Below, piece by piece: positions 1 to 64,000 of a stretch of 64,000 bases of DNA. Below the pieces are notes generated by a model, which saw only the letters and a program-made list of their open reading frames with translations, did no database searches and had not been told where the DNA came from. This DNA is from Verrucomicrobiota bacterium (GTDB lineage Bacteria; Verrucomicrobiota; Kiritimatiellia; JAAZAB01), in the NCBI GenBank assembly GCA_018898455.1, contig JAHIJO010000005.1, forward strand, positions 6,591 to 70,590. Reading direction: 5' to 3'. Every line of letters begins with the position of its first letter. Position 1 is the stretch's first letter. The position numbers and the translations under genes were made by a program.

Positions 1-179
1 ATCTTAAAGCAAAAACTTATCGCCTGGTCGTGTGTTTCATTTCTCCAGTTCCCGGGCTAATTTCAGCAGACGTTTGATTTTTTCGATCTCGCCCGTTTCG
101 CGCATATAAACAGAAATCACGTAGGGTTGGCAATTTGTGAATTCTGTTAGCGTTCAAAATTCCAACAGGCAATATTTTT

Positions 180-223
180 CCCTGAGTAGTCTCCGCTTCA
201 CGGAGATAAGGAGGGTGTTTTTT
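180..223 (+). terminator. Possible rho-independent terminator: imperfect GC-containing stem (ccctgagtagtCTCCG cttca CGGAGataaggaggg) followed by TGTTTTTT
   Basis: Hairpin CTCCG/CGGAG with extended imperfect outer pairing, then a T6 run. It lies 3' of the minus-strand gene ending at 240 and would terminate a plus-strand transcript entering from before position 1. Confidence 0.35.
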
Positions 224-239
224 GGTTTATTAACGCCTT

Positions 240-2471
240 TCAGGGGTGACCTGGTCCGGAAACTGAACCAGGCACACATATCCCTGTCCCTAAATTACAG
301 ACAACGGTCTTAACCGGCTGGTTGGGATTTTCTCTATACCAGGTAGCGTCTATATCCAGGCCGCTCATTGAAGCTACTTTGCCGTCCTTACTGGCGGTAA
401 TCTTATAAGTGAAGTTTCTTTCCGAATCGCCTTTTTTTACATAATCCGTAATTATGAAAGTATTATTTCCGTCGGCAGGCAAAGGAGTATGTCCGTCTAT
501 TCCCGTAGTTGCCGAGCGCATATCGTTCGCATCCATCCATGCTCTATACCAATTCGCAGTTTGCCCGCTGGTCGGATGCACCCATTTCCAACCAGTTTTC
601 ATGTTCTCGGCAGGATAGTTTGCGTCGTCCACCTCGTTGGTGACAGTTACCGTTGCCCAAGGGACTGGATCGCCTTTCTTATCCACTACTTTGACATCAA
701 GGTAATATTGACGGCAATATTGAGGTTTCCAGTATTCGCTGATCTCTACATCAATAAACTTGCAGTTGACAAAATTACCGGCGCCTCTTACCCCAAGTTG
801 ACCACAATTAAATACAGTATCATAGAAATATCCGTTTAACTCGCTATAGGTTAGACTAAATGGCGGTATGGCGCTAAGCTGAACATTTTTTATCAGGTAA
901 TAGTCATGGTAGGAAGCCGGAGAGAAACGAATTGCATGGGTGCCGGTTATGTTTTCAATAGTACTATCCTGGATATCTAAATGCCGCAAACTACTTAAAA
1001 ACAGTTCTCTGACATTTTTAATGCTTGATTTTTTCATCACCAATTTCCCGTAGGTTTCAGATATCTGATATTTGTTTACATAATCCATGTGAAGACGTTC
1101 ATGAACAACAGGATATGCTGGGTCGGGTGTCTTGATGACAGAGTTTTCCATAATAAGCGTCCAACCCGGCTTTAGCTGCAATTTCTTCAAATTGCCGGCA
1201 GTTGAGTTAATCGTTAGCGTTTCGTTGGAAAGTGTTAAAGCAGCTCCTCGCCAGAACATCAGGTTCGCATTGCAGATTGCTTTCTTTGTTGTGTCGTTGT
1301 AACTGAATATATCCTGGTTATTGATATCCCTGGCAACCTTGGCCAGGGTATTGCCACAACCTCGGATTATGACCGTACCCGATCTTGAATCATAAGTGTC
1401 CGGAATGTCGGGAAATATTGGCGTATCATATACCCTGACATTATCTATCCAGACCCGGCGTTTATCCGGCTGGCTAAGGTACAATCCCATGGCCGTTGAT
1501 GTGCTCAATTCATCTGACCAATGGCTGGAATACGGTATGTAATCATCATCAATCCACAGATACCAGATGCCGTCAGTATCGTGAATAACTCTCATCTGGT
1601 GCCAATCCCGGCCTATGCCATCATGGCCATCTCCAGCATCTATACGATAATATCCTGAACCAGTCATCGCCGGAGTCCCATAGGTTATCGGACATCGCTC
1701 TCCCTGGGTATTGAAATAATCAAGCCATAAATGTTCATCTGCTGCCTTCTCAAAACGGTAACATCTTCGGCTATAATCCGAGTCGTTCTTAATGTTATTT
1801 AATACCAGATACACATCAATACCCAGGCTGTAATCATCGCCGCCTTCGGAAAATCTGAACTCATATTCCCAGGTGCCATATACATTTGTTGATGATGTAT
1901 CCATCATTGTATATGGCGCTGATGAGCCGAAATTGTGACCAGCCATATCAGGCGAACCTTTTCTCACTGTCCATTCGGGCAATTTTCTGCCCCACGGGTC
2001 GGTCTCTGCCCGGCCAGTGTATTTTCCGTCAGCAAAATAATCAAACACAACAGGCGCTTCTGCTTTATCCAATGTGGATATAACCCATTCCAAATTAGTC
2101 TGCCCACCAGAAGCATTGGATGCTTTGACCTGTATTTCCCAGATACTTTTCCTGTCCGGAACTGTCCACCGGAAACTGTTTGCATTACTCTTTCGGTCAA
2201 CTTTATTGACCAGCCATTGATATTCCACATCTTTATCTGCGGTAATCGAAAAAATAATAGTTTCACCCTGCTTGACTAAATACATCATATCCTGATCATT
2301 GTCTTTATTTTGGATTATTCCACCAGTAGAACTGAAACTAATAATCTTTGGCGCTACTTTCGGGTTTTGTTTCAGATCTGTTCCGCCTACATTGGTACCT
2401 GAGCAGTTACCCAAATTGATGAAAAACATTACCACAACACTTACCATACTTAATAACATTATTGTTTTCAT
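240..2471 (-). CDS. Secreted hypothetical protein with N-terminal signal peptide, possibly right-handed beta-helix / polysaccharide-lyase-like
   Basis: ORF 240..2504. The first ATG is at 2471 (MKTIMLLSMVSVVVMFF..), preceded by GAGGTGG RBS; the 2504 start is TTG. Hydrophobic signal peptide. Middle region has repetitive N/G/V-rich segments (NITGTHAIRF.., VQLSAI.., GNFVNCKFIDVEI) typical of parallel beta-helix folds. No family assigned with certainty. Confidence 0.6.
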   Translation of the reverse strand: MKTIMLLSMVSVVVMFFINLGNCSGTNVGGTDLKQNPKVAPKIISFSSTGGIIQNKDNDQDMMYLVKQGETIIFSITADKDVEYQWLVNKVDRKSNANSFRWTVPDRKSIWEIQVKASNASGGQTNLEWVISTLDKAEAPVVFDYFADGKYTGRAETDPWGRKLPEWTVRKGSPDMAGHNFGSSAPYTMMDTSSTNVYGTWEYEFRFSEGGDDYSLGIDVYLVLNNIKNDSDYSRRCYRFEKAADEHLWLDYFNTQGERCPITYGTPAMTGSGYYRIDAGDGHDGIGRDWHQMRVIHDTDGIWYLWIDDDYIPYSSHWSDELSTSTAMGLYLSQPDKRRVWIDNVRVYDTPIFPDIPDTYDSRSGTVIIRGCGNTLAKVARDINNQDIFSYNDTTKKAICNANLMFWRGAALTLSNETLTINSTAGNLKKLQLKPGWTLIMENSVIKTPDPAYPVVHERLHMDYVNKYQISETYGKLVMKKSSIKNVRELFLSSLRHLDIQDSTIENITGTHAIRFSPASYHDYYLIKNVQLSAIPPFSLTYSELNGYFYDTVFNCGQLGVRGAGNFVNCKFIDVEISEYWKPQYCRQYYLDVKVVDKKGDPVPWATVTVTNEVDDANYPAENMKTGWKWVHPTSGQTANWYRAWMDANDMRSATTGIDGHTPLPADGNNTFIITDYVKKGDSERNFTYKITASKDGKVASMSGLDIDATWYRENPNQPVKTVVCNLGTGICVPGSVSGPGHP

Positions 2472-3114
2472 CCGAGTACCACCTCGCTTTGTTTTTCGAA
2501 CCAACTAACCCGCACAGATCAATTGTCCATTTCCGACTGAAGCTTAACCTGGAAACCTTGGCTGCTTCCGCGGCATCATACTTCAGACACCGCGGCGATG
2601 CCAGCAAGGTAAAGCCCTGCTTAATGCGCGCATCCGGCACGTGGCCGGACTTGGGTTCCAGCGGATTGGCCAGAAAATGACGACTGACAATCTCATGAGC
2701 CATGAACGCCAGCGTCATATGCCGCGTGATTTCATCGCCCGTCACCGCCTGCATTTGACGAAGCAAGTTTTCGATCGCGGCGAAGGCGCGGGGCTTGAAC
2801 AGCAGGGGCAACCCGGCCTGAGCGTCCAACGGATCGCCATTATCAAGCCCCACGCGATAATGAATATTCAGCATCTCGAACGGCAGGTTGAGGTTAAAAT
2901 AGAACTCCACAAAAGGCGGAATTGAAATTACCACGCCTTTTTTCAATGCATAGCGCTGATGATTGATAAACACCGCACCGGTGCCGCGCGTGATATGCAG
3001 CAAGTGAAAGTCGTCATTCACCTGGATGCGGCTTCGTCCGCCTTCCCGATTATGAAAAACCGGACAGAATGAAACAAACTGAAACTTGTGTTTTAGAAGC
3101 AGTTGTTTATTCAT
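2407..3114 (-). CDS. AraC-family-like ligand-binding (cupin) domain protein, apparently lacking the C-terminal HTH (possible remnant)
   Basis: Segment FHLLHITRGTGAVFINHQRYALKKGVVISIPP resembles the AraC N-terminal cupin domain. Only 235 aa with no recognisable double HTH. The 3' end overlaps the next gene by ~65 nt. Confidence 0.4.
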   Translation of the reverse strand: MNKQLLLKHKFQFVSFCPVFHNREGGRSRIQVNDDFHLLHITRGTGAVFINHQRYALKKGVVISIPPFVEFYFNLNLPFEMLNIHYRVGLDNGDPLDAQAGLPLLFKPRAFAAIENLLRQMQAVTGDEITRHMTLAFMAHEIVSRHFLANPLEPKSGHVPDARIKQGFTLLASPRCLKYDAAEAAKVSRLSFSRKWTIDLCGLVGSKNKARWYSDENNNVIKYGKCCGNVFHQFG

Positions 3115-3546
3115 GGGCTATTACTATTTCATATTTATCAAGGGCAGTAAATAGACATTCTGCGCAATTATTTGCGTTTTACGCGCATTCACGGAATGTC
3201 TTCCAGTGGCATGATGCAGACTGTCGGGCGAAAATAGGCACTGATCGCCCTTCGGGCGGACATTTCCGGCAAGAACGTTTGTCATCCTGAACGCAGTGAA
3301 GGATCTCGTATCCAACCGACAAGGTCAAATCTGTGATTCCTCGCTACGCTCGGAATGACAAACTATACGACATTGTCTGCCTGAGGCGGCCGGCCTGAGT
3401 TCGGCCAGAAATCCGCCTTTGGTAAAAATTTCCTAAGCATTAATTCCGGACACCAATCAGAAATTGCCTCGACTCTGAATCGTGATTGTGCCAACAATAC
3501 CTGCCTATCCGAGGAGTAGGCTGACTTTCAAATTAACAAACAGGTT

Positions 3547-3648
3547 GAAAATGGAGCCGGGGGTGCCCCCCGGACGCAATCCGTCAGCCGACGGATAGCG
3601 ACTGCGGGCAGGCCACCCCGGTTGTTTCAGGAAAGGAGAGAACCCACA
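3547..3648 (+). promoter_or_regulatory. Conserved ~100-nt 5' leader element (copy A) with hairpins and alternative pairing; candidate cis-regulatory RNA
   Basis: ~90% identical over ~90 nt to the reverse complement of 48260..48352, in the same position and orientation relative to the downstream start codon. Contains CCGGGGGUG/CCCCCCGG and AUCCGUC-AGCC-GACGGAU hairpins. CACCCCGG further downstream can alternatively pair with CCGGGGUG. Confidence 0.5.
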
Positions 3649-4239
3649 ATGGCAACCCGTCAACTCAAGGTGGTGGCGTTTAACGGCAGTCCGCGGACGG
3701 ACGGCAATACCGTCCTACTCATTCAGCGGGTATTTCAGGAATTGGACCGCGCAGGCATTGGCACCGAACTGGTCAACCTGGCCGGTTCCCCCCTGCGCGG
3801 ATGTACCGCCTGTTTTCGATGTCATGCCAGCAGGAACAAGCGCTGTGCCGTGGACAACGACCTCTTGAATTCCCACCTGGAAAAAATGATCGCGGCCGAC
3901 GGTATCCTGCTGGGCTCCCCGACGTACTTCGCCGACATCACCTCGGAAATGAAAGCGCTCATTGACCGGGCCGGATTCGTCGGACGATCCAACGGCGACC
4001 TATTTCAACGGAAGGTTGGAGCCGCTATCATCGCCGTCCGGCGCGCCGGCGCCATTCATGCCTTTGACTCCATCAATCATTTCTTTCTCATCAGCCAGAT
4101 GATCATTCCCGGTTCCTGTTATTGGAACGTGGCGCTGGGCCGGGAAAAGGGCGATGTGGAACGCGACGAGGAAGGCATGAAGACCATGGCCGTTCTCGGC
4201 CAGAACATGGCCTGGTTGTTGAAACGGGTTTGCGAATAA
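3649..4239 (+). CDS. NAD(P)H-dependent FMN reductase / iron-sulfur flavoprotein-like (flavodoxin fold)
   Basis: MATRQLKVVAFNGSPRTDGNT.. is the typical NADPH-dependent FMN reductase N-terminus. Cys cluster CTACFRCH..C as in Isf-type flavoproteins. AAAGGAGAG RBS upstream. Confidence 0.75.
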   Translation: MATRQLKVVAFNGSPRTDGNTVLLIQRVFQELDRAGIGTELVNLAGSPLRGCTACFRCHASRNKRCAVDNDLLNSHLEKMIAADGILLGSPTYFADITSEMKALIDRAGFVGRSNGDLFQRKVGAAIIAVRRAGAIHAFDSINHFFLISQMIIPGSCYWNVALGREKGDVERDEEGMKTMAVLGQNMAWLLKRVCE

Positions 4240-4242
4240 TAT

Positions 4243-4315
4243 CTTCGGCTCGGCCAGAGGCCTAGCCCTACCCGAGGTGACATTCCGAAGGGAGGGCGGG
4301 GCATTTGGCCGAGCC
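4243..4315. promoter_or_regulatory. Structured intergenic element: long-range stem GGCTCGGCCA (4247-4256) / TGGCCGAGCC (4306-4315) enclosing a ~50-nt GC-rich region with further internal pairing (CTTCGG/CCGAAG)
   Basis: Inverted repeats read directly from the sequence between the flavoprotein stop (4239) and the NYN-like gene start (4341). No T-tract follows, so it is not a canonical terminator. Confidence 0.3.
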
Positions 4316-4340
4316 ATCCGCGTATGTCACGAAAATCTCC

Positions 4341-4850
4341 ATGAAAATGAAAAAATGGCTCCTCATTGACGGATACAACCTCATTTTTCAACTGCCCGCC
4401 GGAAGACAGGACATGCCGCCGGATATGGCCGGCAAGCGACAACGCCTGCTTCGAATGCTGGATGATATGGCCGGGGTTCTAGCCGACCGCGTCACGGTGA
4501 TCTTTGATGGACGCTCGGCGGCGCCCGGTGACGCGACGGAGTCTCCGCATGTGGAGATTATTTTTTCGCCCCCCGACAAGACAGCCGATACGGTCATTGA
4601 GCAGTTGGTTTGCGGGACGGAGCATCCCGAGAAAATCCTCGTCGTCACCTCGGATCGCCGCGAAAATGAAACGATCCGAGCCGCGGGCGCTGAGGTAATG
4701 TCCTGCGCGGCATTCCTGGACCACTTGCATCAGGAACGGGAAAACCTGGGTTGGCTGATCCAGCGCCGGACAAGCCGGGCGCCGGCCAATTCCCTCGGGG
4801 ATTTCTTCCCGCCAGTGAAGCTTCAGGATATACCGACGACAGACCGCTGA
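4341..4850 (+). CDS. YacP-like NYN domain protein (PIN-like predicted RNase, COG3688 family)
   Basis: N-terminal KWLLIDGYNLIF.. and later ILVVTSDRRE motifs are characteristic of NYN/YacP (Rae1-like) proteins. First ATG at 4341. Confidence 0.65.
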   Translation: MKMKKWLLIDGYNLIFQLPAGRQDMPPDMAGKRQRLLRMLDDMAGVLADRVTVIFDGRSAAPGDATESPHVEIIFSPPDKTADTVIEQLVCGTEHPEKILVVTSDRRENETIRAAGAEVMSCAAFLDHLHQERENLGWLIQRRTSRAPANSLGDFFPPVKLQDIPTTDR

Positions 4851-4912
4851 CCCGGCCCCGTTGCCAACGGAATGCGACCTGCAGCGGCGGCGTAAGAGCC
4901 TGCGAGCAGGCT

Positions 4913-6190
4913 CTATTTTGACAAACCACCTTTCCCTATCCCATGCTGGCAATGCGGAAAATCGGCGGACTTCCTATCAAGAATTATGGCCGGAACCGTC
5001 TTCCACCCCAGGGTCTTACACGCTTGCAGACGCAAGTGCCCGGCAACAACCTCATATGCGCCGTTAAGCCTCCGCTCAACAACAATAGCCTGAAGAAGCC
5101 CCATTTTGGCAATCCTGGCAGCCATCTCTTTGACCTGTTGGTCTGTTCCCGGGTTCCCCAAGATGCCTGTCGAATCAATGATGAGATTAACGTCAATATC
5201 CGTGGCTTCCGTATCGTTACTTGTCGTGGCATCACCATCCGCACGACGTCCCCCCTGAATGCCCATCCGATATGAATACACAAAGGGGATGGCGAAATCC
5301 ACTTGTGGATTACCCTGAAATTCATCGAAGATTTTCCGGGTAATCTCGTGAACAATCCGCGGACGGTCCATGGCCAAGGTCATATAGCGCAGGCGCATAT
5401 AGACCCCGTAATCGTACAGGTCGGACCGGATATAGGGTTTATGGCCGGTTTCTTTGATCACCTCTCCGGTGACCTCGGTCGCCGCATCCATCAGAATGCG
5501 CTCGGCAATTTTCCAATCCGAATCATACGTGATCCTGACAACCACCTCGTCGAGCACGAAGGGATCCGCCTGCTGGGGGGTGTAATTAATAACCACGTTG
5601 CTGAAGAGCATGGCATTGGGAACAAGGATGTGCCGTCCGGTTGCCTCCTCGGTTCCCACGGTGCCTCCCACCTGGTTAAGCACGGTGTACATCATACCCA
5701 TCTGCTGAACATCGCCAATCAGGCCCAAGGACGGCAACAGGACGCGGTCGCCAAGACGGAACGGGCGCTTGACCGTCACCAGAATCCAAGCCGCCAGACC
5801 GCTGATGGGAGCCTGGAGCGACCAACCCAACAACAGGCCGACAAAAGGCGCCACCGCCACCCAGGAACCCGACAACTTGCCCATAAAGTGGAAAAAGGAC
5901 GCCACGATCATTACCCCCACGCCAAAGCGCAGGAGGGAAGCAACCATGGGTATCTCGCTCGGCGCCCCCCGGTGCACACGAACCTTGATGGTAAACGCCA
6001 GGATGCAGATTTCATAAACCGCCAGCACGGCCGCCGTAAACGCCAGGTAATCGGCGAGCGTCTTATCCTGGGAAAATTTAAAAAAGGAAACGTCAATGTG
6101 GTCCAGCCAGAAAAAGACCACCGCCAGAACCACGAAGACTATCAGCAGACTGATGCGGGTTTTCGTCATAGCAATGTATTTTTTAATCAT
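4913..6190 (-). CDS. Mechanosensitive ion channel (MscS family) with a C-terminal ParB/sulfiredoxin-like domain
   Basis: N-terminal TM helices plus the MscS beta-domain signature (..GDRVLLPSLGLIGDVQQMGMMYTVL..). C-terminal ~70 aa GLLQAIVVERRLNGAYEVVAGHLRLQACKTLGWKTVPAIILD closely match the ParB N-terminal domain consensus (IxVRP..YxxxxGxRRxxAxxxxGxxxxPxxV). Confidence 0.7.
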   Translation of the reverse strand: MIKKYIAMTKTRISLLIVFVVLAVVFFWLDHIDVSFFKFSQDKTLADYLAFTAAVLAVYEICILAFTIKVRVHRGAPSEIPMVASLLRFGVGVMIVASFFHFMGKLSGSWVAVAPFVGLLLGWSLQAPISGLAAWILVTVKRPFRLGDRVLLPSLGLIGDVQQMGMMYTVLNQVGGTVGTEEATGRHILVPNAMLFSNVVINYTPQQADPFVLDEVVVRITYDSDWKIAERILMDAATEVTGEVIKETGHKPYIRSDLYDYGVYMRLRYMTLAMDRPRIVHEITRKIFDEFQGNPQVDFAIPFVYSYRMGIQGGRRADGDATTSNDTEATDIDVNLIIDSTGILGNPGTDQQVKEMAARIAKMGLLQAIVVERRLNGAYEVVAGHLRLQACKTLGWKTVPAIILDRKSADFPHCQHGIGKGGLSK

Positions 6191-6366
6191 AGCCGCAACT
6201 CATTCCTTTAAGCGGAAATATACTTTATCGCCGATTGCGTGTAAAGACCGGTAACCGCAATTTATTACCAACGCGAATTTTAGCCGGGATTCAGCCTCTG
6301 GCAAAAAACACGGGGCTGCCTTAAGGATATGTCACGTTAGATAGGTCGTTTGGATTAGTCTTGCAA

Positions 6367-7119
6367 TCAACCTTTTTTATTATAGTCGCCCATGCTGAAA
6401 TATTTTTCGAGCCAGAGATAAAGGCAGATGAACAGGTAGCGGCTTCCCATTTCCTTGATTTTGAGCTTGGCCTCACCGGTCCGCCGATTCCGCCAGGTGA
6501 TGGGAATCACCGCCCAGGAATACCCCCGCACGATGGCCTTAAGCGGCAACTCAACGGTCAGGTTGAAATGGGGCGCGATCAACGGCCGGCATCCTTCAAT
6601 AACATCCTTCCGATAGGCCTTGAACGCGTTGGTCGTGTCGTTCAGACCATGCCGGAACATCATCCGCAAAAAAGTATTGGCCAGGCGGTTCAGAATCCAT
6701 TTGAACCGCGGATAATCGACGGTTCCGCCGCCCTTGATGAATCGGCTTCCGAACACGCAGTCATAGCCCTCGTTCAGTTTCTGCCAGTAGCGCACAACAT
6801 CGCGACAGTCATCGGACTCGTCGGCCATCATAATGACGACGGCATCGCCCCGCATGGCATTGAGCCCGCAAATTACGGCCAGTCCGTAACCATGAGGCCC
6901 GGCATTCCGGACCGGCACGAGAGTCGGAATTTTTTCCTTCAATCCGTCCAGCAAGGCCCAGGTCCGGTCGGTACTGCCATCATCCACCACGACGATTTCA
7001 TGGGGAATGTGGTGAATGCGAAGTTCGACATGAAGATGTTCGACGGTGGAAGCGATACATCCCGCTTCATTCCGCGCGGGCATGACAATCGATAATAACG
7101 TTAACAGACGAGTTTCCAT
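6367..7119 (-). CDS. Family 2 glycosyltransferase (dolichol-phosphate mannosyltransferase-like)
   Basis: LSIVMPARNEAGCI.., VVVDDGSTDRT.., MMADESDD are GT2 motifs. Start placed at METRLL (7119) to avoid overlap with the upstream gene ending at 7134; the alternative start is 7149. Confidence 0.8.
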   Translation of the reverse strand: METRLLTLLSIVMPARNEAGCIASTVEHLHVELRIHHIPHEIVVVDDGSTDRTWALLDGLKEKIPTLVPVRNAGPHGYGLAVICGLNAMRGDAVVIMMADESDDCRDVVRYWQKLNEGYDCVFGSRFIKGGGTVDYPRFKWILNRLANTFLRMMFRHGLNDTTNAFKAYRKDVIEGCRPLIAPHFNLTVELPLKAIVRGYSWAVIPITWRNRRTGEAKLKIKEMGSRYLFICLYLWLEKYFSMGDYNKKG

Positions 7120-7133
7120 GAAGCCAAGAATAT

Positions 7134-8204
7134 TTACCCATCCCCGCATAGTTCGAGCCAGCGGGGATTTTGTTCCGCATGGCGGGCGATTTCATCGAGA
7201 ATCTGCGACAGCGGAATCACGGGGTCCCAGTTCCAGACCTGTCGGGCCGGTTGCGCATTGAGCACCAGCCAGGGAATATCGAATGGCCGGCATTCACGAC
7301 TGACGCCAATACGGCGCGGACCGAATCGTTCCGCGCACCAGGCGCTTAACCGGGCCAGCGACATGCTGTTGGCCACGCCACCGCTGACATTCAGAACCCG
7401 CATCGGAGTCGCCTGCGGATGCGCTATTTGCCGTCGGATCAGCGCGAGCAGATCGAGCGGATGCAGACAATCCCGAACCTGGCATCCGCGGCCGTTAAAA
7501 CCGATATAGCGCAAGGGCATCCGGCGCATGTACGCGTGAATCCAGTACGAAAATATGCCTTGGTCTGCCTTGCCGAATTGTCCGGCTCCGGCCAACACAC
7601 CACAACGATTGACAAACACCGGTAAATCATAGGCTGAACCATATTCCAACGCCAGGCACTCCGATGCCAGCTTGGTGGCGCCATACAGGGAAACTGGCGC
7701 CTGGGTGGAAAACTCCTCCGTGATTCCACTGGATGTCATCCCGCGTATCCGCAGGCTTTGAGAGGCCGGCACAAAGGCCTGATTCCTGATCCTCATTTTC
7801 AATCCGGCCAATGCCGGGATGGAATAAACACGGCTGCTGCTAAGCATGATGAATCCACAAGACCATTTTCGGGCCAGTTCGAGCAGGTTCATGGTTCCAA
7901 GCAAATTATGTTCCACCAGTTGACGACTGCTGGTTTTGCCGTCCACCCCGGCCAGGACACTGGGGTTCGCGGCCGCATCAATAATCCAGTCGGCAGGCTG
8001 ACAGGAATCGAGATCGCCGGCATTGCGGATATCCCCATGCACTACGGAAATCCCCAACGGTTTCAGCAACCGGCGATTAATTTCACTCCCCGGCCGGACC
8101 AGGTTGTCGATCCCGGCAATTCGGGCCTTCGGAAGCGCCTCACGCAGGCCGCGCGCCAATGAACTGCCCACAAATCCACAGATGCCCGTGATGAATATTT
8201 TCAT
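7134..8204 (-). CDS. NAD-dependent epimerase/dehydratase family protein (SDR)
   Basis: MKIFITGICGFVGSSLARGL.. Rossmann GxxGxxG motif. Start chosen at ATG 8204 with G-rich RBS; the ORF extends to 8276 with alternative upstream ATGs. Confidence 0.75.
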   Translation of the reverse strand: MKIFITGICGFVGSSLARGLREALPKARIAGIDNLVRPGSEINRRLLKPLGISVVHGDIRNAGDLDSCQPADWIIDAAANPSVLAGVDGKTSSRQLVEHNLLGTMNLLELARKWSCGFIMLSSSRVYSIPALAGLKMRIRNQAFVPASQSLRIRGMTSSGITEEFSTQAPVSLYGATKLASECLALEYGSAYDLPVFVNRCGVLAGAGQFGKADQGIFSYWIHAYMRRMPLRYIGFNGRGCQVRDCLHPLDLLALIRRQIAHPQATPMRVLNVSGGVANSMSLARLSAWCAERFGPRRIGVSRECRPFDIPWLVLNAQPARQVWNWDPVIPLSQILDEIARHAEQNPRWLELCGDG

Positions 8205-8369
8205 AATTCCCCTGCCCCCGTGATCGGTACTCCTTGCCGTTCTCTCGAACGGCCGCGACATCATTATGTCACGCATGCCTGGGTAGCAACGGTTTGACAG
8301 AACCGCAGACCGTGCCGCATGGCAGAAGCGGATTCCTCGCAGGCGTCCTTCGCCTGTGAGACATCCGGG

Positions 8370-9431
8370 TCAATGCCCTTTCATCCGTTCCCGCCACGAC
8401 TGGACAATTTCCTCGATAATCCGGGACAGACCTTTGCTGATAGCCCATCCCGGATAATGCGATTTCATTTTTGTCAAATCACTGTAATAGCAAATATGAT
8501 CGCCGATCCGGTTCTGATCCACATAATGATAGCGCTGTTGTATACCGGTCAGAGATTCGGTCAGATGGAATGACTCCAGGACCGAGCAGGCATTGGCCTT
8601 GCCGCCACCCAGATTATAGACCTCGGCGCAACGCGGATGGCGGTAAAACTCCAACATGAATCGCGCCACATCTTCGGCATGGATATTATCACGAACCTGT
8701 TTACCTTTGTATCCATACAGTGTGTATTCCTTTTGTTCCAGATTGCATTTCACAAGGTAACTCAGGAACCCGTGGAGTTCCACCCCCGAGTGGTTGGGGC
8801 CGGTCAGGCACCCACCCCGCAGACAGCAGGTCGGCATATTGAAATAACGCCCATATTCCTGGACAAGAACGTCGGCCGCCACCTTGGAAGCGCCGAAGAG
8901 GGAATGCTGCGACTGATCGATGGGAAAGCTTTCCGGAATGCCCTCCGTAAACGCCGGATCGTCATAATCCCAGCGGGTCTCCAGTTCTTTCAAGGAAATG
9001 GCATTGGGGCGATCGCCATAGACCTTGTTGGTCGACATATGAATGAACGGCGACTGGGGACAGGATTGCCGCGCAGCTTCCAGCAGGTTGAGCGTGCCAA
9101 CGGCATTGGTGTCGAAATCGTCGAAGGGAATCGCCGCGGCACGGTCATGCGACGGCTGGGCCGCCGCATGGATCACGACATCCGGACGGATCGTCCGAAC
9201 CAGATCGAGGATTCCCTTGCGATCGCGCACATCCAGTTCATGATGACAGAAATTGGGTAAGGATTCGACCAAACGCCGTTGATTCCACCGCGTATCACCG
9301 GCCGGACCAAAAAAGACGGCACGCTGATTATTATCTATTCCATGGATCTCAAATCCCTGCTCATGAAAAAAACCGCTGACTTCCGAGCCGATCAAACCTG
9401 AAGATCCAGTTACCAGACATCGCTTTCCCAT
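8370..9431 (-). CDS. NAD-dependent epimerase/dehydratase (CDP-paratose 2-epimerase / UDP-sugar epimerase-like)
   Basis: [18 protein letters not shown].. and YxxxK-type SDR catalytic region (FGASKVAAD). Confidence 0.8.
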
Positions 9432-9450
9432 AATCCAATCTCCCGTTCCT

Positions 9451-10677
9451 TTATCGCGCCTGATTCGTCAACACCTGGGACATATTCCAAATGGGAAGCA
9501 GAATAGCCAGAGCCAGGAACAGGACGCCGACGCCGATGACGAGGGTGATGACGGGCTCGATCATCGTGGTTAAGTTCTTCATGGTATAATTGATTTCCAT
9601 GTCATAAAAATCAACAACCTGGTCCAGCATATCGTCCAAACTTCCGGTTTTCTCACCCACGGCAATCAGACTGGTCACCAAGGGCGGGAAGATGGGCATC
9701 TCATTGAAAAAACCATCGGCAATGGTATTGCCATCCTGGATGGTCTGCCTGACGTTGACCAGGAGCTGCTTGAAATACGCGTTGGCCACAACGGATGGCG
9801 CAATTTCCAGCGCCCGCAAGACCGGCACGCCGTTCCGCACCAGCATGGCGAAAATCCGTCCGAACCGGGCCACGACAATCTTGGTATAGACCGGACCCAG
9901 GAGATACAGGTTAAATTTCATCTTATCAATCATCAGCCGGATCGACTTATTCCTCAACAACATCCACCACGCAACTCCGCCGCTAATAACCAGGACAAGC
10001 AGGATCGGCCAGTAATGTTGAAACAGGTTATTGCCGGTGACCAGAATGCGGGTCGGCAGAGGGAGTGGAACGGTGGATTTCGCGAAAAACACCGTGAAGC
10101 GGGGAAGGACAAAGGCCACCATGATGATCATGGCAAGAATCAACGCGATAACGACCATGATCGGATAGCGCAGGGCCGCCTTGATGGCCGTCCGGATTTC
10201 CAACTCACGCTCCATCCACTGAGCGAGACTGAACAACGCTTTCACCAGATCGCCGCCGCTTTCGCCGGAGACGACGATGTTCACATATTCCGGGGTGAAA
10301 ACGCGCGGGAATTCAGCCAGGGACTCCGACAAGCTTGACCCGGCGGTCAGACTCCGGCTCACATCGATAAGCACCTGTTTAAACCCCCTATTCTCGGCCT
10401 GCTCCCGCAGAATCTCAATGGATTGGACAATGGGAATGCCCGCCTTCAGCATAGTGGCCACCTGGCGGGTAAACAGAATGATATCTTCAGCCCGGATCCG
10501 CCCGAACAGCATGCGGAACAGCGCGTTTTCCATCGACTCGGTGGCTTGACGGATTTCGATCGGAATGAGCTTATCTTCCGTCAACTGATCATGGGCCGCA
10601 TTACTGTCTTTGGCCTGGATTGTCCCTTCGACTATCCGTCCGGTCAGGTTGCGCGCGCGATAGGCGTAATTTCTCAT
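9451..10677 (-). CDS. gspF: Type II secretion system / type IV pilus platform protein GspF/PilC family
   Basis: ~400 aa with the duplicated GspF domain organisation, three TM segments and motifs such as SGESGGDLV.. and [11 protein letters not shown] typical of GspF/PilC. Confidence 0.85.
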
Positions 10678-10729
10678 GGGGAACCGCCAGGATCAGGAAT
10701 AGCATCCCTGCCGTCCGACTCGATGGAGA

Positions 10730-10993
10730 CTACCAGATCAACAGGACAATAAAAATGACGGAAAGCAGCAGCGTGATCAAGCCGATGATTTTATGCCAGG
10801 CCAGCAATTGCGAGTCAATATCATGGGTCCGATTCAATTGTTTCTCCAAAGATTCCGTTGAAATCCACCTCTTGAATATGCTGTTGGCCCGAATGAGCAT
10901 GTTCGGCCAGATCAACAGGAATGCCGTCATGATCAAACATAAGACGGCGAACCAGAGCACAAGCAGCTTATAAGGCATCTCTACTGCAATCAT
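10730..10993 (-). CDS. Small two-TM membrane protein, hypothetical
   Basis: 87 aa with two hydrophobic helices. Sits between the ExeA-like and GspF genes in the same orientation. No family recognised. Confidence 0.4.
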   Translation of the reverse strand: MIAVEMPYKLLVLWFAVLCLIMTAFLLIWPNMLIRANSIFKRWISTESLEKQLNRTHDIDSQLLAWHKIIGLITLLLSVIFIVLLIW

Positions 10994-11062
10994 CGTGAAA
11001 TCCCCCTTCCCTATGTTGTTTCCGATTTCTCTGCCACGACAGCGCCTTGGGCGCCAAAAGCT

Positions 11063-11881
11063 TCAAACAACTCCGAATTTTTCAGCGGCCTCCAGTACCA
11101 GATTCGTATCAATCCGCCCTGATTTTTGAGCATAGCCCAAGGCCAGGCTGACATCGCACAGGGTGTTGATGCGCCGGGGAATGCCGCCCGAATTCCGGTG
11201 AATGAGATTCAACGCCTCTTCCTGGAACAGCGGATCGGCTCTTCCGGCGACAGCGAGCCGGGATTGAATATACCTGGCCGTATCGGCGCTGTCAAAATGA
11301 TGCAAGGTGCAGGTGATGGGGATGCGCTGGGCAAACTGCTTCAAACCCGCCACGCGCTCGGCCAATTCCAGGTGCCCCAGGAAAAGCAAAGTCAGCAAAA
11401 ATTCATCATGGCTTTGAACATTCAGCAACAGACGCAACATTTCAAGCACCGCTTCATTATCAAGCATGTGGGCCTCGTCAATGATGAGCACCGTGTGCTT
11501 GCCGTCCCGGCGATTTTCCTGCAACGCCTTTTCGATGATCTCCAGCATGGCGTCCGCCACAAGATTAGAACGGTCCGCTGACAACGGGGTCTCCGTCATG
11601 GCCCGCGCTATGCTCCGCAGCAGATCAAGGGGGGCCATTCCCGGCTGAGCTATACATGATTTCGAGACATTGGATTTGCCAAGTTGCTGGAGCAGGACGC
11701 GGGACAACAGCGTTTTGCCGCAGCCATAGGCGCCGGTCAGCAGTGCGGCGCCCATGTTTTCAGTGACGGCATACGTCAACTTCATCAGCGCTTCATCGTG
11801 CTGAACCGAGTGGTAAAAAAACTTAGGGTCCGGCGTGTTGTGAAACGGACGGTTATTCAATTTCCAATATTCTTCGTACAT
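11063..11881 (-). CDS. ExeA/GspA/MshM-family AAA ATPase
   Basis: N-terminus ..NRPFHNTPDPKFFYHSVQHDEALMKLTYAV.. followed by Walker A LLTGAYGCGKT and Walker B VLIIDEAHML. Matches ExeA/MshM architecture. Confidence 0.8.
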   Translation of the reverse strand: MYEEYWKLNNRPFHNTPDPKFFYHSVQHDEALMKLTYAVTENMGAALLTGAYGCGKTLLSRVLLQQLGKSNVSKSCIAQPGMAPLDLLRSIARAMTETPLSADRSNLVADAMLEIIEKALQENRRDGKHTVLIIDEAHMLDNEAVLEMLRLLLNVQSHDEFLLTLLFLGHLELAERVAGLKQFAQRIPITCTLHHFDSADTARYIQSRLAVAGRADPLFQEEALNLIHRNSGGIPRRINTLCDVSLALGYAQKSGRIDTNLVLEAAEKFGVV

Positions 11882-11897
11882 GGCATCCTCGGGCAGG

Positions 11898-13811
11898 TTA
11901 CCGGTTTTTTTTCGCCAGCCAGCTTGTCATCTGCTTCCGGTAATCATCAAGATCCAAGCTGAGGCTTTCCGCCTTGACCGCCTCCATGGCCGGTTCGGCT
12001 TCCCCGGCCTCCGGTTGTTCTTTCGGAAGGGACCCCGGCGGCAGGGAAATTTCCGCGACATTTTCCAGGGCGGCAGTGCGCAGCACTTCTTCGAGGGTCG
12101 TGATGCCCCGCTCAACCTTCTCGATGCCGTCGTCCAGCATGCTGACCATGCCGTCCTTGCGCGCCTGCGCCCGCAAGGCGGCGGTTGTTTGTCCGGCGGC
12201 AATTATATCGGCCAGATCCAAAGTCACGGGCATCAATTCGAAAACGGCAATGCGCCCCACGTAGCCGGTATCGCGGCACTTGGAACATCCTTTCCCCCTC
12301 CACATCTTGCCGGGTAGCGACAAACCGGAGGCCGTCAGCCGCTGGCGCAGGCCGTCGGGAACGGCAAAAGGTTCCCGGCATTCCTCACAGATCCGCCGCA
12401 CCAGGCGCTGGGCCATCGCGCCCACCAGCGAGGAGGATACCAGGAACGCCTCGATGTTCATATTGATGAGCCGGGTAACTGCGCCGGGCGCGTCATTGGT
12501 ATGAATTGTCGAAAACACCAGGTGCCCCGTCAGGGCTGCGCGCACCGACAATTGCGCGGTTTCCGGATCCCGCACTTCGCCCACCATGATGACATCGGGG
12601 TCCTGTCTCAGGATGCTGCGGAGCGCGGACGCGAAGGTCAATCCCGCTTTTTCATTCACCTGGATTTGAGTAACCAGGTCCATGCGGCGTTCCACCGGGT
12701 CCTCGATGGTGATGATGTTGCGTTCCGGGGATTTTGCCTTGGACAGCATGGCATAGAGCGTGGTGGACTTGCCGCTGCCGGTCGGTCCGGTGACCACAAC
12801 CATACCATAGGGACGTCGAATCATCCGTTCGACCTGGGGTAGAAGTCTGTCGGAAATGCCCATGCTTTCCAGGGGAATCGCCATGGCCCGCGTGTCGAAA
12901 AGGCGGATCGCCATGTTCTCGCCGTTGGTGGTGGGCATGCTGGAAACACGGGCCTCCACGGTGCGCTTGTCTATGGTGATCTGGAAATGACCGTCCTGCG
13001 GAATGCGGCTTTCCGCGATGTCCATGCTGCTGATGACCTTGATGCGGGAAATGATAAAGGGATGGAGATATTTCGGCGGCGGCGGAATATCATAGAGGAC
13101 GCCGTCAATACGGAAACGGACCTTTAATTGTCCCTCGCCAGGATCGATGTGAATATCGCTGGCCCGGTCGCGCACGGCCTGGGCCACGATCATATCCACC
13201 AGGCGGCTGACCGGCGATTTACTGCTCTGCAGGATGCTTTCCTGAGATTTCACCGCCATCGTTCCCTGTAAGGAATCCTCACCCATTTGATCCAGCAATT
13301 CCTTGAATTCCTCGTGCCCGGAATACACCCGGTTGATCATTTCATGAATATCCTTCCGGGCAGCCAGGCACGGTTCAATCGTGAACTTGCCCAGTGCCGT
13401 CGCCAGCCGATCGAGAACGGTGATGTCGCTGGGATCGGCCAACGCAACCGTGAGTGAGTCGCCGATGGCAAACAAGGGGAATACTTCCAGTTCACGCGCC
13501 AGCTTCTCGTCAATCAGGGAAACCACGGCTTGATTATAAATGTAGGTTTCGAGATCGACGAAAGGCACGCCGAAAATGCCGGCCAGTTCCTCGTAAGCCG
13601 TCTGCTTGGACAATAGATCCAGATTGACAAGAACCTCGACCAGAAGTTCGCGGGTTTCCCTGCTGACCGCCATGGCCTTTTTCAGGGTCTCACTCGTCAA
13701 AAGCCCCTTGGCCATGAGGCGCTTGGCCAAGTCCTCGTTCGTCTGCGCCAACATCTGCTGGCTGAGATCCTGATTCATATCAATCCTCGCTGACACATCC
13801 CGCCCGTTCAA
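11898..13811 (-). CDS. gspE: Type II secretion / type IV pilus assembly ATPase GspE/PilB family with N-terminal GSPII_E_N domain
   Basis: Walker A VVVTGPTGSGKSTT, Asp/His boxes, C-terminal CxxC..CxxC zinc motif (GCSKCRDTGY..). N-terminal T2SSE_N-like domain. Has an Ala/Glu-rich C-terminal extension. Confidence 0.9.
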   Translation of the reverse strand: MNGRDVSARIDMNQDLSQQMLAQTNEDLAKRLMAKGLLTSETLKKAMAVSRETRELLVEVLVNLDLLSKQTAYEELAGIFGVPFVDLETYIYNQAVVSLIDEKLARELEVFPLFAIGDSLTVALADPSDITVLDRLATALGKFTIEPCLAARKDIHEMINRVYSGHEEFKELLDQMGEDSLQGTMAVKSQESILQSSKSPVSRLVDMIVAQAVRDRASDIHIDPGEGQLKVRFRIDGVLYDIPPPPKYLHPFIISRIKVISSMDIAESRIPQDGHFQITIDKRTVEARVSSMPTTNGENMAIRLFDTRAMAIPLESMGISDRLLPQVERMIRRPYGMVVVTGPTGSGKSTTLYAMLSKAKSPERNIITIEDPVERRMDLVTQIQVNEKAGLTFASALRSILRQDPDVIMVGEVRDPETAQLSVRAALTGHLVFSTIHTNDAPGAVTRLINMNIEAFLVSSSLVGAMAQRLVRRICEECREPFAVPDGLRQRLTASGLSLPGKMWRGKGCSKCRDTGYVGRIAVFELMPVTLDLADIIAAGQTTAALRAQARKDGMVSMLDDGIEKVERGITTLEEVLRTAALENVAEISLPPGSLPKEQPEAGEAEPAMEAVKAESLSLDLDDYRKQMTSWLAKKNR

Positions 13812-14191
13812 CCGGCGCTTTCGGCAAGAAGCTTGGCGATGGTTTCCAGCATCTCCTGGGGTTTAAAAGGCTTGGTCATGTAAGCATCGCCGCCCACGCT
13901 CATCCCGGTTTCCCGATCGCTCTGCTGGGACCGGGCCGTCAGCATGACGATGGGAATATTCCGATGTTTTTCATCAAATTTCAACAACCGGGCCACCTTG
14001 TAGCCATCCATCTTGGGCAACATGATATCGAGAATTATCAGGTCCGGATTCCGGTTCCGGGCCAAATCCAGCCCGGCGACACCATCCTCCGCCTCAATGA
14101 CTTCATATCCATTGGCTTCCAGGCGCATGCGAAGCGCCATGCGAAATTCCGGCTCGTCTTCGATTAGAAGTATTTTTTTTGCGGGTGCCAT
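13808..14191 (-). CDS. Single-domain response regulator (CheY-like receiver)
   Basis: KKILLIEDEPEF..DLIILDIMLPKMDGY..MLTA..K motifs of REC domains. ATG 14191 with GGGGAG RBS. Confidence 0.8.
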   Translation of the reverse strand: MAPAKKILLIEDEPEFRMALRMRLEANGYEVIEAEDGVAGLDLARNRNPDLIILDIMLPKMDGYKVARLLKFDEKHRNIPIVMLTARSQQSDRETGMSVGGDAYMTKPFKPQEMLETIAKLLAESAG

Positions 14192-14231
14192 ATTATTTTT
14201 CTCCCCGGTTTTGAATTCAGGGTAATCTTTA

Positions 14232-15767
14232 TCAGCGGCCTTTTTCCTCGATGGGTTCCAAATAGGTTTTCGGTTCAAGGTTCAGCAGAATTCGGATCTT
14301 ATCCAGCAGGTCGTTGGGCGTAAACGGCTTGGCCAGAACTTCATCCGCCCCATCCCGTACCACTTCGGTCAGCGAATGGACATCTCCTGATATGATCAAA
14401 ACCTTGCTGTTATGTTGGCGCGATTGCTGCCGCAAGGAAAGCAACACCTGTTCCCCGCCCACTTCCGCCAGATGCATATCGAGAATGATAAGATTCGGCT
14501 TGAATTCTCCAGCGATGATCAGCGAATCGAGTCCGCTCAACGTTGACTTGACCTCCAGCTTCAGGTCGGAATACCGAAGCACTTTTTCAATCATCCGGAC
14601 AACAAGTTCCTCGTCGTCAACAATGAGGATCCGGGAGGGCAGTTCCTTATCGTACACCGGGAGGGTGAATGAAAAGCAACTCCCCTTGCCAATCGTGCTG
14701 TCAACCGAAATACAGCCGCCATTGAGTTCCACCAGGCTCTTGGCAATTTTCAATCCAAGACCGGTACCCTTGGTGCCCGGACCGTCCTTGCGATCGATCT
14801 GGACGAAGGCCTCAAATATCTTTTCCAATGAATCCCGGGGAATTCCGGGTCCCGTATCTTCAACATCAATGCGCAGGAAGCGGCCTTCCTCTTTGGTTCG
14901 AATGCGAAGGGTTCCCTTCTCCGGCGTAAATTTATGGGCGTTCCCGATCAGGTTCGTCAGAATATTATGGACGCTTGTCACGTCGCAATGCGCCATTGGC
15001 AGATTATCAGGAACATCCAGCACCAGCGTCTGTTTTTTGGTTTGGCAGACGGGGGTAAAATCATTGCGAAACTGCATCAGCAAGGACGTCAAATCCGCTT
15101 TGGTTCTGTGCAATTCCGCCTTACCGGCTTCAATGCGGGCCAAGTCCAGTATCCGGCTGATCAGGTCGGTGAGCTTGTCGCAATTGCGAAGAGCCGCATC
15201 GAGGCATTTGCACTGTTTTTCATTCAGCGGACCTACGGTCTCGTCCCGGACAAGCGACACAAATTCCCGGATGATCGCCAACGGGGTCCGGATCTCATGC
15301 GAAACTTCAGCTACAAATTGGGATTTGGTCTCGTTTAATTCGCGCAAACGTTTCAAGGCCTCCTGGCTGTTCTTCTTCGCGCTATGGCGCTCAATGGCAT
15401 AGCGCAGGGCATGAACCAGCGCGCCAATATCCCCCTGCCCCTTGATCAAGTAATCCTGCGCGCCTTCCTTGACCAGTTGGGAGGCCAGGGCTTCATCCCC
15501 GACACACGTTAAAACGATAATCGGGATTTCGGGGAATCGCCCGTATACTTTCCTGAATGTTTCCAGTCCACGGCTGTCCGGTAGAATCAGGTCCAGCATG
15601 ACCACCTCAGCCTGGCTTTCGGCCAGCCATGAGAGCGCCGCATCGAGTCGGCCAACCGACGCAATATTGAAATTGGTATCTTTGGTATGAAGCAGTTGTT
15701 CCTTGATCAATACCACTTCATCCGGATTATCCTCAACCAGCAGAATATTGATGCGTTTGGATTTCAT
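14232..15767 (-). CDS. Hybrid sensor histidine kinase with N- and C-terminal receiver domains (REC-HisKA-HATPase-REC)
   Basis: N-terminal REC (INILLVEDNPDE..MLDLILPD), HisKA H-box (VSHEIRTPL), N/G1/G2 boxes (NLIGNAHKFT, DTGPGIP, GTGLGL), C-terminal REC (RILIVDDEELV..DMHL). Confidence 0.85.
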   Translation of the reverse strand: MKSKRINILLVEDNPDEVVLIKEQLLHTKDTNFNIASVGRLDAALSWLAESQAEVVMLDLILPDSRGLETFRKVYGRFPEIPIIVLTCVGDEALASQLVKEGAQDYLIKGQGDIGALVHALRYAIERHSAKKNSQEALKRLRELNETKSQFVAEVSHEIRTPLAIIREFVSLVRDETVGPLNEKQCKCLDAALRNCDKLTDLISRILDLARIEAGKAELHRTKADLTSLLMQFRNDFTPVCQTKKQTLVLDVPDNLPMAHCDVTSVHNILTNLIGNAHKFTPEKGTLRIRTKEEGRFLRIDVEDTGPGIPRDSLEKIFEAFVQIDRKDGPGTKGTGLGLKIAKSLVELNGGCISVDSTIGKGSCFSFTLPVYDKELPSRILIVDDEELVVRMIEKVLRYSDLKLEVKSTLSGLDSLIIAGEFKPNLIILDMHLAEVGGEQVLLSLRQQSRQHNSKVLIISGDVHSLTEVVRDGADEVLAKPFTPNDLLDKIRILLNLEPKTYLEPIEEKGR

Positions 15768-15968
15768 ATCTTGATGTACCTTCAAACCAGTAAACTGATC
15801 CGGACGATATCAACCGCCTTTACCCCGATCGAGACAACACGCTGGGGACTCAACCATACCGCAACCCAACGTTAGAAATGCCTTAAAATAACCCCATTAC
15901 ACAAAGGGTGTCAAGGCGAATCACGACGGTCGTAATGAGTCCCTATCCCATGGATTGCTGATAGCCGC

Positions 15969-15997
15969 TTGATTTTCGCCGGTTCCTCTATTATACT
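15969..15997 (+). promoter_or_regulatory. Sigma70-like promoter candidate TTGATT-17-TATACT
   Basis: Hexamers at 15969-15974 and 15992-15997 with a 17-nt spacer, ~45 nt upstream of the 16041 start. Confidence 0.3.
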
Positions 15998-16040
15998 TTT
16001 TTTTATCACATCAATTAATCACCATTCCCGGGAGGGAATC

Positions 16041-16511
16041 ATGAATAAAGTTCTATTGATAGCCATTACATGCCTGATGATTGCCCAGATGCCAATGCTG
16101 GCCGGCGACGGCGGCAAGACAACGGTTCAAGCCATAGTGGGCACCTCGCCGCGCGCGGAGAACACCTCGAAAGTCATGATCCAGACCGCTGTGGTTCCCG
16201 CGAAGTCGGAAGACGACAAGAAACCGATCGCTCCACCGCCCCCCCTGCCCGCCGCGGACTGGGTGGCGGCCTGGCAGGCCGCCAAGGAAACATGCCCGGA
16301 AGCCTCCGGGATGACAATCTATTATAACGACCGCTCCGGCCCCACCCCGGAGTCGCTGAAAGTATTCCCATGCGTAGATATGAAGGCCCGCGGGGAACTG
16401 CTGGTCATCACCATCAAACAGCCGGGGCAAAAAGAGGAATCGGTGGCCATTGTCCGCGCCAGCGACGTGGTCCGGATTGATGTCAGTAAACCCGCCACCG
16501 CCAACCCCTGA
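16041..16511 (+). CDS. Small secreted hypothetical protein (signal peptide, Pro/Ala-rich linker)
   Basis: ATG 16041 with GGAGGG RBS. MNKVLLIAITCLMIAQMPMLA signal peptide. No family recognised. Confidence 0.55.
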   Translation: MNKVLLIAITCLMIAQMPMLAGDGGKTTVQAIVGTSPRAENTSKVMIQTAVVPAKSEDDKKPIAPPPPLPAADWVAAWQAAKETCPEASGMTIYYNDRSGPTPESLKVFPCVDMKARGELLVITIKQPGQKEESVAIVRASDVVRIDVSKPATANP

Positions 16512-16547
16512 ACTTTTTTCATGGGCCGCTCCAACGCCATCAGCCCC

Positions 16548-16586
16548 AATTAAATTAGCCCCCCGCAGCGGGAGACTAATTTAATT
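16548..16586 (+). terminator. AT-rich perfect 11-bp inverted repeat AATTAAATTAG ... CTAATTTAATT with 17-nt GC-rich loop; possible terminator/regulatory hairpin
   Basis: Arms 16548-16558 and 16576-16586 are exact reverse complements. Follows the stop at 16511 and precedes the operator/promoter of the next operon. Confidence 0.3.
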
Positions 16587-16588
16587 TA

Positions 16589-16626
16589 AACTTTGTGTTG
16601 CAAAGTTCTTTGCGGAGTGTTATTCT
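16589..16626 (+). promoter_or_regulatory. Promoter TTGCAA-17-TATTCT overlapped by a dyad-symmetric operator AACTTTG-N5-CAAAGTTCTTTGCG (site 1)
   Basis: -35 at 16598-16603, -10 at 16621-16626. Three CAAAG/CTTTG half-sites in alternating orientation (16591-95, 16601-05, 16609-13). The same 26-mer architecture recurs at 17679-17711. Confidence 0.45.
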
Positions 16627-16648
16627 TCGTTCAGAAACAAGGAGAACT

Positions 16649-17287
16649 ATGCTCGCACATCATGTCCATGATGCTTTAACCCAGGTCAAACGGCTCCAGG
16701 CCCTCATCCTTGAGAAGCGTTTATTCCGCGGTTACTCGGGGATTGCCCGCATGGCCGGCGGTCTCGTTGCGCTTGGCGGAATGTTCATCATGGCATCCCC
16801 GCTCTTCCCTTCCGTGCTCTCCGCGCATCTTCTGGGTTGGACGGCGGTGCTGATCATTGCCCTGGCCATTAATTATGGCACGCTGCTGTTCTGGTTTTCG
16901 ACCATGCCCGCCGCCCGCCGTTCGCTCCGTGAGCTGGTGCCCGCTTGCGATGCCGTTCCGGCCCTGGCGGTCGGCGCCGGACTCAGTCTGGCGCTGATAA
17001 TGCATGGCGAATACGATCTATTGTTTGGAACTTGGATGTGCCTGTATGGTTTGGTGCACATGCCTTACCGCAACAGCCTGCCCTTTGCCAACTACCTGGT
17101 CGGCATCTTTTATCTGGCGTGCGGCGCGATCATGCTGGTCTGGCCGGGAGTAGCGTTCACCAATCCGTACCCGATGGGCCTCGTTTTCGGCGCCGGCGAG
17201 CTGGGCGGAGGTTTTGTGTTGTGCCGGTTGAATCAAGAAACTGTTCTGGAACAGGAGGAAGAAACATCCCATGAAAACAACGACTGA
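16649..17287 (+). CDS. Integral membrane protein, hypothetical (5-6 TM)
   Basis: ATG 16649 with AAGGAG RBS. Several hydrophobic helices. The 3' end overlaps the start of the downstream ArsR-like gene, implying translational coupling. Confidence 0.6.
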   Translation: MLAHHVHDALTQVKRLQALILEKRLFRGYSGIARMAGGLVALGGMFIMASPLFPSVLSAHLLGWTAVLIIALAINYGTLLFWFSTMPAARRSLRELVPACDAVPALAVGAGLSLALIMHGEYDLLFGTWMCLYGLVHMPYRNSLPFANYLVGIFYLACGAIMLVWPGVAFTNPYPMGLVFGAGELGGGFVLCRLNQETVLEQEEETSHENND

Positions 17288-17648
17288 TAGTCCGTTCGAT
17301 GCGCTGGAGAAAATATTCCATGAACCTAACCGCCTGGCCATCATGTCCGCCTTATGCGCCGCGGATGGCGGAGTCCCCTTCACCGACCTGAAGACATCCT
17401 GTCGGCTGACCGACGGCAATCTGAGCCGCCATCTTAAAGTGCTTGAGGAAACTGGCGTGATCCGCGTGGAAAAGTCATTCGTCAAACTCCGTCCACGGAC
17501 GACAATCCACCTGACCAAAACCGGCTTCCAGCGGTTTAACGAATACCTGGCCGCGCTGACTGAAGTGTTGGAACAAGCCCGCCAGGCCACAGGCACCGAG
17601 CGAAGCAAATCGCGTCTGCCAGCTTTTGGGAAACTAGCGCCGGCGTAA
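17271..17648 (+). CDS. ArsR/SmtB-type winged-helix transcriptional regulator
   Basis: HEPNRLAIMSALCA....FTDLKTSCRLTDGNLSRHLKVLEETGVIRVEK matches the ArsR-family HTH pattern (xRLxIxxxL ... LSxHLKxLxxAGLV). Confidence 0.7.
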   Translation: MKTTTDSPFDALEKIFHEPNRLAIMSALCAADGGVPFTDLKTSCRLTDGNLSRHLKVLEETGVIRVEKSFVKLRPRTTIHLTKTGFQRFNEYLAALTEVLEQARQATGTERSKSRLPAFGKLAPA

Positions 17649-17678
17649 TTGAGTTAACACCGTATTTTTTTATTGCTC

Positions 17679-17711
17679 AACTTTGCCAAACAAAGTTCTT
17701 TGCGTTAGATT
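17679..17711 (+). promoter_or_regulatory. Promoter TTGCCA-17-TAGATT overlapped by the same operator AACTTTG-N5-CAAAGTTCTTTGCG (site 2); predicted leaderless start
   Basis: -35 at 17683-88, -10 at 17706-11. The predicted transcription start coincides with ATG 17719, which has no RBS. The operator copy is identical in spacing to site 1. Confidence 0.45.
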
Positions 17712-17718
17712 GAATCAC

Positions 17719-18921
17719 ATGAAAACAGTTCAAACCTTACAAGTGCTATCCGCAACACTCCTGGCGATCGGACTGGTGGTCACCCTACCCCTGCTTGGAA
17801 TCATGGCGACCGGCCTGCCGATCGGACACTATCTCGAATTTCCCCCTCACACCCATTACGTGGAACACGCCGGTTTTTCATGGTCCGTATTCGCCGGACT
17901 GGCCGCGTTTATTCTAATTGTCATCCTGCCTTTCATTATCCGGATCCTGTGCGCCAACCGGATGACGAAGACGAAAATGAAGCCGCTTATGGAGTCAACC
18001 GTCGCCCCGGCAGAGCCCCCTTTGCTGGGAAGCTACGGAGGGCCATGGTGGGGCGGATACAATTGCAATCAAAACGCCCGCCGTTTTCCAGTTTGGGGCT
18101 GGATTGGCATCGCCGGGGGAATCGGGGCCTGGATTCTCGCCTGGTCCCGTTTTGATTGGTTCGCACCCTGGCAGGCCTTCACGTTCAGTCCGTTGTGGTT
18201 CAGCTATATCGTCATCGTCAACGCCCTGACTCACCGGCGCACCGGCCAATGCATGCTGACCCAGAGACCCGTTTTCCTGCTGATGCTCTTTGTGTTCAGC
18301 GCCGCCTTCTGGTGGTTATTCGAATACCTGAACCGATTCGTCCAGAACTGGTACTACCTCGGGATCGGTTCCCTGACCCCCTTGGAATATTTTCTGTTTG
18401 CCACCCTCCCGTTTTCCACCGTGCTCCCGGCGGTAATGGGCACCTTCCAGCTCCTGGCCACCTACCCGCGACTTTCCAACGGACTGACCGGAATTTTTGT
18501 CATGCCCCACATCCAATCGCGCTTCGGTGCTCTCATTGTTCTTACATTGTCGGCGGGCGGATTGGCAGGTATTGGCTTGTGGCCGGACTACCTGTTTCCA
18601 TTACTCTGGCTGGCGCCGCTGGGAATACTGGCATCCCTCCAAACACTGACCGGACGGACGTCACTGTTTGCCGACCTGGTCCGCGGCGACTGGCGGCGGA
18701 TCGTCCTGCTGGCGCTGGCCGCGCTGATTTGCGGCTTCTTCTGGGAGATGTGGAATTTTTACAGCCTCGCCAAGTGGGTCTATGCCGTGCCATTCGTTGA
18801 CCGCTTCCACATTTTTGAAATGCCGGTACTCGGCTATGCCGGCTATCTACTCTTCGGCCTGGAATGCGCGCTGATTGCGGATTTACTGTGCGGTCGGCGA
18901 CAGATCGAGGAAAAACCTTGA
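17719..18921 (+). CDS. Large polytopic membrane protein, hypothetical (about 10 TM, Trp/aromatic-rich)
   Basis: First ATG at 17719; the 17683 start is TTG inside the operator. Highly hydrophobic. No family recognised. Stop overlaps the downstream start (TTGA). Confidence 0.6.
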   Translation: MKTVQTLQVLSATLLAIGLVVTLPLLGIMATGLPIGHYLEFPPHTHYVEHAGFSWSVFAGLAAFILIVILPFIIRILCANRMTKTKMKPLMESTVAPAEPPLLGSYGGPWWGGYNCNQNARRFPVWGWIGIAGGIGAWILAWSRFDWFAPWQAFTFSPLWFSYIVIVNALTHRRTGQCMLTQRPVFLLMLFVFSAAFWWLFEYLNRFVQNWYYLGIGSLTPLEYFLFATLPFSTVLPAVMGTFQLLATYPRLSNGLTGIFVMPHIQSRFGALIVLTLSAGGLAGIGLWPDYLFPLLWLAPLGILASLQTLTGRTSLFADLVRGDWRRIVLLALAALICGFFWEMWNFYSLAKWVYAVPFVDRFHIFEMPVLGYAGYLLFGLECALIADLLCGRRQIEEKP

Positions 18922-19481
18922 AAACATTTTACCACAGGTTACTGCAATTATGGCAGACAACACCGGAATGGAAACGTTCGGCGCTGGTCACGGCATTTCT
19001 TCTTCTGGCGTTGATACCGTGGACGGACTGCATGCCGGCGTTCTGGCGGACGGCATTCGTAATGCCGACCGCCTGGATCGCATCCTGGTTTATGTCGGCC
19101 AACTGTGTTCCCACACCACAAGGGTGCCTGCTTATCACGCCGATTGCGCCTGTTCATGTAACCCTCGCCTGCTGTGCGGCCAGATTTTTTGTCCTCCTGG
19201 CTTCCATGCTCGTCGGGCAGATTGTGGTTTCACGACGCCCTAAAATCCCCGGATTGGCGATTGCCTTGTTGATCGCCTACATGGTTGCGATTGCGGCCAA
19301 CTCGGCACGAGTTGTTTTCGCGTGGTTTGCCGGTCGGTGGGCCGAGCGCATCTTACCGTCCCATTTCGCCGCGGCAGTGCATATGGGCGCAGGCATAATG
19401 GTGTTTCTCGTGTTCCTGGTTGTACCGTGGGTCTTGTTCATGAACATAATTGATGACAAACGAAAGGAGAACTGGCGATGA
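18918..19481 (+). CDS. Minimal exosortase/archaeosortase-family protein candidate (~187 aa, 5-6 TM)
   Basis: TTG 18918 with GAGGAAAAAC RBS (alternative ATG 18864 overlaps the upstream gene). Motif LACCAAR (19164-19184) resembles the exosortase active-site EACSGLR (Cys...Arg). Later ANSARVV matches the conserved N-x-x-R motif. All sit in predicted TM context. Confidence 0.55.
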   Translation: MKTFYHRLLQLWQTTPEWKRSALVTAFLLLALIPWTDCMPAFWRTAFVMPTAWIASWFMSANCVPTPQGCLLITPIAPVHVTLACCAARFFVLLASMLVGQIVVSRRPKIPGLAIALLIAYMVAIAANSARVVFAWFAGRWAERILPSHFAAAVHMGAGIMVFLVFLVVPWVLFMNIIDDKRKENWR

Positions 19482-22411
19482 ACGCAACAGCAGATCGTTC
19501 ACAACTATTCGGTGACATATTGCGGAAACCAGCATTCATTCTGTGGACGATGATCCTGCCGCAGCTTCTTCTGCTGGCAATCAATATCAGCTCATGGAAC
19601 CTGGTTTCGGGCGAGATGTCCGCAATTCAGAAGGGTAATGCTTTCATGATTGGCGCTTTCGAAGTTGCCCTCCTGGGCGCTGGCGCCATTGCGTTTACTG
19701 GTTTGCAGATCCTGAAAAAAGGGGTGGGACGGATTCTTTCTGTGGGCATAATCCTTGCACATATCGGTTATCTCTGGACATTCACCTCTGCCATGCGTCA
19801 ACTGGTGCCCACCAGTGTTGCGGATTGGATTCTGCCGGGCGGTGAACTCCTTTATTATCAATATGCACTCATCATGCCGGCCCTGTTTTACGCAGGGTTC
19901 CGCCTGGTATCATTCGAGATACCGCTACGGCAAATCGCCGACTTTGGTGTCTCGCTGGGTGTGCTCCTCCTTCTGCCGATTGCCTGGTTTGTGGTCTTTT
20001 CACTTGCGCGCTTCTTGCCGTGGGGTTTCGAACCGCCAGTGATTATCGGGATTGTGTTCTTCGTGGCTTCGACAGTCATCGCCCTGCTGGCATTCCTGCG
20101 AGTGCTCCTGATTGTCTATGCCTGGGTGAACCGGGTAGTACACGGACGCCTTGTGCTCCTGGTGGTAACCGGCATTGCCGCGCCAATCGGCGGACTGTTG
20201 TTGAACATCGCGTATCCATTTCCTTATGATTTCCAGGACCCGTGGGTTTATATCCTGACAATACTTAACGGCCTGATCCTGTTGATTCCCACCCCGAAGA
20301 CCACGTCCCTGCGAGTAGGCATCTGGTACTTGCGCGCGCTGGTGTTTCCATTCTCGCTCTATTTCTTCGTGGTGTTCCTCCCGTTCCTGCCATTGTCACT
20401 CCTGGCCATGCTTGCCTGCGGCGCCGGTTGCCTGATCCTCGCCCCGACGCTCCTCTTCGTGATACACACGCGATGCTTACTAGATGAAGGCCGCGCCCTG
20501 ATCCCGCAGAAAGGCTGGACGGTTGTGTTGGCGTTGCTGGTCGCCGGCGTTTTGACCATTCCGGCCGGTTACACCGTCCGCGCACTCTATGACCGGCAGG
20601 CATTGATGTCGGCCGTGGATGCCGTGTACAGCCGCGATGCAGACGTCACCCGCGTCAGCTTCAATCCGCACTCCGCCTTGCGCGCCGTGGAACGTCTGCG
20701 TAACCAGAAGAACGGTATCCAGGTCCCGTTCATCTCGGACTACTACAATTGGCTGGTTTTCAATGGTTTGGTCCTGCCGGACTACAAGATGGATGCAATC
20801 GAACTGGTCCTCTCCGGAGCCAAACCTGCAAAACCCAAAATTAACAGTCATTTCAGCTTTGCCGAAATTTTTGCTACCCGAGGCAGGAGCCGTCCAGCAT
20901 GGCGCTCGACACCGGCGCCGCCACGGCGTGTTGAATTGACTACGGTGAATACAAACACTGAACGGGCCGGCGACGTGCTTAAGACCCGGGTCCAACTGCA
21001 AATGCGGAATGGAACCGACAATGCGGCCGAGTTCGTTACGGACATCACGGTGCCGCCCGGAGTTATGGTCACGGGCTATTGGTTGAACATGGAAACCAAC
21101 CGCGTGCCCGGCCGCATCTTCGAGAAAAAAACGGCGATGTGGGTCTATCACATGATCCGCGACACGACACGCCGGGATCCCGGTTTGCTGGTGTATCAGG
21201 ACGAACACCGTCTCAAGCTTAGCGTGTTTCCATTCCGGCAAAACGAGGAACGGATCACCGAAATCGAGTTCACATTCCCTGCAATCATGGATCCGGAGAT
21301 CGTGATCGGGACCCGGCCATTGCGCCTGAACAGCGATGCCCAACTGCGCGCCGAACCGATCCGATTCAAGCATGCCGGCAGTGACGCCCTGGCCGTTCCG
21401 CGCGCGGTGTTGAATACATTTCCCACGGTTCGCCGAAAACCCTACTTGCATTTCATCCTGGACTGTTCGGCAACCGCCGAAAAAGAAGCGCACCAGTTTG
21501 CCGAACGCATCCGGCGTGAAGCGGCCCGTTTCCCGGAAGCCGGTGGCTGTCTTATCTCCGCGGCTAACTATGAAGTTACCGACCTGACCGATCAGTTTAT
21601 CCCCTTGGCCGATGCGGCGGAACTCGTGACCGCATCGCGTGGAAAGATGCTCCCGTTCCGGGGCGCACTTTGTCCGGAATATGCGATCAAACGCGGACTG
21701 CCGGATTTCAGATTCGGATTGGCATTCGACAAAAGCGGCGAATTAATGGTCCCAATCTTTGTTGTGATCAAGGCCGACGCCACCACGCCGGTGATGCCGA
21801 CCGACCTTGCCGTTTTTGCCGATGCGGTTCCGGATGTGCCGGCATGGTACATCACGCGCTTGGACGGCCGCCTCGACGCCTGCGCATTTGATGGCAGAAC
21901 AAACACCATTGTCGAGCGACCGTCACTGCCTGAACCGGCAGTTGTGTTTCGGCACGGCGACGCCATCGTGACACATTGCGCCAAGACGGACGCGATTATT
22001 TCGTTCCGTCCAACTGCCGCGCCGATAATGTATTTCGATCCTGCTACTCGCCAGTTCATTGAGATCACGAATATTATCAAGTCGGCACACGACAGCGGAT
22101 ATGGCGCGGCCATATCACTCTGGTTGGACTGGCGCGATACGGTCATTCGGCCATCAACCCTAAATGCACGGCTTCCGGCAATTGTCAAGGCCAGCCGGGA
22201 GTCGAATGTCATCGTACCGTTGACTTCCTACATCGTGGTCGAGAATTCGGCGCAGTGGAAAATGCTTGTGATCAAGGAAAAACAGTCGTTGGCGGCGGAC
22301 CATGCGCTCGCGTTCGACGAATTCAAGGAGTCGCCGGAGCCCGCGTCGTGGCTCTTGCTGCCAATCGCCTGCGCCTTGCTGTGGTGGCGAAGGACAAGAC
22401 AATACGGATAA
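19478..22411 (+). CDS. 977-aa protein: N-terminal ~460-aa multipass membrane domain, large soluble middle region (VIT-like?), C-terminal PEP-CTERM-type sorting signal
   Basis: ATG overlaps the upstream stop (ATGA), AAAGGAGAA RBS. At least 10 hydrophobic helices in the first 460 aa. C-terminus ..SPEPASWLLLPIACALLWWRRTRQYG (22331-22408) is PEP motif, then TM helix, then Arg cluster. This is the PEP-CTERM signature recognised by exosortases. Confidence 0.7.
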   Translation: MNATADRSQLFGDILRKPAFILWTMILPQLLLLAINISSWNLVSGEMSAIQKGNAFMIGAFEVALLGAGAIAFTGLQILKKGVGRILSVGIILAHIGYLWTFTSAMRQLVPTSVADWILPGGELLYYQYALIMPALFYAGFRLVSFEIPLRQIADFGVSLGVLLLLPIAWFVVFSLARFLPWGFEPPVIIGIVFFVASTVIALLAFLRVLLIVYAWVNRVVHGRLVLLVVTGIAAPIGGLLLNIAYPFPYDFQDPWVYILTILNGLILLIPTPKTTSLRVGIWYLRALVFPFSLYFFVVFLPFLPLSLLAMLACGAGCLILAPTLLFVIHTRCLLDEGRALIPQKGWTVVLALLVAGVLTIPAGYTVRALYDRQALMSAVDAVYSRDADVTRVSFNPHSALRAVERLRNQKNGIQVPFISDYYNWLVFNGLVLPDYKMDAIELVLSGAKPAKPKINSHFSFAEIFATRGRSRPAWRSTPAPPRRVELTTVNTNTERAGDVLKTRVQLQMRNGTDNAAEFVTDITVPPGVMVTGYWLNMETNRVPGRIFEKKTAMWVYHMIRDTTRRDPGLLVYQDEHRLKLSVFPFRQNEERITEIEFTFPAIMDPEIVIGTRPLRLNSDAQLRAEPIRFKHAGSDALAVPRAVLNTFPTVRRKPYLHFILDCSATAEKEAHQFAERIRREAARFPEAGGCLISAANYEVTDLTDQFIPLADAAELVTASRGKMLPFRGALCPEYAIKRGLPDFRFGLAFDKSGELMVPIFVVIKADATTPVMPTDLAVFADAVPDVPAWYITRLDGRLDACAFDGRTNTIVERPSLPEPAVVFRHGDAIVTHCAKTDAIISFRPTAAPIMYFDPATRQFIEITNIIKSAHDSGYGAAISLWLDWRDTVIRPSTLNARLPAIVKASRESNVIVPLTSYIVVENSAQWKMLVIKEKQSLAADHALAFDEFKESPEPASWLLLPIACALLWWRRTRQYG

Positions 22412-22523
22412 TGGAGGTATTAAATTACTTCATCCAAACTGAAAATTAATATTCAACTAACTCTTGGGTCGAATTGTCCATTTCATGCAGCTGAACCAAG
22501 ACAAAATTAAGACAAGGGAAACT

Positions 22524-23315
22524 ATGCCAACTGAAACACTATTTAAGAACTGCATTGAAAAAGCAACACTCGGCGCCATTCTGATATTAATCCTGTTGTG
22601 TTGTTCGGCTTGTGAAAGGCTTTTCGATGCCTTTAATAGTCCGGCAGAACAGGCTTACTTGATGGGATTACGCGCCCAGAAAGGTGAAGCCAGGGACACT
22701 GACCCCCTGGAATGTTTCAATCGAGCAATTAGCTTGGATCCGCATCGATCCCGATATTACAGCGCACGTGCCGAATTGTATTTTTGGAAAAGGCAATTTG
22801 CAGAAGCGCTCCGGGATCTGAATGAAGCTGTCTCGCTCTCGCCTAATTGGTACTATCTTTATTTCGAGCGCGGCAACTGTAAATGTCAATTGAATGACTT
22901 CATATCAGCACTGGCAGATTTTGATACAGCGATCAAGGCACAGCCTGATAACGCTCAGTACTACAGTGGCGTCGCTCTGGCAAATCTTGGAATGAATAGT
23001 CCCGATAAAGCGCTGGAGGCAATCGAAAAAACAATAGCTTTAGACCCTATGTGCCTGCGCTGGCACTTCTATAGAGGTGTCATTTTAAGCCGCATGGGTA
23101 GACACAAAGACGCAGTATCGGAATTCGCTAAAACGGAAGCCTTCACGATTATGCTGAAAGACAACAAGCAAAAGCAGGTTTTTTTCGACGGAGAAATTGA
23201 ATATACCAAGGCGCGCGCTCTGTCACCGCAACAACTGCTGAGTACCTGGCCTTATGCTCCTTCCGAAGAGCGCGCTGAGCAGTACTTTCTCAAGCGAGGC
23301 TCAAACGAGGAATAA
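22524..23315 (+). CDS. Tetratricopeptide-repeat protein, probable lipoprotein
   Basis: ATG 22524 with AAGGGAA RBS. N-terminal hydrophobic segment ending ..LLCCSAC. At least 4 TPR-like units (A..LDP...Y..RA.....A..D..A). Confidence 0.7.
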   Translation: MPTETLFKNCIEKATLGAILILILLCCSACERLFDAFNSPAEQAYLMGLRAQKGEARDTDPLECFNRAISLDPHRSRYYSARAELYFWKRQFAEALRDLNEAVSLSPNWYYLYFERGNCKCQLNDFISALADFDTAIKAQPDNAQYYSGVALANLGMNSPDKALEAIEKTIALDPMCLRWHFYRGVILSRMGRHKDAVSEFAKTEAFTIMLKDNKQKQVFFDGEIEYTKARALSPQQLLSTWPYAPSEERAEQYFLKRGSNEE

Positions 23316-23449
23316 GCAAGGGGTTACTTAATAGGGGCCTTGTTTGCCTAATCCATAGCCAAAAACAAACCTATTGATTTTCGCGTCTGCCGGAGGAGAA
23401 ACACAATTGGATTGCGGGCATAGTTCGCGTTGGCTCCGAAGAAATCATT

Positions 23450-25060
23450 ATGAATGCACCATCACATCATCCGTATTCACGGGCGGGAATCTGTGTTTGG
23501 ATCAATGGGCTGATCGTTCTATTCCTCGCCGTCTATTTCCTGATCCTGCCGGGGTTCATTTTGGTACACGACCTGATGGACCCCAACCTCCGCCAGCCGG
23601 GTGGTATCCCCCGGATGGCCTGGCGGGTGCATGCCAGCTTGACCCCGCACTACGAACACTGGGCGCGGGCCCGCGTCGCCTCCGGCAGAGCCGGACATCT
23701 CCAGCTAAATGACGTGCCCAGCACGGAATGGCCGATGTTCGGATCGGTTTTCTATCTTGCCGCCACAGAAAATCTTCAACGCGCGTGGGACAAAGGTGAG
23801 CATGGTTCCCGTATTGCTCCGAAAGTGTATGCCCGGGCCGCAATTGAAGCGGCGGCGGAACTCATCCTGGACCCCATCCACCACACGTGGGTTCGCACGC
23901 ATTGGGGACCGAACTACCTGCACCATGAAAATGTGTTCTTCCGGGCCATGATTATCCAAGGCCTCACCTGCCGCCAAAACCTGATCGGTGACGGCAAATA
24001 CCTGGACATCCTACGCGACCAGGTGGAAACACTTGCGGACGATCTCGACCGTTCGCCATACGGACTGCTCCACGATTATCCCGGAGAATGCTACCCAGTC
24101 GATGTATTGGCGGCGATCACCATGATTCGCCGGGCGGATCCTGTGCTGGGCACGGATCATTCGGCATTTGCCGGCCGGGCCAGGCGCGGATTCCAGGGAG
24201 CACGGCTTGATGCGCGCGGATTGCCACCCTACGTGGCCGAGCCTACTACCGGCGGACATGACGGTATCTCACGGGGTATCGGCAATTCATACATTTGTAT
24301 CTACGCCCCGGAACTTTATCCGGATTTGGCCCGAGTCTGGTATGACGCTTATCAACGCTACTTCTGGCAGGAGCGAATAGGCGCGGCCGGGTTTCGCGAA
24401 TATCCCAACGATCTTCCCGGCTACGAATTATTTTTCGATGTGGATTCCGGCCCTGTCATTTTCGGATTCAGCCCGGCGGGGAACGCTTATGGCTTGGCGG
24501 CGGCGCGGGTCAACGGCCGTTTCGATCAGGCGTGGCCGCTGGCCTCACAGGTACTGGCGGCTTGCTGGCATCTGCCCAACGGCAGTCTGCTGGGACCGCG
24601 GATGTTGTCCAATGCCGCGCACGCCCCCTACCTGGGTGAAGCCAATATGCTTTTCCTGCTGACACAGAACCCGATCCCAGCCCAACCGATCCGCCTTGGC
24701 GGGCACATGCCGCCGCTGGTGTATGTTGGATTCATGTTTTATTTCGGATTGGGGACACTAGTGATTGGCTTGACAACCCGTAAACTTTTCGCCTGGAAAA
24801 ACACAGGTGAAATCGTTCACGTGCCTTTTGCTCGGATTCAACTCAGTCTATGGCTGCTCTTAATGCTTGCCGGGATCATCCTGATGATATGCATCAGCCC
24901 CGGCATCGGCATGTTACCCATTATTACCGCCCAGCTTCTGCCGCGCTTCGGTAAGGTCAAAAGGAATAGCTCACGAAATGGTCGGATGGCTTCCGTTGTA
25001 GCGGCCGTTCGACAGAACGGCAATCCACGGTTCTTCCCGCTAGGAGCGGGACAAACTTAA
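23450..25060 (+). CDS. Hypothetical membrane protein (N-terminal TM, large extracytoplasmic domain, C-terminal TM bundle)
   Basis: Single long ORF with hydrophobic segments at both ends. No family recognised. Confidence 0.55.
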   Translation: MNAPSHHPYSRAGICVWINGLIVLFLAVYFLILPGFILVHDLMDPNLRQPGGIPRMAWRVHASLTPHYEHWARARVASGRAGHLQLNDVPSTEWPMFGSVFYLAATENLQRAWDKGEHGSRIAPKVYARAAIEAAAELILDPIHHTWVRTHWGPNYLHHENVFFRAMIIQGLTCRQNLIGDGKYLDILRDQVETLADDLDRSPYGLLHDYPGECYPVDVLAAITMIRRADPVLGTDHSAFAGRARRGFQGARLDARGLPPYVAEPTTGGHDGISRGIGNSYICIYAPELYPDLARVWYDAYQRYFWQERIGAAGFREYPNDLPGYELFFDVDSGPVIFGFSPAGNAYGLAAARVNGRFDQAWPLASQVLAACWHLPNGSLLGPRMLSNAAHAPYLGEANMLFLLTQNPIPAQPIRLGGHMPPLVYVGFMFYFGLGTLVIGLTTRKLFAWKNTGEIVHVPFARIQLSLWLLLMLAGIILMICISPGIGMLPIITAQLLPRFGKVKRNSSRNGRMASVVAAVRQNGNPRFFPLGAGQT

Positions 25061-25306
25061 GCCCCTAGATTGCAAGTTACTCCACCTTCTATGGGTGACA
25101 CCACGCCGCCTGATTTTGCTCATTCTGACCAATGCATGACAAAAACCAACTCCACGGCGACAGATCGCCGTGGCCACAGGGGCCGGATATCGCATTCTGC
25201 TGTAGCCACACTGCTTGCTACTCTGCTAAGTAGCATCGCTACGTAGCACGAGCTGCCGGGGCATCCGCCCGCAACAACCTTGGTCATATTGATAATTGCT
25301 GAATAC

Positions 25307-25366
25307 TTGACAAGAGGAGCATCATTCGGATAGAGTTCAGCCTTCGATTTATTGCCATTATGGCAA
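25307..25366 (+). promoter_or_regulatory. Promoter TTGACA-18-TAGAGT followed by perfect palindrome TTGCCAT-T-ATGGCAA, upstream of rpsU
   Basis: -35 at 25307-12, -10 at 25331-36. 15-nt palindrome at 25352-25366. Further upstream (25203-25247) five GTAGC/GCTAC dyad elements cluster within 45 nt. Confidence 0.35.
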
Positions 25367-25423
25367 TGACCGGGCGGCCATTATCAAAGGTTGTCTTAAT
25401 CAGGAAGGGAGTGTGAATCCAAC

Positions 25424-25594
25424 GTGGTTGAAATTAAGCTCAAACGAGGCGAAAGCGTTGACAAGGCCTTACGTCGACTGAAGAAGAAGCTGGACAAGGA
25501 AGGGACGATGAGGGAGATCCGAAATCACCGGTACTTCGAAAAACCCAGTGAAAAACGGCGCAAGAAAGCTTCCCGCATTCGCCCCACTTATTAG
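25424..25594 (+). CDS. rpsU: 30S ribosomal protein S21
   Basis: Not in the ORF track (56 aa). GTG 25424 preceded by GGAAGGGAG. Translation (M)[55 protein letters not shown] matches the S21 family pattern (..ALRRFK.....G......R.YEKPS..RR). Confidence 0.75.
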
Positions 25595-25680
25595 CCCGCA
25601 TATTTCAGGCGACTTCAGGCCGCATTGATATGCGCCTCATTAAATGCTATGGGCGCTCAGTGATGTAAAGGTTTCATTTC

Positions 25681-26646
25681 ATGAAGGCATTGATCACCGG
25701 TATTACCGGACAGGACGGGTCTTATCTGGCGGATTTTCTACTGAGTCGCGGCTACCAGGTCTTCGGCATGGTGCGCCGCTCCAGCACGGAAACCTTCGAG
25801 CGCATCGCACATATCAAGGACCGGCTCAACCTGAAACAGGCCGACCTGCTGGACCAGCTCTCGCTTATTGAGTTGATGGAGGAAGTTCAGCCGGATGAAA
25901 TCTACAACCTGGCGGCCATGTCGTTTGTGCCGACCTCCTGGACCCAGCCGATGCTGACGGGGGAATTTACAGCCATCGGCGTCACCCGCATGCTGGAAGC
26001 CATGCGCCATGTCTGTCCGCAAGCCAAATTTTACCAGGCCTCCAGCAGTGAAATGTTCGGCCAAGTCCGCGAAGTGCCCCAGACCGAACTCACGCCGTTT
26101 CACCCGCGAAGCCCCTATGGCGCCGCCAAGGCTTACGGCCATTACATTACCGTCAACTACCGGGAAAGCTACAACCTGTTCGCATGCTCCGGCATTCTCT
26201 TCAACCATGAAAGCCCGCGGCGCGGCAAGGAATTCGTCACCCGTAAAATCAGCAACGGTGTCGCCCGGATCAAGCGGGGACTTGACCATGAACTCCGCAT
26301 GGGCAATCTTGACGCGAAACGGGATTGGGGATTCGCCGGCGATTATGTCAAGGCCATGTGGATGATGCTTCAGCAGGATCATCCGGATGATTATCTCATC
26401 GCCACCGGCCAAGCTCATTCAGTCCGCGATTTTCTTGAACAGGCATTTTCCCATGTGGGACTGGACTGGAAACAGTATGTCGTCCAGGACCCCCAGTTCA
26501 TTCGGCCGGCGGAAGTCGATCAATTGATGGGGAACAGTTCCAAAGCCCGGCGGGTGCTGGGCTGGACACCGGAAGTTGACTTCCACGGACTGGTCACTAT
26601 GATGGTGGATTCAGATCTGGCCAAACTTCAAACTGTTAAGCCCTGA
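25681..26646 (+). CDS. gmd: GDP-mannose 4,6-dehydratase
   Basis: [29 protein letters not shown].. and the downstream catalytic motifs are near-textbook Gmd. Confidence 0.9.
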
Positions 26647-26648
26647 TC

Positions 26649-27590
26649 ATGCGCGTGCTTGTCACAGGAGCCAGTGGGTTTGTCGGTAAACACCTGATTC
26701 GCGAATTACTCCGGCACGATCACGAACCGCTGGCGTTCGACCTCGTCCCGGCCCGGTCCCTGCCCGTATCCGTTCCCGGTTTTACGGGGGATATTCTGAA
26801 CGCGGAACTCCTGCTGCGGCTGGTGGCCCGTATCCGGCCTGACGCCTGCGTGCATCTGGGCGGCATTTCATTCGTCCCCGAGGGTTGGCATAATCCGGAA
26901 CGCATGTTATCCGTCAATGTGCTGGGCGCCATTCACCTGCTGGAAGCGTTCCGGAAATCCTCGGCCGGCGCGCATATCCTGGTCATCAGTTCCGCCGAGG
27001 TGTATGGATGCCGGCCCCGCTCCCACCCGATTACCGAACAGGAACTGCTGGATCCCGATAATCCTTACGCCGTTTCCAAGGCGGCGGCCGACCAAATGTC
27101 CTTGTTGTATGCATCCTATCACGGCATGCATATCATGACAGCGCGCCCCTGCAACCATATCGGGCCGGGCCAGTCCCCGCAATTCGTGGTGCCCTCCTTC
27201 GCCGAACAACTCCTGGCAATCGCCCGGAAGAAGACGGCGCCTGTTTTAAAAGCCGGCAACCTGGAAAACCTGCGCGATTTCACGGACGTCCGCGATATCG
27301 TCCGGGCCTACCGCCTGCTCATCGAAAGCGGCAAAGCCGGACAGGCCTATAATATTGCGTCCGGACGCGCTGTGCCCATTCAAACCATTCTGGACCAGTT
27401 GGGCGGAATTATTGGCGTGACGCCATCAGTTGAAAGGGATCCCAACCGGTATCGCCCCCTGGAACACCGGCCGCAAATCGCCATCGGCAAAATTGCGGCG
27501 GATATTAATTGGAAACCCGATATCCCGCTGGAAGTCACCTTGCGGGATGTGGTTGCCGAACTCAACCGATCTCCCACCCCTCCGACATGA
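26649..27590 (+). CDS. NAD-dependent epimerase/dehydratase, GDP-4-keto-6-deoxy-D-mannose reductase (Rmd)-like
   Basis: MRVLVTGASGFVGKHL.. SDR Rossmann motif and YxxxK (YAVSKAAAD). Immediately follows gmd with a 2-nt gap. The Rmd versus GDP-fucose synthase assignment is inference from context and N-terminus. Confidence 0.65.
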   Translation: MRVLVTGASGFVGKHLIRELLRHDHEPLAFDLVPARSLPVSVPGFTGDILNAELLLRLVARIRPDACVHLGGISFVPEGWHNPERMLSVNVLGAIHLLEAFRKSSAGAHILVISSAEVYGCRPRSHPITEQELLDPDNPYAVSKAAADQMSLLYASYHGMHIMTARPCNHIGPGQSPQFVVPSFAEQLLAIARKKTAPVLKAGNLENLRDFTDVRDIVRAYRLLIESGKAGQAYNIASGRAVPIQTILDQLGGIIGVTPSVERDPNRYRPLEHRPQIAIGKIAADINWKPDIPLEVTLRDVVAELNRSPTPPT

Positions 27591-28687
27591 GATCCATTTC
27601 ATCGCTGAAAAAAACGCTTTCCATCGCGCTGCGACTGGCGCTGGCCTTCGGAATCATCTTTTACCTCCTGCATAAAATCGACATGCAGGCTCTGACGCTG
27701 ATCCTGCGGGAAAGTCTGAGCCAATGGGAATGGCTCATTGCCGGCATCGTGCTCAGCTATCTAGCCCTGCACGCCGGCATGATCCGGTGGAGCATCATTC
27801 TCGACGCCCAGGGACTGGAAATGTCAGCAAAGCGCTGTTTCAGCGTGTATTTCATCGGGCAATTTTTCAACTCGTTCATGTTCGGTTCCACCGGGGGCGA
27901 CCTGATCCGCGCCTTTTACGCGGCGAAGGAAACCCATCACAAGAAGACTGAAGCCGTGGCTACGGTGTTCATTGACCGGATGATCGGGCTCATCGCCCTC
28001 TATCTGATTGCCGCGATCATGCTGACGGTTCGAGTAAAGTTTTTCCTGAGCCAGTGGGAAACCCATCTGCCGGCGCTGATCATGATCGGCATGATCCTGG
28101 CCACCATGGTCGCCCTGATCGTGGTCTTCAATATCAATCGTTTTGCCAACTGGCCGCTGGTGGACAGAATCAAGCGGCACCCGACGCTCGGACGAACAAT
28201 CAAGCGCGTGTTGATTTCCATCTATCTGTACCGGCGCCGGACAGGCGTCCTGATACGGACCTCGCTTCTGTCGCTTTTAATCCAGGCGCTCACCGTTACG
28301 CAATGCTACTGCATCGGCCGGTGTTTCCAGATCAATATTGGCGTCGTGGATTACCTGACGGTCATTCCCATTATCATATCAATCGCGGCCATCCCGATCA
28401 CTCCCGGCGGACTGGGCATCCGCGAGGGACTCGCCGTCACCCTGCTCGGCGCGATGGGCGTCAACAGCGCTCAGTCTCTGCCGCTGTCCCTGATGATTTT
28501 CTTTATCTCCGTGGCCTGGAGCCTGGTAGGCGGCGTGATCTTCATGGGGTATTCAGCGAGCTCCGGACACACGGTCCACGAGGAAATGGTCGAGCTCGAA
28601 CACGAGACGGAGAGCGAAGACGGGGAGGAAGGGATCCCGAGCGCCCATGAACAAGACAACGTCATCCGAACGTGCCAGGGCCAATAA
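27587..28687 (+). CDS. Lysylphosphatidylglycerol-synthase-TM-like / flippase-like membrane protein (UPF0104 family)
   Basis: ATG overlaps the upstream stop (ATGA). 8 or so TM helices and the PGGLGIREG motif diagnostic of the LPG_synthase_TM family. Acidic C-terminal tail. The 3' end overlaps convergent murC by ~135 nt. Confidence 0.7.
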   Translation: MRSISSLKKTLSIALRLALAFGIIFYLLHKIDMQALTLILRESLSQWEWLIAGIVLSYLALHAGMIRWSIILDAQGLEMSAKRCFSVYFIGQFFNSFMFGSTGGDLIRAFYAAKETHHKKTEAVATVFIDRMIGLIALYLIAAIMLTVRVKFFLSQWETHLPALIMIGMILATMVALIVVFNINRFANWPLVDRIKRHPTLGRTIKRVLISIYLYRRRTGVLIRTSLLSLLIQALTVTQCYCIGRCFQINIGVVDYLTVIPIIISIAAIPITPGGLGIREGLAVTLLGAMGVNSAQSLPLSLMIFFISVAWSLVGGVIFMGYSASSGHTVHEEMVELEHETESEDGEEGIPSAHEQDNVIRTCQGQ

Positions 28688-29938
28688 CCGGGCTTGCAAG
28701 TCGTCATAACCGCCCACAGCCTCGGCCGCCACGCCCGCGCGCGCCAGGCGCTCCACGAGCCGGACGGAATCAACCGTTGCCTGGACCGTACCCCCCGCGT
28801 AATACACCGGCATGATCAGCACACGATCATCGCCACGAATCACGGCGGCAAATGCCCGGGTAAGTTCCTCCATCATCAAGGCCAGCGGCGCAAAACCGTG
28901 CGGGCGCCACACGGCAATGACCCGCTTAAAATGAGGCGCCACAGCTTGCCAGGCGGCCGTGATTTTGGCCGGATTATGCGCATAATCATCGATAACCGTC
29001 ACGCCTTTGGCCTTACCAATCCATTCCAGGCGCCGCTGAATTCCGCGAAAGGTGGTCAAGGCGCGGCTTACTTCCGGCAGGCTCAGCCCCAGGCGCTCGC
29101 ACATCCGGACACAATGCAGGGCGTTCTCAGCGTTATGCCGCCCAAGCATGGTAATTTCAAATACCACCCCCTGGTAATCAAACGCACACCCCTGCGCCGA
29201 CAGGCGGGGCTGAAATGTGTCCGGGAAATCCGGCGGGGCACCATAACAGCCCACCACGCCGCGCCGGACTTTGCAGGCAAACTCCTGAAACAGCCGCCGG
29301 ACTTCATCCAGCTCAAAATGATCCTTCGAGATGTTGGTAATGACCGCCCAATCCGGATCAAACTGCAGCAACGAACGATCGCTTTCATCCGCTTCCAGCA
29401 CCCAGATTGCGCCTTGACCGATCCGCACATTGCCAATGGCATCATCGGTCATCCAGTTGAGCACGGCGCCGCCGTTGACCACCATGGGATCCAGCCCCAT
29501 CTGTTCCAATACCCATCCGATCATGCCGGTGACGGTCGTTTTGCCGGCGGTGCCGGTCACCGCAATCGTGGTGACGGAACGAGCCAGGCGGGCCAGCATT
29601 TCGGCCCTATGGATGATGGGAACTCCCAGCCGGCGCGCCGCCGCCAGATCAGGGTTATCCGGTTCAATGGCCGTACTGACAACTACGCCGGCGGTGTCGG
29701 GCCGGACGCCGGCCCCGTCCTGCGGGACGAGGCCCACGCCGGCCCGGCGGAGTTTATCCAGAACGGACAATTCCTGGCCACTATCGAGATAGCGATCGGA
29801 CCCCGTAACCTTGAACCCCTGGGCCAATAGGACCTGGGCCAGGGCGCTCATACCCACGCCGGCAACCCCGACCAGATGAACATGGGCAGGCGGTTGAATA
29901 ATTGTCCGCCGAGGAAGGAACTTCGTATCCATCGTCAT
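28553..29938 (-). CDS. murC: UDP-N-acetylmuramate--L-alanine ligase (Mur ligase family)
   Basis: N-terminus VHLVGVAGVGMSALAQVLLAQGFKVTGSD.. and ..GVPIIHRAEMLARLAR.. match MurC. Mur ligase middle-domain GTAGKTT P-loop. Confidence 0.7.
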   Translation of the reverse strand: MTMDTKFLPRRTIIQPPAHVHLVGVAGVGMSALAQVLLAQGFKVTGSDRYLDSGQELSVLDKLRRAGVGLVPQDGAGVRPDTAGVVVSTAIEPDNPDLAAARRLGVPIIHRAEMLARLARSVTTIAVTGTAGKTTVTGMIGWVLEQMGLDPMVVNGGAVLNWMTDDAIGNVRIGQGAIWVLEADESDRSLLQFDPDWAVITNISKDHFELDEVRRLFQEFACKVRRGVVGCYGAPPDFPDTFQPRLSAQGCAFDYQGVVFEITMLGRHNAENALHCVRMCERLGLSLPEVSRALTTFRGIQRRLEWIGKAKGVTVIDDYAHNPAKITAAWQAVAPHFKRVIAVWRPHGFAPLALMMEELTRAFAAVIRGDDRVLIMPVYYAGGTVQATVDSVRLVERLARAGVAAEAVGGYDDLQARLLALARSDDVVLFMGARDPFLPVFALRLVFELDHFLVDRVSGAR

Positions 29939-30037
29939 TACTATCTATCTTTATAACATAAAAAGTGCGAAAAATGAGTGAGGCAGAACGTCCAGCATGT
30001 CCGGCGCGAGCACCGCCTACGGACCATGCCGTTGGAT

Positions 30038-31285
30038 TCAGTCTTGACTCAGCAGGTCAATCAAGTTCTCAAAACGTCGCGCGATATACGAGTACTCGCA
30101 CTTGCCTTTCACATCCCGATCGTCACGAAGTGTGCGAAGGGCATCCGCAATCAGTTTGCGATCCGTTGTGATGATGTCTTCAATGAGCGGGGCCGCAGAG
30201 TTCGAGTAGAAGACCTCGCGGACGTTGCCATAGGTTGTTCGTCCACCCCGCGAGCCAAGATAGGTCAAGACTAGGTACTTCAGAATCTTCTCCTTCGGGT
30301 CGTCAGGGCAGAAAATGAAGCCACTGACCTCTGTGAATGATCGAATCACGTCCCCGTGTTTCTCGTATGCGCCCCAGCTTGTTCCTATAGCGTGCATGGC
30401 ATTGTAGATGGAATCAAAAAAGTCAATCACCTGAGAACGCTTGAGATAGGAGAGTAGGCCCATTGCAGAGGCTACGCATGCCTGCCGACGATCAAGCGTC
30501 GTTCGTCCAATCTTCTCCTGAAGGTGCTTGGCCAGACTGAGGCGAACGGCATTCTGCGTCAATGAGGACAATCTCGTCAGAAAAGTGAAGGCGTTCTGCT
30601 GAACAATCTCCGACTGCCCTTTGTTCAGCGAAACACTCATCAGAAACTTCAGGATCTCTTCCTGCCGAGGGGCAGGAGCAGACCGGAATTCCTCAAGAAG
30701 TGTCTCTGTCGGAACAGCCGGAGTTGCTCCTTCGACAATATCCTTAACGTCCGTAACTCTGAGCAACTGCACGGGGTCTCGCGACAGCACAACGTCTATG
30801 CATGTTCTGAATACATAGACGCAGTCTTCGATTCCTGCCTCGTACTCATCATCCTCATGCTCTAGGTCGCGTCTAATTTCATAGCAGCGCGACAGTCGCC
30901 TCCATTCCGGACGTGAAAGGAATCCTATTTTGTAGGCAAGGTCAACCAGTTTTGCCGTGGGATAATGTTCCAGATCCTCTGCCGTTGCCACAGGAGGGAG
31001 CTTCGCCTGAATTGCTGCCTCTTTGGCGATGTCCAGACCAGCAACAATGATTTTCTCACGCAGATCATGGATGGCCGCATTGAGGATGCGTTGACAGGCG
31101 CTACTTGGATCGACTTCAAGGAGACGTTGAACCCTTGTGATCAGATTCTTGGTTTTCCACGACGGCCTAATCTGGTCCATCAAGGAAGGCACCTCCGACC
31201 TGCGGATGATCTCAACATGTTCGGCTGGTACGATTTCGTTTGTCATATTTTTTCTATCCAACGTCCTGCACACTCCCACCCTCAA
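30038..31285 (-). CDS. Hypothetical protein, fourth gene of the restriction-modification operon (no recognisable domain)
   Basis: Start (TTG 31285, or ATG 31246 MTNEIV..) overlaps the vsr stop (TTGA). 400-415 aa, no Walker or nuclease motifs detected. Codon/GC usage similar to the RM genes. Confidence 0.55.
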   Translation of the reverse strand: MRVGVCRTLDRKNMTNEIVPAEHVEIIRRSEVPSLMDQIRPSWKTKNLITRVQRLLEVDPSSACQRILNAAIHDLREKIIVAGLDIAKEAAIQAKLPPVATAEDLEHYPTAKLVDLAYKIGFLSRPEWRRLSRCYEIRRDLEHEDDEYEAGIEDCVYVFRTCIDVVLSRDPVQLLRVTDVKDIVEGATPAVPTETLLEEFRSAPAPRQEEILKFLMSVSLNKGQSEIVQQNAFTFLTRLSSLTQNAVRLSLAKHLQEKIGRTTLDRRQACVASAMGLLSYLKRSQVIDFFDSIYNAMHAIGTSWGAYEKHGDVIRSFTEVSGFIFCPDDPKEKILKYLVLTYLGSRGGRTTYGNVREVFYSNSAAPLIEDIITTDRKLIADALRTLRDDRDVKGKCEYSYIARRFENLIDLLSQD

Positions 31286-31737
31286 CTTACCCGTCTGCGG
31301 GCAAGTTGTAGTGGTGGAGTGCGTTGCTGGACAATTGCTTTCAATTTCTGGACCTTCCGCGATTTCTTGCCAACCGTCAAATCATGTTCCCACAATCTGA
31401 TGACAAACCATCCTGTTAGTCGCAGAAAGAGATTTGTTTTTTTGTCCCGCGCCTTGTTGTGTTCGATCTTCGCCCGCCAGTAGGCGCGTTTGCTGTGCGG
31501 CATTCGGCAGTGCCGGGGGCAACCATGCCAGAAGCAACCGTCAACAAAGACGGCTACGCGCTCACGCGGGAAAACGAAGTCGGGCTTCCCATGAACGGGG
31601 AGTCTGCGCCGCCAGCCGGTGATGCCGGTTTCCCTGAAAAGCTGGATCATGCGCAACTCCGTCGAGCGATTCCCTTCGGACTTCACTTGCGACATGATGC
31701 GGGATCTGGTTTTTGGCGTCACGTTGTCCATAAGCAA
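31282..31737 (-). CDS. vsr: Very short patch repair endonuclease
   Basis: ..TELRMIQLFRETGITGWRRRLPVHGKPDFVFPRERVAVFVDGCFWHGC.. is the canonical Vsr signature (FVDG.FWHG). Confidence 0.9.
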   Translation of the reverse strand: MLMDNVTPKTRSRIMSQVKSEGNRSTELRMIQLFRETGITGWRRRLPVHGKPDFVFPRERVAVFVDGCFWHGCPRHCRMPHSKRAYWRAKIEHNKARDKKTNLFLRLTGWFVIRLWEHDLTVGKKSRKVQKLKAIVQQRTPPLQLARRRVS

Positions 31738-32841
31738 TCATAGGGAAATAATCGTCCGGGGCCTCTTGTTCAGGAGTTTGGCTTCCAATAGGGATTTCGG
31801 GGGTATGCTGGCGGCTTGCAGCAGTTTATTGAAGTCGGTGTCTCCCTGAATCGGGGGTATCTGCCCGGCATAGAGGTTGTCCACCTCCAACGGGCGGATG
31901 CCAGTGCGGGAACGTGCCGCATAGCGTAGGCTGAGAATGTTCACTTCCTTCAACACTTCCGAAATCAGTTTCCGCATATTCAAGTCGGTGGTGTTGGAGA
32001 TATAGGCGGCGAGCGCATCTTGAAGAATCCAGATGGTTTGGCCGCCCCATGCTTTCCCGATCTGCGACTTGACGATCAACTGACTAACCATTCGCGCCCA
32101 GACCTGCCTGTAGTTGATACCTGGCGCTGCGTGCGGTTGGCCCAGGATGGCCTTACGGAAGGCATTCTGAATCGTCGTTCCCTTGGTCTTGTTCCCACCC
32201 GACGTGCTTGAAGTCATAACCTCGATCACTAAGGGCTGGCCTGCCGGGTATTCTTCGATGTACTTCCGACCGCCACGACTTGCGAGTGTGTAACCGTTCT
32301 TGGTCAAGGCAGATTCAAGTTTGCGCTCGATAATTCCGAGTGTGTTTGCCGTTTCGGAAAGCAGTTTCGGGCGGATTGGACAAATGATGTAGTCGAAGGT
32401 GTAATCAAAGATCTTATCGGCGTCGGCCTCATCTTCGGCCTCCTCCGAGTGCTTGATCTTCACTTCAGACCAGACGCCGGCCTTGCAGGGCAAGGCGTTG
32501 GGTGCGAATCGCCGCAACAGACCTTCGCAGAAGCCCTCGTGTGATGTGTGACCTCCGCCCTTATCCAAGACAAAGAGACGGCGGGGGCAAACGATCCACG
32601 TTTCATCGGACGTGGAAAGCGAACACACGCCAGCCGGAATGTCCGCTGTCTTGCCGTCAAAGAACGTGACCAGTTCGCGGTCGCGGGTCGCGTCAAGGTG
32701 TAAGAACGATTGATAGCGATTGCCGCCGCCGTCACACATCTGTCCCATGAATGGGCAAAGACACTGTTTTCGGTGTCGTTTGGCTTCTGCTGTGTGGTCT
32801 TCTGTAAGGAATCCAAATAATTCATATATCTTGGAACTCAT
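31738..32841 (-). CDS. Type II restriction endonuclease, NotI-family-like
   Basis: N-terminal Cys cluster (..CLCPF..C....GVC......WIVCPRRLF) parallels the NotI Fe-Cys4 motif (..CPF..C..GVC...WLVCPNRAL). Central ..VIEVMTSS.. resembles the NotI catalytic region. Confidence 0.65.
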   Translation of the reverse strand: MSSKIYELFGFLTEDHTAEAKRHRKQCLCPFMGQMCDGGGNRYQSFLHLDATRDRELVTFFDGKTADIPAGVCSLSTSDETWIVCPRRLFVLDKGGGHTSHEGFCEGLLRRFAPNALPCKAGVWSEVKIKHSEEAEDEADADKIFDYTFDYIICPIRPKLLSETANTLGIIERKLESALTKNGYTLASRGGRKYIEEYPAGQPLVIEVMTSSTSGGNKTKGTTIQNAFRKAILGQPHAAPGINYRQVWARMVSQLIVKSQIGKAWGGQTIWILQDALAAYISNTTDLNMRKLISEVLKEVNILSLRYAARSRTGIRPLEVDNLYAGQIPPIQGDTDFNKLLQAASIPPKSLLEAKLLNKRPRTIISL

Positions 32842-34043
32842 GCTAACACCTTCGCGATCTGCGCCGCAACCACTTGCGCGAGTGGCGGGGGTACGGAGTT
32901 GGCGACAAGTCGGTGCTGATCAAGGTTTTTGACTGTCCCCGATCTGCTACGGATGGGCCCGCAGAGAATGTACTCGTCCGGATATCTGTGAAGGCGCAGA
33001 TACTCGCGGGGGGTCAAGTATCTATCCTCGACGGGATGGAAGAATATCTCGCCGCAACGAAGGGTTAAGGATGGTTCGAGCCGATGCAATCTGCGGTACT
33101 TCGTCGTGTCCTTTTTCGTAAGGTTGCATTTCAAATCTGGTGGAGCATTCAGGGTTCCGGCCAAGAAACCGCCTTCGGCTACGGGGTGAATACGTTCACG
33201 ATCACGGTCGGGGGTCACGTCAACATGGTTCGGGAAAGCGGGTTGAGTTCCTTTTGCTGCTGGTGGCGGCAGGCCGCCTAGGACCGTCCCCGATCCGACA
33301 TATGGTTTGAGCGTGAAGAGGGGCGTTTCTTCGGGGTCTTCGGCATGAGTGGGCGGCGGGAAAGAGAAGCCATTTTCGCCCTTTCGCGCCACGATGAAGA
33401 CGCGTTCGCGCAGTTGCGGGACGCCATAGTCGGCGGCGCAAAGCACAGCCCACTTGACGCAGTAACCGAGTTGTTCGAGTTCGCGGATGAACCGTTTGAA
33501 GACGCCGCCTGCCTCGCCCTTTTCGTCGGGGGCGCTCAACAGTCCTTTTACTTGTTCAAGCAAGATAGCGCGAGGTTTCAAGGCCGCAGCAAAGCGGATC
33601 ATCTCAAATAGGAGGAGGCCGCGTGAGTCGCCGAGGGAACCGCGTTTGCCGATGAGAGAGAAGGCTTGGCACGGTGGCCCACCGTGAAGGAGATCAATTC
33701 CAGGCTCCGCCACTGCAAGAGGGTCAACCATGCGGATGTCCGCTTCGACGATCTTTGTCTCGGCATTTTTTCGTTTGGCGTTGAACCGCAGGGTCTCGGC
33801 GGCATTCGGATCGAACTCCACACAAGCGAGATTCCTGAACCCGGCGGTTTCGACGCCGATGTCCATCCCGCCTCCGCCGCTGAACAGGGAAACCGAAGTC
33901 AGTTTGCGGCCATAACCGGCGGCGGACTCCTTCACCATGCGGGGCTTCTTGGCGCGTTTTTTCACGCTTTTGCTCATGGGGCTACTGTACACCATTCGCC
34001 TGTCTCTTGGTAGTGTCATTTTTCTGTCTTGTCCAACATCCAT
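32838..34043 (-). CDS. DNA (cytosine-5)-methyltransferase
   Basis: Motif I SLFSGGGGMDIG, motif IV GGPPCQAFS, motif VI ENVKGL-like (LLEQVKGLLS). Overlaps the endonuclease gene start by 4 nt. Confidence 0.9.
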   Translation of the reverse strand: MDVGQDRKMTLPRDRRMVYSSPMSKSVKKRAKKPRMVKESAAGYGRKLTSVSLFSGGGGMDIGVETAGFRNLACVEFDPNAAETLRFNAKRKNAETKIVEADIRMVDPLAVAEPGIDLLHGGPPCQAFSLIGKRGSLGDSRGLLLFEMIRFAAALKPRAILLEQVKGLLSAPDEKGEAGGVFKRFIRELEQLGYCVKWAVLCAADYGVPQLRERVFIVARKGENGFSFPPPTHAEDPEETPLFTLKPYVGSGTVLGGLPPPAAKGTQPAFPNHVDVTPDRDRERIHPVAEGGFLAGTLNAPPDLKCNLTKKDTTKYRRLHRLEPSLTLRCGEIFFHPVEDRYLTPREYLRLHRYPDEYILCGPIRSRSGTVKNLDQHRLVANSVPPPLAQVVAAQIAKVLA

Positions 34044-34060
34044 TCAACAATAATCTGAAG

Positions 34061-34079
34061 TTCAACGTTGAGCGTTGAA
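34061..34079. promoter_or_regulatory. Palindrome TTCAACG-TTGAG-CGTTGAA in the RM operon promoter region
   Basis: 7-bp perfect arms with a 5-nt spacer, extended imperfectly (CTGAAGTTCAACG / CGTTGAAAGTTGTTCAG). 20-40 nt upstream of the MTase ATG (34043). Confidence 0.3.
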
Positions 34080-34105
34080 AGTTGTTCAGTGACGGCGAGG
34101 CCGTC

Positions 34106-35164
34106 TCAGGGATACTTGCCCGGCTGATTGAGCCCATCCGTTTCCGGAAACCCGAAAAGGAGGTTCATATTTTGCAGCGCGGACCCCGCCTGCCCTTTCA
34201 TGAGATTGTCGATATGCGAAATGATCCGGAGCTTATTCGTCCGGGCATCGACATCCACGATCAGATTGCAGTAATTTGTGCCGCGGACATGGGCCGAACC
34301 GATTCCTGAATCGCGATCAAACAGACGCACAAAGGTCTGGCCCCGGTAAAACTCCCGGTACGCGGAGGCCACATCGTCCGCAGATATGCCGTCAGCCAGT
34401 TCGCCGTAGAGCGATGACATGATCCCTCGGCAAACAGGCACCACCTGGGCTGTAAAAGCAATCTTCAGGGCAGTCCCGGCAAGCAAGCCCAACTCCCGCT
34501 CAATTTCGCAGACATGCTGATGCCCCGCCAGTTTGTAGGCATTCATGTGGTCGTAGCGGGCCGGATAATGAAATCCGGCCGACGGCTTCTTACCGGCGCC
34601 CGAAACGCCGGTCTTGCAGTCACAGATGATGCTATTGAACCGGATGAGACGCTGTTTGACTGCCGGCGCCAGACCCAGGATACAGCTGACGGCAAAACAA
34701 CCGGGATTGCCGACAATCCGCGTTGTCGCACCCAATTCCTTGCGATGCAATTCGGTCAATCCGTAAACCGCCGGAGGAAGCAGTTCCGGGGAAGCATGCT
34801 TGGGATCCCGCCCGATACGCGTCGCATATTCGGCATAGCTTTCCGTTGAATTAAACCGGAAATCTCCGCTGTAATCGATGACTTTGACGCCGGCCTTCAA
34901 CTCGGCCGGGGCAAGTTTCATACCAACGCCGTCAGGAGTGGCCATGAAAACCACGTCCACAGGCTCCTTTGCTTTCGGATCGTCCGCGCCGATAATGGGC
35001 AGGTCGCAGAAGCCCGTCAAATGGGGATAGAGCTTGCTGATCGGCACGCCGACATCCGTCACATCCACGAGACAGGCGATTTTCGCCCGGGGATGCCCCA
35101 TCAGCAGTTCCGTGATGCCCACGCCGCCATACCCGCCCGCGCCAATGATTTTCACCTTAATCAT
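34106..35164 (-). CDS. argC: N-acetyl-gamma-glutamyl-phosphate reductase
   Basis: MIKVKIIGAGGYGGVGITELL.. and active-site Cys motif GNPGCFAVS. Confidence 0.9.
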   Translation of the reverse strand: MIKVKIIGAGGYGGVGITELLMGHPRAKIACLVDVTDVGVPISKLYPHLTGFCDLPIIGADDPKAKEPVDVVFMATPDGVGMKLAPAELKAGVKVIDYSGDFRFNSTESYAEYATRIGRDPKHASPELLPPAVYGLTELHRKELGATTRIVGNPGCFAVSCILGLAPAVKQRLIRFNSIICDCKTGVSGAGKKPSAGFHYPARYDHMNAYKLAGHQHVCEIERELGLLAGTALKIAFTAQVVPVCRGIMSSLYGELADGISADDVASAYREFYRGQTFVRLFDRDSGIGSAHVRGTNYCNLIVDVDARTNKLRIISHIDNLMKGQAGSALQNMNLLFGFPETDGLNQPGKYP

Positions 35165-35247
35165 AAACCTGATTCCTTTGGTTAATTCAGAATACGCTAA
35201 AACAAATTGATACTAGAAGGTTTTCGTTGGTTTTTCAAACCCAATTG

Positions 35248-36492
35248 TCAGCTGACCGTTTGGTGGGCAATGCGGGTCCATTCGTCAAATCTTTCCGGAT
35301 GGTTATTGCACGTATGGGTATCCAACAGCACAATTTCCAGAATGCATCCATGGTGGCGAGCGGTCTCGACCGTATGGCGCAGGTAACTCTCGATTCGTGA
35401 CGGATTGAAAGCGCCCACCAGGTGCGCCGGCTGCGGCTTCCACATGAAAATAACCTCCCCCTTGATCCGTTGTGCGCACTGCTCCACATTGGCCCATGGG
35501 GAAATCGAGACACGACGCAGATTGGGAATGGTGAGCACAAAGTCCAGCTTCCTGGTGACGTCATCGCAGCAGCCATAACCATTGAGGCCAAAAGGCATCA
35601 GCAGGCGCTTTTCATAGGGGAAAGCAAACTCTGCGTGCATTTCCGGCGAAACCACCGCCATTTCCTGCGCTTCCGCCCAGCCCCACATGTTTTCGGGCCG
35701 GACATGATCAGGATCATATCCCGGCTGGGGCAATTGATCCGTATAGCCGTATCCGCTCGTATAAATTGGGGTGTTGTCGTTGTTGAGGCTCAACAAATCC
35801 TGTTCCACGTACTGCCGCAAGACCCGCCGATGTCCTTCTTCAAAAAACGCCATCGCCTCGTGGAGCATCTGCGGATTGTCGAGCATGTCCACCAGGACCT
35901 CCTGCAGTCCCCGCAAGGCGGTGTACTGGTTCATCAGGTGATAAGAGAGGTCGCAAACTCCCTTCAGCCTGACTTCCAGAATGTCCCCGAATAGTGCCTG
36001 GAAGAAATCGTGTTGCTCCCGGGTCGCCACGGCGTCATAAATGATTTCAGGAAATCTTAATTTCTTAAGATCGTCAGCCGCCAGAATGACCGGTTCAAAA
36101 CCGAACGCCCCACGGGCATCGTCAGAGTGGGTGCGCCGCGGAGTCAGCCCCCACCCGGAATGATGGATTACCTTACGCACCACCCATTCCTTCTCAATCA
36201 CATTGTCACTCGCAAAATGCTCGGCAACGTAGATGCGGCGGCGTAATGCCAGTTCTATCCCCCGCGCCACCTTGTCCCGACAAAGCAACGCATCCTCCGA
36301 AATCAGCTCGCACCACGCCCCTTGCGGATCAACGTAAACGACGGGGCGGACCGGCTCCAGCGCATTGTGCCGCCGCCAAAGATCACGGCGTGTGGCCATG
36401 ATCGGGCCGACTGCAATTTCGGCAACCCGCCGGGCAAGATCGCGTACTATTTGCCTGTCTTCGGAGTAGATTGACGGGGGTGTCGCTGGCAT
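35248..36492 (-). CDS. Uroporphyrinogen-decarboxylase (URO-D) family-like protein, paralog of 38472..39665
   Basis: Shares a series of aligned motifs with the other URO-D-like ORF (MLDNP/MYEDP; ..FAFPYEKRLLMPF / ..FVFPYHKRLFDEF; GYGCCDD / IHLCGD). Confidence 0.5.
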   Translation of the reverse strand: MPATPPSIYSEDRQIVRDLARRVAEIAVGPIMATRRDLWRRHNALEPVRPVVYVDPQGAWCELISEDALLCRDKVARGIELALRRRIYVAEHFASDNVIEKEWVVRKVIHHSGWGLTPRRTHSDDARGAFGFEPVILAADDLKKLRFPEIIYDAVATREQHDFFQALFGDILEVRLKGVCDLSYHLMNQYTALRGLQEVLVDMLDNPQMLHEAMAFFEEGHRRVLRQYVEQDLLSLNNDNTPIYTSGYGYTDQLPQPGYDPDHVRPENMWGWAEAQEMAVVSPEMHAEFAFPYEKRLLMPFGLNGYGCCDDVTRKLDFVLTIPNLRRVSISPWANVEQCAQRIKGEVIFMWKPQPAHLVGAFNPSRIESYLRHTVETARHHGCILEIVLLDTHTCNNHPERFDEWTRIAHQTVS

Positions 36493-36548
36493 CTGATCTC
36501 CCTTTTATATGTGGCAAGCCTTCTGCAAGTTCATCATTGAGCCACCTT

Positions 36549-38399
36549 TTATGAAGATTGCAGTTTAACAGGCCATTCGAAGCTATTTAAACCCGGGTGG
36601 ACATCGAGAAACATCAACGTAGCGGGATAACCGGCAATACCGTCTAGGATAACCGTTCCTGACTCCGGAACCGAATAGCCCCAAAGACATACAGGCAGAT
36701 GTGACAATTCTCGTGGCGCATTGACAACAAACGAAACCGCCGCGCCGCGCATGGTCTCCTGTAGAGTTGCGGCAAAGCCGCTTAGATCCACCATCGCCAT
36801 CTGCCGGGTTTCCGGCATGTTCTGCACACGGCGGTAGTCATACCACCAGAAGGGCAGCCACGGCGCACCCTTATGTTGCGGCTGGATGGTCACCCGCGCA
36901 CAAGGTGCAATGTCGGCATTTTGGGCGGGCTCATCGATAATGGGACGTTTTAAAAATGCGGCCTTCCCATTCTCGCCACACCAAACCAGTGTTTCGGGAA
37001 ATACCTCTGGTTTGCCCAGATGCGGACCAAACTGATCAAAACCCAGTTTGTCCTTCATCACCTGCCGCACAGCCTGCGGCGCCGTCAAATCGGCCACGAT
37101 ATCATGGACAACATAGCTCTGATCAGGCGTCGTAGCCAGGTGGCGTTGAAAGTATTTGGCCACATCGGCTTTATGGGAAAAGATCACCTGCCCGGAACGG
37201 CCCCGGTTGCCAAAATACTGGAGTATCATACGATTGCCGGCCACAATCCCCGGACATTCATTATCGCCCATTTCGACCGGGCCACACAATACCACCGGCA
37301 CTGCGGCGCGGTTCGCCGCGATGGAGGCATACATTTCTTCCTGGAATTCAATGTACTTGTCCAGCGTCCGGCTGACATCAATGGACGGTCCGCCTGCAAG
37401 CGGATCGGTTTGCCGCCAACAGCGGATGAACATCGCCATGTCATTGCTGTGATCCGTATACCCGGCATGGCTCAGCACGGGGTGCCGCAAATCGGCCGGA
37501 AATATGAGCACTGGGGAAGGCCATTCATCGCGGTGGCCCGCCTTTCTGAAATCCTCCCGGCGGACGTAATAGGGGAAATTGGACATTCCGAAATGATACT
37601 GCCTCCAGCCGTAGTCCCAACGGGAGCCGCCATCGTTGAAATCGTGTTCACTGAATACACCGTCGATTCCAACCAATTCCTCCAGGCTGCAGGCCTCCAC
37701 CAACGTATTGTTGGGGGTGTAATGGCCGACCATCTCGAACGGCGGCAGATTCCATCTTTGCCAGTGCTCCTGCAGTGCCTGCAGGAATTTCCGACATTCC
37801 CCCACGGACAGTCCATGGGCGGTAGGATTGGGCAAAGGACCAAAAACCTTCCCGCCGCGGAGTCCTTTGAGTTCCGGTACAAAGAACTCCGCCAGGGCAA
37901 AATCCAGAAAAGGGTAGACCTTGCACGACGTCGACCTGTGGTGGTTTTTCAAATTGTCAATGGCATACCAGGTGCGGCTTAGGAATTCATCCCCGGCGGT
38001 ACAGATTTCGATATCCGCCGGCAGATGGTATCTTTGGAACTCCGGTCCGTAGAAATCATGAAGATTGCCGCAGCCATGCCACGCCGAGGTAAAGAACACC
38101 CACATCGTCTGGACGGCAATCCCCGGCGCCCAGACGCCAAAATACGCCGTCCTCTCGTCCGCGCCCTTCCCGATGCCGGCATAGTAGTTTCCGGGCGCAG
38201 AAGGCGTATAGGACGCCTGGGATTTATAACCATCCGAAGCCTGCTCCCATAGAAGCGGCAAGGAACACCGCTGGGTTCCGTTCTTCTCGAGGTAACGCTC
38301 GTATATGATGAGTGAGTCAGGCCCGGGTTTGTCGGCTTCAATAAGGAAGGAAAGGGTTTCACCGACGTTGACCAGTCCGCCGCTTGTTTGGATTCGCAT
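36549..38399 (-). CDS. Hypothetical protein (616 aa), no signal peptide, possible carbohydrate-active enzyme
   Basis: Single long ORF in an operon-like array with URO-D-like and oxidoreductase genes. No family recognised. Confidence 0.5.
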   Translation of the reverse strand: MRIQTSGGLVNVGETLSFLIEADKPGPDSLIIYERYLEKNGTQRCSLPLLWEQASDGYKSQASYTPSAPGNYYAGIGKGADERTAYFGVWAPGIAVQTMWVFFTSAWHGCGNLHDFYGPEFQRYHLPADIEICTAGDEFLSRTWYAIDNLKNHHRSTSCKVYPFLDFALAEFFVPELKGLRGGKVFGPLPNPTAHGLSVGECRKFLQALQEHWQRWNLPPFEMVGHYTPNNTLVEACSLEELVGIDGVFSEHDFNDGGSRWDYGWRQYHFGMSNFPYYVRREDFRKAGHRDEWPSPVLIFPADLRHPVLSHAGYTDHSNDMAMFIRCWRQTDPLAGGPSIDVSRTLDKYIEFQEEMYASIAANRAAVPVVLCGPVEMGDNECPGIVAGNRMILQYFGNRGRSGQVIFSHKADVAKYFQRHLATTPDQSYVVHDIVADLTAPQAVRQVMKDKLGFDQFGPHLGKPEVFPETLVWCGENGKAAFLKRPIIDEPAQNADIAPCARVTIQPQHKGAPWLPFWWYDYRRVQNMPETRQMAMVDLSGFAATLQETMRGAAVSFVVNAPRELSHLPVCLWGYSVPESGTVILDGIAGYPATLMFLDVHPGLNSFEWPVKLQSS

Positions 38400-38471
38400 T
38401 AACAGTCCACTCCCATTGCCTGAAACTTTGCTTCTTTCAATACCGTTTCGAAAAGCTCTCCCCGTAAACCA

Positions 38472-39665
38472 TCAATACCGGCCGAATTCCTTGCCGGCTT
38501 CGTACATTGCCTCGATGTTTTCGATTGGCGTACAGGGCGCCATGTTGTTGGCCTCCTTGAGGATGAACCGGCCGCCTTCCATGATGCCTGATTCGCAGAT
38601 CCGCTTGACCTCTTTCCGGATCTGCTCCGGCTTACCGTCCTTGAGCAGCATGATCGTGGGTCCGCCGTCGATCCGCACGTTCGGCCCGAGTTCCTTACGC
38701 AGCCAGGCAAAGTCCACGGGAAAGCCCGTGTCGAACGCCTGTACGTTCAGGCGGTCACGCAGGAATTTGAAGTGCCGGGTGGCATCGCCGCATAAATGAA
38801 TATATGCGGAGCTTCCGTCGCTGAATTCATCAAACAGGCGCTTGTGATACGGAAATACAAACTGCTCGTAATCCCTTGTGGATATCATGGCAATGGCGTC
38901 GTCGGCAAACCAAAACCAGGATCCTTTGAATTTACCCTTGTCCGGCGCATCCGGGTTGCGCGCCCAGCGCCACTGACGGATGGCTTTCATCCGCCGAATG
39001 ATATTTTCAGTGATGAAGGACATAAGGTCATGGTAGTATTTCGGATCCTCGTACATGTCAAGGCAGACTTCGGCAGCGCCGCGCAATTTATAGGCCAGGT
39101 CAAAAGGACCGTCAGTACCTTCCCCGGGGATGCTGTTCGGAGGCTTGACCGGCAACCCTTCAAACTCCATCTTCGGGCACTTCGCGTGCATGTAGTCGAA
39201 GAACTCCATGGCCCGGCCCAGCAGGCCGCCGTGCAGGGCATCCGGCTCCTTGAGCTGGTAGAGTTTGCTTTTGTCCTCCTTCAGGATTTCAATGGTGTCC
39301 GGCACGCCGTTACCGGAGTAGTGCATGGGACAACCCATCCAGCCGGCCTCATAGGAATTCTGAAAATCAACATTGAGTTGCCAGCCGTTTTTGGGCGGGC
39401 CCATTGCATTGTCGCAGACCAGGTTGTATCGGCACCATTTCTGGTAAACCAGCTGGCACTCGATCTGCGCCTGGGGATTCTTGAAGAAATCCTCAAACGT
39501 GTAGCCGGTGGTATTGATCTCCGGATTTGAAAACAAGTTGCAGATACTGCCGGCAACCGTAATCGGAACCCGGATGGGCTTGCGCTGGTGAAAGGCATCC
39601 CAGACTTTACCGCATTCGTCATTGTGCCGATCGAAGTCTATTTTACGTTTTAAAAAACTGCTCAT
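38472..39665 (-). CDS. Uroporphyrinogen-decarboxylase (URO-D)/MtaA-CmuA-like family protein
   Basis: ATG 39665 with AAGGAAA RBS. C-terminal region ..YIHLCGD.....L......V.AFD.....D.....ELG.....DGGP.. is typical of the URO-D TIM barrel. Confidence 0.6.
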   Translation of the reverse strand: MSSFLKRKIDFDRHNDECGKVWDAFHQRKPIRVPITVAGSICNLFSNPEINTTGYTFEDFFKNPQAQIECQLVYQKWCRYNLVCDNAMGPPKNGWQLNVDFQNSYEAGWMGCPMHYSGNGVPDTIEILKEDKSKLYQLKEPDALHGGLLGRAMEFFDYMHAKCPKMEFEGLPVKPPNSIPGEGTDGPFDLAYKLRGAAEVCLDMYEDPKYYHDLMSFITENIIRRMKAIRQWRWARNPDAPDKGKFKGSWFWFADDAIAMISTRDYEQFVFPYHKRLFDEFSDGSSAYIHLCGDATRHFKFLRDRLNVQAFDTGFPVDFAWLRKELGPNVRIDGGPTIMLLKDGKPEQIRKEVKRICESGIMEGGRFILKEANNMAPCTPIENIEAMYEAGKEFGRY

Positions 39666-39690
39666 ATCAATTTCCTTTCTAACATACAAC

Positions 39691-41526
39691 TCAGCTATGG
39701 TAAACTTGAATTTCGTCCACAAAAAACCAGGGCTTGCCGGGCACGGCATAGCGCTGTGGATTCGCCCGGGGTGGCCATGCTTGCACCCTGACATAACGCA
39801 CACTGGTCGGATGGAACCTGGCGCAAAGGTAAGGACCGGCAACCAAGTGTTTCTTTTTAATCCGACTCTGACCAGGCCGGACCGTGCCCACCGTCCGAAA
39901 GCGCTTTCCGTCGCTGGAGACCGCGAACCGCACCCGCGCGGGGAGCAGGATGCCGTCAGCAGGCCGCAACATGAACACGACGCCGATCTCGCCGATCTCC
40001 GTCTGTTTGCCCAGATCTACGGTCCCGATGAGTTTGTCCAGCTTGTCCGTCTTGAATCCAAGCCAGGCCTTGTCACCCGTATCATCCGCACCGGGCCTGC
40101 CGGCGGTTAAGGTCTGCGGGCCGTCGCCGAACCAGCCATGAGGCGGGACATTCAGCGTGACCGGCTTGCCGACAGCCAGGCCGACGCCCTCCCGCAGGTA
40201 GCGCTGATAGTCGGCATAGAGTTTTAGGCTGGGCTTGCCGCCCGGCCTTCGCGACATAGTCGGCGCACTCATCATCCCGGGGAACTCGAAGGCCAAAATC
40301 TTTTCGAAGTGCGGAAAGCGCTGGAAGTCGCTGATCAGCCCCTCGATGGGTCGCGGACTCAAGGCCATATCGTCCTCCAACACGAAGATCTCCATATCCA
40401 TCCAGAAATGAGCTCCGGATTCATTACACAGTTTCTGCAGGATTTTGGCGGTTTCCTCGGCCGAGAACCTGGTGCGGCGCGGCGGACATGTCGGGGCATG
40501 ATGATGCATCCGCTGGAATCCGAACGGCGCATAAATATCCACGTTTTTTAGCACGGCCGGATAACGGTCCAGCCCTCGCTCAATGGCATAGCAGTTGAAG
40601 GCATAGAGCATGGGCTTGTCGGGCGCCATGCGCTTGCAGTGCTTCACAAAGCGCTCGGTGAAGCGCGGTATGGGACCATGCATGTCACCGCCCCCCTCAT
40701 CGGCCAGATACCAGCCGTAGAAGGAACGGTGATGTCCGTACAAACTCCAAACTTCAGAAGCCACCTGTTTATGCCATGCCAAAGAATCGTCTGTAAAAGT
40801 GGAATAGGCGAAAAGACCGATTCCCGGCAGGACGTGCATCCCAAGACGGTCCGCCTCGTCCATGATCACCTCAAGGGGATTGGGGGTGACGATCGGCGCA
40901 CGCCGGGCGAAGAGCCTGGTTGGATAGGCCGCCGGTCCGTCGAAGGCGGCGCCTTCGACGTAACCCCTGTAATGCGGGAACAGCATCGAGACGACCATCA
41001 CGTTCATATCCACCGCATGCATGGCCCTGACCAGTTCGCGCCATTGCGCCGGAGTCAGCGCAGCCAGTGCGTCGTTGAACAGACGACCCGTCTGCGCGCA
41101 GTGATGATAGAGATCCACCCAGGCCCCGCCCAGCCGCTGCGTGGAGCGCATGGCCGACGCGATGATCGTCATCGGCCAGGCTTCGCGAAAAACCTCAGCG
41201 CCGGATTCAACCCGCAGGATAATCTGATGGGCGCCGGCGTGACCGCGGGTCGGCCAGCGGAACGCCACGGCCCGCGCGCCGTGCGCCGAAACGCGGAGGC
41301 GGCAGCGGTGCAGACAGTGCGCACCATCTTCCGTGTCGAGATAGACGGCCACATTGTACACGCACGCAGCCGAAGCCAGGTTGCGAATGCCCGCCCGAAT
41401 ATCGAGTTCAATCCGGTCGGTCACCGGCGAAGGCGGAATCAGGGTCAGTGAGACCGGCGGAAAACTGCCGCGTGCATGTTTGAGGACTTGCGCCTGGTGT
41501 TGAGTAGACATACTATATTCTTTCAT
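39691..41526 (-). CDS. Hypothetical protein, possible TIM-barrel glycoside-hydrolase-like domain plus C-terminal beta-sandwich (discoidin-like?)
   Basis: ATG 41526 (MKEYSM..) lies 8 nt after the upstream stop. Central region ..MHVLPGIGLFAYS....W.......YGHHRSFYGWYLADE.. resembles DUF4434-type predicted glycosidases. Domain calls are tentative. Confidence 0.45.
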   Translation of the reverse strand: MKEYSMSTQHQAQVLKHARGSFPPVSLTLIPPSPVTDRIELDIRAGIRNLASAACVYNVAVYLDTEDGAHCLHRCRLRVSAHGARAVAFRWPTRGHAGAHQIILRVESGAEVFREAWPMTIIASAMRSTQRLGGAWVDLYHHCAQTGRLFNDALAALTPAQWRELVRAMHAVDMNVMVVSMLFPHYRGYVEGAAFDGPAAYPTRLFARRAPIVTPNPLEVIMDEADRLGMHVLPGIGLFAYSTFTDDSLAWHKQVASEVWSLYGHHRSFYGWYLADEGGGDMHGPIPRFTERFVKHCKRMAPDKPMLYAFNCYAIERGLDRYPAVLKNVDIYAPFGFQRMHHHAPTCPPRRTRFSAEETAKILQKLCNESGAHFWMDMEIFVLEDDMALSPRPIEGLISDFQRFPHFEKILAFEFPGMMSAPTMSRRPGGKPSLKLYADYQRYLREGVGLAVGKPVTLNVPPHGWFGDGPQTLTAGRPGADDTGDKAWLGFKTDKLDKLIGTVDLGKQTEIGEIGVVFMLRPADGILLPARVRFAVSSDGKRFRTVGTVRPGQSRIKKKHLVAGPYLCARFHPTSVRYVRVQAWPPRANPQRYAVPGKPWFFVDEIQVYHS

Positions 41527-41534
41527 TGTCCTGC

Positions 41535-43514
41535 TTAGAGCAGAAGATGGGCCGCAAAACCAACCCCGCCCCAGTTGAGCTCCTCGGCCCATTGCGTGTT
41601 GCGATAGCTGTAACCGGGCACTTTGATGTCCATGGTATTCATTCCGCCCGAAGGCTCCAGCGACCATGCCAGGCGCGAGTACCAGCGCCATTGCAGGACC
41701 TGTGCCGAAAGCGGATCGTTCAATCGCGTCGCCAGGGCCAGCAGCGTCTCGTTGCCGAGCTTATCAAACATTCCGCCCTTGCCGATGGTATCGCGCACCC
41801 CGCCACACCACAGCGCCAGCATACCCGCACTCAACGGAAACGCGAACGCCTCGGGCTGATCGATGTAGAAGTTCGACCCGGCAAAAACAGCGCAAGCGCT
41901 GGCCTGCTTGGCCAGTTCGGCATATTGTGGGTCGTCCGTGGCGAGGTGGCGTACCAGGAGCTGGTAAGCAAGCCCTGCGAAGTCGTCGTGAAACATGGGG
42001 ATGCTCTCACTGGTGCCGGGACCGGGCACGCGCAGCGCTGACGGCCCTTTGCGACGGTCAAGCTCAAAGGCTACGTAATTCAACACGCAGTCGCAAATCT
42101 TCCGGGCACCCGCGTTGCCGCAGACGGCAAGCCTTTCCTGAAGCTGCCAAAGCACCCAAAAGAGACCCCCATTGCCCTGACCGGTCCACTTTGGGTTTTC
42201 AAAGTCATATCGCGTGGAAAAGCTTCCGTCGGGTCCCTGAATCGCAGCAAGCGCCAGGCCCAAGTCACGCGCCCGCTCCAGCGCCAAGGCGGATCGGGAC
42301 GGATCGCCAAGTTTCGCGTAGGCATCCGATAGATAGAAATACCCGCGCGCGGCAATGGCATAGTCGCATGACCGTGTCAATGGCTTCCAGTCTTCCTGCA
42401 CAACCCCGGCGGGCGAAATGGCCATTGGGTACCCGATCCGACCATCCGGGAAGAACTTGCAGAACGTCCGGTATTTCTCCAGGGCGGCGAACATCACGTC
42501 CACATAGTGGCGCTCGCCCGTGTGAAGCGCCGCAGCGCTCATGAGCATCGCCACCCGAGGCATGTAGCACACCGCCGCGTAATTCTCCTCGCGCAAGAAC
42601 GGAGCGAGCGTTCCAAGATGGTAGGCATCGGGAATCACACCTGCCACCGCCGGCCAAGCGGCGGCGGTTTGCTTGACCGTATTGCAAACTGCATCGGCCA
42701 TCCTGAGAAGCGCCACGGAAGCTTCGGGAACCTTTGGAAAAGAATGCGAAACCTGCCCTTTGTTGGCAAGCACCCGCAGGATGAGTCTGGCCACACGACC
42801 CTGGCCGAACGATTCCACCTCCAGTCGGCGGGCGGCGCCGTGAGGAGTGTCGGCGCTGCTCCTGACACGCAATGTGCCACCTGGCGCCTCCAGGCGGAGG
42901 GCCGGCATGCGCTGGGCCGTGTCAGCAAGGGCCAAGACCTTCGCTTGATCCCATCTGCCACAGCCATCGGCATAATAGCACAACGGCCAAGCCTGGCCAT
43001 CGCAGTCGGCCCAATCATACAGCGGGTACAGCCAAAGCTTGAAGCCCGTGGCATCCGTGGGGCCGCCGCTTTGCAGCACGATCGTGTCGCCCTCCAGACG
43101 GATGTCCCAGTCGAACCTGCCGCATTGTTGTTGATCCTTACCGAAGGCAGGCATGCCTTTGAGGGACAGTGCACCCCTGCCGTAATCCGGCTGGATTTCC
43201 TCCGGTTCGAATCTGAATTCCGCATTATTCTGCATGTCGCGGAAACCGGACTGGAACGGAAAAACCTGACCGGTAGCCGCTTGGCCGTAGGGGTAGATTC
43301 CCCAATGTCCGGCCCGAAGCTGGTTCGAGTCCGAGTTATAGAGGATGTTCTGGAACGGACCAAATGTTCCAAACGAGAAAAGGGTAAACACGCGCGGTTT
43401 GACCGTGTCAATCCAAAGACATAAACCCTCGTTTTTCAAAACCTCGTAACATTTCAAGACAGGACCGGAACGAAGATATTGCTGCAACTGCGGATTGAAT
43501 TCGGGTGTCTTCAT
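41535..43514 (-). CDS. Hypothetical protein (659 aa), possibly (alpha/alpha)6-barrel glycoside hydrolase/lyase-like
   Basis: Long ORF with ATG at 43514. Trp/Tyr-rich C-terminal half. No family recognised. Confidence 0.45.
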   Translation of the reverse strand: MKTPEFNPQLQQYLRSGPVLKCYEVLKNEGLCLWIDTVKPRVFTLFSFGTFGPFQNILYNSDSNQLRAGHWGIYPYGQAATGQVFPFQSGFRDMQNNAEFRFEPEEIQPDYGRGALSLKGMPAFGKDQQQCGRFDWDIRLEGDTIVLQSGGPTDATGFKLWLYPLYDWADCDGQAWPLCYYADGCGRWDQAKVLALADTAQRMPALRLEAPGGTLRVRSSADTPHGAARRLEVESFGQGRVARLILRVLANKGQVSHSFPKVPEASVALLRMADAVCNTVKQTAAAWPAVAGVIPDAYHLGTLAPFLREENYAAVCYMPRVAMLMSAAALHTGERHYVDVMFAALEKYRTFCKFFPDGRIGYPMAISPAGVVQEDWKPLTRSCDYAIAARGYFYLSDAYAKLGDPSRSALALERARDLGLALAAIQGPDGSFSTRYDFENPKWTGQGNGGLFWVLWQLQERLAVCGNAGARKICDCVLNYVAFELDRRKGPSALRVPGPGTSESIPMFHDDFAGLAYQLLVRHLATDDPQYAELAKQASACAVFAGSNFYIDQPEAFAFPLSAGMLALWCGGVRDTIGKGGMFDKLGNETLLALATRLNDPLSAQVLQWRWYSRLAWSLEPSGGMNTMDIKVPGYSYRNTQWAEELNWGGVGFAAHLLL

Positions 43515-43572
43515 TTTTTTAGTTCTGTTGACAAATTTATGGGTTGAGGGCTGTGTTTTCTATACCAAGGCG

Positions 43573-44412
43573 TCATAGCTTCATAAATCTGCCTATTGCT
43601 TTAGCCTTAAGGGCCACATCCAGAATCCGGCGGATCATCAGACTTTCCGCCCGGTCAATGGTCGCTTTTCCGGCCTCAAACAAATCCAGGATCGCCGCGG
43701 CCATATCCAGAAAGAGGCGCGCACAGTCCTCAATAATGATTTTGGTTTCTTTGTCCGTGGTGACGCTGGCCGCATACGGGGTGGCGGCGTTAGTGTACAC
43801 ATTGATGACGGCGGTGCGCCCGCCGCTGAAGTCAACGACCAACTGCCGCTGGTTGTCTGCGCCCCGCAACATGAGGCGTTCGGCGTTTGGCCCCATGCAA
43901 CTGACGACCAGTTCCACGGGATGAATCGCATATTCTTCAAACGAGCTGCCGCCTCCCCACGCCACCATGTGGCGGACATTGGCCGCACCCACCTCGCGGA
44001 CATGGGCCTGTATTTTCGTATAGCGGAGCGCAGAGGTGGTTTGCATGGCAACGCCGCACTTATCGGCCAACGCAAATAGTTTTGCGGCTGTCTTGAGGTC
44101 CGGCGCAAAGGTCTTGTCCACGTAGGTCGGCTTGCGCATGGGAAACACCTTCTTGCACAGCGCCCAATGCGTTTCGGGATTGGACGGCGCCAGAATCATG
44201 TAATAATCCACGGCCTTATCCAGCTTGGCGACGGAATCGAAATAGGGCACGCCGTTCTTTTCCGCCCATTGCCGGCCCATTGCCTCCTCCATGCCAAAAC
44301 ACCCATCGACGGTAAAGCCACGACCGCGCAGTTCTCCCCGAATCGCCGCGAGATAGGTATTCGCATGAAAGTTATCCAGCTTGAAATCCACAAAACCAAT
44401 TCGTTTGTTCAT
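43573..44412 (-). CDS. Gfo/Idh/MocA-related oxidoreductase with degenerate N-terminal nucleotide-binding motif
   Basis: Central ..AVDYYMILAPSNPETHWALCKKVFPMRKPTYVDKTFAPDLKTAAKLFALADKCGV.. matches the Gfo/Idh/MocA core (..H.e.a..al.aGKhV..EKP....eea.el...a.k.gv). Lacks GxGxxG at the N-terminus. Confidence 0.5.
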   Translation of the reverse strand: MNKRIGFVDFKLDNFHANTYLAAIRGELRGRGFTVDGCFGMEEAMGRQWAEKNGVPYFDSVAKLDKAVDYYMILAPSNPETHWALCKKVFPMRKPTYVDKTFAPDLKTAAKLFALADKCGVAMQTTSALRYTKIQAHVREVGAANVRHMVAWGGGSSFEEYAIHPVELVVSCMGPNAERLMLRGADNQRQLVVDFSGGRTAVINVYTNAATPYAASVTTDKETKIIIEDCARLFLDMAAAILDLFEAGKATIDRAESLMIRRILDVALKAKAIGRFMKL

Positions 44413-44559
44413 GAATGATTTCCTTCACTTATGATGTTGTTGACGGTATGGACCTGATTTTGCCAAAATACTCGCGGCGCCATGGCTGACTCCACTCGCT
44501 TTTGGCATTCCTTCCGGACGAAGATGGCCCCTTGTTTTCGCCGCACTTCGCAATCAAAA

Positions 44560-45387
44560 CTAATCGTTATTTTGTTGGCCCTGTGCCTTGAGCTTTTCCA
44601 CATATTTTTCGAAAAGCGCTATATCCTTTCTGATCATATCCTGATCATCCTTAATAAACATTCCTACGCACACAACATCGTTATTGCGAACTGCATTGCC
44701 AAGAACTTCGAATGCGGGGATTATGGGTTTATTACCACCCGCAAAAACTTTGTAATGGACTACAGGCTTTTCAATAGTCGCAATGGTTTTCAGCATTCGC
44801 TTGCGGTCGTCATCATTCCACTTTTCATCCACGGAAATATGATGTGGGCTACGAGTGCGATCTGTCGGATTATAATGCGAACACATCTGGAAGTCGACAT
44901 CGAGGTTGTCGCGAACCCATTCGTGTGACTCGGGTCTATGCCCGGCGAATCCTACAGGCGCCCCGCAATCCCGTATCATGCGGAAGGCCTCCCTTAGATT
45001 GTCAAACAGACTGTTGGCATGCCAGAAATCCGTTTCCCCTCCATGAATGTATATGGCCGTTGCCCCGGATTCCAAAGATGTCTGTATCCACGTTTTCCAA
45101 CTGTCGGCTTTATCCTTTTCTTCGCATACTTGCGCAAACCACTGGATGGTTCCGCCATTGCCCCAATAGTCGCGTAGGACCGCGATAATATGATCGTCAG
45201 CACGCGCAAAGAGGGTATTTATACCGGCATACTCGGCGGCGCGCAACGTCTCTTTGATGCGTTCGGGAGTGAAATACTCGGTCATTTCCCGGCTGCGCTC
45301 ATTCCCCTGATGGGAAAACCCGGCAAACGGGTTTCCTCCTATACATAGACCGGAGACCTGCACTTTCCCGATGGCAACTTTCCTCAT
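44560..45387 (-). CDS. Hypothetical protein (275 aa)
   Basis: ATG 45387 with AAGGGAA RBS. Same strand and operon-like spacing as neighbours. No family recognised. Confidence 0.45.
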   Translation of the reverse strand: MRKVAIGKVQVSGLCIGGNPFAGFSHQGNERSREMTEYFTPERIKETLRAAEYAGINTLFARADDHIIAVLRDYWGNGGTIQWFAQVCEEKDKADSWKTWIQTSLESGATAIYIHGGETDFWHANSLFDNLREAFRMIRDCGAPVGFAGHRPESHEWVRDNLDVDFQMCSHYNPTDRTRSPHHISVDEKWNDDDRKRMLKTIATIEKPVVHYKVFAGGNKPIIPAFEVLGNAVRNNDVVCVGMFIKDDQDMIRKDIALFEKYVEKLKAQGQQNND

Positions 45388-45625
45388 ATTCGTTCCCTTC
45401 TTGAATTTGATAAATAATTCTTCCCAAAAGAAAATTGTATTTTTTAAGAATTGTTTTTGTAGCCGCAGCGCCCGTGAGGGCGTGGATGCTTCCGGCGGCG
45501 TCACCCCGCCCTCCGAGGCGAGGCCTCGCCCCGATACAGGGCGGGCGCCAGCGGTTACATGAAACAGTCGCCGCCTTTGGCGGCTTAATTCATACGTCCT
45601 CGGAAAGTCCGGCGATTAGAAACCA

Positions 45626-47212
45626 TCAAGCAATAGAAGGCCATTCGAGTTCGATCTTCTGATCTGCAAGAAGTTTCTGAAATTCACCGAGAACTTCGCC
45701 GCGTTCCGCCACCTGGCGCGGATAAACCTTGTTTTGCAGACAAAATGCCGCCAGAAGCCCGGCAGATTCGCCGATATTCCATTCGACGGGATGAAGGCGG
45801 TAACATCCATTTGTAATATGAGTTGTTCCAATATTTTTACATGCGGGAATAAGATTTTTCATGCGAACAGGAATCATACTGCGCAAAGGAATTTGAAACA
45901 AGGTCGCACCACAGTGTATATAATTGTTTCCTCCCGATGAAGGGTGAAGATCAATGTGATAGGATCCAATTCCAACGCTGTCTTTGAAAAAAGACGCCGT
46001 ATGATTGTCGCTAGATTCTTTCGTGACGTGTAATTCTGTTATTGTAAATAATGCCTTGATGCGCCTGGATTCCCTTATGTAGGGATATTTTGCCAAGCCA
46101 TCTTCCGTTCCCGTAATATCCGGGCGGGGATACAAGCCGGGATATCCAATTCCGCCATCCGGTCTTGGCGCCTCTGTCTGCAGCCAGTAAAGCAGACTCA
46201 GCGACAGATCTTTTGAAGCATGCAAATGTTTTTGGATTTCATCTTCAGACTTGTCAATGATATTTCCATTTACATAGTCATTTTGCGGCCAATTAATCAG
46301 GGTAACCTCATCAATCGGGGCATTATAATGATCGGAACATAGCAGTCGGCGATAACGCCATAAATCACTTGTGTCAGCAGCTTGAATCGGCAAATCCATG
46401 AGCCCTATTCCGCTTGCCTGGGGTTTGAGTGTCCAAGGCTGCGAATAGGTCCAACTCAATAATCGTCCGGACCATGGCGGACTCATGGATGGGGTAAAAT
46501 TCTTCCAGAACTGATAATTTGACGGTTTGTCAATTATATGACTGCATTTAGGATCATAACCGACAGCAAGACACCAAGTGAATGATTGCACATTGTCCGG
46601 TTGAGCCGGACCGGATACCGCATGCGGTTCTCCCGTTTCATCCGCTGATTCGGCCCCGACGACATATTCAGATCCTGACAATGCCAGTAGGTCGCCCAAC
46701 TCGGTAGCATCCAGAATATAATCCGCTTCTATAAAGTCTCTTTCGCCGGTTTCGGAATTGAGGAGTGCTACGCTTATAATTGAATCCCCGGAAAGATCAA
46801 CTTCCACAGGCTTGCGTTTCAACAGGATTTTCAATTTATTCGAGGCCACGGAACAAGCCAGCATCTGTTGAAGCACATGCAATCCTACCCGCGGCTCAAA
46901 ACATAATTTCGACACGTTTCCTTTGCCGGGATTAAGGAAAGGATCATTTTGTGCCACCGTGGTCAACGGATAATTGTCTTTATAATATTGCCGGACTTTG
47001 TTACGAAATTCACGGTACCGGCCTGTGCAACCATGTGTTTCAATAGCATGATGCTCATCCGGTGGCGCGGCTTGGGACGTTAATTGTCCGCCGATCCAGT
47101 CCGTTTCTTCCGTCATTATTACATTTAGATTAACCGAACATGCGCTAAGCGCCGCAGCGCAGCCTCCAGCGCCGCCGCCAACAATAAGCAAACCTGTTTT
47201 ATATTCAGCCAT
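45626..47212 (-). CDS. FAD-dependent oxidoreductase (FAD_oxidored family)
   Basis: N-terminal dinucleotide-binding motif LLIVGGGAGGCAAAL. ~530 aa. Confidence 0.8.
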   Translation of the reverse strand: MAEYKTGLLIVGGGAGGCAAALSACSVNLNVIMTEETDWIGGQLTSQAAPPDEHHAIETHGCTGRYREFRNKVRQYYKDNYPLTTVAQNDPFLNPGKGNVSKLCFEPRVGLHVLQQMLACSVASNKLKILLKRKPVEVDLSGDSIISVALLNSETGERDFIEADYILDATELGDLLALSGSEYVVGAESADETGEPHAVSGPAQPDNVQSFTWCLAVGYDPKCSHIIDKPSNYQFWKNFTPSMSPPWSGRLLSWTYSQPWTLKPQASGIGLMDLPIQAADTSDLWRYRRLLCSDHYNAPIDEVTLINWPQNDYVNGNIIDKSEDEIQKHLHASKDLSLSLLYWLQTEAPRPDGGIGYPGLYPRPDITGTEDGLAKYPYIRESRRIKALFTITELHVTKESSDNHTASFFKDSVGIGSYHIDLHPSSGGNNYIHCGATLFQIPLRSMIPVRMKNLIPACKNIGTTHITNGCYRLHPVEWNIGESAGLLAAFCLQNKVYPRQVAERGEVLGEFQKLLADQKIELEWPSIA

Positions 47213-47257
47213 AAACGATTTTTGTGTTTTTAGTTGGGGATCTTCAATCCAAAGCCC

Positions 47258-48259
47258 TTAACGATACGAGACGGGTATTCGTTTTCCCTTCCCTGCCGAT
47301 TGATAAATCGCCCTGATAATGCAAGCGGCTTTAAACCCGTCCGCCGCCGTGATCGCCGGTTGCTTGCGCCGGCGCACACAGTCCAAAAAGTGCCGCACCT
47401 CGCCAACGAACCGGTCCGGGTGTTTCGCGCAATCAACAGGCTTCCATGCATTTCCACCTTCGACCTTGTACGACAGGTCGGGAAATCCAGGATTCCAGTA
47501 ACTAACGATGGCCGTGCCTTTGGTTCCATACCATTCCACAAAGTTGCCGCAGACTTTAAGGGAATAGCTGGATGTGATTTCGCCAAACGCGGCGCTGCCA
47601 CGCGTGGCCAGGTTGATCATGCCAAAGTCCTCGATGCGGAGCTTCTGCATGATGTTCCCAGCCATTGCCTGGGCGGCCACCGGATCGCCCACGAGGAAAC
47701 GAAACAGGTCCACCGAGTGAGCGCAATTGTCCGCCAGGCACCCGCCGCCTGAGAGCTTCGGATCCGTACGGTGGTTACCCTTGAGCGCCAGGTAACCGCC
47801 AAAGATATTGCGAAACAAAAGTGGTTTGCCGAGGATATCGCGATCAATGAGACCTTTCAATTCGACGATTGCGGGATGAAACCGATGACAGAACGCCGTC
47901 ATAAATACAGAGCGGGATCGGCGCGACAGCGCAGCCAGTTGGCCGGCTTTTCCGGCATTCACTTCCAACGGCTTTTCGCAGAGAATCCCTATTCCTGCTT
48001 TCAAGAACGGCATGCAGTTGTCGAGATGCATCGCCGGAGGCGAACAAATACTGACGGCATCCAAATCGCCACCTTTCACCATTTCATCCAGTGATCCCAC
48101 CACACGGGCGCCGGTTTCTTCAGCCAGTTTGTCGGCGGCCTGAGGTCTGACATCATAAACCGCGACAATGGTAACTCCCTTGTTGCCCTTGTAGCCATTG
48201 ACATGCGCGCGCGCGATACCGCCACAGCCTACAATACCAACTCGAATCGTCCTGCTCAT
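47258..48259 (-). CDS. Gfo/Idh/MocA family oxidoreductase
   Basis: MSRTIRVGIVGCGGIARAHV.. Rossmann motif and ..CEKPL.. core. ATG 48259 with GGAGAG RBS, directly preceded by conserved leader copy B. Confidence 0.8.
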   Translation of the reverse strand: MSRTIRVGIVGCGGIARAHVNGYKGNKGVTIVAVYDVRPQAADKLAEETGARVVGSLDEMVKGGDLDAVSICSPPAMHLDNCMPFLKAGIGILCEKPLEVNAGKAGQLAALSRRSRSVFMTAFCHRFHPAIVELKGLIDRDILGKPLLFRNIFGGYLALKGNHRTDPKLSGGGCLADNCAHSVDLFRFLVGDPVAAQAMAGNIMQKLRIEDFGMINLATRGSAAFGEITSSYSLKVCGNFVEWYGTKGTAIVSYWNPGFPDLSYKVEGGNAWKPVDCAKHPDRFVGEVRHFLDCVRRRKQPAITAADGFKAACIIRAIYQSAGKGKRIPVSYR

Positions 48260-48352
48260 GGTGCTCTCCTGAAACAACCGGGGTGACCTGCCCGCAGTCG
48301 CTATCCGTCGACTGACGGATTGCGGGCGGGGGGCACCCCGGCTCCATTTTTA
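48260..48352 (-). promoter_or_regulatory. Conserved 5' leader element (copy B), reverse-complement orientation
   Basis: Reverse complement is ~90% identical to 3547..3640 (AAAATGGAGCCGGGG.TGCCCCCCG..CGCAATCCGTCAG.CGACGGATAGCGACTGCGGGCAGG.CACCCCGGTTGTTTCAGG..AGAG). It ends at the RBS of the Gfo/Idh/MocA gene. Confidence 0.5.
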
Positions 48353-48512
48353 ATCTATCTGCCGCTTCTGGAGCCGGCCTGCCCTCAGGCCGGTCCGTTG
48401 TTTCTTCACCATTAAATCCCGACCCGCCGCGGGGCGGGCAATTATGCTCCTTTCTTCTTTATGTTTTAACCGTGTGAACAACCACCGGTCCCTCAAGGCA
48501 AAAAACACTCAT

Positions 48513-49487
48513 TCATGCCGACTCGCGAATCACCAGCCGCGGTGGAATTAAAACGGATGATTCCTGGCCCCCGTTAATCATGCAAATCAGCTTGCGCGCC
48601 GCCAGGCGGCCTTCTTCCCGGAAAGGCTGATGGAGCGTGGTCAACGCCGGTGTGATCTCGGAAGTTAAATCCAGATCATCGTATCCGATCAACAGAACGT
48701 CGCGACCCACCTGGAGGGAGGTCAGGGATAATGCCCGAAGGACCCGTAACGCCAGCACATCCGTGGCGGCAAAAATACCGACCGGCCGGGAGGAAGACGC
48801 TTTCAGACAAAACCGGGACAACGACTTCAGGCCGGATGCGTCACTCTTGAATTCACGCGCAGTTCTGCCGGCCGCCGATAGGAACTGTTGAAATCCCTGC
48901 TTTCGGCCAGAATAGGATCCCATAAAGGCAAAACGGACACAGCGCCGCGCCAACAAGCGTTCTGCCGCCAAGCGCCCACCGTGCCGGTCGTCAATCGAGA
49001 TGACCGGCACCCCGTCAAGCTGCGCCGATGTATTAAGGAGAACGACTTTTCCTCCCTTGAAGCGGTAGGCGGCCACCTCCTTTTCCACGTCCGGATCGGC
49101 AATCAAGCCAGGATAGGAAATGATACCCGAGTGGGCGAGATCAACATTGCGCCGGAGAAATTTACGAAAGCCTTCGACGTAGCTATCAAAGCCAATCTGC
49201 AGAGGAAGGTCTTCTTCCGACAATATCTCCGAAATGCCGAATACAAGGTCGGCCACCAGCCGGTTGGCCGCCGCCGGCAAAAAAACACCCACGGTTGGCA
49301 AGCCGCCGCGCCGCATGAATTCCGCCATCCGATTCCGGCGGAACCCAATTTCGCGCGCGACTTGCATCAACAGACGACGCGTTACCGGCGACACACGGGC
49401 GTACCGATCCGGCCGCGGATTCAAGGCGCGGGAAACAACGGCCACCGAAAAGCCCGTTTTACGGGCAATATCTTTGAGCGTTGCCAC
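48513..49487 (-). CDS. LacI-family transcriptional regulator
   Basis: (GTG)ATLKDIARKTGFSVAVVSRALN HTH at the N-terminus and a periplasmic-binding-fold sugar-binding domain. Confidence 0.85.
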   Translation of the reverse strand: MATLKDIARKTGFSVAVVSRALNPRPDRYARVSPVTRRLLMQVAREIGFRRNRMAEFMRRGGLPTVGVFLPAAANRLVADLVFGISEILSEEDLPLQIGFDSYVEGFRKFLRRNVDLAHSGIISYPGLIADPDVEKEVAAYRFKGGKVVLLNTSAQLDGVPVISIDDRHGGRLAAERLLARRCVRFAFMGSYSGRKQGFQQFLSAAGRTAREFKSDASGLKSLSRFCLKASSSRPVGIFAATDVLALRVLRALSLTSLQVGRDVLLIGYDDLDLTSEITPALTTLHQPFREEGRLAARKLICMINGGQESSVLIPPRLVIRESA

Positions 49488-49501
49488 AATTACCCCTTGA
49501 A

Positions 49502-49515
49502 AACAATCGTTTGTT
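49502..49515. promoter_or_regulatory. LacI-type operator-like palindrome AACAATCGTTTGTT (central CG, one mismatch)
   Basis: Sits 15 nt upstream of the LacI-family gene start, in the divergent region shared with gnd. Confidence 0.35.
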
Positions 49516-49658
49516 CACTAACTGGATAAAATCTATTCGGACCCGATATCAAAGACAAGAAAAATGTAAATGTTTTTTTCGCTTGCATTCCGGAGCGCTT
49601 TTCTTAAAAGAGAAGGCGCAATTAACTTCTTTCGGGAACCAGTTATCGGAGAACCTGT

Positions 49659-51077
49659 ATGAATCAAGCGGATATCGGATTGATCGGGCTGGCAGTCATG
49701 GGCGAAAACCTGGCCCTGAACATGGAAAGCCGGGGATTTACCGTGGCGGTATTCAACCGCACGGTGGCGAAAGTCGATGATTTCAGCAAAGGCCGCGGCC
49801 ACGGCAAGAAATTCATCGGCGCCCATTCCCTGGGCGAACTCATCGCGGCGTTGAAAAAACCCCGGCGGGTCATGCTGATGGTCAAGGCCGGCAAGCCGGT
49901 GGATGAATTCATCGCCCAGCTGGTACCCCTGCTCGATCCCGGCGACATCATCATCGACGGCGGCAACTCCCATTTTCCCGATACCATCCGGCGGACAAAG
50001 ACCCTGGAAAGCAAAGGCCTGCTTTTCATCGGAACCGGCGTTTCCGGCGGCGAAGAAGGCGCCCTGAAAGGCCCGAGCATGATGCCCGGCGGATCGCCGG
50101 CGGCCTGGCCCCACGTCAAAAACATCTTTCAGAAAATCTGTGCCAGGGTGGAAGACGGAGCGCCCTGCTGTGAGTGGGTGGGCAATGACGGCGCCGGCCA
50201 TTTCGTCAAGATGGTGCACAATGGCATTGAATACGGCGACATGCAGTTGATCTGCGAAGCCTACCAGGTCATGAGCCAGGCGCTGGGCATGCCCCCAAAG
50301 GAAATGCACAAGGTGTTCAGGAAATGGAACCAGGGCGAACTGGACTCTTACCTGATTGAGATCACGGCGGACATCCTGGCCAAAACAGATCCGGAGACCG
50401 GCAGGCCCATGGTGGATGTCATCCTCGACACGGCCGGACAGAAAGGCACTGGAAAATGGACCAGCGAAGCCGCCCTGGACCTCGGGGTGCCGGCGCCGAC
50501 TATCGCCGAAGCCGTTTTCGCGCGTTGTCTATCAGCCATCAAGGAAGAGCGCGTTGCCGCCGCCAAACACCTGCCGGCGCCGAAGACCAGGTTCCGCGGC
50601 AACCGGAAAGTTTTTGTCGAGGCAATTCGCCGGGCGCTGTATGCCGCCAAAATCTGCTCCTATGCCCAGGGCTATGCCCTGATGGCCGCCGCCGCCCGGG
50701 AGAATAACTGGGACCTTCATTTCGGAGAAATTGCCTTGATGTGGCGGGGCGGATGCATCATCCGCGCCCGGTTCCTCGGCAAGATCAAGGAGGCCTTCGA
50801 TCGCCGCCCGGATCTGCCGAACCTGATGCTGGACCGGTATTTCACCGGCGTTCTCAAGAAGAACCAGGACAGTCTGCGGAAAGTTGTCATCGAAGCCTCG
50901 CGCCTGGGGATTCCCATGCCCGCCTTCTGCTCGGCCCTAGCCTATTTCGACGGTTATCGCAGCGCGCGCCTGCCAGCCAACCTCCTGCAGGCCCAGCGCG
51001 ATTATTTTGGGGCCCATACCTACGAGCGCGTGGACCGCAAACGCGGGGAAATGTTCCACACGGAGTGGCTGGCATAG
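49659..51077 (+). CDS. gnd: 6-phosphogluconate dehydrogenase, decarboxylating
   Basis: [27 protein letters not shown].. is the canonical Gnd N-terminus. ~470 aa. Confidence 0.9.
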
Positions 51078-51091
51078 CACAAAGGAGCAAC

Positions 51092-52000
51092 ATGAGCAAG
51101 TCATCGGTGTTCACCACCAAGAATGATTTAACAGGGCTTCAACCGAAACATGAGACCTTTGTCGGCATCGATTCCGACGGTTGCGTGTTCGACACGATGG
51201 AAATCAAGCAGAAGAAATGCTTTCATAAACTGATCGTTTCGAACTGGCGCCTGGAACCGATCGAAAAGTACCTCCGCGAAGCCGCCGAGTTCGTCAACCT
51301 GTATTCCAAGCATCGCGGAAAAAACAGGTTTCCCTGCCTGGTGTTATCGATCGATCTTCTCCGCGACCGTCCCGAAGTCATGGCCAGCGGCGTCAGCCTG
51401 CCGGAGTTCAAAGCCCTAAAAAAATTCATTGAATCCGGCCTGCCCCTGGGTAACCCGGCCCTGGAAAAGCTGGTCAACGAGACCGCAGACCAGGAACTGG
51501 CATCCGTTCTGGCCTGGAGCAAGGCCGTTAACAAGGAGATCGAGAAAACGGTGACCAACGTGCCTCCCTACGCGTGGGTGCTGGACAGCTTGCAGAAGAT
51601 CAAGGCGAACTCCGACGCCATCTGCGTTTCGCAGACGCCGACCGAAGCCTTGATCCGGGAATGGCAGCAGCATGACCTGATGGGATACGTCAAGGTGATC
51701 GCGGGCCAGGAACTGGGCACCAAGACAGAGCACATCCAGATGGCCACCCGCGGACGTTACCAGCCCGACAACATCCTGATGATCGGCGACGCTCCGGGCG
51801 ATTTCATCGCGGCCAAAGGAAACAAGGCACATTTCTATCCCATCAATCCGGGACATGAACCCGAGTCCTGGGAACGGTTTTACCGGGAAGCCTATGATAA
51901 ATTCCTACGGCACGAATACGGGGGCAAATACGAAGCCGACCTGGTGACCGAGTTTGAACAACTCCTGCCTGAAACACCCCCCTGGAAAAACACACCATGA
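51092..52000 (+). CDS. HAD-superfamily hydrolase
   Basis: ATG 51092 with AAAGGAG RBS. Motif I GIDSDGCVFDT (DxDx[T/V]). Later GDAPGD resembles motif IV. Confidence 0.65.
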   Translation: MSKSSVFTTKNDLTGLQPKHETFVGIDSDGCVFDTMEIKQKKCFHKLIVSNWRLEPIEKYLREAAEFVNLYSKHRGKNRFPCLVLSIDLLRDRPEVMASGVSLPEFKALKKFIESGLPLGNPALEKLVNETADQELASVLAWSKAVNKEIEKTVTNVPPYAWVLDSLQKIKANSDAICVSQTPTEALIREWQQHDLMGYVKVIAGQELGTKTEHIQMATRGRYQPDNILMIGDAPGDFIAAKGNKAHFYPINPGHEPESWERFYREAYDKFLRHEYGGKYEADLVTEFEQLLPETPPWKNTP

Positions 52001-52983
52001 AAAAAGCCGGCTTCATTGACATTCAGTCCAACGGATACAAGGGCATTGATTTCTCTTCGGAAACTCTGACGCTGGATCAAATCCGGACCGCCACGCGGGA
52101 ACTGGTCAAGGATGGAACCATTGCCTATTGCGCTACCCTCATCACGCAACCCATTGACGGATTTCGCCGCAACCTGGCGCTCATGGCGGAAGCCATGCGA
52201 GATCCGGAATGCTCGCGCCATATCCTGGGCATCCACATCGAAGGCCCATTTATATCGCCGGAGGAAGGCGCCCGCGGCGCCCATCCGACAGCGTGCATCA
52301 TTCCGCCCTCCGTAGATGTCTTCCGTCAAATGCAGGAATGGGCGGACAACAAAGTCATTCTGCTGACACTCGCCCCGGAAGTGGAAGGCGCGACAGCGCT
52401 AATCCGTTACGCATCCGAGCACGGCACGGTGGTGGCGCTCGGCCATCACCTGGCGGATGATGCCGCGCTGGAGCAGGCGGTGCAGGCCGGCGCCAGGGCC
52501 TGTACCCATCTGGGCAACGGCATGCCGAACATGATCAATCGCCATCAAAACCCGCTCTGGTGGCAACTGGCATGCGACAACCTGACCGGAACTTTTATCA
52601 CCGACGGGCATCATCTGCCGGCCGATTTCATCAAAGTCGCCTGTCGCGCCAAAACAACGAATCATTTCATCGTGGTCAGCGATCAATCCAGCTTGGCGGG
52701 CTTGCCACCGGGCACGTATGAATTTCACGGCTCGAAAGTAGTGCTGGCACCCACGGGCCGAATCAGCTTAGGCGATACCCCTTACCTCGCCGGATCATCC
52801 GCCACCATGCTTCAATGCATGAATCACCTGGCTTCGCTGGAAATTCTTTCCGAAGCCGAACTGTGGCAGGTGGGATACGAGAATCCGCTGGCGTTGCTCG
52901 GAATCAAAAGGCGACGTTTCCACGCCGTTAACGGACAGGCCTTCGAGTTCCGCGGAAACCGGTTCGAAATCACGTCAGCGTGA
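51997..52983 (+). CDS. N-acetylglucosamine-6-phosphate deacetylase (NagA)-like amidohydrolase, E. coli-type Q-x-N variant, N-terminally short
   Basis: GFIDIQSNGYKG (compare E. coli GFIDVQLNG), ..LTLAPE.., ..GHH.. and ..THLGNGMP.. align with NagA. Start overlaps the HAD gene stop (ATGA). Confidence 0.6.
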   Translation: MKKAGFIDIQSNGYKGIDFSSETLTLDQIRTATRELVKDGTIAYCATLITQPIDGFRRNLALMAEAMRDPECSRHILGIHIEGPFISPEEGARGAHPTACIIPPSVDVFRQMQEWADNKVILLTLAPEVEGATALIRYASEHGTVVALGHHLADDAALEQAVQAGARACTHLGNGMPNMINRHQNPLWWQLACDNLTGTFITDGHHLPADFIKVACRAKTTNHFIVVSDQSSLAGLPPGTYEFHGSKVVLAPTGRISLGDTPYLAGSSATMLQCMNHLASLEILSEAELWQVGYENPLALLGIKRRRFHAVNGQAFEFRGNRFEITSA

Positions 52984-53239
52984 CAACCACCAGCACTCTC
53001 AACCAATACGCCTTTCGAAAGACAATGACGAGAACGGCGGGTACCAGGCTGAGCAAAGATATGATCAATATTCCCCACATCGTTTTTCTCCGTAAATCGA
53101 ACAGTGTTAACCTTAGAGCTTGTCCGTAACTAAGGAATCGGCTCATAGAGCCGATGCTACACCTCTGAAAAGCACAGACTTTTGCTGTAGCAGCCGCTCT
53201 ATTAGCGGCTTTCGGACTATTTATGGATAAGCTCTTAGT

Positions 53240-54040
53240 TTATCCTGATTTTTTCGGCGGCGGGGTGCGCCCCAGGAGCTTGAGCACTTCCAGCATGTCG
53301 TTCCAGACATCCCACATGGCTGGCGGGTTACGCAGCAAATAGGAGGGATGGAAGGTCGGCATCAATGGAATGTTTTCGTACGTCAGCCATTTCCCGCGCA
53401 GGCGGGTGATGAAAATTTTTCCCTGCGCGGGGATCAAGCCCTCCAAGGCGGTCGCTCCCAGGGTCACAATTACCTTCGGCTTCAAGGCCGCAACTTGCGC
53501 CTTCAGGAACGGCAGGCAGGCTTCCATTTCATCCGGCAACGGCTTGCGGTTATCGGGTGGCCGGCATTTGACCACGTTGGCGATGAAGACATCTTCCCGC
53601 CGGTAACCCATCCGGATGATCAGGCGGGTCAGTAATTGCCCGGCCCGTCCGACAAACGCCAGTCCCTGGAGGTCTTCATCCGCGCCGGGCCCTTCTCCGA
53701 CAAACAAGATCTCGGGTTGTGAATGCCCCTGGCCGGGAACCGTCTTTGTCCGTGTTTTATGGAGAACACATTTGGTACAGACAGCAATCTGTGACGCGAT
53801 GCCCGCCAAGGCCGCCTTAACGTTAACGGCCGAATCGTTCGCCGCCACCGGGATACGCGTTTCGGGAACGACGGGTCCAGCAGGCGATTGCGCGTCGGAT
53901 GGGGAACTGGTCATCAGCATGGGGCGCTCCGTCAATTCCCGGGACAGTTCTATTTCGGTCACACCGTCTTCCTTCAGGTTTTCGAGGTAACCGATAAGAT
54001 CATCGATGATGCGACCGACAGGATCTGCGGGTGTTTCCAT
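53240..54040 (-). CDS. Uracil-DNA glycosylase, family 4 (Fe-S type)
   Basis: ..GEGPGADED..G..FVG.AGQLL........R..V...N.VKCRPP.NR.P.. and Cys residues are characteristic of family-4 UDG. Has an N-terminal extension. Confidence 0.8.
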   Translation of the reverse strand: METPADPVGRIIDDLIGYLENLKEDGVTEIELSRELTERPMLMTSSPSDAQSPAGPVVPETRIPVAANDSAVNVKAALAGIASQIAVCTKCVLHKTRTKTVPGQGHSQPEILFVGEGPGADEDLQGLAFVGRAGQLLTRLIIRMGYRREDVFIANVVKCRPPDNRKPLPDEMEACLPFLKAQVAALKPKVIVTLGATALEGLIPAQGKIFITRLRGKWLTYENIPLMPTFHPSYLLRNPPAMWDVWNDMLEVLKLLGRTPPPKKSG

Positions 54041-54042
54041 GA

Positions 54043-54801
54043 CTACAGGGTAACTTCCTCAACCTCCTCTGGTTCCGGCGGAAGAAACGGCGCTTTCTTC
54101 AATTTGACGAACAAGGGACCGATTAGGACATAGATCAGACCCAAAGTCAGCATAATAAGCGCCGCCATGCTCGCCACGCCACGCTCGTGGTAAAACAGCA
54201 AGGCCACCAAGACCACGCAGGGGATAAAGACAATCATGAGTTTGCTGGGCTTCGGATAACGCACATTGGATACCTGCAAGGTGATCATGGCAATTACGCC
54301 GATAAGGAAAAAAACCCCGACCGGCCCCTGGCTCAGTCGGAAAAACTCGCCGAAGAACTTGGTTTCACTTAAGAAGACAAAGAGCGCCACCCATCCGGCG
54401 CTGGCCGTGATTGGCAATCCGCAGTACCCGGCCTGCCCGCGAAGCGGATCCTTGACCTTAAACCGCGCCAGGCGAATAACGCCGGACAGCACCACCATGG
54501 CGGTCATCAGGATCCGCCAGTCCACATGTCTCTGCAAGGACACTTGGTAAATCAAAATAGCCGGCGCCAGGCCGAAAGCCGTCATATCCACATAGGTATC
54601 GAGTTCTGCGCCAAAGGCGCTGGTTCCCTTCAATAATCTCGCCAGATTGCCGTCGAGCCCATCCAGAATTAACGCCAGCATGATTAATTGTGCCGAAAGG
54701 AGAAAATTTTCATGTCCCTCGAGGGCCAGCAGAATACTGAAAAAGCCGCACAACATCGCGGCCAGGGTAATAATCGTTGGAAGAATTTGGCGCCAGTTCA
54801 T
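54043..54801 (-). CDS. pssA: CDP-diacylglycerol--serine O-phosphatidyltransferase (CDP-alcohol phosphatidyltransferase family)
   Basis: DGLDGNLARLLKGTSAFGAELDTYVDM matches D-G-x2-A-R-x8-G-x3-D-x3-D. Adjacent to psd. Confidence 0.8.
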   Translation of the reverse strand: MNWRQILPTIITLAAMLCGFFSILLALEGHENFLLSAQLIMLALILDGLDGNLARLLKGTSAFGAELDTYVDMTAFGLAPAILIYQVSLQRHVDWRILMTAMVVLSGVIRLARFKVKDPLRGQAGYCGLPITASAGWVALFVFLSETKFFGEFFRLSQGPVGVFFLIGVIAMITLQVSNVRYPKPSKLMIVFIPCVVLVALLFYHERGVASMAALIMLTLGLIYVLIGPLFVKLKKAPFLPPEPEEVEEVTL

Positions 54802-54824
54802 GAAAAAGTCTCCGCTGTTTCCTC

Positions 54825-55502
54825 TCAGGACTTGGGTCCCTTGGGTTTGATCGTTGCGACAACAGTCAGACCCGCCTTTACCCTATCACCTTTCCGGATC
54901 ACAACATTCACATCGGATTTCGGCAGATACATATCCAGCCGGGACCCGAATTTCATCATGCCGATGCGCTCGCCCAGCGCCACATCCTGATTCAGCGTCA
55001 GCCAGTAAACCACCCGCCGCGCCACCGGGCCAACAATCTGATTGACCAGGCACCGGGTTTGCGGACCTTCAATCAGAATGGAATTGTGCTGATTGTAATC
55101 GGAGGACTTTTCCTGAAAGGTAAAGTAGCGCGCGCCCGGGTAATATTGGAGAAAAGTGATTGTGCCGGCAACCGGCGCCCGGTTCACATGGACATCAAAA
55201 AGGCTCAGAAAAATACTGATGCGCACTGTTTCCGTCTTCAAGAACGCATTTTCCGGCATCTCCTTGATGCTCATGACGACCCCATCGGCGCCGGCAACCA
55301 CAACCGTCGTATCCGTTGACGGCGTCCGCTCGGGATCCCGGAAAAAATACAGCATGTAGCAGGCCGATACGATCGCCAGGATGAAACATAGGATCGCCGT
55401 CCGGCGCCACTTCACAAGACGGCAAACAATCCCCAATGCTCCAAAGATGACCAGGCATCCGATTAAAAACGGCAACACTTCTTTGACGATGGGAATGGGC
55501 AT
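54825..55502 (-). CDS. psd: Phosphatidylserine decarboxylase (short/archaeal-type proenzyme)
   Basis: ~225 aa, N-terminal TM. ..GERIGMMKFGSRLDMYLP.. contains the G-S-R/T self-cleavage-type motif. Confidence 0.8.
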   Translation of the reverse strand: MPIPIVKEVLPFLIGCLVIFGALGIVCRLVKWRRTAILCFILAIVSACYMLYFFRDPERTPSTDTTVVVAGADGVVMSIKEMPENAFLKTETVRISIFLSLFDVHVNRAPVAGTITFLQYYPGARYFTFQEKSSDYNQHNSILIEGPQTRCLVNQIVGPVARRVVYWLTLNQDVALGERIGMMKFGSRLDMYLPKSDVNVVIRKGDRVKAGLTVVATIKPKGPKS

Positions 55503-55602
55503 ATTCTCCCTGCAAAATGATTCATGCCGCCATGAATCCGAACACCGGGTTTAATAGTTAGCTACCTTCTCAATATCCAGTCGGCATTGTCAAGTCGCGA
55601 TT

Positions 55603-56847
55603 TTACTCCGCAGGATGTTGGACCATCCCCCAGACGACAATGGCCTTGCGCGGACGCGCCGGACACTGGCTCTGGCAGGCGCCGCATCCCCGGCAGACGG
55701 CTTGATTCACCTCCGGACAAGGAACACCCTGATTCTCCAGCGACCGAATCGCCAGATAGGGACAAAACTCGGCGCACAGCAGGCAATACTGCTGTTGCGA
55801 CCAGGCAAGACAGCGGCTCCGGTCAATCCGCGCATTTCCCAGCGAGAGACACCGTTTTTCCTCCAGGGTCAGGCGCCGAATCGCCCCCGTGGGACAGACC
55901 TGGGTGCACCGGTTACACCACTCGTCGCAGTAATCCCGACCGTAGTTTACCACAGGGGTCAGCAGACCTCCCAAACCGCTTCCACCAAGGTCGGGAACCA
56001 GAATACGCTCGGGACAGACTTGGATGCAGTTACCGCAGCGCACACACAGTCCCGGAAAACGGCTTTCATCCACAACACCCGGCGGCCGAAGCGGTTGAAC
56101 AGAATTCCGGGTTCGGAGTCTCCGCGTCAACCATCCCGCCGCTCCGCCGCACAAGGCCATTAAAAAAATCCGACGGCCGGATTTTATGCTCCGCCATGGT
56201 TCCACCTGGGTATCGGAACGAGCCATCCAGTCTTGCCCCCCCCCGGGGAGTACCTTCGAACTACTGCGTAGCAAAGCCCGAATCCGTCGGCCGGCCCCTC
56301 CCAGCATGGCCTGCAGGGCGCCCAACGGACACAGGCGCTCGCACCAGATATGAGGCCGATAGATCGTGAGAAGAAGCACGCAACCGAATCCGATCGCCGG
56401 CAACACGTCTCCCCAAGATCGAGGCATAGGCCGCCATACGCCGGCAAAACCGTTGAATAACGCCAGGGGATCCATCCATAAAAACCAGGCATATCCTGCC
56501 GCGGCAGTCCCCGCGCCAAACACCACCAGCCAACGACCGAGTGCAGGAACCTGATGATACGCATCCCGGTTCCTGCGGTTGAGATTACCCAGCACATCCA
56601 GAACCAGACCGACGGGACACAGGCGGCGGCAGAACCAGCGTCCTTTAACCAACGCCAGCAACACCAGTGGCAGGGCCAACCACGAGACCCATGAGACATG
56701 CCGGGCAGCGAGGGCAGACCCCAGAGCAACCCAAGGACTGGCCGCCGGCAGGATCACCGCCACTGACGGCCATGGCAGAACCTGCAACCCGAGAATGGCC
56801 GCCATGACCGCAATAATGATCCGGATGAGTAATTTCATGCGGGGCAC
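55603..56847 (-). CDS. Membrane-bound polyferredoxin (NapH/MauN-like 4Fe-4S protein)
   Basis: Several TM helices plus multiple CxxCxxCxxxCP clusters (CVRCGNCIQVCP, CNRCTQVCP, CLLCAEFCP, CRGCGACQSQCP) and ..WFCRRLCPVG... Confidence 0.7.
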   Translation of the reverse strand: MPRMKLLIRIIIAVMAAILGLQVLPWPSVAVILPAASPWVALGSALAARHVSWVSWLALPLVLLALVKGRWFCRRLCPVGLVLDVLGNLNRRNRDAYHQVPALGRWLVVFGAGTAAAGYAWFLWMDPLALFNGFAGVWRPMPRSWGDVLPAIGFGCVLLLTIYRPHIWCERLCPLGALQAMLGGAGRRIRALLRSSSKVLPGGGQDWMARSDTQVEPWRSIKSGRRIFLMALCGGAAGWLTRRLRTRNSVQPLRPPGVVDESRFPGLCVRCGNCIQVCPERILVPDLGGSGLGGLLTPVVNYGRDYCDEWCNRCTQVCPTGAIRRLTLEEKRCLSLGNARIDRSRCLAWSQQQYCLLCAEFCPYLAIRSLENQGVPCPEVNQAVCRGCGACQSQCPARPRKAIVVWGMVQHPAE

Positions 56848-57148
56848 TGGATGAAAGAGCGTTTAGATTTGATATGATTCTGACAAAACCAACGCTAATC
56901 GCAATCTTTTTTTGGCGTATCGAATAAGTCTGGACAAACCGGAGCAGGCGTGTCATTCTTTTACAAGAATTTTCGATCATTCGCGGAACCGATCCGCAAC
57001 CGGAAACATTGTCGGATTGCCACACGCAGTGCGGTGAGTAGCGCGAATCCTGCATCAATCAGCATCATCAGGCGATCAGGCATGCCGGATCGAGCCCAGG
57101 GGGTTCCGGTTTTTGCAGACGCGTTGATCAACCAGAGTTTCTACAGGC

Positions 57149-57415
57149 ATGAGCTTTCGACTGACCATTGACATTGATCGCTGCAAGGGCTGTGAACTGT
57201 GCATCGAGGTTTGCCCCCGTCATACCCTGGCTATGTCTGCAACCTTGAACACGAGCGGGGTTCATTTTCCGCAGATAAACCCGGCACATGACTGCCTGGG
57301 GTGCCGCCAGTGCGCAATTCTGTGCCCGGAGGCGGCCCTAGAAATTGAAAAAATCACGGAACGTCCGCCATCCCGGATCGCAACTCGACGTACCCGGAAG
57401 TCTCGGACCACTTAA
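57149..57415 (+). CDS. 2-oxoacid:ferredoxin oxidoreductase delta subunit (2x[4Fe-4S] ferredoxin)
   Basis: CKGCELCIEVCP and CLGCRQCAILCP motifs. First gene of the four-gene D-A-B-G array. Confidence 0.8.
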   Translation: MSFRLTIDIDRCKGCELCIEVCPRHTLAMSATLNTSGVHFPQINPAHDCLGCRQCAILCPEAALEIEKITERPPSRIATRRTRKSRTT

Positions 57416-57427
57416 CAGGATAAGATC

Positions 57428-58513
57428 ATGGCCCAACAGAAACCCATATCTCCCCGCGTGCTCATGATGGGCAACGAAGCGGTGGGCGAAGGCGCTATCC
57501 GCGCCGGATGCCAATGTTACTTCGGCTACCCGATTACACCGCAAAACGAATTGACAGCGTACATGGCGAAACACATGCTTGAACACGGACGAGTGTTCAT
57601 TCAATCGGAGAGCGAACTGGCGGCCATCAGTATGGTATTCGGCGCCGCGGCCGCCGGCGCGCGGGCCATGACAAGTTCCTCATCTCCCGGCATCAGCCTC
57701 AAACAGGAAGGCATTTCCTACCTGGCAGGCGCCAGATTACCGGCGGTGATCGTCAATGTCCAGCGCGGCGGACCGGGCCTGGGCGGGATTGATCCGTCGC
57801 AATGCGATTATTTTCAGGCAGTCAAGGGAGGCGGTCATGGGGATTATCATTGCATCGTCCTTGCGCCGGCCTCGGTCCAGGATATGCACGATATGACCGT
57901 GGAAGCATTTCGCCTGGCAGACCGTTATCGAACACCGGTCATGGTTCTGGCCGATGGACGCCTGGGACAAATGATGGAACCGATTACCCTTTATGCCGCG
58001 CCCCCGCCTCCAGTTCCGGCCAAGCCATGGGCCTTGACGGGCGCAACAAAGCGCGAGGCGCGAAATATTCGTTCATTGTTCATGGCTGAAGGCGGTTTGG
58101 AAAAACACAATATCATCCTCCAGGAAGTTTATCAGCAGATCAAGCGCACGGAACCACGGAGCGAAGAGATCCTGACGGAGAATTGCGACTATGCGATTGC
58201 GGCCTGGGGTACCTGTGCGCGAATCGCCAAAGAAGTGATTCAAAAGGCACGCGCCCAGGGCCTGCGAGCCGGGCTCTTCCGCCCGATCACGCTCTGGCCT
58301 TTCCCCTCGGAATCGCTTTTGGCGCTTGCCGGCAAAGTCAAAGCTCTGCTGGTGGTTGAAATGAATGCCGGGCAGATGCTTGAAGATGTTCAACTGGCCG
58401 TGAAGGACCGTGTCCCCGTGCATTTCAGCGGATATCCAGGAGGCCGGGTTCCCACGACATCAAATATGTTATCGGCGCTGACCCTTATGGCGCAGCAATT
58501 CCGAGGCCTATGA
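57428..58513 (+). CDS. 2-oxoacid:ferredoxin oxidoreductase alpha subunit
   Basis: ..MMGNEAVGEGAIRAGCQCYFGYPITPQNE.. typical PorA/KorA/VorA N-terminus. Confidence 0.85.
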   Translation: MAQQKPISPRVLMMGNEAVGEGAIRAGCQCYFGYPITPQNELTAYMAKHMLEHGRVFIQSESELAAISMVFGAAAAGARAMTSSSSPGISLKQEGISYLAGARLPAVIVNVQRGGPGLGGIDPSQCDYFQAVKGGGHGDYHCIVLAPASVQDMHDMTVEAFRLADRYRTPVMVLADGRLGQMMEPITLYAAPPPPVPAKPWALTGATKREARNIRSLFMAEGGLEKHNIILQEVYQQIKRTEPRSEEILTENCDYAIAAWGTCARIAKEVIQKARAQGLRAGLFRPITLWPFPSESLLALAGKVKALLVVEMNAGQMLEDVQLAVKDRVPVHFSGYPGGRVPTTSNMLSALTLMAQQFRGL

Positions 58514-59301
58514 ACACGAAAAAAAACCATCCCGCGCGGCGCAGTAAAAAACAGATGCTGTATCAGCGTCCAAAATCGCTGACCAACGTGCCCATGCACT
58601 ACTGCGCCGGTTGCGGCCACAGTCTGATTCACAAGGTGCTGGCGGAACTGATGGACGAACTCGGCATTCGGGAGCGAACGATCGGCGTGGCGCCGGTGGG
58701 ATGCGCCGTACTGGCCTATTTCTATCTAAAATGCGATATTTCCGAAGCAGCTCACGGCCGGGCCGCGGCCGTCGCCACCGGCATAAAACGCGCGTTGCCA
58801 GATCGCATTGTTTTTTCCTATCAAGGCGACGGCGACCTGGCAGCCATTGGCATGGCAGAAACGGTCCACGCCGCCAATCGCGGAGAGAATATTACCGTCA
58901 TTTTCGTCAACAACACGGTCTATGGCATGACGGGAGGCCAGATGGCGCCCACCACCCTTGTGGGGCAGATCACACCCACCTGCCCCAAGGGACGGGATCC
59001 GCTGACCATGGGGCCGCCAATCCGGGTCTGTGAATTACTGAATACGCTGGATCGGCCCTATTATATTGAACGGGTCGCCCTGGACGGTCCCCAAGGCGTT
59101 CTGGCCGCCAAGCGGGCATTGCGGACAGCCCTCACGGCCCAGATTGACAACAAAGGATATACTTTCGTGGAAGTGTTGTCCCCCTGCCCCACGTATTTCC
59201 GGCTCTCTCCGATAGAGTCCTTGCGTTTCGTAAAGGAGTCCATGGTCCCCGTATTTCCAGTCGGGGTATTCCGCAAAGAAGGAGTTGCCATCCATGCTTG
59301 A
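58510..59301 (+). CDS. 2-oxoacid:ferredoxin oxidoreductase beta subunit (TPP-binding)
   Basis: ..YCAGCGHSLIH.. and GDGD TPP-binding motif. Start overlaps the alpha subunit stop. Confidence 0.85.
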   Translation: MNTKKNHPARRSKKQMLYQRPKSLTNVPMHYCAGCGHSLIHKVLAELMDELGIRERTIGVAPVGCAVLAYFYLKCDISEAAHGRAAAVATGIKRALPDRIVFSYQGDGDLAAIGMAETVHAANRGENITVIFVNNTVYGMTGGQMAPTTLVGQITPTCPKGRDPLTMGPPIRVCELLNTLDRPYYIERVALDGPQGVLAAKRALRTALTAQIDNKGYTFVEVLSPCPTYFRLSPIESLRFVKESMVPVFPVGVFRKEGVAIHA

Positions 59302-59821
59302 ACGCATCCTGATCGCGGGATCCGGCGGCCAGGGGATTCTCCTGATTGGCAAAATGCTGGCCCAGCTGGCCATCGGCAAAGTGCCGTATCTCACCTTCTT
59401 CCCGTCCTATGGCGCGGAAGTGCGCGGCGGCACTTCGAATTGCCAGGTCATTCTCTCGTCGCATGAAATCGCCTCCCCCCTGGCGGAGGAGTTTGATTCG
59501 CTGATGATCATGAATCAGCAAAGCGCGCCGCGGTTTCTGCCGGGACTGTCCCCGACCGGCCTGGCCGTCATCAACCAGTCGCTCTGCCGCCTGGCTCACG
59601 ATAAGCGATTTATCATGATCCGGGCCACGGACATTGCCGATCATCTGGGCAATGCGCGCGCCGCGAATTTTGTGATGCTGGGCGCCTGGCTGGCGCACAA
59701 ACCGCTGATTCCGGTTCCTGACGTCGAGCAGTGGATCGCCGAAAGTTTCACCGGCGCAAAGCCGGCCGTCATTGAAGCCAACCTCAAGGCATTTCAGGCA
59801 GGACTGAAACACAAATCTTAG
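59285..59821 (+). CDS. 2-oxoacid:ferredoxin oxidoreductase gamma subunit
   Basis: MLERILIAGSGGQGILLIGKMLAQ.. gamma-subunit N-terminus. Confidence 0.8.
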   Translation: MPSMLERILIAGSGGQGILLIGKMLAQLAIGKVPYLTFFPSYGAEVRGGTSNCQVILSSHEIASPLAEEFDSLMIMNQQSAPRFLPGLSPTGLAVINQSLCRLAHDKRFIMIRATDIADHLGNARAANFVMLGAWLAHKPLIPVPDVEQWIAESFTGAKPAVIEANLKAFQAGLKHKS

Positions 59822-59854
59822 ACCCAGGCATCCCTATCAGCAGACCTGCCCCGA

Positions 59855-61498
59855 TCAAGAAAGAACCGGCGGACGCAATGCCGCAACCGCGGCCCGGCGC
59901 ACAGCGGGGATCAGTTTGGCGCTTACGCTGACGATCCGAATGCCCAGACTGATCAACTTGCCGATATAAGCGGGATCTCCAGCCAGCTCGCCACATACGG
60001 AAAGCGGCCGGCCCTGTTCCTCCGCCGCGCGAACCATGTCCGCCAGCAACCGCCAGAACACTTGCCGATCCGGGGTGAAGTCATAAGAGACCCGTTCATT
60101 ATTGCGATCCACTGCAAATAAATATTGAATCAAATCGTTGGTTCCGACACTGGCGAAATCGGCGCTGGCCAGCAATTCCCGGGCCTGCAGACAGGCCGAG
60201 GGCACCTCGAACATGACGCCGTGAGAAATCCGGCCCGCTTCAATATCGCGCGTCGCCTGTTGGAACATTTTTTTTAATGCCAGAAACTGTTCCATATCGA
60301 TAATCATCGGGTAGAGCACCTGCACGGGCCCCAGTTGCGAGGCGCGCGTCAGCGCGCGCGCCTGAGCCGCCAGCAAGTCCGGATGGGCCAGAAGAAAGCG
60401 GCTACCGCGGAATCCCAGGTAGGGGTTCTGTTCCGGCGGAATCTCAAAATATGGCGCTGCCTTGTCCCCGCCGACATCGAGCAGACGGACGGTAACCGGC
60501 TTGCCGTTCATTGCCTTGACCACGGCGGTGATTTTTTCGAACTGCTCGTCTTCATTCAGCAAATGCCCCGCGGAAAAGAATTCGAATTCAGTTCTGTACA
60601 GGCCTATCCCTTCTGCCAGCATGGCATTGGCCTCGGCGACATCCGCGGCGGTCGTTATGTTGGCCATGACCTGCAATCCCGGGACCGGCGTAATGGCCAT
60701 CGCTCCCGATTCCGGGGGCGGCTGCACCGCCGGCATCGCCTGGACGGTGGTCTCGGAGGGCCAGACGATCACTTCACCCGTATTGCCGTTGATCAACACT
60801 TCGGTTCCGCAACTGATGGCGCCGTGAATACCCTTGATGCCGGTCACGGCAGGAATGCCCAAAGCGCGCGCCAGGATGGCGGCATGCGAAGTTTTTCCGC
60901 CCCGTTCGGTCACAAATCCACGGGTATGTTCAGTATCCAAAGCAAGCGTCAGCGTGGGCGTCAGCTCATCGGCAACAATGATCCGGTTGCGTCCCTTCTG
61001 ACAATGGGGCTGACCGGCGCACTGCAACGCGGGATTAATATTTCCGAGAATGTCCAGCAGGCGCCGCTTGATTTCGCCGATATCCGAAGCCCGATCTTTG
61101 ATATATTCATTGTCCACTTCCAACAAGCGGGACTCATACGCTTCCAACACGGACGTCACGACCGCCTCGGCATTGGCGTTTTTAGCCTGGACCGTCTCCA
61201 GCATCCGCTGTTTCAAGGCGGGATCCTGCAGAATCTGTGCTTGGGCTGAAAAGATTTCCGCCTCCGCTTTGCCCACGCGGGAGGCCACATCCTGGCGCAA
61301 TGCCTCCAGTTGCGTCACCGCCAGATCCATTGCCCGCAGAATGCGGTTCCGTTCCCGTTCCATGCCTTCACCGCTCACCCGATACACGGGCAAATTGGCA
61401 TGGCGCCCCTCATTAAAGAGGCAGACTTTTGCCGCTACCACCCCTGCACTGATCGGGATACCCTGGAGCCGGATTTCTTCTCTGTAATTGATATTCAT
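59855..61498 (-). CDS. ptsI: Phosphoenolpyruvate--protein phosphotransferase (PTS enzyme I family)
   Basis: Phosphohistidine domain ..GGKTSHAAILARALGIPAVTG.. and PEP-utilising TIM barrel ..NDLIQYLFAVDRNNERV... ATG 61498 overlaps the RND gene stop (ATGA). Confidence 0.8.
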   Translation of the reverse strand: MNINYREEIRLQGIPISAGVVAAKVCLFNEGRHANLPVYRVSGEGMERERNRILRAMDLAVTQLEALRQDVASRVGKAEAEIFSAQAQILQDPALKQRMLETVQAKNANAEAVVTSVLEAYESRLLEVDNEYIKDRASDIGEIKRRLLDILGNINPALQCAGQPHCQKGRNRIIVADELTPTLTLALDTEHTRGFVTERGGKTSHAAILARALGIPAVTGIKGIHGAISCGTEVLINGNTGEVIVWPSETTVQAMPAVQPPPESGAMAITPVPGLQVMANITTAADVAEANAMLAEGIGLYRTEFEFFSAGHLLNEDEQFEKITAVVKAMNGKPVTVRLLDVGGDKAAPYFEIPPEQNPYLGFRGSRFLLAHPDLLAAQARALTRASQLGPVQVLYPMIIDMEQFLALKKMFQQATRDIEAGRISHGVMFEVPSACLQARELLASADFASVGTNDLIQYLFAVDRNNERVSYDFTPDRQVFWRLLADMVRAAEEQGRPLSVCGELAGDPAYIGKLISLGIRIVSVSAKLIPAVRRAAVAALRPPVLS

Positions 61499-64000
61499 GA
61501 TGTCCTTTTCAACCTCCTGGAGCGCCACAGAAGATAAATGGCCGGATAAACAAGCAGTTCCAAAATAAAAGAGGTGAATAAACCGCCAACCATCGGGGCG
61601 GCAACCCGCTTCATCACGTCAGCCCCCGTACCCAGCGACCACATGATAGGCATGAGACCCATCGAGGCCGCAGCAACGGTCATCATCTTCGGCCGAATTC
61701 GTTTAACCGCGCCATGAATGATGGCTTCGTGCAGGTCCGAAATATTTTGCAGACGGCCCTTCCGTTTCGCCTCCTCATACGACAGATCCAGGAACAGAAG
61801 CATGAACACACCGGTCTCCGCATCCAGCCCCATCAACGCAATCATCCCCACCCACGCGGCAATGGAGATATTATAGCCCAGAACATACATCAGCCACACG
61901 GCGCCGACTATTGAGAAGGGCACGGCCAGCATAACGATCATAGCTTTGAACGCCGACTTGGTGTTCATATACAGCAGGAGGAAAATGAGCAGGATGGTTA
62001 TGGGAACGATGATCTTCAACCGTTCGCGCACGCGCAGCATGTTCTCGTATTGGCCGCTCCAGACCAGGGTGTAACCGGTGGGCAGCTTCAATTCTTTGGC
62101 TACGGCCTGTTTGGCCTCTTCGACGTAGCCGCCGACGTCGCGGCCGGTGAGGTCAACGTAAACGTAGCCGGCGAGCATGCCGTTTTCGTTGCGGATCATG
62201 GCCGGACCGTTAACCAAGCGGATATCGGCCACCTCAATGATCGGCACCTGTACACCGTTGCGTGTGGTGACGAGTACGCGTTCGAACTGGTCAAGGTCGG
62301 CCCGCAGGTCCCGCGGGTACCGGAGGTTGATGGTGTAGCGCGCGCGGCCTTCAATGGTGGTGGAGATGGTTTCCCCTCCGATGGCCGTCATGATGACCGT
62401 ATGCAAGTCGTCCAGGGTCAGCCCGTAACGGGCCAGCGCCTCGCGTTTCGGTACGAAATCCACGAAGAACCCGCCGGCGGCACGTTCGGCGTAAATACTG
62501 CGTGTGCCGGGCACTTTACGGAGGATCGTTTCAATCCGCTCACCGATACTCTGGATCGTGTCAAGGTTCGCGCCGAAAACCTTGATGCCGACGGGAGTGC
62601 GCACACCCGTGGAAAGCATGTCGATGCGGCCTTTGATCGGCATGGTCCAGGCGTTGACGTTGCCGGGAATTTGCAGGGCGCGATCCATCTCGTTGATCAA
62701 TTCCTCCCATGAAATGTGAGCCGGCCATATCTGGCCAAAGACGGCCGCCAGCGGCTTCGGCGCCCAGGAGGAATACCAGCGGTGTTTGACGCGCCACTCG
62801 CCCGGCGGCTTGAGCACCACGGTCGTCTCCATCATGGAGAACGGCGCCGGATCGGTAGAAGTGTCGGCGCGTCCGGCTTTACCGAACACGGAGACCACTT
62901 CCGGGAAGGCCTTCAGGATGCGGTCCTCAATTTCCATGAGCCGTTGCGCTTCGGTGACGGAAATGCCAGGCAAGGTGGTGGGCATGTAGAGAATCACGCC
63001 TTCATTCAGCGGCGGCATGAATTCGTGGCCCAGTTTCAGGTAGACCGGCACCGCCGAGGCCATGATCAAGACCGCCAGCGCGACGGTGAGTTTCGGATGG
63101 CGCAACACCCAACGGCAGGGCCGTTCGTACAACGCAAACAGCACACGGCTGACGGGATGTTTTTCCTCAGGATAGTATTTGCCGACAGTGATGCCGTTGA
63201 CGATCCACGCCAGCCAGCGAGGGCGGAAATGAAACGGGTCCATGCGCGCAAACAGCATACGCACGGCGGGATCGAGCGTGATCGCCAGCAGGGCCGCCAG
63301 CGCAATGGCCAGGGTCTTGGTGTAGGCCAGCGGCTTGAACAACCGTCCCTCCTGCTCGATGAGCGTAAAAACCGGCAGGAACGCTACCGCAATCACCAGT
63401 AGTGAAAAGAACACCGAAGGGCCGACTTCCATGAGGGCCTCCAGCCTGATTTTGTGGAAATCGCCGTGGCGGCCCTCCTCCTGCCAGCGTTCAAGTTTTT
63501 TGTAGGCGTTTTCCACCTCCACGATGGCGCCATCCACCAGCACGCCGATTGAAACGGCGATACCGGCCAGGCTCATAATGTTGGAAGTAATGCCCATCAT
63601 GTACATGGGGATAAAGACCAGCACGACGGAGATGGGGATCGTAATGATCGGCACGATGGCCGAGGGCATGTGCCAGAGGAAAAACAGGATTACCAGGCTA
63701 ACGATAATCATCGTCAGGATTAGTTCGTGTTTGAGATTGTCAATGGATTCCCGGATCAACCCCGAACGGTCATAGGTGGTGACGATCTCAACGCCTTCGG
63801 GCAGTGACGGTTTCAACTCATCCAGTTTGGCTTTTACACGCTTAATCACATTCAGCGCATTCTCGCCGTGGCGCATAACGACAATCGCGCCGACCGTATC
63901 GCCCTTGCCATCCAGATCCGCTATGCCGCGGCGGATTTGCGGGCCGAGCTGGATGTCGGCCACATCGCGCAAGAGCACCGGCGTGCCTTTCAGGTCGGTC
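61495..64000 (-). CDS. Heavy-metal-efflux (HME) RND transporter permease, CzcA/CusA-like; 5' end lies beyond the window
   Basis: ..DVADIQLGPQIRRGIADLDGKGDTVGAIVVMRHGENALNVIKRVKAKLDELKPSLPEGVEIVTTYDRSGLI.. matches the CusA/CzcA family. Only the C-terminal ~830 aa are in the window (partial). Confidence 0.85.
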   Translation of the reverse strand, partial: TDLKGTPVLLRDVADIQLGPQIRRGIADLDGKGDTVGAIVVMRHGENALNVIKRVKAKLDELKPSLPEGVEIVTTYDRSGLIRESIDNLKHELILTMIIVSLVILFFLWHMPSAIVPIITIPISVVLVFIPMYMMGITSNIMSLAGIAVSIGVLVDGAIVEVENAYKKLERWQEEGRHGDFHKIRLEALMEVGPSVFFSLLVIAVAFLPVFTLIEQEGRLFKPLAYTKTLAIALAALLAITLDPAVRMLFARMDPFHFRPRWLAWIVNGITVGKYYPEEKHPVSRVLFALYERPCRWVLRHPKLTVALAVLIMASAVPVYLKLGHEFMPPLNEGVILYMPTTLPGISVTEAQRLMEIEDRILKAFPEVVSVFGKAGRADTSTDPAPFSMMETTVVLKPPGEWRVKHRWYSSWAPKPLAAVFGQIWPAHISWEELINEMDRALQIPGNVNAWTMPIKGRIDMLSTGVRTPVGIKVFGANLDTIQSIGERIETILRKVPGTRSIYAERAAGGFFVDFVPKREALARYGLTLDDLHTVIMTAIGGETISTTIEGRARYTINLRYPRDLRADLDQFERVLVTTRNGVQVPIIEVADIRLVNGPAMIRNENGMLAGYVYVDLTGRDVGGYVEEAKQAVAKELKLPTGYTLVWSGQYENMLRVRERLKIIVPITILLIFLLLYMNTKSAFKAMIVMLAVPFSIVGAVWLMYVLGYNISIAAWVGMIALMGLDAETGVFMLLFLDLSYEEAKRKGRLQNISDLHEAIIHGAVKRIRPKMMTVAAASMGLMPIMWSLGTGADVMKRVAAPMVGGLFTSFILELLVYPAIYLLWRSRRLKRTS

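Follow-up and report, generated by a model that had tools for sequence, protein, structure and literature searches.

A translationally coupled gene pair and its neighbors

The window (the whole stretch of DNA that was analyzed, 64,000 nucleotides long) contains a short gene for a 187-aa membrane protein, situated between a gene for a 412-aa membrane protein and a gene for a 977-aa protein. Four accessory genes accompany the pair formed by the 187-aa and 977-aa proteins. The features of the locus, all on the forward (+) strand, are as follows.

16595..17287 (+): accessory gene for a polytopic membrane protein of 230 aa (by hydropathy), kept together with the regulator in 13 ORFs
17271..17648 (+): gene for a winged-helix regulator (HTH_34/ArsR-like; PF13601 at 75 bits)
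17683..18921 (+): gene directly upstream of the mini-exosortase gene, for a polytopic membrane protein of 412 aa by ORF; an accessory gene of a PVC subclade
18907..18911 (+): GAGGA ribosome-binding site, read from the sequence, with the TTG start 6 nt further on
18918..19481 (+): XrtK-like mini-exosortase gene, 187 aa, TTG start (TIGR04178 and XrtK models, NCBI identity, AlphaFold)
19170..19172 (+): codon of Cys85, the predicted catalytic nucleophile (conservation; alignment with the Cys of ACSG)
19299..19310 (+): codons of N128-S-A-R131, in the A-N-x-x-R motif with its conserved Arg (conservation; alignment with ANAVR)
19380..19382 (+): codon of His155, the third of the Cys/Arg/His set (conservation; alignment with the canonical His)
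19478..22411 (+): gene for the MSEP-CTERM sorting-domain protein, 977 aa, the predicted substrate (TIGR04286, Pfam VIT, NCBI name)
22331..22408 (+): tripartite sorting signal of S952-P-E-P955, a helix at ~957-970 and R971-R-T-R974, followed by QYG (homolog conservation, tail scan)
23450..25060 (+): accessory gene for a membrane-anchored linalool-dehydratase/isomerase-like protein, 536 aa (Ldi profile and Pfam matches)

Counted from its first in-frame ATG, the ORF of the mini-exosortase would extend over positions 18864-19481. The ATG at 18864, which would give a protein of 205 aa, was rejected as the start because the homologs and the NCBI protein begin at the position of the TTG. The same start column is found in all six close homologs that have an intact N-terminus, where the protein begins with MK in five and with MR in one. 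The identical NCBI protein, which is named archaeosortase/exosortase family protein, is also 187 aa in length, and a protein with 71% identity is encoded by a Kiritimatiellae MAG. The TTG at 18918-18920 overlaps the TGA stop codon (18919-18921) of the 412-aa membrane protein gene in the sequence TTGA. At the other end, the TGA stop codon of the mini-exosortase (19479-19481) overlaps the ATG (19478-19480) of the 977-aa protein gene in the sequence ATGA, a 4-nt overlap, and AAGGAG precedes this ATG. The mini-exosortase gene is translationally coupled to both neighbors. Scans for promoters and terminators gave nothing decisive within the gene string. An earlier note on this DNA, made from the letters alone, had placed an ORF at 18918-19481 and proposed a TTG start with a ribosome-binding site and an overlap with the upstream stop codon. 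The ORF is present and encodes 187 aa from the TTG at 18918, and the GAGGA sequence, the TTGA overlap and the starts of the homologs all agree with the proposed start.

Family membership and conserved residues of the 187-aa protein

The 187-aa protein matches the NCBIfam exosortase/archaeosortase signature model TIGR04178 with 28.7 bits (E = 1.2e-6), over model positions 1-95 of 97; the curated cutoff of this model is 23 bits. Exosortase K (XrtK, TIGR04287), a model of 163 positions, is the best specific model, with 30.1 bits and E = 3e-7. Because this score is under the curated XrtK cutoff of 55 bits, the protein is filed as XrtK-like and not as XrtK. No Pfam match with E ≤ 0.1 was obtained for the 187-aa protein, including to Exosortase_EpsH (PF09721), for which precomputed matches exist in some of its relatives. 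A PDB sequence search with the protein returned chance matches only (E > 0.3), and no solved structure of the exosortase fold was found from which active-site geometry could be taken.

A profile of close homologs was searched against 1.84 billion cluster representatives and retrieved 262 of them at E ≤ 1e-3, nearly all with a length of 140-230 aa. TIGR04178 is matched by 97 of the 98 aligned family representatives, and XrtK by 91. The window protein also shows features that characterize the superfamily, being a polytopic integral membrane protein according to hydropathy and AlphaFold, and being paired with a protein that bears a tripartite C-terminal sorting signal. The features of XrtK are likewise present, as it adjoins a TIGR04286 protein and is short, without the N-terminal half of the canonical exosortases. 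As judged by its sequence, the 187-aa protein is a genuine and ordinary member of the exosortase family in a short, XrtK-like form. The earlier note had read it as exosortase-like, with the proviso that the reading should fall if an HMM search gave no support. The search did give support, with TIGR04178 above its cutoff and XrtK as the best specific model, so the proviso does not apply and the reading is upheld. That note also considered the protein to be near the minimal size for the family. It is indeed small, but it sets no new size limit and smaller members exist; a size like this is not new, given the 163 positions of the XrtK model and the common occurrence of relatives of 140-180 aa.

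The family profile was compared with that of three exosortases of canonical length (283-327 aa) by profile-profile alignment with hhalign, which gave a probability of 97.4% and E = 1.2e-11. The match of the 187-aa protein is restricted to ~135 of the 286 columns of the canonical profile (131-265), and the protein therefore corresponds to the catalytic C-terminal core minus the N-terminal ~130 residues. In this alignment VTLAC85CAARFF is paired with VAEACSGIRSL, so that C85 is the equivalent of the ACSG Cys, AAN128SAR131 is paired with AANAVR, and AVH155MGAG with FFHEFSG. [quoted passage not shown]

The only invariant columns in the 98-sequence alignment, which has a mean column identity of 26%, are C85, N128, and R131, while conservation is 90% or higher at H155, G159, P50, F90, and F163. 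Among the 71 exosortase ORFs linked to MSEP-CTERM genes, N128 and R131 are present in all 71, H155 in 70, and C85 also in 70, the remaining one having a gap at this position. One close homolog (P0007) has Lys in place of His155. Of the two adjacent cysteines, C85 is the predicted catalytic one; the column of C86 is Ser in most relatives (48 of the 71 MSEP-linked ORFs). In the earlier note, LACCAAR was taken as the counterpart of the exosortase catalytic motif and ANSARVV as that of the N-x-x-R motif, and alignment of their Cys and Arg positions with the family was suggested as a check. The hhalign comparison shows that the motifs do align with the conserved residues of the family. For LACCAAR, which corresponds to L83-R89 and is encoded exactly at 19164-19184, this is true of the Cys; its Arg, R89, is not conserved and was rejected as a catalytic residue, because the column contains Arg in only four of the 71 linked homologs. 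For ANSARVV (A127-V133) the comparison is correct throughout: N128 and R131 align with ANAxR, and R131 is the conserved Arg. The residue that had been called C87 reflects a slip in numbering, as with the TTG start the two cysteines are C85 and C86.

Hydropathy and AlphaFold place helices at residues 17-38, 40-59, 88-104, 110-145, and 148-186, together with a short beta region at 62-82, and the AlphaFold model is compact, with a pLDDT of 95.9. The resulting count of about four to five membrane helices is close to the five or six that had been estimated before. Under the positive-inside rule, the two termini, both basic, and the 105-SRRPK-109 loop would be located in the cytoplasm, and this orientation would bring C85, R131, and H155 near the periplasmic leaflet.

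The MSEP-CTERM partner and conservation of the gene pair

The 977-aa protein encoded directly downstream matches TIGR04286 with 434 bits over model positions 3-915 of 920 (cutoff 150 bits), contains a Pfam VIT domain, and is named MSEP-CTERM sorting domain-containing protein by NCBI. A polytopic membrane domain forms the N-terminal part of the protein and is followed by VIT and vWA-like domains, with the sorting signal at the C-terminus. The AlphaFold model (pLDDT 81) has about 11 N-terminal helices (residues 13-384) and a region of beta-sandwich and alpha/beta structure from 485 to about 860. Its ectodomain is structurally similar to inter-alpha-inhibitor heavy chain 1, with VIT and vWA domains (Foldseek E = 8.7e-12). 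The protein ends in ...FDEFKESPEPASWLLLPIACALLWWRRTRQYG, in which the signature motif is followed by a hydrophobic helix and then by a cluster of basic residues. In the model, SPEP lies inside a low-confidence linker (950-960) and the terminal helix is at 957-976. P953 and P955 are invariant in 25 MSEP-CTERM homologs, and the sorting motif across the loci has the form [ST/A]-P-[EA]-P. Among the ORFs of the window, the 977-aa protein is the only one found to have a P-x-P motif followed by a transmembrane segment and a basic tail.

A genome scan with the MSEP-CTERM alignment as the query found 378 relatives, from which 79 loci were kept. These loci are mostly from Kiritimatiellae, Victivallales, Verrucomicrobiota, Omnitrophota, and Planctomycetota, with some from Spirochaetota and proteobacterial MAGs. 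In 65 of the 79 loci, the ORF that immediately precedes the MSEP gene in the same orientation is a mini-exosortase, and five more loci have one within 3.3 kb upstream; one locus has no upstream flank. Among the cultured carriers of the pair are Opitutaceae bacterium EW11 (L068) and Verrucomicrobia bacterium IMCC26134 (L079). No nearby exosortase was detected beside the MSEP gene in eight of the 78 loci that have this flank. Ten other MSEP-linked exosortases, from Verrucomicrobiota, Omnitrophota, Planctomycetota, Leptospirales, and proteobacterial MAGs, were compared with the family models, and for each of them XrtK was among the two best models, with 27-50 bits, under the cutoff.

The profile of the window family also retrieved a bona fide XrtK (P0124; 125 bits for the XrtK model) at E = 1.5e-9. 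In its locus (L082), the gene for this XrtK overlaps the start of a gene for a 929-aa MSEP-CTERM protein (761 bits). The window enzyme and the bona fide XrtK are 26% identical (E = 1e-11), with the same motifs aligned. The two MSEP-CTERM proteins are collinear over 904 aa (E = 8e-53), and ESPEP of the window protein aligns with QMDEP of the canonical one. A literature search on XrtK, MSEP-CTERM, and exosortase K found no relevant paper. A separate observation is that a related locus (L055) encodes a classical PEP-CTERM tail.

Proposed function and relation to known systems

The window pair is similar to the XrtK/MSEP-CTERM system (TIGR04287/TIGR04286) in the small size of the enzyme, in the order of the genes and their overlap, with an MSEP-CTERM gene encoding ~950 aa, in the Cys, N-x-x-R and His motifs, and in the collinearity of the partner protein. 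It differs from that system in its sorting signal, which is S-P-E-P as opposed to the canonical M-[SD]-E-P, in the sub-threshold XrtK score of the enzyme, and in the extra accessory genes of its subclade. With exosortase A/EpsH (TIGR03109, PF09721) the window enzyme shares a homologous catalytic core containing the ACSG Cys, ANxxR and H...G, and in its partner, as in PEP-CTERM proteins (TIGR02602), a PEP-like signature stands ahead of a membrane helix and a cluster of Arg residues. The canonical exosortase A/EpsH proteins are about 280-520 aa, with about eight helices and many substrates, whereas the window enzyme is without their N-terminal ~130 residues, has no PF09721 match and apparently has a single, adjacent substrate. 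The Haloferax volcanii archaeosortase ArtA, which acts on PGF-CTERM proteins, shares the superfamily signature TIGR04178. ArtA represents the only branch in which C-terminal cleavage with coupled lipid attachment, and the need for Cys and Arg residues, have been proven experimentally (PMC9263693; bioRxiv 10.1101/2023.06.07.544157). Unlike the window enzyme, it is archaeal and longer, with a PGF motif and many substrates, including the S-layer glycoprotein. XrtN (TIGR04476, TIGR04477) is also a one-to-one exosortase system, and its target has a VIT domain; the XrtN model, however, has 406 positions, unlike the window enzyme, and the cross-matches to the XrtN system are weak, with 13.4 and 39 bits against cutoffs of 200 and 250.

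The 187-aa protein is very probably a short XrtK-type exosortase, an intramembrane cysteine protease/transpeptidase, that is dedicated to the adjacent 977-aa MSEP-CTERM protein. By analogy with ArtA and from the conservation pattern of the family, the following chemistry can be proposed. The C-terminal helix of the MSEP-CTERM protein would lie in the inner membrane, with RRTR on the cytoplasmic side and SPEP at the periplasmic face. Cys85, aided by Arg131 and His155, would attack the chain at or near SPEP, and the C-terminal helix would be removed. The new C-terminus of the MSEP-CTERM protein would then be either hydrolyzed or joined to an acceptor, for example a polymer or the head group of a lipid. 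With its N-terminal domain of ~11 helices, the substrate would stay in the membrane after cleavage; the effect would be to free the C-terminal end of its VIT-vWA ectodomain or to anchor it anew.

A different reading of the enzyme would be as a general exosortase for PEP-CTERM-type proteins encoded elsewhere in the genome, with its adjacency to the MSEP-CTERM gene being incidental. The resemblance of S-P-E-P to PEP-CTERM motifs would fit such a role, as would the eight loci that have an MSEP gene without a nearby exosortase and the PEP-CTERM tail in L055, and the scan for sorting tails covers 64 kb of the genome. Yet the two genes are adjacent, and usually overlapping, in 65 of the 79 loci, which come from several phyla, and they are also together in the canonical XrtK locus; within the window there is no second tail of this kind. 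We regard a general exosortase as unlikely. There is even less reason to expect a non-catalytic membrane partner of the MSEP-CTERM protein, i.e., a chaperone or scaffold that has merely kept the exosortase fold. Such a partner could be reconciled with the absence of the N-terminal half of the canonical exosortases and with the Lys at the position of His155 in homolog P0007, but in the alignment of the 98 representatives, with its mean column identity of 26%, the Cys, Asn/Arg, and His residues show little or no variation. At this level of divergence, their retention is what would be expected of an active site and not of a scaffold, which makes the non-catalytic reading very improbable.

The length of the canonical exosortases (280-520 aa), and the restriction of the alignment to their C-terminal ~135 columns, could also be explained if the gene were a truncated remnant or a miscalled fragment of a longer exosortase gene. 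This explanation is refuted by the lengths seen in the family, which are 140-230 aa for nearly all of the 262 cluster representatives. Further points against a fragment are the conserved position of the start, the translational coupling on both sides, the compact high-confidence structural model, and the length of the curated XrtK model itself, and we consider it to have almost no chance of being correct. An enzyme dedicated to the neighboring MSEP-CTERM protein is the reading that we prefer.

The mini-exosortase is thus a sub-threshold member of a known system, and both genes of the pair are already named in public annotation. The annotation can be refined from "exosortase family protein" to an XrtK-like partner of the adjacent MSEP-CTERM protein, a change that matters little on its own. 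It is of wider relevance that, outside of the lineage from which the curated XrtK model was built, this model fails to recognize the exosortases that are partners of MSEP-CTERM proteins: all 11 that were tested score 27-50 bits, and MSEP-linked exosortases are named only generically because their XrtK scores are under the 55-bit cutoff. A pair of one enzyme and one substrate, with a catalytic core of 187 residues, would offer a compact system for studies of exosortase cleavage and attachment.

The conserved accessory set, which includes the linalool-dehydratase-like protein, is the only extra beyond the known system. About 13-17 related loci share with the window the combination of the pair and the four accessory genes, and this module is conserved in a PVC subclade (Kiritimatiellae, Victivallales, and relatives). 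The profile of the 536-aa protein family matches the Ldi PDB chains with E = 6.6e-18, a Pfam Ldi match is present in five of 11 family members, and the Ldi-like protein adjoins the exosortase/MSEP-CTERM genes in about 17-21 ORFs. A speculative and unlikely scenario is that the accessory genes make or remodel an isoprenoid-type acceptor, onto which the exosortase would transfer the C-terminus of the ITIH-like VIT-vWA protein. If true, bacteria would have an equivalent of the lipid anchoring by archaeosortases, and one in which the acceptor pathway is defined. The HTH_34 regulator is kept at the same position in 13 ORFs. For the 412-aa membrane protein there is no Pfam, NCBIfam or PDB match. An internal duplication in this protein was considered and rejected, as hhalign of its two halves gave a probability of 2%. 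It co-occurs in 16 ORFs across the loci, and in four loci it is fused to the Ldi-like protein.

Accessory genes around the exosortase/MSEP pair

The pair formed by the XrtK-like 187-aa exosortase and the 977-aa MSEP-CTERM protein is accompanied, within a PVC subclade, by a conserved accessory set, which lies at 16595-18921 and 23450-25060 in the window and recurs in related loci. Two membrane proteins, of 230 and 412 aa, make up the set together with an HTH_34 regulator and a 536-aa protein, and the loci listed for it are L003, L008, L012, L015, L018, L019, L025, L029, L031, L033, L040, L051, and L061. The commonest gene order in these loci is 230-HTH-412-536-Xrt-MSEP, from which the window and its closest relative, L003, depart by placing the 536-aa gene downstream of the MSEP gene. 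One further gene, an insertion that separates the MSEP gene from the 536-aa gene in the window, is missing in L003:

22464-23315, TPR-repeat protein, hydrophobic segment at its N-terminus

In the 536-aa protein, one hydrophobic segment lies at the N-terminus and about three more lie toward the C-terminus. The family profile of this protein (alignment A5) matched linalool dehydratase/isomerase (Ldi) structures with an E-value of 6.6e-18, and Pfam Ldi is present in 5 of 11 family members; the window copy searched alone gave no match. At four loci, homologs of the 412-aa membrane protein and the Ldi-like protein are joined in single ORFs of 691-882 aa, and because they are fused, it is suggested that the two proteins work jointly:

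L004 127-2775, 412-aa/Ldi-like fusion ORF
L015 2307-4952, 412-aa/Ldi-like fusion ORF
L025 4726-7068, 412-aa/Ldi-like fusion ORF
L051 1-2076, 412-aa/Ldi-like fusion ORF

Exosortases at other MSEP-CTERM loci

Exosortase ORFs upstream of the MSEP genes of other lineages (L005, L013, L027, L041, L043, L058, L065, L068, L074, and L079) were scored with the XrtK model. All 10 tested reached only 27-50 bits, below the curated cut-off of 55 bits, and are therefore named only by the generic family. The curated model appears to be too narrow for non-canonical lineages. No exosortase was detectable in the available flanks of the MSEP-CTERM gene in L017, L022, L023, L037, L055, L064, L067, and L073. L055 has, in place of the exosortase, an opposite-strand 608-aa ORF with a classical PEP-CTERM tail (IPEP, a helix, and KRTRRQR).

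The predicted MSEP-CTERM ectodomain

The following region of the MSEP-CTERM protein was compared with known structures by Foldseek:

19478-22411, residues about 485-860 of the encoded protein, predicted ectodomain

It matched inter-alpha-inhibitor (ITI) heavy chain 1 (VIT and vWA domains) with an E-value of 8.7e-12. ITI heavy chains are cleaved near the C-terminus and then transferred covalently to a glycan, a processing route that is a possible functional analogy for the MSEP-CTERM protein.

Genes downstream of the module

Three genes follow the module on its own strand at 25681-28687:

within 25681-28687, module strand, GDP-mannose 4,6-dehydratase (435 bits)
within 25681-28687, module strand, NAD-dependent sugar epimerase/dehydratase
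within 25681-28687, module strand, flippase-like membrane protein

Further along is a methylase gene:

within 30038-34043, - strand, C-5 cytosine DNA methylase (188 bits)

Two adjoining ORFs (367 and 415 aa) at 30038-34043 on the - strand have no Pfam match, and together with the methylase they may form a restriction-modification unit.
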